Part shown: one piece after another, positions 1-33,526 of the stretch
How positions within the stretch are numbered: the first letter of the stretch is position 1
How the letters are laid out: every line of letters begins with the position of its first letter
IMG/VR virus record: IMGVR_UViG_3300032162_000179
Span: 1 to 33,526 of that record
Reading direction: 5' to 3' (one strand)
From: a virus
Taxonomy: Duplodnaviria; Caudoviricetes
Length of the DNA: 33,526 nucleotides
The notes under the pieces: generated by a model
What the model saw: only the letters and a program-made list of their open reading frames with translations
What the model was told of the DNA's origin: nothing
The model's database searches: none
Translations under genes and position numbers: made by a program

Positions 1-360
1 TCACAGACGATTCCTCCTTTTTTGAAATGGTAGAGCGTTTCGCGTGCGAACTACTCGCACGGAGAAATTGATCGGCAGAGCTTTGCGCAACATAACCTTT
101 TCTGTTACTGCGACGGTCCGCGGCTGTGTTCGAGCAACGCGCGTTGTGCCGATTGAATCCATCAAATTTTTGAGATACAGCGTATGGGCGGCGATGCGCT
201 CGTCCGCGCGGCGACGGTGATAGTCCCGAAAGTAGTTAATGAGCGGCAGGTGAACGCGAACCGCGCCGAAAGCCGCGCCGACGATGATGCCGATGCCCAG
301 GACGATAAGCGCTGCAAGAATCAGCAAATTGTCGTCATTGAAAACTTGATAGGCGTCCAT
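1..360 (-). CDS. Hypothetical membrane protein (single N-terminal TM segment)
   Basis: ORF 1..393; ATG at 360 follows an AGGGAG SD; hydrophobic LLILAALIVLGIGIIVGAAFGAV. Confidence 0.65.
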   Translation of the reverse strand: MDAYQVFNDDNLLILAALIVLGIGIIVGAAFGAVRVHLPLINYFRDYHRRRADERIAAHTLYLKNLMDSIGTTRVARTQPRTVAVTEKVMLRKALPINFSVRVVRTRNALPFQKRRNRL

Positions 361-382
361 ACTCGTCTCCCTGAAAGTGGAA

Positions 383-1210
383 TTACATTTCACCGGCGAT
401 GTCGTCTAAGTCGGCATCGGTAATCGTTAATTCGTTGGAAGTTCCGAGCGGCACGCCGTCGAAGCGAAAGGCTTCTTCGAGTTCGCGGCGCTGTGCGGCG
501 AGCAGTTCCATCGCCTTGCCGCGCATCCCGTCTGATTCTTCTTCCGACAGCGCGCGGGCTTCCGTTACGAGTCTGGCGTATGCGCCGATGGTGGCGAGCA
601 GCGCCTGTCCGAACGGGTGCGCTTGGCTGTCGAGCGGCGCGGCGGTGCGCTTCGCTTCATCGAGCTTGCGTTTGAGATTGTCGTGCTCTTTCTTGCCGCG
701 CTCGATGGTGCGTGTCTGCTCGGCGGTCTTGCTGGCGAGTGTGCGAATGATTTCTGTGATGCGTGCGCGGTCGTCTATGCGTGCGCTTTCGAGTCCGACT
801 GTGATGGTGTCGCCGTCAACGGTAACGACGCCTTCGGTGAGCAGTTTGCGAGCGGAGAGCGGCACCGCCAAGCTATTCAAAAAATCGAAAGTTGCATCGC
901 CTTCGGCGTTCAGCAAATTGATGCGCTCACGATATTTCTCATAGCGCATTGGAGAGTTGGGATCGGTATCAAGAAACTCGTCAAAGGTTGAATATCCCGC
1001 ATCTCGATAAAGTTTCTGTTCTTTGACACCTTCAAGCGCGCGTAAAAGCTGAACGTTCAGACTGTTTGCAAGTGCGTCAGCCAATTTGATGCCGCCGATT
1101 GTTTGCCATAGCTGCACGAAGCACTGCTGGCTTGTCGCCGCGTCGCGCTGCGTGGCGACGATCTCGGTGGCCGACTCCTTCGCTTTTTCGACAAGGCTTT
1201 TGTTCTTCAT
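383..1210 (-). CDS. Phage early protein, coiled-coil, possibly DUF3102-like
   Basis: 275-aa ORF with AGGAG SD; motif LEGVKEQKLYRDAGYSTFDEFL resembles DUF3102-type proteins of transposable phages (from memory). Confidence 0.6.
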   Translation of the reverse strand: MKNKSLVEKAKESATEIVATQRDAATSQQCFVQLWQTIGGIKLADALANSLNVQLLRALEGVKEQKLYRDAGYSTFDEFLDTDPNSPMRYEKYRERINLLNAEGDATFDFLNSLAVPLSARKLLTEGVVTVDGDTITVGLESARIDDRARITEIIRTLASKTAEQTRTIERGKKEHDNLKRKLDEAKRTAAPLDSQAHPFGQALLATIGAYARLVTEARALSEEESDGMRGKAMELLAAQRRELEEAFRFDGVPLGTSNELTITDADLDDIAGEM

Positions 1211-1294
1211 AATCGCTCCTTCTCAATCCAGAAATCAGGATTTTTTCTAGACAAAAAAGAAATTCCTTAGCAAAAACTAACTTTGTGTTTAGGG

Positions 1295-1316
1295 AAATCC
1301 AGAAATTTCTGGATTT
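1295..1316. repeat. Perfect 22-bp palindrome AAATCCAGAAATTTCTGGATTT, with a degenerate copy at 1225-1242
   Basis: Read directly; second copy AATCCAGAAATCAGGATT. Confidence 0.85.
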
Positions 1317-1652
1317 TTACTCTTCCCATTCGCCGCTCGGACGGCGCACGCGCGGCGGGGGAGCGCCCCGGTCATCGAAAGACCGGACGAGTATCTGGCG
1401 CGTGTGCGGTTTGATTTTCGGAAGCTCTAATCCGACTTGCAGAAAGCCGGAATCTGTTTCTAATACATACTCGTCAAAGGCGAGGGTAATGAGAGCTTCC
1501 AAGCAAAACTCTGGCGGCAAGCCGGTCAACTCTGATAGGTCGAAGGCAGTGACAGGAATCGTCTGCGTCTCGTTCAACACTGTGAGAATCTTCATCGTGT
1601 TGCGGACGGTCTCGCTCAAGTAGTAAACGTTCTCACGATCTTCTTGCATCAT
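1317..1652 (-). CDS. IclR-like winged-HTH protein (degenerate)
   Basis: SETVRNTMKILTVL...DLSELTGLPPEFCLEALITL parallels the adjacent IclR-like HTH. Confidence 0.6.
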   Translation of the reverse strand: MMQEDRENVYYLSETVRNTMKILTVLNETQTIPVTAFDLSELTGLPPEFCLEALITLAFDEYVLETDSGFLQVGLELPKIKPHTRQILVRSFDDRGAPPPRVRRPSGEWEE

Positions 1653-1941
1653 TTTGTTCTCCTGATTTAGTTGATAAATCAGCTATGCAGACATCGTTAT
1701 AGTTAGCTGCGAACTCCATCAGCTTGATGCCTAACGTCCAGCCCTTCTCCGTTTGCGCGGCGTAGCCTTGAAGCTTGAGAGTGAGCAAAGCGCGACGGCA
1801 AAAATCGTATGAAAAGCTCGTGCGATCTGCGACGCGCTGGATCGAAACCGGCTCGAAATTCGTGCCGCGCAGGGCTTCAAGAACTTTCAGGCCGCGCGCT
1901 AAATTGTCGTTGATGTAGTCGCTGTCGGCGCGCTTGCTCAT
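1633..1941 (-). CDS. IclR-type HTH-only DNA-binding protein
   Basis: NLARGLKVLEAL...SIQRVADRTSFSYDFCRRALLTLKLQGYA...WTLG matches the IclR N-terminal HTH pattern. Confidence 0.75.
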   Translation of the reverse strand: MSKRADSDYINDNLARGLKVLEALRGTNFEPVSIQRVADRTSFSYDFCRRALLTLKLQGYAAQTEKGWTLGIKLMEFAANYNDVCIADLSTKSGEQNDARRS

Positions 1942-2507
1942 TTGACCGCTTCCTCTAATTCGCCCTTGACTGTTTGCTGAAAGTCGAGCGAGGTTTGCCC
2001 GGCCAACTCTGGGAAGTTTCGTTTCTGCAAATGCCAGAGCGTCGCTAATTCATCAATCGCCTGCGAGCGATAAGGTCTCGACCAATTGAGGAAATCCGCT
2101 GCCGATTGAATCCAGAAATAGCCATAGGGCGGCTGTCTCGAAGAACCGACGGGCAAGAGCCATTCGCGCCGGAGCGTGCGGATCATGTCTTTGACTTTGC
2201 GCTCCGAGCAGCGGAAGTGTTCGGCGAGCGTATCGAGCGAGATCGGATATTCGCTCGTCGCGCGTGTGAGAAATCGCGCCGCGACGAAAAGCAATTCATC
2301 AATGGATTGCTGCTTGTCTTCACGCTCCCAAATGCAAAGCGCAAGGCGCACGGCGGGCGCGCTGAATCGTTTGTCTTCGTGAAAGCACAAAGGGCAGCGG
2401 CGCGGTTTGGAGCCAGTAATGGTTAAGCCGCTGTCGAGGCAAACATCGCAAAGCGAAGACTTGATGATTTCCATCAACGGGCTTTCGGAATGAACAAGAA
2501 AGGTCAT
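1938..2507 (-). CDS. Zn-finger plus winged-HTH DNA-binding protein
   Basis: CDVC..CPLC pair; ISLDTLAEHFRCSERKVKDMIRTLR HTH followed by a GYF wing motif; ATGA overlaps on both sides. Confidence 0.7.
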   Translation of the reverse strand: MTFLVHSESPLMEIIKSSLCDVCLDSGLTITGSKPRRCPLCFHEDKRFSAPAVRLALCIWEREDKQQSIDELLFVAARFLTRATSEYPISLDTLAEHFRCSERKVKDMIRTLRREWLLPVGSSRQPPYGYFWIQSAADFLNWSRPYRSQAIDELATLWHLQKRNFPELAGQTSLDFQQTVKGELEEAVK

Positions 2508-2953
2508 CGCGCATCCCTCCGGTTCATCGCCTTGAGTGCTTCGATAACTTTGTTGGTTTCGGCGGTTGTGGTGGGCGTGTTTTTTTTGATGATCGAGCGG
2601 CTGAGTTGTGCGAGTCCTTCATCCGTCATTTGCCGACGGCGCGCGAGGTCGCGCATTAACTGAAGGTGCGCCGGTTGCGCAATCTGAGCGACGCCAGCTT
2701 GCTTACGGCGATGCTGAACTGTGCGACGTGACACAATCGGATCGCCGCCGAGTTTGGCGATGACCTTATCGGCTTCATCGCGGTTCAGCGCGCGAATGCT
2801 GCGCTTGCCGGTGACTTCTTCGACAAGCTGATGTATGTCGTCATCATCGAATTGCACGCGATGAGCGAGGCCGAAGATGGCCTTGACTTGCGCGTGCGTT
2901 TTATTGCCGCGCTCGATGGCGGGCGTGCTGCAAAAGGCTGTGTTGCTACTCAT
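2504..2953 (-). CDS. Mu GemA/gp16-like (DUF1018) regulatory protein
   Basis: QVKAIFGLAHRVQFDDDDIHQLVEEVTGKRSIRALNRDEADKVI and C-terminal KVIEALKAM are GemA-like; ATG at 2953 has a GGGAG SD and overlaps the upstream stop. Confidence 0.75.
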   Translation of the reverse strand: MSSNTAFCSTPAIERGNKTHAQVKAIFGLAHRVQFDDDDIHQLVEEVTGKRSIRALNRDEADKVIAKLGGDPIVSRRTVQHRRKQAGVAQIAQPAHLQLMRDLARRRQMTDEGLAQLSRSIIKKNTPTTTAETNKVIEALKAMNRRDAR

Positions 2954-3450
2954 AATTCTCTCCCTTCGTTGGTAAGACCGAGCTTGCCTTTTTCGCAATG
3001 CTCAAGTCTCACCATTAGCTGATCTAGTTCTTGCTGATATTCAGACATCTCTTTCTGAACAACAGAGAGCGGCGCACCAGAGACCAGTGCAGTAACGACA
3101 TCAGTGTTTTCTGCAATTACTTTGGCGAGTCGGGCGCGATATTCGCATTGCGTGAGAGGTTCAACGTTTTGACGTTCGCGGAAGCGCCTTAGCTTGCGCA
3201 AGTAACGCTCCACAAGAGCAACAGCCATTGACGGGTTTCGCAGAAGAAACCAATCAAAGATGCGATCCATGCGCTTGATAGGATTGATTAAACCTGTCGA
3301 ACTCGGAGATTCATCAGAGCATGGTCGTCGTGACCATTTTTCATAACTAGAGCGCGAGATATTATTGAACTCTGCAAACTCGTCTCCTTCGTGTTTGCCC
3401 ACGCCCTTTTCGATAATTTCATGCGGCTCTAATTCGATAGTTTCTTTCAA
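2950..3450 (-). CDS. Phage regulatory protein, possibly 186 CII-like
   Basis: 166-aa ORF after cro, AAGGAG SD, TTG start; ISRSSYEKW...NP N-terminal HTH-like pattern and helical C-terminus. Confidence 0.5.
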   Translation of the reverse strand: MKETIELEPHEIIEKGVGKHEGDEFAEFNNISRSSYEKWSRRPCSDESPSSTGLINPIKRMDRIFDWFLLRNPSMAVALVERYLRKLRRFRERQNVEPLTQCEYRARLAKVIAENTDVVTALVSGAPLSVVQKEMSEYQQELDQLMVRLEHCEKGKLGLTNEGREL

Positions 3451-3507
3451 TGTTTACTCCTTACGAGATTTCAAAAAAATCGCATTGTCGATTGAAGGCA
3501 AAAAAAA

Positions 3508-3723
3508 TTAAGCTGCGCGGTGTTCAGAACGAGCACCGACCTTGATTGAGTTGTCGAAGCGAATGCCATAACGTTTTTTCAGCTTCTTCCTGATGCGCGA
3601 TGTGGCACGCAGATAGTTAATTACCTGCGAGACGTTGGCGCGATTCTCGCCAATCGCAAGAGCTATCTCGTTTACCTTTAATCCTCGTAATGCGAGGAAA
3701 GCCTTGATTTCGCGTGCGTTCAT
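3508..3723 (-). CDS. Cro/Ner-like HTH protein
   Basis: 71 aa, basic, EIKAFLALRGLKVNEIALAIGENRANVSQVI; divergent from the repressor. Confidence 0.8.
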   Translation of the reverse strand: MNAREIKAFLALRGLKVNEIALAIGENRANVSQVINYLRATSRIRKKLKKRYGIRFDNSIKVGARSEHRAA

Positions 3724-3747
3724 GTCGTATTTTCCAGAGCAACAATC

Positions 3748-3988
3748 GGAACGAATGTTCCAAACAAGGCGAGATATTAAAACAGATGTTGGATTCGGTC
3801 AAGGAAAATCAAACAAGCGTTTCACGGGAAACATTTGCTAATCGCTTCGCTGAATTGTTTAACTTTGCTTCGGCGGCTGAAATAGGACGCAAAATTGATA
3901 TTCCGCACGCTACTGTGAGTAATTATTTGAAGGGCAGAATGCCCGCGCCAGATGTTCTTGTCAAAATTGCAAATCAAACAAGCGTTTC
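3748..3988. promoter_or_regulatory. Putative operators RAAC-N4-GTTY at 3749-3760, 3811-3822 and 3976-3987
   Basis: GGAACGAATGTTCC palindrome plus an exact 18-bp direct repeat AAATCAAACAAGCGTTTC (3806-3823, 3971-3988). Confidence 0.5.
3774..3802 (-). promoter_or_regulatory. Putative sigma70 early promoter (TTGACC-N17-TAATAT)
   Basis: Minus-strand -35 at 3802-3797, -10 at 3779-3774, about 50 bp upstream of cro. Confidence 0.6.
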
Positions 3989-4295
3989 GCTAAATTGGCT
4001 TCTAATCGGTGAGGGTTCAAAATTTTTAACAAAAGAAATAAATCAATCTGGAGCAGTTTCCGAACCGTTTACGCAGCCTTATGCGATTTTTAATGAAGAA
4101 GCTTTGGCGCTATTCATCAGGCGTATAGCACGCGAAGAATTAGAAGATGCTATTAGAGAAGAATACTTTATTGATGCGGCTTCACAGCAAGCTAATGTTA
4201 GAGATATACAGTCAGCGCAGAAGGAATTAGTTGATGATTTAGGCAGCGTCGGCGGCGAGGCTCAAGAAAGAGTCGCAAAGAAAAGGAAGGCGTAG
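3786..4295 (+). CDS. CI-like repressor, XRE HTH domain
   Basis: FANRF...SAAEIGRKIDIPHATVSNYLKGRMPAPDVLVKIA...VSLNWLLIGEG is a classic XRE HTH; start at 3786 is uncertain. Confidence 0.85.
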   Translation: MLDSVKENQTSVSRETFANRFAELFNFASAAEIGRKIDIPHATVSNYLKGRMPAPDVLVKIANQTSVSLNWLLIGEGSKFLTKEINQSGAVSEPFTQPYAIFNEEALALFIRRIAREELEDAIREEYFIDAASQQANVRDIQSAQKELVDDLGSVGGEAQERVAKKRKA

Positions 4296-4298
4296 ATT

Positions 4299-4721
4299 AT
4301 GTTAAGCGGTTTCACACGGGCAGAGCGCGTTCGCGTTCCAGATGTCGGGCAATTAGCAGCCGGATCAACTGTGCTATTTGAGCCGCGCGGTAAAGTCTGG
4401 ATTACACGTCCAGTTAATGCTCGTCCCGGCGATCTGCTTGTCTCGGCACGCATCAGCGGCGATTCTTTACGCAATGATGGCATCCATGATGGAGACCGTA
4501 TTACATGCCGAACAAACTTTGTATTGTCCGAGATTCGTAATGGACGGTTGGTTGTAGTCAAACTGCCGTGTAGTGGATTAGTCGTCAAGCATTTTCATTT
4601 GCAAGAGAATAGGATGGTGCTTCTGCGTTCAGCTAATCCGAAGTATAAGGACTTGCCGTTCGATCTTGACGAAATCGAAATCAAAGCCGTCGTGCTAGAA
4701 AGCACCCGTATATGGGAGTAA
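4299..4721 (+). CDS. Stand-alone S24 peptidase (LexA/UmuD C-terminal-like)
   Basis: VPDVGQLAAG Ala-Gly cleavage site, ISGDSL catalytic Ser, GIHDGD, VVK catalytic Lys, LRSANPKY; own AGGAAGG SD. Confidence 0.85.
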   Translation: MLSGFTRAERVRVPDVGQLAAGSTVLFEPRGKVWITRPVNARPGDLLVSARISGDSLRNDGIHDGDRITCRTNFVLSEIRNGRLVVVKLPCSGLVVKHFHLQENRMVLLRSANPKYKDLPFDLDEIEIKAVVLESTRIWE

Positions 4722-4737
4722 ATCAGACTATTAATCT

Positions 4738-5178
4738 ATGAAAAAGCTATTTTTAATCAGTGTCTTTGTTCTAACCTTCATCCCAACGGTGTCGGCGCAA
4801 AAACGATATGGCACTTATTACCGAAGTGACGAATATGGAAGAGGGGACATAACTTTTCAAGAAGTTCAACGTGGGAAAATCAAAGGTCTTAATTTTGAGA
4901 TTTCAATTGCGGGCGGAACCAGAGGCATTTGCATCGGCGGTCTCAAGGGTAAAGCTAAATGGATTGATGCAAATGTTGCTGAGTTTAACGGCGAGTTCAA
5001 CGAGCGTGACGCTGAAAATGGCGAAGCTATTGGTTGTCGTCTAACCTTTATTTTCTCATCCAATCGAGTAGTTGTAAGAGAACACGACTGCAATAATTTT
5101 CACGGCGCAAGTTGTCAGTTTGAAGGAACATTCAAGCGTCAGAGCGATTCAGCTAAAATCAGAAAGAAATCTAAATGA
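4738..5178 (+). CDS. Secreted/periplasmic hypothetical protein
   Basis: Sec signal MKKLFLISVFVLTFIPTVSA, four Cys, AT-richer than the structural genes. Confidence 0.75.
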   Translation: MKKLFLISVFVLTFIPTVSAQKRYGTYYRSDEYGRGDITFQEVQRGKIKGLNFEISIAGGTRGICIGGLKGKAKWIDANVAEFNGEFNERDAENGEAIGCRLTFIFSSNRVVVREHDCNNFHGASCQFEGTFKRQSDSAKIRKKSK

Positions 5179-5234
5179 GAGCGCAATCAAATAAGTTGCT
5201 CAATCATCTCGCCTCGCTGCTCAACAAATAAAAG

Positions 5235-5263
5235 TTGCGGCTTAATAAATCTTAATGTAATCT
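5235..5263 (+). promoter_or_regulatory. Putative promoter TTGCGG-N17-TAATCT
   Basis: Consensus-like hexamers in an AT-rich gap upstream of 5333. Confidence 0.35.
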
Positions 5264-5332
5264 CCGGTCACTGGCGCATTCTGCAAGCGTCGCGTTACCA
5301 GCCCCTAAACTGGCGACGGAGATTTCCTTTTA

Positions 5333-5572
5333 ATGCCTCGACAATATGATTTCGGCTTCGCAATACGCCCATGTCTGCGCCTTTCCCGCATCGAAGAGAT
5401 TCTTCAACAAACAAAGATTGTTGACCCTGTGCCCTCGCGCAAAACTTTGATTCGAGCACTCGAACAAGGCTTGCTTGATGGTAAGAAAGTTAAATCAGGA
5501 TGGATCGTGTATGAAGATTCATTCAACGCATGGGTGCGCTCACACCAACCTGAAGAATACGCTTCCATCTAA
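5333..5572 (+). CDS. Small excisionase/HTH_17-like DNA-binding protein, candidate late activator
   Basis: SRKTLIRALEQGLLDGKKVKSGWIVYEDS winged-helix pattern; sits just before the lysis/late operon. Confidence 0.65.
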   Translation: MPRQYDFGFAIRPCLRLSRIEEILQQTKIVDPVPSRKTLIRALEQGLLDGKKVKSGWIVYEDSFNAWVRSHQPEEYASI

Positions 5573-5578
5573 TCCACT

Positions 5579-5641
5579 CGGACAAACCGGACAACTCGGC
5601 GATTTTAAGTCATTTCGGACAAGTGCGGACAACTCGGACAA
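5579..5641 (+). repeat. Five CGGACAA direct repeats
   Basis: Copies start at 5579, 5588, 5616, 5626 and 5635; degenerate copy at 5597. Confidence 0.9.
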
Positions 5642-5686
5642 GTAGGCTTCCGGCTTTCCTCTCTTTCGTCGTAGTGTGCGTTCTTT

Positions 5687-6166
5687 ATGAACCGCACGAA
5701 GCAAAAAGAAGTCGAACAACTGCTCGCCGAATGGTCTGAACGACAAGCGGCTTACAAGCGCGTCACAGCCAAGCGCGACCGCATGTTGCAGCCGCTTCGT
5801 GAAGTGTTCGATGCTTCTGCCAACCCGATTAACGAACACGCAGCGGCGAAGCTGCGTCCACTTGAGGAGGAAATCAATGCGCTAGAAAAGCAGATAAAGT
5901 CCGCCATGCTCGCCGAAGCCGAAGCGAACGGTTCGGTGTCGCGCATCTCTAGCAGCACAGCCGTCGCGGAAATCTCGACCACTTCGCGCCGTGAAATCAA
6001 TCCACAAACTTTCTTCAATAACATTCCAGTAGACGAGCACGGCCACGCCTTCTGGAGTTGCTTTAGCGTGCTCATCGGACGCGCCGAAAAGTTCTTGGGC
6101 AGCGGTATTGATCGTATCGCTTCACTCAAGCACACGCATAACGTTTCAATCCGGGCGAAGGAATAA
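5687..6166 (+). CDS. Coiled-coil protein, possibly Mu Gam-like
   Basis: 159 aa; EVEQLLAEW...LRPLEEEINALEKQIK long helix then a short beta region, as in Gam-family proteins. Confidence 0.45.
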   Translation: MNRTKQKEVEQLLAEWSERQAAYKRVTAKRDRMLQPLREVFDASANPINEHAAAKLRPLEEEINALEKQIKSAMLAEAEANGSVSRISSSTAVAEISTTSRREINPQTFFNNIPVDEHGHAFWSCFSVLIGRAEKFLGSGIDRIASLKHTHNVSIRAKE

Positions 6167-6169
6167 GTC

Positions 6170-6721
6170 ATGTCAAAACTTGTGCCAATCGTGATTCTTG
6201 GAATCTACAAAACGGCAAATGGGCAATTGCCCGCGCACATGGCTCAACTCGCGCCCGACGCCGCCGCGTCGCTCGCCGAAGTCAACGACGAGATTAAACG
6301 GCGCGGCGGCACTCTTCGTTTGTCCGACGCTTATCGTGATTCGGCGATGCAGGCAAAGGCGCACGACGATTATGTGCATGGGCGAAAGACTGCTTACTCG
6401 CCGCCAGCCGGTTCGTCTATGCACGAAGCCGGACGCGCCATCGATGTTGATCTTGCGACGCTCATTCATCCCGGCTCAGTTCCCGCCGGTCACACGCTGT
6501 TCAACGAAAACGAAATCCGCTCGATCTTCGGCGCGCACGGCTGGACGTTCATCGCGCCCGTCGGCAACCCGCACAGCGTCGATGTTGCCGAGAGTTGGCA
6601 TTTTGAAAAAAGAGGCAAGTTCGCGGAAGTCTATGACAAGACGCTGAAAGACACGCTCGATCACAAAGCCGCCTACCGCGCGATGACGCGCGCGGCCATC
6701 GCCGATTTATCACACAACTAA
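6170..6721 (+). CDS. Endolysin, peptidase M15 family
   Basis: SDAYRDSAMQ, SMHEAGRAID (SxHxxGxAxD) and ESWHFE (ExxH) zinc motifs. Confidence 0.9.
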   Translation: MSKLVPIVILGIYKTANGQLPAHMAQLAPDAAASLAEVNDEIKRRGGTLRLSDAYRDSAMQAKAHDDYVHGRKTAYSPPAGSSMHEAGRAIDVDLATLIHPGSVPAGHTLFNENEIRSIFGAHGWTFIAPVGNPHSVDVAESWHFEKRGKFAEVYDKTLKDTLDHKAAYRAMTRAAIADLSHN

Positions 6722-6758
6722 TTTTCGGATTTTATCGAAGGCATCTGAAGGAGAATTT

Positions 6759-7568
6759 ATGCGGAGGCTGATTGTTATCTATCATCTGTGCGCGGCGTTT
6801 GCTCATTCGATCACGCGCTCGAAACTGATTTCGGTTCTCGGTTTAGTAACAGTGGTGTTGAGCGCAGTCAATCCGCAAGTCTTTGTCGGTCACCCGCGCG
6901 TACAGGCGCTGCTGGTCACTATTGGCTCTGTCGCCGCCGCGCTCGGTCGCGCATTGCTCGCGTCGAGCGTCCCGCCGCAACCAGACCGCGTATCCGGCGG
7001 GCAAAGATTACGGAGCATTGTGCCGCTGCTTTTCCTCGCGCCGCTGCTCGGTCTGGCCTTCCTCTCGTCAGCTTGCGACAAGGATCAACTGCACCGCGCG
7101 GCAGTGGCCTCTGACCGCATGGCAAGCCTCGTATCTGTCGGCATCGATCTCAAACGCGAACTGCGCGCCGAGGACAAGATTGACGACAGCAGCGAACTCG
7201 AACTAACGCGTGATTTGCTTGATTTGAACACGGCCGTGACGCTGCTGAACGACCACGCGCGCCGCTATCAAACCTTCAACGCGACAGCGCAGGGCGATCT
7301 CAAACAAGCGTTCAGCACGGTCTCGCTGGCCTTTGCTGCTTTTGCCAACGATACGACGCTGCACATCAAGAATCCGGCAGCGCAGGCCAGACTCGCGCCC
7401 GTGCTCGCCAGCATGAGAGCCGCGATGTTTATCATCGGCGCGGTGCTCGGCAACGATTCACTGCGCAAGCCTGCTCCCGTACACACGATTGACCCGCCGC
7501 ACGGCCCCATCGCAGGCGGCACTGAGGGCGTCCGGCAAGTTCTTTCCTGTGGAGGCGTTTATGTCTGA
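6759..7568 (+). CDS. Holin-like membrane protein with internal lipobox (holin/spanin candidate)
   Basis: AAGGAG SD; two N-terminal hydrophobic helices, third helix ending LSSA-C106, helical C-terminal domain; follows the endolysin. Confidence 0.6.
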   Translation: MRRLIVIYHLCAAFAHSITRSKLISVLGLVTVVLSAVNPQVFVGHPRVQALLVTIGSVAAALGRALLASSVPPQPDRVSGGQRLRSIVPLLFLAPLLGLAFLSSACDKDQLHRAAVASDRMASLVSVGIDLKRELRAEDKIDDSSELELTRDLLDLNTAVTLLNDHARRYQTFNATAQGDLKQAFSTVSLAFAAFANDTTLHIKNPAAQARLAPVLASMRAAMFIIGAVLGNDSLRKPAPVHTIDPPHGPIAGGTEGVRQVLSCGGVYV

Positions 7569-7761
7569 ATCAACTGACACGCAAAAGCTTTACGAGATGC
7601 TGCCATTGGCAGTGAAAACCGCGCAGGAAGTCGTGACGTTGCTCGCCGCCGAGCGCGCCCGTTCCGGCATGACGACGGAACAGATTTTCGAGAAAGCGGG
7701 CATCACGCTGGAAGAGAACGACGCGCGGCTGCTCGAAGACCTCGCGCTTTTACAGGGATAG
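7561..7761 (+). CDS. Small hypothetical protein (66 aa)
   Basis: GGAGG SD before ATG 7561; amphipathic helices. Confidence 0.7.
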   Translation: MSESTDTQKLYEMLPLAVKTAQEVVTLLAAERARSGMTTEQIFEKAGITLEENDARLLEDLALLQG

Positions 7762-7774
7762 GACGACGCAGGCA

Positions 7775-8290
7775 ATGGCAGAGAGAACCTCGCAAGCGGA
7801 TCGGATCACAAGGGTCGAAGCACAAGTGGCAGAGTTGAAAGAAAACTATGCCTCCCAATTATGGGTGACGAACAAAGTCACGTCCATCGAAAGCGCGATG
7901 ACGGTGATGCGCTCGACGCTGGAAGAGATGGCGCGGCGTTTTGACACAACCACCACGCAGATGGCCGACCAGTTGAGAACAGTGTTTCGCACGCAGGACG
8001 AAATCTTGAAAGCCAAAGGCGAACAGGACAGACAACTGGTCGAAGCGCGCATCGAGCTTGAGCGAGCTCTAGGTAAGGCGCAGCTCAAAATTTTAGAAGA
8101 CAAAGCGGCGCAAGATAGAGAAGACCACGAACGCGAACGCACCGAGCGCGAGCAGATGCGCTGGTACAACCTCGTCAAAGATCGCTACGGGCCGCTCGTC
8201 GGCTTGCTCGGCGGCATTTGTTTGTTGATGAGTGCCGTCGGCGCAGGGGTGATGTGGTGGATTGTGACGGCGATGGCTGCGCACAAGTGA
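7775..8290 (+). CDS. Coiled-coil protein with C-terminal TM segment
   Basis: DRITRVEAQVAELKE coiled coil; LVGLLGGICLLMSAVGAGVMWWIV TM; common architecture in lysis cassettes. Confidence 0.7.
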   Translation: MAERTSQADRITRVEAQVAELKENYASQLWVTNKVTSIESAMTVMRSTLEEMARRFDTTTTQMADQLRTVFRTQDEILKAKGEQDRQLVEARIELERALGKAQLKILEDKAAQDREDHERERTEREQMRWYNLVKDRYGPLVGLLGGICLLMSAVGAGVMWWIVTAMAAHK

Positions 8291-8294
8291 ACAG

Positions 8295-8804
8295 ATGAAG
8301 CAACGCATTCTAATTGTCGAAGATTTCGAGCCGTCCGCCGAACTGCTCCGCGTTTGGTTGAGTAGTCTCGGCTTCGTTGTTGACGTTGCGCCGGGAGGCT
8401 GTGAAGCCCTCGCGCTGCACAAAGCGGCACGCGCCGAGCACCGCGATTACAGTGTGATTGTGCTCGACTTGGCGATGCCGGAGATGGGCGGCTTTGAGGT
8501 CGCTGAAAATATACGATTGACCGACACGGATATTGAAATCGCAATCTGGTCGGCAAACGTTGATTCGCTCGGCATCGCCCGTGCCGCGTTGCTCGGCATC
8601 ACGGAGATCATGCGCAAGCCGACTCCTCTGGAGCAGATAGAGTCCGCAATCAGGCGCTGCCTTGAGCGAAGTCGAGGGAATCTCGTGGATAAACAAAGTA
8701 AGTGTCCAAAATGTGAGCAAATCAATAAAGCGCAAACCGGCGAACATCCGTGCGAAGAATGCGGGTTGCCAATTCTTCATGATGAGAAAGTGAATGACAC
8801 CTAA
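8295..8804 (+). CDS. CheY-like response-regulator receiver with C-terminal Zn ribbon
   Basis: ILIVED, VIVLDLAMPEMGG, IWSA, RKP: all conserved receiver residues; CPKC-x13-CEEC at the C-terminus. Confidence 0.9.
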   Translation: MKQRILIVEDFEPSAELLRVWLSSLGFVVDVAPGGCEALALHKAARAEHRDYSVIVLDLAMPEMGGFEVAENIRLTDTDIEIAIWSANVDSLGIARAALLGITEIMRKPTPLEQIESAIRRCLERSRGNLVDKQSKCPKCEQINKAQTGEHPCEECGLPILHDEKVNDT

Positions 8805-9370
8805 TGCCGCGCCCGTATTCAACGGAAGCTATAGAAGAATGCCAACGCCTCTATTTGCGCTTCAACGGCCAGCACCATGATCGCATCGAGCGGCAGATGC
8901 GCCGGACATGGCCGGGCTGGTCAAAGCAGAATTTGTACACGCGCGGCGCGGGCGCGAACAAGAAAATCGGGTGGATTGAAAAATACGGATGGGAAAAGTC
9001 GCTGAAGCTGCATCTGGCGAGCCGTCCCGAAGCAACGCTCACATCTGCCGAAAAAGTCTTCAATGAGATCGAAGAGATCAGACAGAAGATTTACGAGCAG
9101 ATTAAAACTGTCGGGCCGACAGACCGCGATCTTATTTACCAGCACCGCGATTACAGCAAGCTGTCAATCGACGCGCTGAACAAGATAACCGGCGCAGGCC
9201 ATACCTTTGAAAACTTTGTGGCGATGTGGGAACGCCTGCTTGATTGGCTGCCGGACATTGATGAGCGCGCGGCCACCGCGCTTTTGAAAGTCGCCGATCA
9301 GGTAATCGAAAAGGCTTCTGCTGAATATGGCAAACAGGAAACCAACAGCAGCGGAAGCGCAGGTCGGTAG
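8804..9370 (+). CDS. Terminase small subunit (putative)
   Basis: N-terminal HTH-like segment, WIEKYGWEK, helical remainder; overlaps the large terminase. Confidence 0.65.
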   Translation: MPRPYSTEAIEECQRLYLRFNGQHHDRIERQMRRTWPGWSKQNLYTRGAGANKKIGWIEKYGWEKSLKLHLASRPEATLTSAEKVFNEIEEIRQKIYEQIKTVGPTDRDLIYQHRDYSKLSIDALNKITGAGHTFENFVAMWERLLDWLPDIDERAATALLKVADQVIEKASAEYGKQETNSSGSAGR

Positions 9371-11135
9371 AGCAAAGGCGGCGACGGAACGCGCCCGCGC
9401 CCGGCTCTCTACCCAAACGGGAACAGCGGACGAAATTGATATTACGCGCGCCTCGCTTTCATGGTGGCGCGCGCGATGGGCGGATCAAGCTATCCGCCGA
9501 CTGTTCATTGAAAACTTCATCTGGATACGAGATGCGTTCGATGAGAACAAGCTGACGCTCTTGAAGTTCAACGATTTTCAGGCAGACCTTCACCAGAAAG
9601 TTACAGGCCGCGACGCCATTGTTAAGTTCCGGCGCGGCGGCTCATCTACTTATTGGAAAGCTGCTGACTTCGCTGACGCTGTTGTGCTCGAAGGCTGCAA
9701 CGTGCGCGTTGTGCCGCAAGACCCTGACACTGAAGAAGGATTTCGCGCCGACATTAAGACGATGTACGAAAACCTGCCCGACCATTTGCGACCCGGCGTG
9801 CGGCAATGGACGGATCGATTGATCTGGTTCACCAATGACAGCCGGATCGTCACGGCGACGGTGCAGCCCGGACATGAACAAAAAGGGCGTGGTCAAACAA
9901 TCAGTCGATTGTTTCTCACTGAAGTTCCGTTCTGGCGCGGCAATCAACGCAAAGCAGCAACCGCTTTGATCGAAGCGACGGCGGGCGGGCAGGTCGCGGT
10001 CGAAAGCACACCATTCGGCATCGAGTGGTTTCATTCGATTTATCAGGACGGTAAGACGAACAAAGGCGGCTGGACTTCGCACTTCTACGAATGGTGGTGG
10101 AAACGCGAATACAGAATCGAAGGCGCGCAGATAGCGCGCGTCGAAAAGTCTTGGGTGTTAGTACAGCCCGGACAATCAATCGAAGACTTTTCTTTTCCGG
10201 CAGAAGGCAGCGGTTCGGAGAAAATCACAGCGTACAAGCAATTGCTCAATCAAGTTCTGTCTGTGGCCGAGCGCGTCGTCGCCGTTAAGGTTTTACGCCA
10301 CTTACTCAAACTCGGTTATGTGCCTGCGCGCACAAAATGGTTCGCGCCGGAAGTCGCGGCTTACATTGCATGGCGCAGAGGCAAGATCGGAGAGTTGCCC
10401 GGCGGCGAACAACAGTTCCAAGTCGAGTATCCCGAAAACGATCAGGATTGCTTCGAGCAAACAGGCCGTCCGGTTGTGAAGGCCGAGTATTTGAAAACAA
10501 CCTGCGAGCCTTCGGACGCAGTGTTAGGACGCGAATACGCAATCGGCTGCGATACGAGCTTGGGACTTGAGAGCGGCGATCCGGCGGCAATTGAAATCAT
10601 TGAGGTGCATACCGGACGCCAAGTGTACGAAGAAACGTTAAAGCGCCAGCCGGACTTGCTGGCTGATCGTCTTGCGGAACTCTCTGATCTTTATAACGGC
10701 GCGCTGCTCGTCGTTGAACGCAACGGCCCCGGCATCGCGACAGTCAGGAAGCTGCTTGAAATGGGCTATGAAGATCGCGTTTACCGTCATCTCGATGCGC
10801 GGCTGCGGCGAGCGGTTGAAGACAATCGATTGACGCTCGATGAAGCAATGGAGCAGGCGCAGCATGGTTTCCCGACCAGCACGGAAACAAAGCCGCTTGC
10901 GGCGATGGAGTTAGAGCGCGGACTGCGCACCGGCGCACTCGGTCTTTCAAGTCAGGCGTTCTGCGATGAAGCGAGAACGGTGGTGTGGTTTGACAACGGA
11001 AGTTACGGCGCGCTGCCGGGCTATCACGACGACAGATTTATGGCGCTCGCGATTGTCTGGCTGGTAGTGCGAACAACCGTCGGCATGTTCACAGGATTTG
11101 TGGGCTGCCTGCCCGAGTCAGGATACGCCCGTTAG
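9327..11135 (+). CDS. terL: Terminase large subunit
   Basis: IVKFRRGGSST (Walker A), GRGQTI, LFLTE (Walker B), VESTP, IGCD, VERNGPG and HDDRFMALAI nuclease motifs. Confidence 0.92.
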   Translation: MANRKPTAAEAQVGRAKAATERARARLSTQTGTADEIDITRASLSWWRARWADQAIRRLFIENFIWIRDAFDENKLTLLKFNDFQADLHQKVTGRDAIVKFRRGGSSTYWKAADFADAVVLEGCNVRVVPQDPDTEEGFRADIKTMYENLPDHLRPGVRQWTDRLIWFTNDSRIVTATVQPGHEQKGRGQTISRLFLTEVPFWRGNQRKAATALIEATAGGQVAVESTPFGIEWFHSIYQDGKTNKGGWTSHFYEWWWKREYRIEGAQIARVEKSWVLVQPGQSIEDFSFPAEGSGSEKITAYKQLLNQVLSVAERVVAVKVLRHLLKLGYVPARTKWFAPEVAAYIAWRRGKIGELPGGEQQFQVEYPENDQDCFEQTGRPVVKAEYLKTTCEPSDAVLGREYAIGCDTSLGLESGDPAAIEIIEVHTGRQVYEETLKRQPDLLADRLAELSDLYNGALLVVERNGPGIATVRKLLEMGYEDRVYRHLDARLRRAVEDNRLTLDEAMEQAQHGFPTSTETKPLAAMELERGLRTGALGLSSQAFCDEARTVVWFDNGSYGALPGYHDDRFMALAIVWLVVRTTVGMFTGFVGCLPESGYAR

Positions 11136-11351
11136 GGTGTCCCTAAGCGTCTCTGTGGCCTGTCAGTCGAGACGTAGGTAGCCGAAGCGGGGCGTTTCGG
11201 TAGAGGTCAAATAAACGCGAAGTTTGAGGGAATTGAAACGGGCTATGAGTCAGCATTCAATCTCGAATGGTCTCCGCCCAACGAAAGGCAACGACGTGGT
11301 TGCAGGGCGCGCGATGTAGGGGCTGGCGCGCGCAGTAATCATTCAATGCCA

Positions 11352-11390
11352 AATCCGCTTCGACTGGCGCGAGGCTAATCGAAGCGGATT
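11352..11390. other. Long hairpin AATCCGCTTCGA...TCGAAGCGGATT in the terL-portal gap
   Basis: Perfect 12-bp inverted repeat; no U-tract on the plus strand. Confidence 0.8.
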
Positions 11391-11433
11391 ACAAAACTGA
11401 TCCACGATTTTAACGGGTAGACACACGAGAGAG

Positions 11434-12933
11434 ATGAGCATTTTAGAGCGATTAAAATTTGCATGGGCAAGCCTATTTACAATAGGCGGCAATGAATTGC
11501 CCGAAGGCGGACGCTCGTCGCAGGAAAATGTTGGCGGCAGTTTCTCGAACTATCTTTCGCGTTACGGCTCTGTATCACCCGTCATCAACTTCGAGATGCT
11601 GGCGGCGCTCAAAAATCTTTATTTGTACAACCCGGATGTGAGCCAGTACGTGACGAACATCGTCAATCTCGGCAACACGGGACACAAACTGCAAATCGCC
11701 GCCCAATCTTCAACTGCTGAAGCTGCCGTCGCGCGACTTAATGAAGCAGCGACGCGCATCTATCTGCACGGCGCGGGCGTGGACGGTTTGATAAATCAAT
11801 ACCTGACGCAGATCGCGTGGTCAGGCGCATTGTCCAGTGAAGACGTTGTGAATTTCGGTGGACGGCGCGTTGAAAAGGTCGTCATGGTTCCGGTTGAATC
11901 AATCAGGTTTCGCTATTTAGACGGCGAGTATAAGCCGTTTCAAAAAACGAATCGCTTTGACCGTAAAGCGTCTGCCGGAGATTCACCGGGATTGATACCG
12001 CTGAATCCGTTTACATATCAATATCTCGCTCTCTCGACAATTGAAAATTCGCCATACGCAAAGCCGCCCGGGAGCGCCGCCGTCGAAGCCATCATTGACG
12101 TTCAAAAGCCGATTCTGGATAACGTCAAATACATCGCCAAGAAACTGGGCATTTTAGGACTCGTGACCGCGCTCGTAACTGCGCCGCCCAAACGTCCGGG
12201 TGAAACAGATGACGAACATCAAAGTCGAGCGAAGAAATATCTGGCAGCCGTCCGCGATTCGCTGACGGGAAACTTCAGCAACGGGCTGCTCGTCGCTTAC
12301 CGCGACTACAAATTCGAGCATACGAATGTCTCGGCTGGAGCGCAGGGCGCATACGACATCAACCGGATGTCCGAAGAACAAGTGATGTCGGGCTTGGGAA
12401 TGCAGCCTGCCTTCTTCGGTCGAACGGATAGCACAACGGAAACATACGCTGATGTCGTTTACAACCTGCTGCTCGCGCTCGTTTTCAATATGGTGCGACT
12501 GGCGAAACGGCGACAAGAGCAGACATATCGTCTTGATTTGCGGCTCGCGGCAATCGAAATCGACAGCGTGTCTTTAGCTTTCAACAAAGCGCACTCGCGC
12601 GATCCGTTGAAAGAAGCGCAAGCCGATGAGTCGCGCGTCCGCACGGTGCTTTTGAAAGTCGAAAAAGGCGTCATCTCGCCGGACGATGGAGCGCAAGAAC
12701 TAGGATACGAATCTGCTTACGACCCGGAATTGATGACAGCAAATCCGAGTTTGGCGAGCGCGCTGCAAGCCGTCAGTTTTTCGCCCGATATGAAGCCGAC
12801 AAAAATTCTCAATTTGCGTTTCAACCGTGAATCGCAAAAGTACGTTTACGTGCCGGATGTAATTACGCTCGGTGCAGGCAATGACAAACTTAGTGGTTCG
12901 ACTTCAATCGAATCACTAAAAAAAAACAATTAA
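11434..12933 (+). CDS. Portal protein
   Basis: 499 aa after terL; SPYAKPP...A, EQVMSGLGMQPAFFG and GVISPDDGAQELGY are portal-like motifs. Confidence 0.85.
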   Translation: MSILERLKFAWASLFTIGGNELPEGGRSSQENVGGSFSNYLSRYGSVSPVINFEMLAALKNLYLYNPDVSQYVTNIVNLGNTGHKLQIAAQSSTAEAAVARLNEAATRIYLHGAGVDGLINQYLTQIAWSGALSSEDVVNFGGRRVEKVVMVPVESIRFRYLDGEYKPFQKTNRFDRKASAGDSPGLIPLNPFTYQYLALSTIENSPYAKPPGSAAVEAIIDVQKPILDNVKYIAKKLGILGLVTALVTAPPKRPGETDDEHQSRAKKYLAAVRDSLTGNFSNGLLVAYRDYKFEHTNVSAGAQGAYDINRMSEEQVMSGLGMQPAFFGRTDSTTETYADVVYNLLLALVFNMVRLAKRRQEQTYRLDLRLAAIEIDSVSLAFNKAHSRDPLKEAQADESRVRTVLLKVEKGVISPDDGAQELGYESAYDPELMTANPSLASALQAVSFSPDMKPTKILNLRFNRESQKYVYVPDVITLGAGNDKLSGSTSIESLKKNN

Positions 12934-13874
12934 CGGAGGCACAAATAGATGAAATTCTCGACCGGTTTATCGAACAGTATCAAGGCGGCGTCGCTCGTTA
13001 TGGCGCTAATGCTGTCAATCTGTTGCTCGAACGTCTTCGCAGATTCCTGCGCGAAAGCAAATACGACGACTTCAAAAGTGAAAGCGACTTTGCCGAGCGA
13101 GCGTTCGGCGCACTCGGCGACGAGCTTCGCGCCGCTTGGTCGAGCGCAAGCGCAATCAATGCAATCAATCGCGCAACAAAATCAATCTACCGATTTTACC
13201 GGCTCAAAGACCCGACGCCTTTCGGCGACAAATCTCCCGTCAGATTACGGTTCGGCGGCCCGGACACCCGGTCAGTCAAATTCTTCGGCGAACTCGACCA
13301 TTTTTACTTTTCAAAATTTGCGCCGAACAAATCCGACGAACTCAAATCCTTTTTACGAGAACGCTATCTCGAAAACGGTTCAAAGCTTTTCGGCCAGCGA
13401 ACGCCCGAAGAACTCAATGACTTCCGTCAAGCTGCCGGAGACAAACTTAAAAATCTCTCAGACCGGTCAATCGAAACAATTATTCATACGAGCGTTCAAC
13501 GAATCAGAAGTTGGGGGCATGTCGGCTCAATGGCGCAAGCTCGAATTAAGTTGGCGCGCATCGTTGCCATTCTCGACAAACGCACCAGCGACATTTGCCG
13601 CGAACTCGATGGCAAGATCATTCGCATTGGAACTGCGCAGGCCGCCATTGAACGCCTCAACGCACTCGAACCCGGCGACTTCGCTGTGCAGATGTATGAA
13701 TCGAATATGGGTAAGGCGATTTCAAGAGACCCCGTCAACTTCATAAAGGGATTTATCGAAGAAGACGGGAAAACTATTTCAGATGATTTGGTGACAACTG
13801 GGCGAGCCGTACCACCTTTTCATCCCAGATGCAGGTCGCGTCTAGCCGCTGTGATTGCGGGAAGCAAGTCTTGA
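12924..13874 (+). CDS. MuF/SPP1 gp7-like head morphogenesis protein; no good start, probably reached by -1 shift from portal
   Basis: AILDKRTSDICRELDG and PPFHPRCRS are MuF signatures; the frame is open from 12894 and reads as natural protein from the A9 run onward. Confidence 0.85.
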   Translation, partial: KQLTEAQIDEILDRFIEQYQGGVARYGANAVNLLLERLRRFLRESKYDDFKSESDFAERAFGALGDELRAAWSSASAINAINRATKSIYRFYRLKDPTPFGDKSPVRLRFGGPDTRSVKFFGELDHFYFSKFAPNKSDELKSFLRERYLENGSKLFGQRTPEELNDFRQAAGDKLKNLSDRSIETIIHTSVQRIRSWGHVGSMAQARIKLARIVAILDKRTSDICRELDGKIIRIGTAQAAIERLNALEPGDFAVQMYESNMGKAISRDPVNFIKGFIEEDGKTISDDLVTTGRAVPPFHPRCRSRLAAVIAGSKS

Positions 13875-14528
13875 AAATTCGTGAGGAAGTTTAACTGACT
13901 TGCGTAGGTTGCAAGAAGCGCAAAGGACTTGCAGGTTTTTTGCCCAATTAGTGCCGCCTCTGGATAAAGGAACGACATGGTCAACGTGGAAAACATTATT
14001 CAAATCCACTTCGCAATAAGCACATTTGCCTTCTTGCTTTTTGTAGAGAGATTTAATGTCTTCGGCAGTGTGGAAACCTTCAGCGTTTCTTTCTCTGGCG
14101 CGACGGCGATGCTTGTTAGTTTTGTTTTGGGCTTTGTATTCGATGGTTTTTCGATACTCCGCAAGACAAGATTGGCAAACTCCATAATAACCATCTGCAC
14201 AGCCAGCGTGTTTTCTGAAATTGTCAATCGGTTTAACCGTTTGACAACCGCTACATCTTTTCTCAGTTCTACTGATGTAGCTCCCTTCAGTCCTACGCTT
14301 GTCGCGTTGAGTTTTCATTCTTTGCTGGATTTTTTCTTTATCGCGGGCATAACGCTTTTGCCACTTTCTTTGTGCGGTTTCAGGATGTCGTTTAGCAGAC
14401 TCGGCAAGTGCATTTCGGAGGCAAGGCTTGCATCGCGGATTCAAGCCATCATAGCGAGAACGGTCAACACCAAATTCAAAAACAGGTTTGGCTTGTTCAC
14501 ACTTCCAGCAAAGTTTGAATCGTTCCAT
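13842..14528 (-). CDS. HNH endonuclease with two N-terminal Zn-finger repeats
   Basis: CAYC...HVDHVVPLSRGGTN...NLQVLCASCNLRK; two KxCxxC...CxxC repeats; AT-rich and antisense to the late operon. Confidence 0.92.
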   Translation of the reverse strand: MERFKLCWKCEQAKPVFEFGVDRSRYDGLNPRCKPCLRNALAESAKRHPETAQRKWQKRYARDKEKIQQRMKTQRDKRRTEGSYISRTEKRCSGCQTVKPIDNFRKHAGCADGYYGVCQSCLAEYRKTIEYKAQNKTNKHRRRARERNAEGFHTAEDIKSLYKKQEGKCAYCEVDLNNVFHVDHVVPLSRGGTNWAKNLQVLCASCNLRKSVKLPHEFSRLASRNHSG

Positions 14529-14556
14529 AACAATCAAATTTTAGCATAGGAAAGAA

Positions 14557-15786
14557 ATGAAACACGGAATCATCATGCTCGGCGCGAACCGCGCGAAGAT
14601 AAATTTATTGGCACACATCCCGGCGCACGCACCCGACGAAAAATCGGCGAAAGCTCTAAGTAATGCGTCGCTCTGGTTCTTTGAAGGTAAGCACGGAAAA
14701 GCGCAAGCCAACGTGCAGGTGCCGACGGGCAAACTCGAATTAACCGAAGACCGCTACGTTTACAAAGACTTTCGCGCGATCTCGCAAATCTTTCTCTCGA
14801 ATCGCGGGCTGGATTTTTCACGTCCGGGCGTTCTCGAAGCAGCGGTCGATATGCTGAAAGGCAAAACGATTTACGCCAACCATGATTTCAGCGACATCGA
14901 CAACTGGCGCGGCGTGATCGCTGATTCGTTCTGGGACAAGGAAGGCAAAGATGCTGGCGGCGTTCCCGGCATAAATGTCACGACAAAGGTGGATGCGTTT
15001 CTAAATTACAGAACCGCGTGCGGCTTGATGATGACTCCGCCCGCTATCAATTCAGCCAGCGTAACAGTCGTGACCGAAGTCGAGTTCTCGCACCTTGATC
15101 TAGTCAAAGACGGCACGTTCTGGGAAAAGTTTTTAGAAGAAGCTGACGGCGAGATTGTGCGGCTGATCGTCACGCGCGTTATCGAGTTTTGGGAGATGAG
15201 CCTTGTCTTTATGGGCGAAGACCGTCTGGCGAAGAATTTGCCGTCCGATGAAGCGGACGATGCTCAAACGACCGACGAAAACTTACAGGCTGAAGCAACA
15301 CGCGCGCGTCACTTAGCCGCGTCAAAACTAAATGCAACGGAGAAGAAAATGAAAGTAACTCAGGAACAAAAAAACTTGCTCGGCATCACTGCCGAAGGCG
15401 ACGACGTGCCGGAGCAAAATGTTTTGGACGCGGCATTGTCATTCGCCACAAAAGCGAAAGATGTTGATCCGATCAAAATCGCAGAATTATCGGCTGCCGC
15501 CAAACAAGGCGAAACGCTGCTCGGTGAAAAGCGCAGGGAAGTAACGCGCCTCGCAACGTTATCCGAACTCGGATCGGAAGAAGGCACACTCAACGAAGTC
15601 CTTGCCGGGACAATCAACAAAGCGACGGCTGAAGAACTCGTCAATCTCGAAACCTACTATCGCGGCAAAGTGGGACACAAACTCGGCGTCGGTCGCAGTT
15701 CGATGGAGAACAGCGACGAAGTAGAAGCGGCAGGCGGCGTGAAGAACAGCGCGCAGCCATTCGTGTCAACTGGCGGGCTGGTCTAA
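14557..15786 (+). CDS. Prohead protease/scaffold protein
   Basis: Position between MuF and capsid; ANHD, SASV and WEMSLV protease-like motifs; acidic linker then helical C-terminus. Confidence 0.7.
   Translation: MKHGIIMLGANRAKINLLAHIPAHAPDEKSAKALSNASLWFFEGKHGKAQANVQVPTGKLELTEDRYVYKDFRAISQIFLSNRGLDFSRPGVLEAAVDMLKGKTIYANHDFSDIDNWRGVIADSFWDKEGKDAGGVPGINVTTKVDAFLNYRTACGLMMTPPAINSASVTVVTEVEFSHLDLVKDGTFWEKFLEEADGEIVRLIVTRVIEFWEMSLVFMGEDRLAKNLPSDEADDAQTTDENLQAEATRARHLAASKLNATEKKMKVTQEQKNLLGITAEGDDVPEQNVLDAALSFATKAKDVDPIKIAELSAAAKQGETLLGEKRREVTRLATLSELGSEEGTLNEVLAGTINKATAEELVNLETYYRGKVGHKLGVGRSSMENSDEVEAAGGVKNSAQPFVSTGGLV
15349..15786 (+). CDS. Nested in-frame scaffold protein (internal start)
   Basis: GGAG-aagaaa-ATG in frame within the protease, after the linker (MKVTQEQKNLLG...), as for Mu I/Z and lambda C/Nu3. 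Confidence 0.6.
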   Translation: MKVTQEQKNLLGITAEGDDVPEQNVLDAALSFATKAKDVDPIKIAELSAAAKQGETLLGEKRREVTRLATLSELGSEEGTLNEVLAGTINKATAEELVNLETYYRGKVGHKLGVGRSSMENSDEVEAAGGVKNSAQPFVSTGGLV

Positions 15787-15815
15787 CACAAACACCATAA
15801 GGAGCGAGAAATAAA

Positions 15816-16205
15816 ATGAAACTCAGAGCGCAGGTAGAAGGTTTGGCCGTCATCGCCATCATCGCGGTCGCCAATCTAGCGAAAGATACGTTGATGGCGA
15901 TTACCGGAAACAGAACGATTGATAAGGCCGGAGCGAACGCGACGGTCATCGGGCGACTCGTCGTTCCGTCACGAACAGCGGGCGGGCAAGGAACCGTCGA
16001 AACCCGATTCAAGGAATTTGTCGAGATCAAAGCGGCAGCCAATCTGACCGCCGGTCAACTGGTCAAACTAGCGGCGGTGGACGGGACAACGGGCGAAAAT
16101 CGCGCGGATGCTTGGGTGAGCGGCACGGACGGTGTCGAGCGGCTCTACGGCGTAGTGTGGAACGGCGCGGCGGCAGGCGGCACGGCGGAAATCCTGACTT
16201 ACTAA
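15816..16205 (+). CDS. Capsid decoration/cement protein (putative)
   Basis: 129 aa, Ala/Gly/beta-rich, directly before the capsid gene; AAGGAG SD. Confidence 0.65.
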   Translation: MKLRAQVEGLAVIAIIAVANLAKDTLMAITGNRTIDKAGANATVIGRLVVPSRTAGGQGTVETRFKEFVEIKAAANLTAGQLVKLAAVDGTTGENRADAWVSGTDGVERLYGVVWNGAAAGGTAEILTY

Positions 16206-16229
16206 AAGTCAATTATTGAAGGAGAAAAA

Positions 16230-17441
16230 ATGTCACACGGATTAAAAGGAAAAGTCAGGGAAATGGTGACGCGTATGGATGCGCGTCGCCAGCAGGGAGA
16301 GAACATCAGTCTGCGCGGATTGATGGCGGAAACGTATAAAGACGCGAGCGGCGCGGCCTTGCAGCCGGAACACTTGTTCGCGGAACTCGGCATCAACCCG
16401 CAACGCACGCAGTTACAGGAACTCTTCCGCGAAGAGGACACTCGCTATCTGGCGGCGGAAATTATTCGCAACGGCGTGCGGCGCGGAATGGGACTGGCGC
16501 AGCGCGAGCAGCTTCAGGCGCTTCGTGATCGCGCAATGGCAGCCAGCCTAGCACCGACAACAGGCGAACAAGCGGGCGGGCAGCGTTTTATCTCCCCGGA
16601 AGTTTTCACCGATCCGGTCATGCGCGGCGCGGTGCAAAGCACGTTTTATCCCGATCTGGTCGTGCGTGAAGAAACCGTCGCGCAGCCGCAAGTCGTGATT
16701 CCGCGCATCAATTTGGCGGATGCCGTGCTGAAGGATTCCGGCGAGGCGGCGACCATCGAAGAAGGCTCGATTAGTTACGACACGAAAACCGTAACGATCA
16801 AGAAAAAAGCGCGCGAAATTAAAATGACATACGAAGCGATCCAATTTTCTTCGCTCTCGCTTGTGCAGTTGTTCATGGAAGATGTCGGGCGCATTTTGGG
16901 TCACACCTTAAACGGAATGGCAATCGAAGCCATTATTCTCGGCGACCAAAGCGATTTGTCCGAAGCGGCGGCGGTCGTCGGCGTCGAGGATACAACGAAG
17001 GGCATACAGTGGTTCGACATCGCGCGGGCGGCGATTCAGTTCGGATTGCTCGGACGCAACGGAATGCAGGCCATCGGCAACGCGACGAGCGCGCTCAATT
17101 ATTTGAATTTGCCGGAAGTCAAGAACAAGCAGTTTCCAGGAGCGCCGCTCTTGGCGACGATGCTGAAATCTATGATGACAATGCCGGAGGAGCTTTACGT
17201 TTCAACGAAAGTCCCCGCTTCGCAAATTGTCCTTCAAGACCCGTCCATATCGCTCGTCCAATTAACGGCAATTCCTCTCATGGTCGAAACCGAACGCATC
17301 ATCTCTAAGCAGATCCTCGGCTCGGCTGTGTCGATCTACACCGGCTTCGCGAAATTGCAGCGCAATGCGTCGGTCGTGCTGGACGGCTCGATCTCGTTCG
17401 CCGCAAATGGCTTCCCTGTGTTTATGAGTCCGCTCGCCTAA
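16230..17441 (+). CDS. Major capsid protein
   Basis: 403 aa, strong SD; GEAATIEEGSISYDTKTVTIKKKAREIKMTYEAI is an HK97-fold-type segment. Confidence 0.88.
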   Translation: MSHGLKGKVREMVTRMDARRQQGENISLRGLMAETYKDASGAALQPEHLFAELGINPQRTQLQELFREEDTRYLAAEIIRNGVRRGMGLAQREQLQALRDRAMAASLAPTTGEQAGGQRFISPEVFTDPVMRGAVQSTFYPDLVVREETVAQPQVVIPRINLADAVLKDSGEAATIEEGSISYDTKTVTIKKKAREIKMTYEAIQFSSLSLVQLFMEDVGRILGHTLNGMAIEAIILGDQSDLSEAAAVVGVEDTTKGIQWFDIARAAIQFGLLGRNGMQAIGNATSALNYLNLPEVKNKQFPGAPLLATMLKSMMTMPEELYVSTKVPASQIVLQDPSISLVQLTAIPLMVETERIISKQILGSAVSIYTGFAKLQRNASVVLDGSISFAANGFPVFMSPLA

Positions 17442-17465
17442 TAAGCAGGCGGTGAAGTTCCAATC

Positions 17466-17488
17466 GGGAGAAGCGCATAGCTTCTCCC
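17466..17488 (+). terminator. Hairpin GGGAGAAGC-N5-GCTTCTCCC after the capsid gene (weak terminator or stabiliser)
   Basis: Perfect 9-bp stem, no clear U-tract. Confidence 0.5.
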
Positions 17489-17525
17489 ATTCAATAAACG
17501 ATTTATCAAATTGAGGAAAGAAACC

Positions 17526-17753
17526 ATGAAGAATATACAAGCGCAGCCGGGCGACACGGTTGAATTGAAAGACAAGGACGGTGGGTTTTACGACGATGAA
17601 ACGAATTTCAAAATCGTGCGTAAGCAAAAAGCCACTCTCGGCAACACCATCGGCAGTCGAACCACTCAAGCCCTGTTGAGCGGCGGATTGCTGATCGTTG
17701 AGTCACCCGCAATCGAAACTCTGCCTAACATGCAAGACAAAGAGAAAAAATAA
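17526..17753 (+). CDS. Small hypothetical virion-region protein
   Basis: GAGG SD before ATG 17526; follows the capsid gene. Confidence 0.7.
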   Translation: MKNIQAQPGDTVELKDKDGGFYDDETNFKIVRKQKATLGNTIGSRTTQALLSGGLLIVESPAIETLPNMQDKEKK

Positions 17754-17768
17754 CGCAGGAGTGTCGCC

Positions 17769-18212
17769 GTGCCGCAGATTTTGACTGTCGAAGGATTTCG
17801 AGCAATGTTCGGTGAAATCGACACGCCGACGACGGACGCGCAGATTAAGCGTCCGCTCGGTGTGGCGGCACGGCGTATTCGTTCATGGGTCGGCGATTTG
17901 GTTTTTAACGCAGCGGTCGAAGCCGCCGAGGACGATGAAGCAAAACTCGATTTGCAGGCAGCGGTCGGCTACATGGCAATGCACTTTTTGATTGCCAATT
18001 TCAACACAGTCGTCCGCGCGGGCGGCATCGTCTTAAGCGAAAAGGTGGAAGGCAATACGGTTCTTTCCTACTTGCCGCCGAGCCAAACGGTCGTGCGTGC
18101 GCAGGAGTTTTTTGACCTTGCGGACGAAATGTGCCGCCCGCACAAATTGCCGGAAGCGATGGGAACAATCGAGACGATTTTTGATGAGCGTGGATTTAAC
18201 AGCCTTAGATGA
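17769..18212 (+). CDS. Head-tail adaptor (putative)
   Basis: AGGAG SD, GTG start; TVEGFRAMF...EKVEGNTVLSY pattern and position. Confidence 0.6.
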   Translation: MPQILTVEGFRAMFGEIDTPTTDAQIKRPLGVAARRIRSWVGDLVFNAAVEAAEDDEAKLDLQAAVGYMAMHFLIANFNTVVRAGGIVLSEKVEGNTVLSYLPPSQTVVRAQEFFDLADEMCRPHKLPEAMGTIETIFDERGFNSLR

Positions 18213-18726
18213 ACTCGCGCGCGAGATTGAGGAGTTCAAACGGATCACGCTCGGCCAGCTTGTCGAGCGCGGTGCCGAGATAGTCCGCGAAGAAGTTCCG
18301 AAGGTTACTCACCGTTTGGAGTCGGGCGTATCGAGCGATGTTGATTACGACAAGCTGACCGGCACCATCATTGTCTCGGCGGAATCTGATCGGCGCGGCG
18401 CGCGAACAGCGACGCTGCATTTGAAAGACGGAAAGACACGAGCAGTCAAACTTCGCCCGACAAAGGCTTACAACTATGCGGAAGTCGTAGCACGCGGAAA
18501 CAAGTCAGCGACTCTGTATCCGAGCAAAGCAAAGGCATTTTTGATTCCCGTGTCATCCGCGCCGAGCGATGGCGGCGAATACATTACGGACGGCGACCAG
18601 ATTTATATCGTGCGGCGCAATCGTAGCGGTCAAAAGCCTAATCCTTATGACGAACGTGCAATGAAGCGATTAGGAGACGAAGCAGTGGGCATCACGACGG
18701 CCATCGCGCAGGAGTTTTTCCAATGA
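18184..18726 (+). CDS. Neck/tail completion protein (HK97 gp10-like)
   Basis: EEVPKVTHRLESGV, YNYAEVV and GQKPNPYDERAM resemble gp10-family motifs; start uncertain. Confidence 0.65.
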   Translation: MSVDLTALDELAREIEEFKRITLGQLVERGAEIVREEVPKVTHRLESGVSSDVDYDKLTGTIIVSAESDRRGARTATLHLKDGKTRAVKLRPTKAYNYAEVVARGNKSATLYPSKAKAFLIPVSSAPSDGGEYITDGDQIYIVRRNRSGQKPNPYDERAMKRLGDEAVGITTAIAQEFFQ

Positions 18727-19196
18727 CGGACGACCCGGTTGAAGATTTAACATTCGATTTTTTAGAAGAGAAATTTGCCGCCGCGCCGGACGATTCTATT
18801 CTAAAGAATCTGGAATTGCACGACACGCTGTTCAAACCAATCGAGAAGGATGCAGGCGTTCGCATCTCGGATGCAGAAAGCGATTTCTCAATCAATGCGC
18901 AAGATGAGATGCAGGAATACGACGCGCTTCTGACGCTCGTCTGTTTCGCTCGAATCGAAGGCGCAGACAAAACCGAACGGCGCGCGGCGCGGCGGCGCGC
19001 TTTTCAAATTTCAAAGGCCGTCGCGCAGTTATTTTTCAACGACGAGCGAATGAACGGGCGCGTCTGCCACTCACGCATTCTCCCAGCAGTGCGCGGCTTT
19101 GATTCAATCAACAGCAAACCGTATGCGGTCGTCAATATGCCGATAGTTTTCAACGAATCGGGACAAGTTAATTTTGACAAAAGGAGAAACTACTGA
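18723..19196 (+). CDS. Tail terminator (putative)
   Basis: 157 aa, acidic, ATGA overlap, upstream of the tube gene. Confidence 0.55.
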   Translation: MTDDPVEDLTFDFLEEKFAAAPDDSILKNLELHDTLFKPIEKDAGVRISDAESDFSINAQDEMQEYDALLTLVCFARIEGADKTERRAARRRAFQISKAVAQLFFNDERMNGRVCHSRILPAVRGFDSINSKPYAVVNMPIVFNESGQVNFDKRRNY

Positions 19197-19411
19197 TGGC
19201 GAAAGAAATTGTTTTGAAGGCCAAGTCGGGCGCGCCGGAATTTATTGCACAGGGCGTTTACGACGTAACGCTCGAAGACGGCTATTACCGCACGAGTAGC
19301 CGCGCGTTCGCCGATTCGATTATCGGAAACGGCTATGCAACTGAAGTTGAAGAAGAGAAAGAGAAAGAAGCATCGGGCGAAAGCCAATCCGAGCAAGGAG
19401 AAAATAAATAA
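19196..19411 (+). CDS. Small acidic hypothetical protein
   Basis: AGGAG SD; TGATG and TAATG coupling with its neighbours. Confidence 0.7.
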   Translation: MAKEIVLKAKSGAPEFIAQGVYDVTLEDGYYRTSSRAFADSIIGNGYATEVEEEKEKEASGESQSEQGENK

Positions 19412-20478
19412 TGGATACGGCGACAAACAGAGGTTACGCGTGGGCGCTGCAAACCGACTTCGCCACGCAGAAAGTGATCGCGGCGGCAGCGCTCAAGCAA
19501 CTGCTGGCGAGCGACAATAATTTCATTGATTACAAACCTGCTGTCCAAGACAACGAAGGTTGGGCCAACGGCGTTAATTCCGCTACCGATCAATGGATTC
19601 AAGCGCACGATGCCAGCGTCGGGCATACGATCCCCGGCCACTCGCAGGAAATAGGCAAAATCTTTTTGCTCAATCTCGGCGATTACACTCTTTCGACTCC
19701 AACCGGCGCAACAAACGCCCGGCTGCACGTTTTCAAACCGACTGATCCGAATGTGACGCGGCAAGATAGAGCCGTCACTTACGCTGAGAAACTCGGCGCG
19801 GGCTGGAATGTGTTGATGCCGCGCGCGGTCTCGGACGGTTTCGCTCTGAATGCTGACGGTCTGGGCGTGCTGATGCTCGATTTTAATCTGCTCGGCGCAG
19901 GGTTGATTATTCCAGCCAGCGGAGTTACGTGGGCGGGATCGACGCCGACCGTCACTAAATTGACGGCTCTCCATAAACTCTTCAACACGCAGATCGCGCT
20001 CGTCGTCACAGATGCCGGAACGCCAACCACATACGGCTGCCGTTACAGAAGTTTCAAAGCCAACTTCAAAAAGACCATGCTGTCTGAAGCAGGCTATAAG
20101 CCCGGCTGCGCAGATTTCTTCACTGCAAATGATCCGACGAGCGGCGTGATTCGTTCAGCGCACGAGTTCGACAAACAGATGCTGGACTTCGAGTTCGTTG
20201 TTGACATGGGAACAAGCTCGCCGGAATTTGCCGCTGTGCAGCAGCAACGACCGTTCGACCTGTTGTTGACCGCGATGGGCGGCATCATCGAAGGCGCAAT
20301 TCGCCATCGTCTTGATTTGAAAATCCCGATAGCGAAATACAGCGCTGCCAAACCAACTATCACGAACAACATCGCCACGTTCACCATCAGCGGCAAAGCT
20401 CTCTTCGATTTCGCAACGAACAAATTGTTTTCGCTCGAACTGACGAACGACGTAGCAAACTACGCGAGCGCATTTTAG
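19411..20478 (+). CDS. Major tail tube protein
   Basis: 355 aa, beta-rich, C-terminal SLELTNDVANY; precedes chaperones and tape measure. Confidence 0.75.
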   Translation: MDTATNRGYAWALQTDFATQKVIAAAALKQLLASDNNFIDYKPAVQDNEGWANGVNSATDQWIQAHDASVGHTIPGHSQEIGKIFLLNLGDYTLSTPTGATNARLHVFKPTDPNVTRQDRAVTYAEKLGAGWNVLMPRAVSDGFALNADGLGVLMLDFNLLGAGLIIPASGVTWAGSTPTVTKLTALHKLFNTQIALVVTDAGTPTTYGCRYRSFKANFKKTMLSEAGYKPGCADFFTANDPTSGVIRSAHEFDKQMLDFEFVVDMGTSSPEFAAVQQQRPFDLLLTAMGGIIEGAIRHRLDLKIPIAKYSAAKPTITNNIATFTISGKALFDFATNKLFSLELTNDVANYASAF

Positions 20479-20549
20479 TCACATTCGATTTTTAGCCCGC
20501 AGGCGGACGGCTCGTATCCGCCAATAATCTTTACAGGAGAAAATTCAAT

Positions 20550-21380
20550 ATGTCAGACACAGCCCCAACCGAAATGCCGAGCGAATCCAAACTGCTTTTC
20601 GATGCCGACGCCGAGCAGCGCGTCGAATTAACTTTGCGGCGTACTGATAACGGCGGCAAAGTCAAAAAGAACCGCGTCGCTCACATCTTTCGTCCGATGA
20701 CGGATGAAGAATTTTTTCAATACGAACAGAAAAAGAGCATCGTCCAGAAGATCAGCGGGACGAACATTGTGAACGTGCGGACGCAGGATAAGAATTTGCA
20801 GGCCGCAGAATGGCTGTGGAACGAAGTTGCAGTGGGACGCACTGGTTACGTCGAGCGCTCCGATTGGCGTGAAAAAACCGATCTGCTCGATAAACATACC
20901 GCAATCAAGGACGGTCTGTTGGCGGTTTTCCCGGCAACAGATTCCAACACGGATATTTTCGATGATTCCACGCTCGACGCCGAAATGCTCGTCGAAGATG
21001 ACGACGAGTTTTCTGACGAATTGGTGGACGAAGACGCGCAGACAATCGTGCGTCTCGACTGTCTGTTCAATTCTCAAGCGATTACTACAACGCATTATTT
21101 TGCGGCTCCTTCAGCCAAAGATGTAACGGATTACGAAAACTTTATGAAGAAGGCCAGCAATATGATGGACGGGCGCAAAGGGTGGCGGCAGAAGAAAGCG
21201 AATCAGACTTCGCAGATTTCAATTCCGTCGAAGGCGCGCGAACTGTGCGGTTTGTATGATCGCTTGATTATCAAGCCGGAAGGTTATGTGGGACGAGTTC
21301 CGGCGCATCACAAGCGCGAAGCTGTGCTGGAAATCTTCACGCGCGAGGCGGATGTGAACGAGGGAAACGAGGGAAACTAA
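20550..21380 (+). CDS. Tail assembly chaperone (G-like)
   Basis: Acidic protein between tube and tape measure, ending at G-GGA-AAC slippery heptamers. Confidence 0.75.
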   Translation: MSDTAPTEMPSESKLLFDADAEQRVELTLRRTDNGGKVKKNRVAHIFRPMTDEEFFQYEQKKSIVQKISGTNIVNVRTQDKNLQAAEWLWNEVAVGRTGYVERSDWREKTDLLDKHTAIKDGLLAVFPATDSNTDIFDDSTLDAEMLVEDDDEFSDELVDEDAQTIVRLDCLFNSQAITTTHYFAAPSAKDVTDYENFMKKASNMMDGRKGWRQKKANQTSQISIPSKARELCGLYDRLIIKPEGYVGRVPAHHKREAVLEIFTREADVNEGNEGN

Positions 21381-21793
21381 CACAGCTTGCGCCGTTCGTT
21401 TTGGCAAGAGTCAAAAAGCTCTATGAGGCGAACGGCGGCGCAAGCACAAATTCAATTTGTCCGGGTGAAGAAGCTTGCGAAGACTTTGCGGCGGCAGCGG
21501 GCGTAACGCGCGAAGAAAAATGCGAGAACGTCTGCGCGGGTTGTCATCTTCTCGCAACCAAAATTCAGAACATAGAATCGGTCATCGGAGAAGATGAAGC
21601 GGAAATCTATATCGCAGAAGTCGAGCAAGTGCGTCGGACGCGAGATTCCGGCGCGGGGCTTGATTTAACGACGATCAGCTTTTTGACGTGGCGGCTGCTT
21701 TTGATTTACGACGATGCGGTTGAAGCCTATGAGCGTGATTTGCGGTTATATGCCAAAGCATTGTTCGAGGCGTTGGCGGCGAGAGGAACTTGA
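21371..21793 (+). CDS. Tail assembly chaperone -1 frameshift extension (T-like)
   Basis: -1 frame is open from the slippery sites to TGA 21793; no SD of its own; Cys-rich (C-x5-C ... C-x3-C-x2-C). Confidence 0.75.
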   Translation, partial: GKLTQLAPFVLARVKKLYEANGGASTNSICPGEEACEDFAAAAGVTREEKCENVCAGCHLLATKIQNIESVIGEDEAEIYIAEVEQVRRTRDSGAGLDLTTISFLTWRLLLIYDDAVEAYERDLRLYAKALFEALAARGT

Positions 21794-21798
21794 TCGAG

Positions 21799-22023
21799 TC
21801 AGACGTTAGAAAATTGGCTTTTAGATTTTCTCTTCCACTCTTCTGGATGTAAAAGCCTGTTTCCAACTAGATAAAGCAGAACGCATACGCCCAAGCCGCC
21901 CATCAGTGAAACAATAAAAGCGATTGGTGTGGCATTCCAAAACACATTGATGAGAAAAACCGAGGCGAAAAGAAAAATCAGGCCGACGATTAATAAGGCA
22001 ACAATGTTTTTGAGAAAGTTCAT
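21799..22023 (-). CDS. Small two-TM membrane protein (moron)
   Basis: MNFLKNIVALLIVGLIFLFASVFLINVFW..IAFIVSLMGGLGVCVLLYLV; AT-rich, antisense. Confidence 0.75.
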   Translation of the reverse strand: MNFLKNIVALLIVGLIFLFASVFLINVFWNATPIAFIVSLMGGLGVCVLLYLVGNRLLHPEEWKRKSKSQFSNV

Positions 22024-22042
22024 AGGCGCAGAATAACACAAA

Positions 22043-25000
22043 ATGGCAAGCCCGAGAATCACAATCGAAGTATCAATAAAGGATACGGGCGACGCAGCTT
22101 TCGCTCGAATGAAGGCGCGTTTTGAAGAACTCGCCGACGTTTCGGATAAAGCCGTCTCGGAAATCGGAAAATCGTTGAACGAGAAACTGTCGAGCGGGTT
22201 CGCGGCGGGTGGCGAACGCGAATATCTCGAAACTATTCGTAGGCTTCAGCCGGAGCTAAAGCAGCTTCACCAGAACATTAAAGATGGTGCGCTTGATTTA
22301 ACTGATTATCATCGACGGATGCAGATGCTCGATCCGGCGACTCGCTCCGCCATCGCCGCTGCCAATCAACTCGGCTCCGCGTTTAGAAAGACAGGCGATG
22401 AAGCGGAACATGGCACAAACGGACTCGGAAATCTGCTTATCAAATTAGATTTGCTCGGACGAGCCACCAACTTCATTCAACAGAAATTCGGTGAAGCAAC
22501 GCAGGAGTTTCTCCAGTTCGGACGCAACATCGCCAACATCGGATCGATTGCCGATGATGGGTTCGATTTGTCGAAAGTAAAAGAAGATTTGATGGCGCTG
22601 CCGCCTGAGTTCGGACACGCTTCGGACGAAGCCAGAGGTTTTTATCAAGCCTTGAGTTCCGGCGTTGCAGCCGCCGACGCGCTGCAATTTACAAAAGATT
22701 CCGCGATTGCCGCGAAAGCTGGCCTAACAGACTTGTTTACGACGGTTGACGCTTCGACAACGGTTCTCAATTCTTATGGCATCGCCGCAAGCAACGTTAC
22801 AAATGTCTATGATTTGATGTTTGAAACGGTAAAGCGGGGCAAAATTGAATTTCCGCAACTCGCGAGTTATATCGGCAACGTGAGCAATATATCGGCGCAG
22901 GCTGGAATTTCGATTCAAGAAATGTTCGCCGTCATTGCCACCGCCACCGCAACCACGAAGCCTGCCATTGCGGTTGACGCCTTTCGCTCGGCGATCACGG
23001 GCATTCTCAAACCATCTGAAGAAGCGACGAAGCTGGCCGAGCAACTCGGCCTTCAATTCGATGTCGCTGCTGTGCGCGCGAAAGGCTTCTCCGGTTTTCT
23101 CGCCGACGTGATGGAAAAGACGCATGGCAATATCGAATCGTTGGCAACATTGTTCGGCAATGTCGAAGGTCTCAATTCTATCCTGTCGATCACTGGCGCA
23201 CAGTCGAATAATTTCACGCAAAGCATAGAGGCGATGAAGCAGGCTTTTGGTAGCGCCGATCCCACACTCAATGCCTTTAACAAGCAACAGGAATCTCTCG
23301 GCGCGCAGATGGACGCGAGTGGCGTGCTGATCGAAAAAGGTTTCTTGAAAGTGTTCGGTCTGATTGAGCCGACTTTGATTGCAGTTCTCTTGGTCATCAA
23401 TAAATATCCCGTGCCGTTCGGAGTAGCAGCGGCGGCTGTCGGCGCGTTGACCGTCGCGCATCTGCTTTTGAACACTCAATTAGTTGCTACTGCCGTGACT
23501 TCGATTCCCGCTTTGATTCGCGGTTTGATGCAGACGATTGCCACGATGATTTCTTTAGAAGCGACGATGGCGGCAGGCGCAACTGGCATAGTGGCTTTTA
23601 CTGCCGGATGGGGATTGCTGGCAATCGCAGTGCTCGGCGGTCTATACGCTCTCTCCCAATACAGCCAAGCGCAAGCGAAAACCGCCGAAGAACATCAGAA
23701 AGGGATTGACGCTATTAAAGGTCAAGCGGACGCCCTCAATCAACAAAGGCAATCGCTTTCGTCTTTGCAGGGCGATGTCTCGCATTTGACGCTCGAACAA
23801 GGAAAACTCGCCGAGATTTACAACACTCTCGATTCAACATCGAAGGCGCACGTCAATAATTTAATTCACGAAAAGGGCGCAGTCGGCGCGCTTGCCGATG
23901 AACTCGAACGACTCAATAAAGCCAACCTTTCCGAAGTGCAAACACGGCTGACCTTGCTCGCTAATCATGCATTCGACGCTTTCAATAAATTCAAGCAAGC
24001 GAAAGAAGAAGCTGATAAAGCGGAAGCGGCAATTACTCAAGCGAGAACTCCGGGTTTGTCCGATAAGGTCATCTACCATCACACCGGAGAAGGTGCGATT
24101 GTCAGCGAAGTCGTAACCGCGACGCAGCAGTTTGAGCAGTTGCAGCAACAGCAGGAGAAAACATCGGCAGCATCGCGCACAGCCGAAGCAAGTTTCAACA
24201 CCTATAAGAACACGCTACAAACGGGCATCGGCGTGTTCAATCAACTGAATGGCAATTCGCAAACTACGATTGACCAGTTTATCAAGCAGCAAGAGCTAAC
24301 AAAAGAACTTGCACCAACCAGCGATGCGTTTCGTAAGAGTCTGTTCGGCGTCGGCGACGCGCAAAACACTCTCGCCAACGGCATGAACAAAACCAACGGC
24401 GTTATTGATGAACAGACTAACAAAATCAAAGCCTTGCGCGATCAGTTAAAAGAGTTGATTTCCGCTACACGCGCAAAGATTGACGAGAAGATTGCCGACA
24501 TTGTCTTGCATACAACAGACAAAGCGGCCGCTGCCGCTCGCGCTAAAGATGCGATGCAGCACGACGATCAGTTGAAAGACTTGCTGAAAGAGAATACTCG
24601 CCTAAAGGATAGTCAGGAATCAGTTGAAAAAACATTCGGTCTGGTAACCGAACATGTAAAAAAAGCGCGCACTTCTGATCTCGCCGATGCGAAGAAATAC
24701 GTGCGCGGGATGAAAGCCGAACTAGGCGACCTGCAAAACGTGCTCGATGCGATGCGCAAAGGCACGATGGGACAGGAATCGGGCGGCAGACAAGCGGTTG
24801 TCAATGGGCGAACCGGCGCGAGCGGATTATTTCAAGTGATGCCCGCCAACGTCGGGAACTGGACTAAAGAATACGTCGGCAAGGTTTTGTCAGTAACTCA
24901 ATTCAAAAAAGATGTTGATGCTCAAGTCACGGTTTTCAACGGCGAGATGGGCAAGTATCTGCAAACGGCGATGAAGAGATCGGGTGGCGATGTGAAGAAA

Positions 25001-27766
25001 GCTATCCGAATGGCCGCAGCCGCTTGGTACGGCGGCGAAGGCGCGATGATGCGATTCGATGACCCGACGATTTTCCGAAAAGGTGAGCCATCTTTCCGCA
25101 CTTATACTTCGAGCGTTTTGCAACAAACGCTGACGGCGGCGGGTGGCAGACAGTCATCGACGATTAAAGAGTTCGACGCCGAAGCTCAAACTTTGCGCGA
25201 GATCGCCGAAACGCGCGCTCGTATCAATCAGTTGATAAACGAAGGAGGTGACGCAAACAAAAAACAACTCGACGGCTTGCACGATTACGAGAACAATCTT
25301 CAACAAATTGCAAAGCTCGTTGAGCAAATCAATTCGTCCGGGTTGAAGGAGCATCTTGTTATTGGCTTGCCGGACACGCCCGCAGACGCGCAAAAAATGG
25401 TCGAGCGTCTGCAAACCTTTACGCAACTGCAAAACAGCCTGCGCTCACAAACCGAAAGCGCGAAAGAACACCTTTTTGAAGTTACAGCAGAAATGAACGG
25501 TGGGCTGACGCCACTTGAGAAATTCGACCACTCTCTTCAAGTGCTACGCGAGTCGGGCAAATTGACGGCGGCTGATTTTGTTTTGCTCGCAGATGATATT
25601 AAGGCGTTCCGCGAGGAATTGATACGGACAGCGCAAATCGAATATGCGAAAAAACTCAGTGATGAAGCTAAAAGCGCGGGCGATGCGTTCAAGCAAATGT
25701 CTGATTCTTTCCGTCAAGAGTTAGTTGAGAAATCGCCTATTAACGAGTTCCTTCATTCCATCGAGCAAGTAAAAGAATTGAAGCTCGACAGCGGCAATCT
25801 AAATCAGGTGAAAGATATTTTCGCCGTTGGTAATGAAGTCGATACTGAAAAGTTTGCTGCTTATGTTCGTCAATGGCTGACCTTCCTTTCCGCGATGGGC
25901 GGATTCGACGCGACGAAAATTGATGATGTCGTCAATAAACTTCAGGATGCCGCGAGTGGATTTAACTCGGCTACGCAACATAAAACAGACACCGATTTTG
26001 ACTCGATCAAGAAAGACTTGGGCGGGCAGCTTGAAGAGTTGCAACGTGGTGGGCGTGAACTAACTGAGTACGAACGCACTCTACGTCAAATCAACACTGA
26101 TTACAAAGACCTTGATCCGACGCAGAAACAATACCTGTTGAATATGGCCGCGGAGATTGACGCGCAACGAGAGTTCAAACAGACCTATCAGGAAATCCAT
26201 TCAGTCGTCAGAGATTCGTTGCAAACTTTCGTGGATGAAGGATGGGGCGGATTATTTAAGAGTATCAGGAACCGATTCAAAACGATGCTTTTAGATATGG
26301 CAGCGGATTTGATTACATCGAAATTTATGAAGGTGCTGACCGGACAAAGCAACACGTCCAACGCTCCGTCTGGGAATGGTGGTGGCGGGTTCTTGGGCAA
26401 GCTCATCGGCTGGCTCGGCGGTGGCAAGTCGTCCGGCGCTGCGACGACAGGCGGATATGCAGGCGGCAATCCAGCGGCAGCTATTCTGGGCGATCTGACG
26501 GGAGCGGGCGGCGCGTCCGGCCTCTCAATGTTTGGCGGCGGACGACCCGCCGCCAATCAATTCGCATCCCGCGAAGTGCTGGCAATGCTCGGCGGCGGTA
26601 GCGGTGGAAATCTCTCCATCCTTCCGAGCGAAACGCTTTCCGGCCAGAACGCGCAACAGAGCCAAGCGAAAGCCGTCATTGATAGCGTGCAAAAGGGCTT
26701 GCCTAAAGGGGCAACAGGATGGCTGCAAAAGAACATTTTCGGGGGCAGTGAGAAAGGAATGCAGGGCGCATTGATGGGCGGCTCGCTCGGCTTATCGCTC
26801 GGCATGTCGCTCGGTCAAGGCTCGACGCTCGGCAAGATTCTCGGCGGTGCAGGCGGCGCTGTGACGGGTGGAATCCTCGGCACATTGTTGATGGCTGGCG
26901 GCGCTCTTTCGCTGACGCCTGTAGGTTGGGCGCTGCTTGCGGCGGGCGGTCTGGCAATGGTTGCAGGCGCGCTGTTTGGACGCTCCGGGCAAAGAAAGAA
27001 GGACGAAAAAGCGCGGACGCAGTACATCACAGATGCTTTCGCGCAGATTGACGAGCTTACGCATCAAGTGAAAATACACCGTCTCGACGGCGGGCAAGCT
27101 TTAACACAGGCCGCGCAAATCCGCGCGCAGTATCTGCAACAGTCCGGTGCGCTCAAAGACAAAAAGACAAGGAACATCGCCCTTAAAGATGTGAGTCGTT
27201 TAGATGATCCACATATTAAAGCGCTTCGTGATGCAGCTACCAAAGCCGCAAACGAATCCGCCATCGCGCAGAGATTCTCGCCCGAATTTGCGAACGGCGG
27301 CGTCGTCGGCAATCTCTCATCGTCAGAGATGCAACGCATCCTCTCGATGCGTCGCGGTTATGACGATCCGGCGATGCAGTTGATAAAGGTCAAGCCGGGC
27401 GAAAAATTCTTGCCGCCGCATGAACATGCAAAATTGTTAGCAGAAGGTGGAATGATTCCCGGAATGGATAAAGGGCGAGACGACACGTTTATGCTCGCCC
27501 CAACCGGCTCACTCATTCTCAACAAAGCACAACAGGCACGCGTTCCACAGTTCGAGAATGGCGGCACGGTTGGAGAAAGCTCCATCGGGCGCACGCAGAA
27601 GTCTGGCACATCCTCGTCATTCAGTTTTGAGCCGCAAGTGAATGTCACTGTTTCGATTGGTAAACAGGAAATCAGCGAAGCAGTCGTCGAAGTTATGGAT
27701 AGTGAAACCGGACGCAAAGTGACGAAACGAAATCTGATCGTCCTTTCCACTGACAGAAGAATTTGA
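22043..27766 (+). CDS. Tape measure protein (TP901-like core) with lytic transglycosylase domain
   Basis: 1907 aa; GFYQALSSG...AAKAGLTD core, TM-like segments, QESGG..GASGLFQVMP..AAWYGG at about 24740-25130, FANGG C-terminal motifs. Confidence 0.93.
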   Translation: MASPRITIEVSIKDTGDAAFARMKARFEELADVSDKAVSEIGKSLNEKLSSGFAAGGEREYLETIRRLQPELKQLHQNIKDGALDLTDYHRRMQMLDPATRSAIAAANQLGSAFRKTGDEAEHGTNGLGNLLIKLDLLGRATNFIQQKFGEATQEFLQFGRNIANIGSIADDGFDLSKVKEDLMALPPEFGHASDEARGFYQALSSGVAAADALQFTKDSAIAAKAGLTDLFTTVDASTTVLNSYGIAASNVTNVYDLMFETVKRGKIEFPQLASYIGNVSNISAQAGISIQEMFAVIATATATTKPAIAVDAFRSAITGILKPSEEATKLAEQLGLQFDVAAVRAKGFSGFLADVMEKTHGNIESLATLFGNVEGLNSILSITGAQSNNFTQSIEAMKQAFGSADPTLNAFNKQQESLGAQMDASGVLIEKGFLKVFGLIEPTLIAVLLVINKYPVPFGVAAAAVGALTVAHLLLNTQLVATAVTSIPALIRGLMQTIATMISLEATMAAGATGIVAFTAGWGLLAIAVLGGLYALSQYSQAQAKTAEEHQKGIDAIKGQADALNQQRQSLSSLQGDVSHLTLEQGKLAEIYNTLDSTSKAHVNNLIHEKGAVGALADELERLNKANLSEVQTRLTLLANHAFDAFNKFKQAKEEADKAEAAITQARTPGLSDKVIYHHTGEGAIVSEVVTATQQFEQLQQQQEKTSAASRTAEASFNTYKNTLQTGIGVFNQLNGNSQTTIDQFIKQQELTKELAPTSDAFRKSLFGVGDAQNTLANGMNKTNGVIDEQTNKIKALRDQLKELISATRAKIDEKIADIVLHTTDKAAAAARAKDAMQHDDQLKDLLKENTRLKDSQESVEKTFGLVTEHVKKARTSDLADAKKYVRGMKAELGDLQNVLDAMRKGTMGQESGGRQAVVNGRTGASGLFQVMPANVGNWTKEYVGKVLSVTQFKKDVDAQVTVFNGEMGKYLQTAMKRSGGDVKKAIRMAAAAWYGGEGAMMRFDDPTIFRKGEPSFRTYTSSVLQQTLTAAGGRQSSTIKEFDAEAQTLREIAETRARINQLINEGGDANKKQLDGLHDYENNLQQIAKLVEQINSSGLKEHLVIGLPDTPADAQKMVERLQTFTQLQNSLRSQTESAKEHLFEVTAEMNGGLTPLEKFDHSLQVLRESGKLTAADFVLLADDIKAFREELIRTAQIEYAKKLSDEAKSAGDAFKQMSDSFRQELVEKSPINEFLHSIEQVKELKLDSGNLNQVKDIFAVGNEVDTEKFAAYVRQWLTFLSAMGGFDATKIDDVVNKLQDAASGFNSATQHKTDTDFDSIKKDLGGQLEELQRGGRELTEYERTLRQINTDYKDLDPTQKQYLLNMAAEIDAQREFKQTYQEIHSVVRDSLQTFVDEGWGGLFKSIRNRFKTMLLDMAADLITSKFMKVLTGQSNTSNAPSGNGGGGFLGKLIGWLGGGKSSGAATTGGYAGGNPAAAILGDLTGAGGASGLSMFGGGRPAANQFASREVLAMLGGGSGGNLSILPSETLSGQNAQQSQAKAVIDSVQKGLPKGATGWLQKNIFGGSEKGMQGALMGGSLGLSLGMSLGQGSTLGKILGGAGGAVTGGILGTLLMAGGALSLTPVGWALLAAGGLAMVAGALFGRSGQRKKDEKARTQYITDAFAQIDELTHQVKIHRLDGGQALTQAAQIRAQYLQQSGALKDKKTRNIALKDVSRLDDPHIKALRDAATKAANESAIAQRFSPEFANGGVVGNLSSSEMQRILSMRRGYDDPAMQLIKVKPGEKFLPPHEHAKLLAEGGMIPGMDKGRDDTFMLAPTGSLILNKAQQARVPQFENGGTVGESSIGRTQKSGTSSSFSFEPQVNVTVSIGKQEISEAVVEVMDSETGRKVTKRNLIVLSTDRRI

Positions 27767-27768
27767 TT

Positions 27769-28413
27769 ATGGGTCGTTACTTATCTCCACCACTGGCCGC
27801 ACTGCTGGCAAGCGGCTCCTGCAAATCGCACGACGCTGTCGATGTCACGCTCGGCGACGGAACCGCGCTTCATCTTGCGACGGGCAGAGTCCAAGTCGGC
27901 GCGACTGCTTACGAGCCTGATATAGAAGAAGTCGATCCACTGCAACTTAGTCTCGGTCAGGCTGTAGACAAAGCAACTTTCAAAGTACAAAACGTCGATC
28001 TGGTAATGGGTCAGGCCGTGACGGGCGCGAGCAATCCGATGGACGGAGCCGAAGCGGTGCTCGGTATGATCTTTATCGATGAAGAAACGAATGCTGTTTA
28101 TTACGACGAACGGATGCATGGTGAGATCGTCGGCGCGCAAACAACCGAAAAAAACGTGCAGTTCAATGTTATCAGTGACATCTCCGCCGCACAGATCGGC
28201 GGGCGTTTGATAAGCGATGTTTTTCCCTATCGCGATGTGCCGCCAGCGGTGCCGACTCCAGTTGCGCCGGGAGAGATCGGCGGCGGCGGCGGCAGTGGCG
28301 CGGTCGGCGGTGTCGGTGACGGCAGTGGCGAGGTCGGCGGTGGAGGTTTCGGCGGAACCGCGCCGGGCTTCGGCGGCAGTGGCCGTTATCCGATTATGGA
28401 TTCGATTATGTAA
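27769..28413 (+). CDS. Tail tip protein (gpL/DUF2163-like, putative) with Gly-rich tail
   Basis: Follows the tape measure; beta-rich; low-complexity Gly C-terminus. Confidence 0.55.
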   Translation: MGRYLSPPLAALLASGSCKSHDAVDVTLGDGTALHLATGRVQVGATAYEPDIEEVDPLQLSLGQAVDKATFKVQNVDLVMGQAVTGASNPMDGAEAVLGMIFIDEETNAVYYDERMHGEIVGAQTTEKNVQFNVISDISAAQIGGRLISDVFPYRDVPPAVPTPVAPGEIGGGGGSGAVGGVGDGSGEVGGGGFGGTAPGFGGSGRYPIMDSIM

Positions 28414-28416
28414 CGT

Positions 28417-28959
28417 ATGCCAGTACCAGTCATCACACCGAACGGAGCCGCTCTCGACGGCAAACAAACACGGCAGTTCACAGCGAATCAGTCTGTGACA
28501 TGGACGGCGTCGGGCGGAGCGATTACGACAGCCGGATTGTTTACTGCTCCTAATGTCTCGGGCATTTATACGGTGACGGCTCGAAATGATGCAAACGAAA
28601 CATCGAGCGTGACGGTGGCGGTGGCAGCCGTTTGTCCGGTGGTGCCGAGTTGGTCTTATTCGGGCGACTACGACAAAAACTTTTTGCAGTTCATTCCCGA
28701 AAGTGGGGCAGCAGACCGCGAGACGCGCAGCAAAGGCGATTACAAGTACACGCTTGAGATGACCGCCAACAGTCGCCGGAAAGCGCAATTTCTCGAATTT
28801 CTCGCATTTCACAAAGCGCATTACGGGACGACAAAAAACTTCTATTTCGATCACCCTGATACTGGTACGCGTTATTGGATGTATTTCGATGCGAAGCTCA
28901 AGGAAGAATGGTCGAGCGTAAATCTTGTCGCTTACAGCACCGTGATGAAGCAGGTTTAA
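28417..28959 (+). CDS. Ig-like domain fused to gpM-like distal tail domain
   Basis: QFTANQSVTWTASGGAITTAGLFTAP Ig-like N-terminus; FLAFHKAHYG..FYFDHP gpM-like C-terminus. Confidence 0.65.
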   Translation: MPVPVITPNGAALDGKQTRQFTANQSVTWTASGGAITTAGLFTAPNVSGIYTVTARNDANETSSVTVAVAAVCPVVPSWSYSGDYDKNFLQFIPESGAADRETRSKGDYKYTLEMTANSRRKAQFLEFLAFHKAHYGTTKNFYFDHPDTGTRYWMYFDAKLKEEWSSVNLVAYSTVMKQV

Positions 28960-28960
28960 G

Positions 28961-31900
28961 ATGGCAGTCAACGATCTCAAAGATAAGACGAAACGTCTCG
29001 TGCTTCCCTACGGAAAGCATCCGGTGCAGGGTACGCTTATTAAGCACACGGTCGTGTTCGTCGGCAACGATAAGCAGATCACCATCCAGCAGGAACTCGG
29101 CGAAGGCCCATGGGATGCGTGCGAGAAGTTGTGCTATGGCGAAGGCGTCGAGATACCTGCTGAAAATTACCGCTTTCATCCGGGCGCGCCTGACGACGCT
29201 CCAGACGATTTATTTCCAAATGACATCGCGCATCCGAACGCCGCGAAAATCAATGTTCGCCTGCCCGTCGGCATAGCCGATGATAACGATCCATCGAAGC
29301 TTTTCGGAATCTATCGCGGTCTGCGGGTGGCGAACTATGACGGTGCCGGAGTGCAAGTCGATCAGAGCGGCAATCCTGTTCCAAGCGGCGCGAACCCTCT
29401 CAATTATTTTTTTTACAGCACGAGTGTAGCCCGCGTAGTAACCGATCAGATCATCCGCTGGGCGATGCGACGCGCGGCACGCATTAACTGGCCTGAATGG
29501 ATTGACTTCCGTGATTACGGTGGAGAGTTGATCCCGGAGACATTGCCGGACGGGACGGTGCGAATGGTTCCGCGCTTTGAAGCGAACTTAATCTTCGCGC
29601 CACCATATAATCTGCAAACTGCGCTTGATCGCCTTATGGAAATTTGCTGCGGCGATTGGCAGGATGCTAATGGAAAGCTGCGGTTTATGACTCCGCAAGC
29701 GCGCGAACCAATCTTCACTTTCGACCTAACTAAAATCGCCGCAGGCACCTTCAAAACTTATCCGATTGATCGCCGTCGTCGCCCGAATCAGGTTGTCGTC
29801 AACTTTCGTGACCTGGACGATCCGTATCTCTCACCCGCCGATCCGCCCGTTGTCATCAACCGCGAAGCTCTACAACTGGCAGATAAGAACGTCGTCAAGA
29901 CGTATACGATTGATGGCGGAGTAATGCGGCGCTCACAGGCGCAGCGCCTCGGCTCTTACGCCGCACGCGTGCAGTGCGACATGGATGTGCTCGCTGAGTA
30001 TGAAGGCTCGCCATCGTCTTACCATGTGCTGCCGGGTGACACGACGATCACCACTCATAATGTTCCAGCGTGGAACGGCGTGAAGTTCAAGGTAATCGAG
30101 AAAGAAGAATCGGAAAGCAAGAAACTCGGCTCTCCCTTGAAACTCCAAATTACTCGCGACGATCTTTATTCCGATAATGATTACACGCCGCTCGCGCGCC
30201 CGCTGCCGACGACGCGCCCGAACCCTTATGCCGCGCCGCCGGCGCCCGTCTCCGTGCAACTCACGGAAAGCGGCGTAATGCAGCAAGATCAAACGTACAT
30301 TACGGTTGTGCATGGTGTCGTGCAGTTCTCTCCCTTCATCGAAAGCCAAACGGCGCGCCTCCTGTATTCCTTAAACGGGTCGCCTTGGGTAGATGCAGGC
30401 GTACAAATTTCTCCCGATTCGATAACGCTTCAATGCGCATTTGAAGTTCGCGGCGTCGCTCCCGGCTCTTACAACGTGAAAGCGGTGACGGCTTCCGCGC
30501 TGGGAGTGCCGGGTGGCGAAACCTTTGCGACGCCGAATCCTTTCATTGTCACTGGTAAGCAAACCTTGCCAGAGCCGATCTCCAGTTTCCAATTAGATAT
30601 TGAAGGCGCACAATTAGTAGGAAGGTGGACTGCCAGCCCTGACGGCGATATTAAACAATATGAGGTGTATCAGGTTGTCGGAGCACTCGAAACCTTTTTG
30701 ACCTCGACTGGTCTTAACCTCCGTTTTTCAGTCGCCCCGCCAGCCGGAGTCGGTGCCGTCACTTACAGAGTATATGCGCGCAATTGGTCAGGATTAAGGT
30801 CTATTGGGATTTCGCAATCGTTCACCATGCCGCTCCCGCCTGTCGCAATAAACCTTGCGCTCACGGAATCCGGCGCTTACGCACCAGACGGAACGTGGCT
30901 GCCACGCCTGCACTTGGCTTTCACTTTCGGCACCTACTTAGGCGAGCAAACGGCACGCGTGCTCTTGAAGCGACCCGGCGACCTCGTCTGGACGGATGCA
31001 GGAATAACCATTACTCCGGATGAGAACAACAATGGCACGATAGATATTTATCCGGTTTCCAAAGGCCAGCACTGGGTACGGATCGTCGCCGAGAATAGCT
31101 TTGGCCTTGCGGCCGGGGAAGGGCATCCGGAAGAAAACTACACGATAGTCGGCACTGCTCCGGCACCGAACGCGCCGACGAACGTCGTAGGGACATCTGA
31201 CGGCACCTTTGCGTTCTGGGCATGGAACGCCTCGGCTTCGCTCGACGTTGATTACTACGAAGTGCGAGATACGTCAGACGCTTTGCTCGGTTCGACGGCG
31301 CGGCCTGAATTTAGAACGAGATTGGCGTCGGGACAAACAAGCGCGACAATTCGAGTGTATGCGGTTAATCGAAGCGAGCGACGGTCAGAAACTTACGCAA
31401 CAGGTATTCTCAATGCGTCGCGGCCATCGCTCTCAGTATCGTTCTCCGGAGTATTCGATGGCCGTAATGTCACTTGGTCATGGACTAAATCCTCCAGCGA
31501 TGGCGAGGTTTATTACGAGATCGAAGATTCGGCAGGGCAACTGCTGCGACAGGAATCAGGGCTGTCATGGACGGAGCGCATCCCGCCCGGCGTTGCCTCG
31601 GTGACGCGCAGGCTCTACGCGGTGCGCAACGGCGTTCGTTCAGCAACTTATTTTCAACAGACCGTGAGCGTCGATATTCCGCTCGCGCCCGCAAGTTTGA
31701 GCGTGACCTTTGACGGAGCAAACTTAATCTGGTCGTGGCCTGCCTCATCCAGCGCCGACGTGGACGGCTATGAGATCACAACACCAGCAAGCACCGTGCT
31801 GGCGATTGTCGGCGAATCGCGCGAGTGGAAAGAGAAACCGACTTTCGGCACGCAAACATACGCGCGGCGTGTGTTCGCTGTACGCAGGGGACTTCGTTCA

Positions 31901-33526
31901 TCAACATACGCCGAGTTCAGCTTCACGATTCCCGCGCCCGCCGCGCCTACCGGATTAACTGCTACATGGGACGGTAACAAGGTGATCTGGACATGGGCGG
32001 CCAGTTCTTCGCCGGGCGTTTCTTATTACGAGATCGAAGACTCTGGCGGGCAACTGCTGCGACAGGAATCAGGGCTGTCGTGGCCGATGCTTCCAACTTG
32101 GAACACGCAAACTTACACGCGGCGAGTCTATGCCGTGCGCAACGGCGCGCGTTCGGCTTACCTTGAATATGCGTTTTCGATTCCACTTCCGCTAAGCCCT
32201 GCGACGCTCAACGGAGCGTATGCGGACGGCTTTCTTTTATGGGATTGGGACGCTTCCGCTTCGCTCGGCATCGCCTATTATGAAGTTACGGATTCGCTTG
32301 GATTAACCGTGCTGCGGCGCGAAGTCGGCCTCAAATGGAGCGAACGGCCTACTTACGGCGTGCGCGATTACACGCGGCGCGTTTATACGGTGAACAACGC
32401 CGGGCTGCGCTCGACTTCGTATGCAATCCGGCTCGCGCAGTTGCCCGTGCCGAATCCTCCGACCGGCTATCTGCTCGACTTCGACGGCACTTATATTCCG
32501 CACCGCTGGACGGCGTTGCAAGGTTACACCTATGACCTTGCGCGCGCCGCAGATGGCACGCAGATCATTTGGCGCGGCGCGGCGGGCGCATTCGATGAAT
32601 ACGGCTTCGCCGTCACGTCACGCTCGTTGACGAGATACCTGCGCGCGATCAGCGAGCACGGGATCGGTTCGACTTTTGCATCGAGCGTGCTCAATGTCGT
32701 TGCGCCGCCCGCGCCCACTCTCACGAAAGACACGGCAAACGCGCGCGTCGAAAGCCTGCCGGTGCAGGTCAGTACAACGACGCCGCGCTCGAAGATTCGC
32801 TCGACTGTGCTGCAAGTGCGTGTTGCAGGCGCACAGACATGGCCATCAACGGCAGAAGGCACGTCCGGCACGTTTCGCTTTGCGGGCGCGCCCGCGACTA
32901 TCTATGTGCCGTGGCAGGCGGGCGGCTCCATGGAGTTTCGCGTCACGCATGAAGACGCTTTCACCGAAGCCTTGAGCGATCATGTTTGGTCTGCGACGCA
33001 GGCATGGTCATTTCCGAAGTTCAACGACGGCGCGATTGATCCGTCGTCTGTCTTTCTGCGTCGCGCCGGTTATCGCTCTCCGGTTGTGTCGGGCGGTGGC
33101 ACTTTCAAATGGTCTGTCGATTATAAGTTTTCGTGGACGGAGGCGCTCGTCATCTCCGGCGTGCCGGATTATGTGAGCAGCAACCATTCGATTCAGATTG
33201 CCGCGAATCTCGCAGGCACGACAATAGGACAAGCACAGCGTCTCGTCGCCGTTCATGTCATGGGGCAAACAAGCGCGACGCTTCTTGTCGTTGACCTTGC
33301 CACATATCAAGCGCCGGACGAGCAATCCACGACGTTTCATTATCCGCTTGCCGAACGCGCGGCTGGCAGTAACACGTTAAAGGTCTTTACGGGCAATACG
33401 CTTGACCCTGATCGCTATCTGGATGCGGCGGTATTGATTCCTCGTTTTGCGTCGTTCGAGGCTGATTTCAAGACCGTGCAGATCGGCGACGCGACTATTA
33501 AGAATTTATCGGCAGCGAAGATTTTG
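28961..33526 (+). CDS. Central tail fibre/host-specificity protein (gpJ-like) with multiple FN3-like repeats; 3' truncated by window
   Basis: ATG 28961 (MAVNDLKDKTKRLVLPYGKH...); the segments I translated and the window end (..IGDATIKNLSAAKIL) share one frame; absent from the ORF track, consistent with no stop in the window. Confidence 0.85.
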   Translation, partial: MAVNDLKDKTKRLVLPYGKHPVQGTLIKHTVVFVGNDKQITIQQELGEGPWDACEKLCYGEGVEIPAENYRFHPGAPDDAPDDLFPNDIAHPNAAKINVRLPVGIADDNDPSKLFGIYRGLRVANYDGAGVQVDQSGNPVPSGANPLNYFFYSTSVARVVTDQIIRWAMRRAARINWPEWIDFRDYGGELIPETLPDGTVRMVPRFEANLIFAPPYNLQTALDRLMEICCGDWQDANGKLRFMTPQAREPIFTFDLTKIAAGTFKTYPIDRRRRPNQVVVNFRDLDDPYLSPADPPVVINREALQLADKNVVKTYTIDGGVMRRSQAQRLGSYAARVQCDMDVLAEYEGSPSSYHVLPGDTTITTHNVPAWNGVKFKVIEKEESESKKLGSPLKLQITRDDLYSDNDYTPLARPLPTTRPNPYAAPPAPVSVQLTESGVMQQDQTYITVVHGVVQFSPFIESQTARLLYSLNGSPWVDAGVQISPDSITLQCAFEVRGVAPGSYNVKAVTASALGVPGGETFATPNPFIVTGKQTLPEPISSFQLDIEGAQLVGRWTASPDGDIKQYEVYQVVGALETFLTSTGLNLRFSVAPPAGVGAVTYRVYARNWSGLRSIGISQSFTMPLPPVAINLALTESGAYAPDGTWLPRLHLAFTFGTYLGEQTARVLLKRPGDLVWTDAGITITPDENNNGTIDIYPVSKGQHWVRIVAENSFGLAAGEGHPEENYTIVGTAPAPNAPTNVVGTSDGTFAFWAWNASASLDVDYYEVRDTSDALLGSTARPEFRTRLASGQTSATIRVYAVNRSERRSETYATGILNASRPSLSVSFSGVFDGRNVTWSWTKSSSDGEVYYEIEDSAGQLLRQESGLSWTERIPPGVASVTRRLYAVRNGVRSATYFQQTVSVDIPLAPASLSVTFDGANLIWSWPASSSADVDGYEITTPASTVLAIVGESREWKEKPTFGTQTYARRVFAVRRGLRSSTYAEFSFTIPAPAAPTGLTATWDGNKVIWTWAASSSPGVSYYEIEDSGGQLLRQESGLSWPMLPTWNTQTYTRRVYAVRNGARSAYLEYAFSIPLPLSPATLNGAYADGFLLWDWDASASLGIAYYEVTDSLGLTVLRREVGLKWSERPTYGVRDYTRRVYTVNNAGLRSTSYAIRLAQLPVPNPPTGYLLDFDGTYIPHRWTALQGYTYDLARAADGTQIIWRGAAGAFDEYGFAVTSRSLTRYLRAISEHGIGSTFASSVLNVVAPPAPTLTKDTANARVESLPVQVSTTTPRSKIRSTVLQVRVAGAQTWPSTAEGTSGTFRFAGAPATIYVPWQAGGSMEFRVTHEDAFTEALSDHVWSATQAWSFPKFNDGAIDPSSVFLRRAGYRSPVVSGGGTFKWSVDYKFSWTEALVISGVPDYVSSNHSIQIAANLAGTTIGQAQRLVAVHVMGQTSATLLVVDLATYQAPDEQSTTFHYPLAERAAGSNTLKVFTGNTLDPDRYLDAAVLIPRFASFEADFKTVQIGDATIKNLSAAKIL
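31510..32083 (+). repeat. Near-identical ~60-bp patches 513 bp apart within FN3-like repeats
   Basis: 31510-31570 vs 32023-32083, including an identical 32-mer GGGCAACTGCTGCGACAGGAATCAGGGCTGTC. Confidence 0.9.

Follow-up and report, generated by a model that had tools for sequence, protein, structure and literature searches.

The described phage proteins closest to the locus analysed here are spanins, holins and a disruptin. The u-spanin gp11 of phage T1 carries a lipoylation signal, and u-spanins of its family possess a β-rich periplasmic domain (PMC6139136). In the two-component spanins, such as lambda Rz/Rz1 and T4 PseT.3/PseT.2, a lipoprotein is encoded together with an overlapping or fused partner, and PMC6139136 describes split, overlapping and fused layouts that interchange. 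According to bioRxiv 10.1101/515445, about 15% of phages lack spanin genes; the same preprint presents the phiKT gp28 disruptin, a small, cationic, helical protein that represents a non-spanin route through the outer membrane. Phage Mu, as described in PMC9239132, has its lysis genes before the terminase, uses a SAR endolysin, a releasin and a two-component spanin but no holin, and has nearby a gene for a cytoplasmic protein that is tethered to the membrane. Signal peptidase II substrates are defined by a basic n-region, an h-region and a lipobox (PMC9360617), the consensus of the latter being [LVI][ASTVI][GAS]C (PMC6139136). The peptidase, LspA, takes the signal helix from within the membrane, while the mature part lies in the periplasm (PMC9360617).

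The window, a 33.5-kb virus record analysed as one stretch of DNA, has a Mu-like gene layout and encodes a 269-aa protein in which a holin-like hairpin is followed by a lipoprotein. Like T1 gp11, this protein carries a lipoylation signal, here in a lysis-like cassette in which no Rz/Rz1 shows. It differs from gp11 in that it has no C-terminal membrane helix, its signal lies mid-chain behind the holin-like part, and a separate small partner (ORF66) is encoded; moreover, the model of its lipoprotein part is all-α, in contrast to the β-rich domain of the gp11 family. With the lambda and T4 spanins it shares the combination of a lipoprotein and an overlapping or fused partner; however, ORF66 lies downstream, is acidic and has neither a signal nor a clear membrane helix, a Pro-rich core is absent, and no N-in/C-out coiled-coil protein was seen among the window neighbours. 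ORF66 resembles phiKT gp28 as a small helical protein, but it has a net charge of -6 and travels with a lipoprotein. The likeness to Mu extends to the genome layout, the lysis genes before the terminase and a membrane-tethered cytoplasmic protein nearby, whereas the window combines an unanchored endolysin with a holin-like part. In size, position and distribution of charges, this front part agrees with PF23987 (Phage_holin_10, Pam3 gp28), a family that relatives carry joined to the lipoprotein found here; unlike PF23987 and other two-helix putative holins, it gave no match to a Pfam or PHROG holin profile and carries a third, signal-type helix. Lambda S represents the class I holin topology; the released front fragment would be N-in with three helices and would not be a class I holin of the lambda S type.

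Judged from sequence comparison, the 269-aa protein is a real fusion of a kind that recurs within a lipoprotein family; neither this family nor its partner has a name. It represents a variant of phage lysis architecture of putative function. Its reading frame holds a conserved internal signal and lies among lysis genes, and both halves are found separately elsewhere. A literature search that covered few subscription papers, with the SpaninDB supplementary tables of PMC6139136 outside its scope, yielded no natural holin-lipoprotein polyprotein, no mention of this lipoprotein family and no precedent for a precursor of several helices that is lipidated or cut at an internal signal.

Genomic Setting and Organization of the Fusion Gene

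The gene order in the window is GemA, repressor, Gam-like protein, M15/VanY peptidase, the 269-aa ORF, the 66-aa ORF, a 171-aa ORF, a receiver domain, terminase, portal, and head and tail genes (Table 1). The host is probably a member of the Blastocatellia (Acidobacteriota). In particular, the relative P0030 is annotated as Blastocatellia, with an identical sequence present in genome G261, and carriers of the lipoprotein family make up 43 of 401 genomes in the class sample that contains G261, versus 7 of 401 in the phylum sample. One carrier genome (G001, with loci L011 and L020) is titled 'uncultured Clostridia', yet it encodes LolA and LspA and belongs to the class sample in which the protein labelled Blastocatellia occurs; its title is a probable mislabel.

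Table 1. Positions of the fusion gene, its parts and its neighbours in the window
Feature	Position	Strand	Basis
Mu Gam-like gene, cluster start	5687..6166	+	phrog_491, E 0.0014
M15/VanY-type peptidase, putative endolysin	6170..6721	+	PF02557, 31 bits (cut-off 25)
Shine-Dalgarno AAGGAG, 5 nt 5' of ATG	6748..6753	+	-8.8 kcal/mol
Fusion ORF of 269 aa with a holin-like hairpin, a lipoprotein signal in mid-chain and a four-helix lipoprotein	6759..7568	+	sequence, relatives, model
Two hydrophobic helices, aa 23-68, holin-like	6825..6962	+	hydropathy
Pro/Arg linker, aa 69-87, ends RLRS, predicted cytoplasmic; n-region of the internal signal	6963..7019	+	4 K/R in aa 64-87; inferred topology
Internal signal helix, aa 88-105, and lipobox SSA-C106	7020..7076	+	hydropathy, family comparison
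Mature part (aa 107-229), predicted to be a bundle of four helices; the +2 residue is Asp	7077..7445	+	AlphaFold2, family alignment
Pro-rich tail, poorly conserved; last codons contain GGAGG of the next gene (7551-7555)	7446..7565	+	sequence, alignment
ORF66, 66-aa acidic helical partner without signal peptide; overlaps the stop of the 269-aa ORF	7561..7761	+	own GGAGG; relatives
171-aa charged helical protein, one hydrophobic helix near the C-terminus (aa 139-167)	7775..8290	+	hydropathy
Stand-alone response-regulator receiver, between lysis-like genes and terminase	8295..8804	+	PF00072, E 2e-17

The M15 peptidase is 61% identical to the endolysin of a related locus in which the two halves are split (L011). 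Hydropathy reveals neither a signal nor a SAR helix in it; thus, it would need a holin. As originally proposed, no canonical Rz/Rz1 pair is seen: the 30 window proteins compared with PHROGs, which cover all but the last ~4.5 kb, matched no Rz or Rz1 family. Nor did PHROGs and hydropathy reveal an i-spanin (N-in/C-out, with periplasmic helices) among the window neighbours. In particular, the soluble part of the 171-aa protein is predicted to be cytoplasmic, as its hydrophobic helix is C-terminal, and its topology is therefore not that of an i-spanin. This protein matches no Pfam family, and it could not be equated with a similarly shaped gene of L041, with which it does not align. Promoter and terminator scans remained at chance level.

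The reading frame, the two hydrophobic helices, the Pro/Arg linker, the RLR motif, the h-region and Cys106 are all present, as read directly from the sequence and from Kyte-Doolittle profiles. The best 19-residue means are 1.79 (residues 25-43) and 1.61 (residues 49-67) for the two hydrophobic segments and 2.06 (residues 88-106) for the h-region, with the Cys106 codon at 7074-7076. The signal had been called a textbook one; the internal h-region and Cys106 are present, but the box itself, SSA-C with Ser at -3 and Leu at -4, departs from the consensus. Despite the mismatch at -3, SSAC, TTAC and TTGC are common within the lipoprotein family. The features of a signal peptidase II substrate, that is, a basic n-region (RLR), an h-region (aa 88-105) and SSAC, are laid out as in 80 stand-alone members of the family. 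Moreover, loss of Cys106 among relatives had been named as an outcome that would speak against processing, and this Cys is invariant in 52 of 52 aligned rows.

The fusion is kept in two other proteins at 86-88% identity and occurs in frame on a contig from another study (X3); thus, it is not an assembly slip. In the two relatives, residues 70-105 are better conserved (33/36 and 34/36) than residues 1-69 (53/69 and 43/69). The Atlas model of the full 269-aa chain has a pTM of 0.48. The ORF matches no Pfam or PHROG family, and tblastn against 50,697 phage records gave no match. Single-protein scans found no relatives in viral contigs and only an identical copy in the metagenome, and of the stretches returned by two motif scans, only 1 of 5 and 2 of 18 came from members of the family.

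The Lipoprotein Family

Residues 106-229 place the protein in a family, so far without a name, whose members are predicted to be lipoproteins built as a bundle of four helices. Among 1.84 billion proteins searched there were 109 hits, mostly of ~140-170 aa and aligned to residues ~85-233 only. The back-half profile is matched by 109 of 112 stored proteins, and 104 of these 109 have a Cys after a hydrophobic stretch when scored leniently. This Cys lies in the first 45 aa in 80 of them, at or beyond position 60 in 23 and in between in 1. The 80 are ordinary stand-alone lipoproteins, while the 23 long forms (among which are counted the window protein and both of its close relatives, a near-duplicate, and P0108 with a Met of its own) carry two to four extra membrane helices at the front. 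As for the five proteins in which no Cys was called, three look truncated, one has a visible box missed by the filter and one has none; no hydrophobic front extension occurs in any of them. P0031 was disregarded as a repeat protein, and a hit in G517 (E 9.8e-4), which sits among efflux-type genes, was judged to be due to chance.

AlphaFold2 models the signal helix and, at residues 107-229, a four-helix bundle consisting of helices only (pLDDT 89, pTM 0.77). The hydrophobic stretch at residues 212-231, in which the original prediction saw a membrane anchor, is helix 4 of the bundle (206-229) in this model; it has a mean hydropathy of 1.52 and contains Arg220, and both close relatives have the substitution F224S within it. 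Across the family (n = 100), the last helix has a median hydropathy of 1.38 and a median of 2 charged residues, and only 14 of 100 reach 1.8. Since there is no C-terminal anchor and the fold is all-α without a β-rich domain, the suggestion of a single-chain u-spanin has to be abandoned. Nonetheless, the lipoprotein, though not a u-spanin, may work in a spanin's place.

The bundle (aa 106-232) contains two Pro and no further Cys. The residue at +2, to which the original prediction did not refer, is Asp in the window protein and in 29 of 104 members, and another residue in 75. By the sorting rule of E. coli, this Asp would keep the window protein in the inner membrane; the rule in an acidobacterial host may differ. 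LspA and LolA were found in all 5 carrier genomes inspected for them. Foldseek against viral and PDB libraries gave no match at E 0.001 or better, and a VIA fold search returned generic four-helix bundles only, the best (Z 15.1) being an engineered ROP bundle; a match this generic says nothing about function.

The Holin-Like Front Part and Its Exchange

The front part has the features of a holin: it is small and hydrophobic, has two membrane helices with basic cytoplasmic ends, and adjoins an endolysin. Residues 1-77 gave no Pfam or PHROG hit, holin families included. The nearest Pfam-bearing Atlas clusters are holins at 0.87-0.88, which serve as leads only, and its Atlas neighbours are viral and acidobacterial proteins of 65-89 aa. 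Front parts of the window type also occur as stand-alone genes of 72-120 aa (P0098, P0113, P0114, L060 and L061), in L060 at the opening of a gene run ahead of terminase and portal, and in a doubled, four-helix form. Thus, a homolog search with each half, as originally suggested, does find both as separate genes.

At least four unrelated front parts precede lipoproteins of the family. Single-linkage BLAST groups comprise the window type (16 members, 4 of them stand-alone), the PF23987 type (6 members, 1 stand-alone), P0009/P0035, P0006, L047 and others. PF23987, the putative holin family of Pam3 gp28, scores above cut-off in three fused cases (P0037, L039 and L055), whereas P0049 and L056 fall short of it; in L075 it is a separate gene whose stop overlaps the ATG of the lipoprotein. 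Window-type front parts are also joined to quite divergent lipoprotein domains (P0021, P0022 and P0040); the hairpin-plus-signal unit may therefore shuffle as a block.

Split, In-Frame and Fused Loci

A small hydrophobic gene lies directly upstream of the lipoprotein gene in 7 of 30 class loci (L011, L037, L041, L042, L043, L052 and L054), and two of these seven upstream genes match holin PHROGs at E ~6e-5. In L011, the endolysin is followed by a gene for a two-helix protein of 54 aa, and just 2 nt separate the stop of this gene from the lipoprotein ATG. In L049, the halves are in frame, but the lipoprotein keeps its own AGGAG and ATG. The halves are fused in L038, L039, L047, L055, L056, L058 and L059, as well as in L050, which is interrupted by the contig end. 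On the tree (FastTree, 134 rows, 132 columns, short hits and duplicates excluded), the label 'fused' switches 15 times, and starred branches force no fewer than 4 of these switches; gains and losses are indistinguishable, and some proteins taken as single may be mis-started gene calls.

In the phage loci, the lipoprotein is found beside endolysins of several families (M15, Amidase_3, lysozyme, muramidase and glucosaminidase). Of the 8 other loci with a fusion, 6 have a gene resembling a wall hydrolase no more than ~1 kb upstream; three of these score above the Pfam cut-off, two below it, and one is a DUF5675 protein, which we take to be a wall hydrolase. In L058, an HD-domain gene occupies this place.

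None of the 8 fused genes for which DNA is available has a start codon with both a Shine-Dalgarno sequence and a basic residue 12-40 codons before the Cys, and L039 has no start codon whatsoever in that interval. In stand-alone genes, a basic residue follows the start in 23 of 24, with a median Shine-Dalgarno energy of -7.75, and 76 of 80 stand-alone proteins have a basic residue in the n-region of the signal. An internal start at GTG7020 had been put forward as the observation that would overturn the idea of a single precursor. There, a GGAG ends 4 nt upstream (energy -5.4 to -5.8), a context equalled by 7% of 310 internal start-like codons; a signal begun at this codon would have no basic n-region, and the codon reads GCG in a close relative. 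As no convincing internal start exists in any of the eight fused genes and GTG7020 is lost in the relative, a single precursor cut by Lgt/LspA is likely, perhaps with some low-level use of GTG7020. P0004, P0005, P0021, P0049 and P0108, available as protein only, have a Met near the signal and may therefore keep an internal start.

ORF66 and Copies Away from Phage Genes

Earlier reading of the locus overlooked both ORF66 and the copies of the lipoprotein-ORF66 pair outside phages. Besides the window, the ORF66 family provides the next gene after the lipoprotein in 10 loci (L028-L036 and L040); it is joined whole to the C-terminus of the lipoprotein in 9 stored proteins and in part in 5 more. 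In P0030, P0037 and P0049, all three parts, i.e., front part, lipoprotein and ORF66, are united. The model of a natural lipoprotein-ORF66 fusion (P0086; pTM 0.77) has a pLDDT of 92-98 on the ORF66-like helices and a low-confidence linker, an indirect hint that these helices pack on the lipoprotein bundle. In L074, an ORF66-like gene (1997-2182) is embedded in another frame within the long C-terminal tail of the lipoprotein gene, which recalls embedded spanin layouts.

A separate clade of the pair (18 rows, 95 support on a starred branch) lies in bacterial chromosomes. In all 6 of the wider regions examined, out of 8 such loci, ORFs of at least 110 aa matched housekeeping families and no phage hallmark; obg is common to 3 of the 6, and dksA-type and comF-type neighbours occur in 2. 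The chromosomal pair is possibly a domesticated module. Several ORF66-like partners in the chromosomal pairs L063-L068 (genomes G148, G348, G154, G373, G339 and G172) end in Gly/Ser-rich tails. Moreover, the family lipoprotein is encoded among head-tail genes in L020 (3890-4369) and L028, and six Mu-like loci (L041, L048, L049 and L051-L053) have the lipoprotein with no endolysin within 1.5 kb. A pure lysis role therefore does not explain the copies that lie without phage genes or among head-tail genes.

Proposed Mechanism and Alternative Explanations

We propose, at about even chances, that one chain comprising a likely holin part and a lipoprotein is split by host Lgt/LspA at Cys106 and that both products serve lysis. 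Cleavage of one chain in two by the host lipoprotein peptidase is likely because related phages carry the parts either separate or fused. The full 269-aa chain is very probably the main product. Three helices inserted N-in would then bring Cys106 to the periplasmic face, where processing probably takes place. A lipoprotein signal has to cross the membrane towards the periplasmic side, which would leave the linker and the basic N-terminus in the cytoplasm and the short loop outside; the numbers of K/R in linker, loop and N-terminus (4, 1 and 4) agree with this topology. Lgt would lipidate Cys106 and LspA would cut between Ala105 and Cys106; as LspA gains access from within the membrane, the upstream helices need not block it. 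The 105-aa fragment, i.e., the hairpin with the spent signal helix, perhaps trimmed further, is then reasonably expected to act as a holin and free the adjacent endolysin. In the weakest step, which is tentative, the lipoprotein would go to the outer membrane, bind the C-terminal helices of ORF66 and replace the missing spanin; a role of the lipoprotein in outer-membrane disruption is plausible. With both parts on one chain, holin and lipoprotein would be produced at a fixed ratio of 1:1, a step beyond the translational coupling of the split loci.

A broader version of this proposal, which we regard as rather unlikely, holds that acidobacterial phages use an undescribed substitute for a spanin that is helical throughout and combines a four-helix lipoprotein of the outer membrane with ORF66. 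Some phages would encode it as an LspA-split three-part polyprotein (P0030, P0037 and P0049), the window partner would remain cytoplasmic until the holin opens the inner membrane, and some bacteria would have domesticated the pair.

Other explanations differ in where the lipoprotein acts and how it is made. Freed or still attached, it might stay at the inner membrane and regulate the holin from the periplasm as an antiholin or like the T4 holin T domain; the periplasmic domain of holin T in the T/RI system of T4 provides a parallel for such regulation. The Asp at +2 in the window and 29 of 104 members, the soluble bundle without a membrane-active motif and the repeated joining to holin-like parts agree with this idea. 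It is nevertheless improbable, as the other 75 members have another +2 residue, the front partners come from unrelated families, which is hard to reconcile with a specific protein contact, the Cys is retained in all 23 detected long forms, and copies exist without any holin-like neighbour. Those copies, in particular the separate chromosomal clade with no phage hallmark in 6 of 6 regions and the genes among head-tail genes in L020 and L028, agree with another idea, namely that the lipoprotein-ORF66 pair is no lysis device but an envelope module for superinfection exclusion, lysogen fitness or the virion, which was fused to the holin merely as the next gene in a late operon; the lack of a spanin family or fold match points the same way. 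However, phage copies adjoin several endolysin families and directly follow holin-like genes, and fusion to a holin ties synthesis of the lipoprotein to the end of infection, so that we consider this explanation, too, to have only a small chance of being correct.

That the lipoprotein is an o-spanin whose partner is a neighbouring coiled-coil inner-membrane protein is quite improbable. In L048, L052 and L053, a nearby gene for an N-terminal helix and a coiled coil has a weak Rz-like PHROG match (E 7e-4 to 3e-3), but such matches may reflect any helix plus coiled coil. Directly upstream in L029 (547-1350), L045 (2032-2895) and L046 (672-1481) are proteins of 268-288 aa with an N-terminal membrane helix and a long helical part, and PMC6139136 describes o-spanins that can be partly helical. 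On the other hand, the sole candidate partner in the window (7775-8290) has a C-terminal hydrophobic helix, with its long part predicted in the cytoplasm, and the lipoprotein itself is a bundle with 2 Pro and no further Cys. Separate synthesis of the two parts, with the lipoprotein starting at GTG7020 and the long frame incidental, would agree with the GGAG 4 nt before this codon (-5.4) and with L049, in which such an arrangement exists. We regard it as very improbable: the signal would lack the basic n-region that stand-alone members have at 23 of 24 starts and in 76 of 80 proteins, a close relative reads GCG in place of GTG7020, a candidate start is missing from L039, and, with no stop between the parts, any synthesis of the upstream part would entail that of the lipoprotein as well.

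If the LspA-split precursor is confirmed, it would represent natural Lgt/LspA action on a lipobox that two to four membrane helices precede, and a phage would be using a host peptidase to obtain two lysis proteins from one gene. Signal-peptide predictors focused on the N-terminus would miss such internal lipoboxes. The proposal further offers a candidate for the outer-membrane step in a phage without a detected spanin, a gap that is already known, and the natural split, in-frame and fused versions are ready controls.

Other Genes of the Window and Related Loci

The receiver domain occupies the same place, between lysis-like genes and terminase, in L041/L070 and L052, and HD-domain genes are found at similar places in L058, L049 and L053. 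In the immunity region of the window, the repressor-like HTH (3714-4295) and the S24 peptidase (4299-4721) are encoded by neighbouring genes instead of forming a single CI protein, a pair that recurs in L070. They are followed by a 146-aa gene (4738-5178) that matches no family and has a signal-peptide-like start; it is a possible moron.

Follow-up and report, generated by a model that had tools for sequence, protein, structure and literature searches.

To our knowledge, SPP1 is the only phage for which it is known how a few MuF/gp7 molecules enter a head whose portal has 12 subunits; there, they do so by binding. In other phages, MuF/gp7 proteins bear toxin or enzyme cargo. SPP1 gp7 binds the portal and DNA, is present in 1-2 copies and is dispensable, but aids infection, and fused portal-MuF genes have been described in the Microbacterium phage clusters EA3/5/8 and EB (PMC5576092, PMC6316719, PMC7302621); the 754-aa gene of Bacillus phage CUBc25 is likewise a constitutive portal-MuF fusion. 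Among phage genes, those for tail and capsid are known to use programmed recoding, as in lambda G/GT, SPP1 gp17.1*/gp17.5*, A2, PSA and the T3/T7 capsid extensions, and the sections on these structural frameshifts in PMC5009743 and PMC6316719 do not name the portal. Programmed transcriptional slippage on a run of nine A/T gives the tau and gamma products of Thermus thermophilus dnaX (PMC5009743, PMC3711429), and two-ORF dnaX genes with A9-A10 have been reported (PMC3711429). Here we describe a phage locus in which such a run joins the portal gene to a MuF frame. A first-pass annotation of this DNA knew of no described recoding at this junction, and our searches of open-licence PMC and bioRxiv literature indeed found no report of portal-MuF recoding, nor of a gene nested in MuF; the nested ORF inside MuF, which we call X, is new here.

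A startless MuF frame behind a conserved A9 run

The window, a stretch of 33,526 nt from a Caudoviricetes virus (IMGVR_UViG_3300032162_000179), carries the following head-module features:

9327..11135, + strand: terminase large subunit (phrog_2, E 7e-12)
11434..12933, + strand: portal protein, 499 aa (phrog_3753, E 9e-84)
12918..12926, + strand: A9 run, candidate slip site (letters; runs X3 and X4; kept in relatives)
12918..13874, + strand: MuF-like minor head domain, -1 frame, startless (PF04233, phrog_241)
12935..12939, + strand: GGAGG, Shine-Dalgarno-like, 9 nt 5' of ATG 12949 (letters)
12949..13746, + strand: nested ORF X, 265 aa, wholly within MuF, portal frame (ORF, start and conservation tests)
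13842..14537, - strand: HNH endonuclease, an insertion separating MuF from the protease (phrog_1035)
14557..15786, + strand: head maturation protease (phrog_8158, E 9e-26)
16230..17441, + strand: major head protein (phrog_3922, E 2e-23; PF25209)

The portal, lying between terminase and protease, has both the profile and the fold of its family: its AlphaFold model matches the lambda, HFTV1 and T4 portals (Foldseek; best E 1e-9, with lambda at E 1e-9 and TM 0.44), while its sequence matched nothing in Pfam or, as in all our PDB sequence searches, in the PDB. Residues 476-499 have pLDDT <50, and these last ~24 residues, predicted to be disordered, would serve as the linker in the predicted fusion. 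MuF belongs by profile and by its position directly downstream of the portal to the MuF/SPP1 gp7 family (PF04233 Phage_Mu_F, 30.6 bits at a cut-off of 29.6; phrog_241, E 3e-18). Its residues 1-180 match unnamed Atlas clusters (0.94) and a cluster with PF06152 on 31% of its members (0.92), a link that we treat as a lead only. The HNH endonuclease is missing from a related phage contig, in which 13804 is joined to 14555 (run X6). A promoter/terminator scan remained at chance level, with zero hits on the + strand. Elsewhere in the genome, the tail chaperone carries a classic G_GGA_AAC site, and the endolysin and a TM/lipobox gene sit apart from X.

The portal gene ends with CTA AAA AAA AAC AAT TAA (12916-12933), and its A9 comprises, as described in the first-pass annotation, the in-phase slippery heptamers A_AAA_AAA and A_AAA_AAC; the run begins at the wobble position of CTA, a rare Leu codon. 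Also as described there, the -1 frame opens past the TAG at 12891-12893, running from 12894 to 13874, and lacks a canonical start, its first ATG/GTG/TTG being the TTG at 13023. One additional A in the run leads to a portal-MuF product with a computed size of 813 aa and 90.2 kDa, matching the earlier estimate (~813 aa, ~90 kDa). The A9 is the sole run of nine or more A or T in the whole window. By chance, 0.9 A9 runs are expected per window and 0.001 in the 40-nt overlap of portal and -1 frame, so that an A9 somewhere in the window is attributable to chance, while its location within the overlap is not.

Whether relatives share this junction, a question already raised by the first-pass annotation, was addressed with a core set of 54 clusters at 90% portal identity (L003 and L076 relabelled by hand), omitting L001 (no portal), L002 (identical to the window), eight truncated loci, and L037, L049 and L050 (distant, unclear). 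Since the lineages are related, the following counts do not represent independent events: the -1 layout is found with A9 in 31 clusters, with A10 in six and with A8 in one, the +1 layout with A8 in two and with A9 in one; two clusters are fused with A10, one is fused without a run, seven have no MuF and three are truncated. Thus, a run of A8-A10 is retained at the junction in 43/44 MuF-bearing core clusters, as opposed to 0/7 MuF-less ones, in which the longest run in the last 90 nt of the portal gene is A5. On a quick tree (SH-aLRT only; 9/85 clusters with short portals omitted), the MuF-less portals occupy three or more separate positions, the 'no MuF' call being weaker for L108 with its 1048 nt of downstream sequence. 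No other A9+ run occurs in the 37 '-1' loci (371,149 nt in total), and two of them, L065 and L071, have a -1 frame that becomes open only within the run. In-frame junctions also carry A9/A10 (L016 group, L070; L033, L092, L094), and the MuF of the window aligns from residue 4 on with the corresponding half of L101, an in-frame fusion, without gaps, over 310 aa at 46% identity. A search for longer proteins returned three fusions of 895-924 aa, its length range leaving out fusions of ~810 aa; a single-protein locus search of viral contigs gave one weak locus (the omitted L001), and L199 had no match in a later lineage search. Existing annotation misses or mis-calls the nested ORF, with MuF starts called anywhere (~200-390 aa in most matches).

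Judged by this comparison, programmed recoding into a portal-MuF fusion, as the first-pass annotation had suggested, is well supported. Its further notion of a minor product that fixes the MuF copy number is unsupported, considering the seven clusters without MuF, the constitutive fusion L101 and the slippage of up to ~50% possible at A9 (PMC5009743).

From the conserved anatomy we infer a mechanism that we regard as probable, with the slippage, its products and their ratio, and the translation and role of X as its predictions. With the portal gene ending four bases after the A9, and MuF one base out of step and startless, RNA polymerase would slip on the run, and transcripts with one extra A would likely yield the portal-MuF fusion. 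Unslipped transcripts would yield the 499-aa portal. A Shine-Dalgarno/ATG lies 15 nt beyond its stop, and re-initiation there would likely produce X, with a predicted signal for membrane insertion or export, so that ribosomes would make either portal plus X or portal-MuF. By analogy to SPP1 gp7, plain portal and fusion subunits would assemble together and bring MuF into the head. The most likely part of X is to keep ribosomes on the MuF stretch that would otherwise go untranslated in unslipped mRNA, and to end up at the membrane. A more far-reaching version, which we put forward tentatively, is a three-product switch: A9 slippage would select, transcript by transcript, between portal plus the membrane protein X and the portal-MuF fusion, and X, a portal-ring tether or polarity guard, would have arisen de novo through overprinting of MuF, made possible by the slip, which kept this frame unoccupied.

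The nested ORF X

X (28.8 kDa, pI 10.6) shares the reading frame of the portal, which is +1 relative to MuF, and combines an N-terminal hydrophobic segment (residues ~13-31 in the window) with a disordered tail rich in Ser, Thr and Arg. The first-pass annotation had paired the GGAGG with ATA 12945 and missed this ORF; the motif goes with ATG 12949 at 9-nt spacing. In the 37 '-1' lineages, an ATG ORF of 199-296 codons is present in 35, with one more cut by a contig end, and the three lineages found later (L206, L208, L215) all have X as well. Stops in the +1 frame of MuF codons 10-200 amount to 0.12 per 100 codons (37 genes, 6922 codons), compared to 3.5-4.3 in four control genes at these loci (portal, terminase, protease and capsid); a tally over the X spans (205.6 stops expected, 0 found) was set aside, as these spans were picked after the fact. 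The start is an ATG at a homologous Asp/Asn codon in 33/36 lineages with X and in 0/6 without (GAT background 0.46), and an SD-like 4-mer lies 5-17 nt ahead of it in 27/35 X ORFs. N-terminal hydropathy is 2.14, compared to 0.54 in synonymous recodings, and 35/36 lineages reach p <= 0.05, against 0/35 and 0/35 in control windows. Past codon 40, the overlap and the portal show equal wobble conservation (1.11-1.20 and 1.05-1.20), and tail length (199-296) and sequence are unconstrained. As far as the alignments reveal it, visible selection on X is limited to openness, start and the N-terminal hydrophobic segment. The stop-free frame, conserved start and ribosome-binding site mark X as a putative overprinted nested gene, likely encoding a membrane-targeted protein made in the absence of a slip. 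Readthrough of the portal stop into X was rejected, as the window and many relatives have another in-frame stop ahead of the ATG.

X is missing in the fused L101, L016 group, L070 and L079, and the loci without MuF retain nothing that resembles the ORF. It is also missing in the '-1' loci L120, L093, L095 and L061, in the last of which MuF owns a coupled ATG, and in the +1 locus L054, indicating that the slip layout does not need X; L111 retains X despite a coupled MuF ATG.

It is a close call whether X is a functional late membrane protein, which might exclude superinfection, control lysis or tether portal assembly to the membrane, or a filler providing ribosome cover; presupposing the slip, we put the functional protein just short of even. 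A mere filler requires no signal, yet the hydrophobic segment is selected, and at two positions by sub-clade (residues ~11-33 or ~25-50), followed by a signal-peptidase-like S-Y/C/F-A motif in 12/35 X; Cys, Trp and Met are mildly depleted. The idea of ribosome cover is itself weakened by the 74-362 nt of MuF that X leaves uncovered and, in this window, by the antisense HNH gene that comes next. Against a function stand the unconstrained tail, the loss of X whenever MuF is fused or lost, the endolysin and TM/lipobox gene located elsewhere, and the lack of any recognizable family or fold: the Atlas search gave a model with pLDDT 0.33 and no match, and a PHROG search with six X proteins no match. 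Spanins (Rz/Rz1) are typically encoded in or near the lysis cassette and have a conserved lipobox, or a TM plus periplasmic coiled coil. A spanin identity of X was rejected on account of its place in the head module, an alignment without conserved Cys, the disordered model and the PHROG result.

Slippage, ribosomal frameshifting and other readings

The first-pass annotation had not chosen between ribosome and RNA polymerase, and our data lean towards the polymerase. Run length in the 37 '-1' lineages is 9 (30), 10 (6) or 8 (1), and the run occurs in codon phases 2, 1 and 0, so that 36/37 show the conserved, phase-independent length of at least nine A/T expected of slippage. Its 5'-most A occupies the wobble base of ATA, CTA, GTA or TTA in 29/29 phase-2 lineages, compared to a background of 5-8%, and the Lys-Lys-Lys it encodes is dispensable, not being needed in plain portals or in fusion L101. 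No lineage (0/37) has a 3' hairpin after the run with z <= -2 (window z 0.41; pseudoknot-free folding), and only 3/37 have an SD-like element 5' of it; a 5' hairpin reaches z <= -2 in 9/37 (mean -0.76), a value from a crude shuffle on which we do not rely. Nine A/T slip efficiently (PMC5009743). Considering length nine in three phases, the rare codons and the absence of ribosomal stimulators, we moderately favour polymerase slippage at A9.

The same two products could arise by -1 ribosomal frameshifting on A_AAA_AAA or A_AAA_AAG(C), as in lambda G/GT or E. coli dnaX, and both mechanisms may act together; we consider this unlikely, but a serious competitor. In-phase A_AAA_AAA is found in the window and, in relatives, in all phases, G follows the run in 34/37, and the same phage has the classic G_GGA_AAC site at its tail chaperone. 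Moreover, orthologs differing in shift direction indicate slippage, while a uniform -1 suits ribosomal frameshifting (PMC3711429); by this measure, 38 of 41 non-fused core clusters are -1 and speak for the ribosome, alongside three +1 and two in-frame A10 core clusters. Of the +1 layouts (L014, L076, L054), the first two look like one-A under-calls and both keep X, leaving L054 alone, so that we mostly rejected them as proof of slippage; the in-frame A10 loci are equally compatible with a dnaX-type -1 shift to a stop. Still, a heptamer requires just 6-7 A, whereas 36/37 lineages hold 9-10 in three phases, with neither 3' structure nor 5' SD. Unstimulated heptamers in E. coli shift at 2-10 times the background of 0.055% (PMC4066793), i.e. 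below ~0.6%, which is too low for one MuF per 12-mer, a figure that may not transfer to this host, which is not E. coli.

Phase variation at the DNA level, with replication slippage at A9 toggling genomes between split and fused states, appears improbable. DNA polymerase also slips on poly-A (PMC3711429), and relatives include in-frame A10 and +1 A8/A9 versions; yet A9 is found in 3/3 runs spanning the site (contigs drop rare variants), in 35/37 lineages it is the -1 state to which the start of X and its stop-free frame are tuned, and the in-frame A10 state is stable over five loci of one cluster.

It is highly improbable that MuF is an ordinary separate gene, started from a non-canonical Ile codon behind GGAGG or from TTG 13023, with the A-run being incidental. 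GGAGG does lie 5 nt 5' of ATA 12945, an SD-like 4-mer precedes the Ile codon in 27/36, and the portal stop is overlapped by a coupled ATG in L061 and L111 and by a TTG in L099. But none of these starts, which the first-pass annotation had named as a refutation of its own reading, is conserved: the Ile codon varies (ATA 16, ATT 13, ATC 6, GTA 1 of 36 matched), the SD fits the ATG of X better, and TTG is not conserved, the first NTG falling anywhere from residue 4 to 259. The upstream residues L-T/S-E-E-I-D belong to the in-frame fusions, and the A-run tracks the presence of MuF, while in 38 distinct distant loci MuF starts from an early ATG and, where an upstream gene is present, no A7+ run marks the junction (0/30; L122 is a fusion).

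Finally, an assembly artefact hiding a constitutive fusion (true A10), suggested by error-prone homopolymers and the existence of in-frame A10 relatives, is negligible and was refuted as the cause of the split frame: contigs of two further runs, X3 (12780-13178) and X4 (12842-12992), both distinct from the possible source run X1, cross the A9 gap-free with the same letters, settling a doubt of the first-pass annotation, and the -1 layout recurs in 38 core clusters from many assemblies.

Comparison with described systems

If true, a slip-made fusion would be a covalent route for MuF into the head with a tunable ratio, and the recoding site would not only set portal-cargo stoichiometry, but would also have given birth to, and control, a nested gene. 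The portal/MuF family displays the whole series from separate genes through slip and full fusion to loss, and in X it would offer one of the rare examples of a gene born by overprinting that can be dated, gained and repeatedly lost in step with the slip state.

For X, the nearest comparison is lambda Rz1, a membrane-targeted protein encoded in the +1 frame within another late gene, Rz. X is also +1-frame, predicted to be membrane-targeted and inside a late gene, but it lies in the head module, is ~265 aa long and disordered, and lacks a conserved lipobox; through the slip, expression of X and of the host frame would exclude each other.

As in T. thermophilus dnaX, where a run of nine adds A's to the mRNA and short and long products share their N-terminus, slippage and such products are predicted here; unlike there, phage head genes are concerned, the slip would mostly yield the long product, and a nested gene lies in the skipped frame. 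In Shigella flexneri mxiE, too, slippage gives an extended product and affects downstream gene expression (PMC5009743, PMC9769918). MxiE differs in being a regulator and not a virion protein. We know of no nested ORF in mxiE. The phage structural frameshifts similarly turn one gene into a fixed ratio of a short and a C-terminally extended virion or assembly protein, but are ribosomal and located at tail or capsid genes (PMC5009743, PMC6316719). With SPP1 gp6/gp7, the locus shares a MuF directly downstream of the portal; in contrast to both SPP1 and the constitutive fusions, the two are here neither separate nor fully fused, and the A-run is their sole join.

Conservation of the A-run at the portal–MuF junction

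The 33.5-kb virus record encodes a CI-like repressor, terminase, portal, MuF, protease, capsid and a 1907-aa tape measure; the portal was identified by a phrog_3753 match with fold agreement, and the MuF-like minor head domain by a PF04233 match. As portal relatives at 48–63% identity sit in Blastocatellia/Pyrinomonadaceae genomes, the host appears to be an acidobacterium. The junction proved to be built as the first-pass annotation had described it: the portal ends CTA AAA AAA AAC AAT TAA, with A9 at 12918–12926, and MuF follows in the -1 frame, which is open from 12894 and has its earliest canonical start at TTG 13023. By computation, one added A yields a portal–MuF product of 813 aa (90.2 kDa), and one A less leads to a stop after 8 codons. 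The run length was borne out by identical A9 tracts in contigs of sequencing runs X3 and X4, run X1 being a possible source of the window record.

We then compared 115 loci from three collections (L001 and L002 left out), forming 85 clusters at 90% portal identity, 54 of them close relatives (core) and 31 distant. With the class of L003 and L076 hand-corrected for upstream indels, the core clusters comprised -1 layouts with A9 (31), A10 (6) or A8 (1), +1 layouts with A8 (2) or A9 (1), in-frame fusions with A10 (2) or without a run (1), loci lacking MuF (7) and truncated loci (3). A run of A8–A10 thus marks the junction in 43 of 44 MuF-bearing core clusters, and none of the seven MuF-less clusters exceeds A5; in five of these seven, the protease begins within 208–821 nt. 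On a quick tree of 76 rows, MuF was lost at at least three places, and the run-less fusion L101 is nested among -1 lineages. No second run of A9 or longer occurs across 371,149 nt of the 37 loci that were assigned to the -1 layout automatically. In two lineages (L065 and L071) the -1 frame becomes open only within the run, which pins the shift position to it. Among the matches listed (120 of 291), 108 portal homologues carry a Lys-Lys motif within 10 residues of the C-terminus. The window portal itself ends in KKNN, and the short portals of relatives (P0002–P0120) mostly end in KKK plus an Ala-rich tail, such as KKKAA or KKKAQQA, a pattern that resembles C-terminal protease degrons.

The distant clusters are mostly constitutive run-less fusions (19, plus 2 mixed), but in a spirochaete-associated branch A9/A10 occurs at in-frame junctions (L033, L092, L094) as well as at -1 ones (L093, L095). 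Three distant in-frame fusions (L084, L038, L040) carry A9/A10 inside the portal–MuF linker, where both shifted frames meet stops 6–50 nt past the run; their sister lineages have no run. Of 38 further MuF loci, distinct and unrelated, 30 have a gene upstream, and in no case does a run of A7 or longer stand at that junction. A cultured Bacillus phage encodes a 754-aa portal–minor head fusion, likewise without a run.

Slippage, ribosomal frameshifting and independent initiation

Taken together, the junction is very probably a real, conserved site of programmed recoding, and we favour a transcriptional route, RNA polymerase slippage, as its likeliest mechanism, with some reserve. In the 37 -1 lineages the run measures 9 in 30, 10 in 6 and 8 in 1, and occurs in codon phases 2, 1 and 0; in all 29 phase-2 cases it begins, at its 5' end, on the wobble position of a rare ATA, CTA, GTA or TTA codon, against a background of 5–8%. 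Lys-Lys-Lys is dispensable in plain portals and in L101. A 3' hairpin was found in none of the 37, and a 5' SD upstream of the run in just three. Nine A/T residues are described as slipping efficiently, the full-length product making up about 50% in the case of T. thermophilus dnaX (PMC5009743), and unstimulated heptamers in E. coli as reaching 2–10 times a background of 0.055% (PMC4066793).

That ribosomes instead shift by -1 at the same junction seems to us rather improbable, even with an in-phase A_AAA_AAA in every case and a G directly after the run in 34 of 37 lineages. The -1 direction, seen in 38 of 41 non-fused core clusters, also suits ribosomal frameshifting by a criterion given in PMC3711429 (section 10); two of the three +1 cases are probably under-called A-runs. 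Independent initiation of MuF is unlikely, since the Ile codon behind GGAGG varies (ATA 16, ATT 13, ATC 6, GTA 1; 36 of 37 matched), the first NTG in the MuF frame is scattered from residue 4 to 259, and the window MuF frame aligns gap-free from residue 4 with the in-frame fusion L101 (46%). The exceptions are an ATG overlapping the portal stop in L061 and L111 and a TTG in L099, all three keeping A9–A10. The TGATG at the portal stop of L061 and L111 could allow coupled initiation of MuF, but both retain A10.

Whatever its route, the predicted fusion need not be a minor product: relatives tolerate both 0% and 100% fusion, in agreement with SPP1 gp7, which is described as dispensable but helpful (PMC6316719, PMC5576092).

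A reading frame nested in MuF

12949–13746 (+): ORF X, 265 codons in the portal frame, entirely within MuF; ATG 12949 after the portal stop, preceded by GGAGG with a 9-nt spacer

Stops in the +1 frame of MuF codons 10–200 number 0.12 per 100 codons across the 37 -1 lineages, compared with 3.55 in portal (37 genes), 3.53 in terminase (32), 3.9 in protease (32) and 4.32 in capsid (25). Individual control genes attain 231–258 open codons, so that the evidence for X lies in its recurrence: an ATG ORF of 199–296 codons is present in 35 of 37 lineages, another is cut by a contig end, and L061 has none. The X start demands GAT or AAT plus G in the MuF sequence; an ATG stands at the homologous codon in 33 of 36 lineages with X and 0 of 6 without (GAT background 0.46), the remaining three comprising one alignment offset and two with nearby ATGs. 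Within the first 60 residues of X, the most hydrophobic 19-residue stretch has a hydropathy averaging 2.14, versus 0.54 when the same MuF protein is recoded synonymously (p <= 0.05 in 35 of 36; control windows 0/35 and 0/35); the value is at most 0.8 in all seven X-less loci tested. X is missing in every fused lineage, in L061 (with its own MuF ATG) and in L054, and recurs in three -1 lineages identified later.

Against a strong protein role, the X tail varies in length without excess wobble conservation, X matched no family or fold, and no X remains in MuF-less loci. Nor does X seem necessary for the slip: L120, L093, L095 and L061 have the -1 layout without it, and in L111 X coexists with a coupled ATG for MuF. 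Thus X appears to have been overprinted later, in the Blastocatellia phage clade.

We propose that on unslipped mRNA ribosomes would complete portal and re-initiate at X, whose translation would cover the greater part of 950 nt that would otherwise go untranslated, and that on slipped mRNA they would read through MuF, occluding X; the X product is predicted to go to the membrane. For mxiE, slippage is reported to control a downstream gene (PMC5009743, PMC9769918). Rho polarity might be the reason for such cover. The idea is weakened by the 74–362 nt of MuF that X leaves uncovered and by an antisense HNH in the window, a recent insertion missing from a related contig. The odds appear about even between X as a filler carrying an export signal and X as a genuine exclusion, lysis or assembly-tether protein. 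Another frame lies opposite the HNH, and may be chance or a further cover ORF:

13977–14549 (+): 190-codon ORF with an AAGGA SD, running antisense and in register with the HNH insertion and stopping 7 nt short of the protease

Other features of the window and comparison with known systems

3714–4295 and 4299–4721 (+): split CI-like repressor; its HTH and peptidase-like parts are separate ORFs that share a frame, with one stop between, and match adjacent parts of phrog_4
6170–7568 and 8295–8804: VanY-type endolysin, then a gene that has a lipobox-like motif and two hydrophobic segments; also a lone response-regulator receiver domain, upstream of the terminase genes
11352–11390: perfect 12-bp inverted repeat in the 300-nt terminase–portal gap
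21362–21380 (+): end of ORF 20550–21380, GAG GGA AAC GAG GGA AAC TAA, two tandem G_GGA_AAC heptamers
21401–21793 (+): ORF in the -1 frame after these heptamers, directly before the tape measure

Related contigs of runs X5 and X6 share a similar left arm of the inverted repeat with a different loop. The 21362–21380 site resembles an ordinary tail-chaperone G/GT frameshift, and differs in type from the A9 at the portal–MuF junction.

Constitutive portal–MuF fusions are on record (PMC7302621), and MuF is listed among PRFect 'false positives', tied to VIP2 fusions (PMC10885494). Neither portal–MuF recoding nor a MuF-nested gene was found in the literature searched, and two supplement files of PMC3711429 contain no portal or MuF term. 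A nested gene linked to the state of the slip is apparently unreported. What appears new at the junction is the gene pair, portal and MuF, for an already known recoding mechanism, with T. thermophilus dnaX and mxiE as the cases of transcriptional slippage to which it compares.
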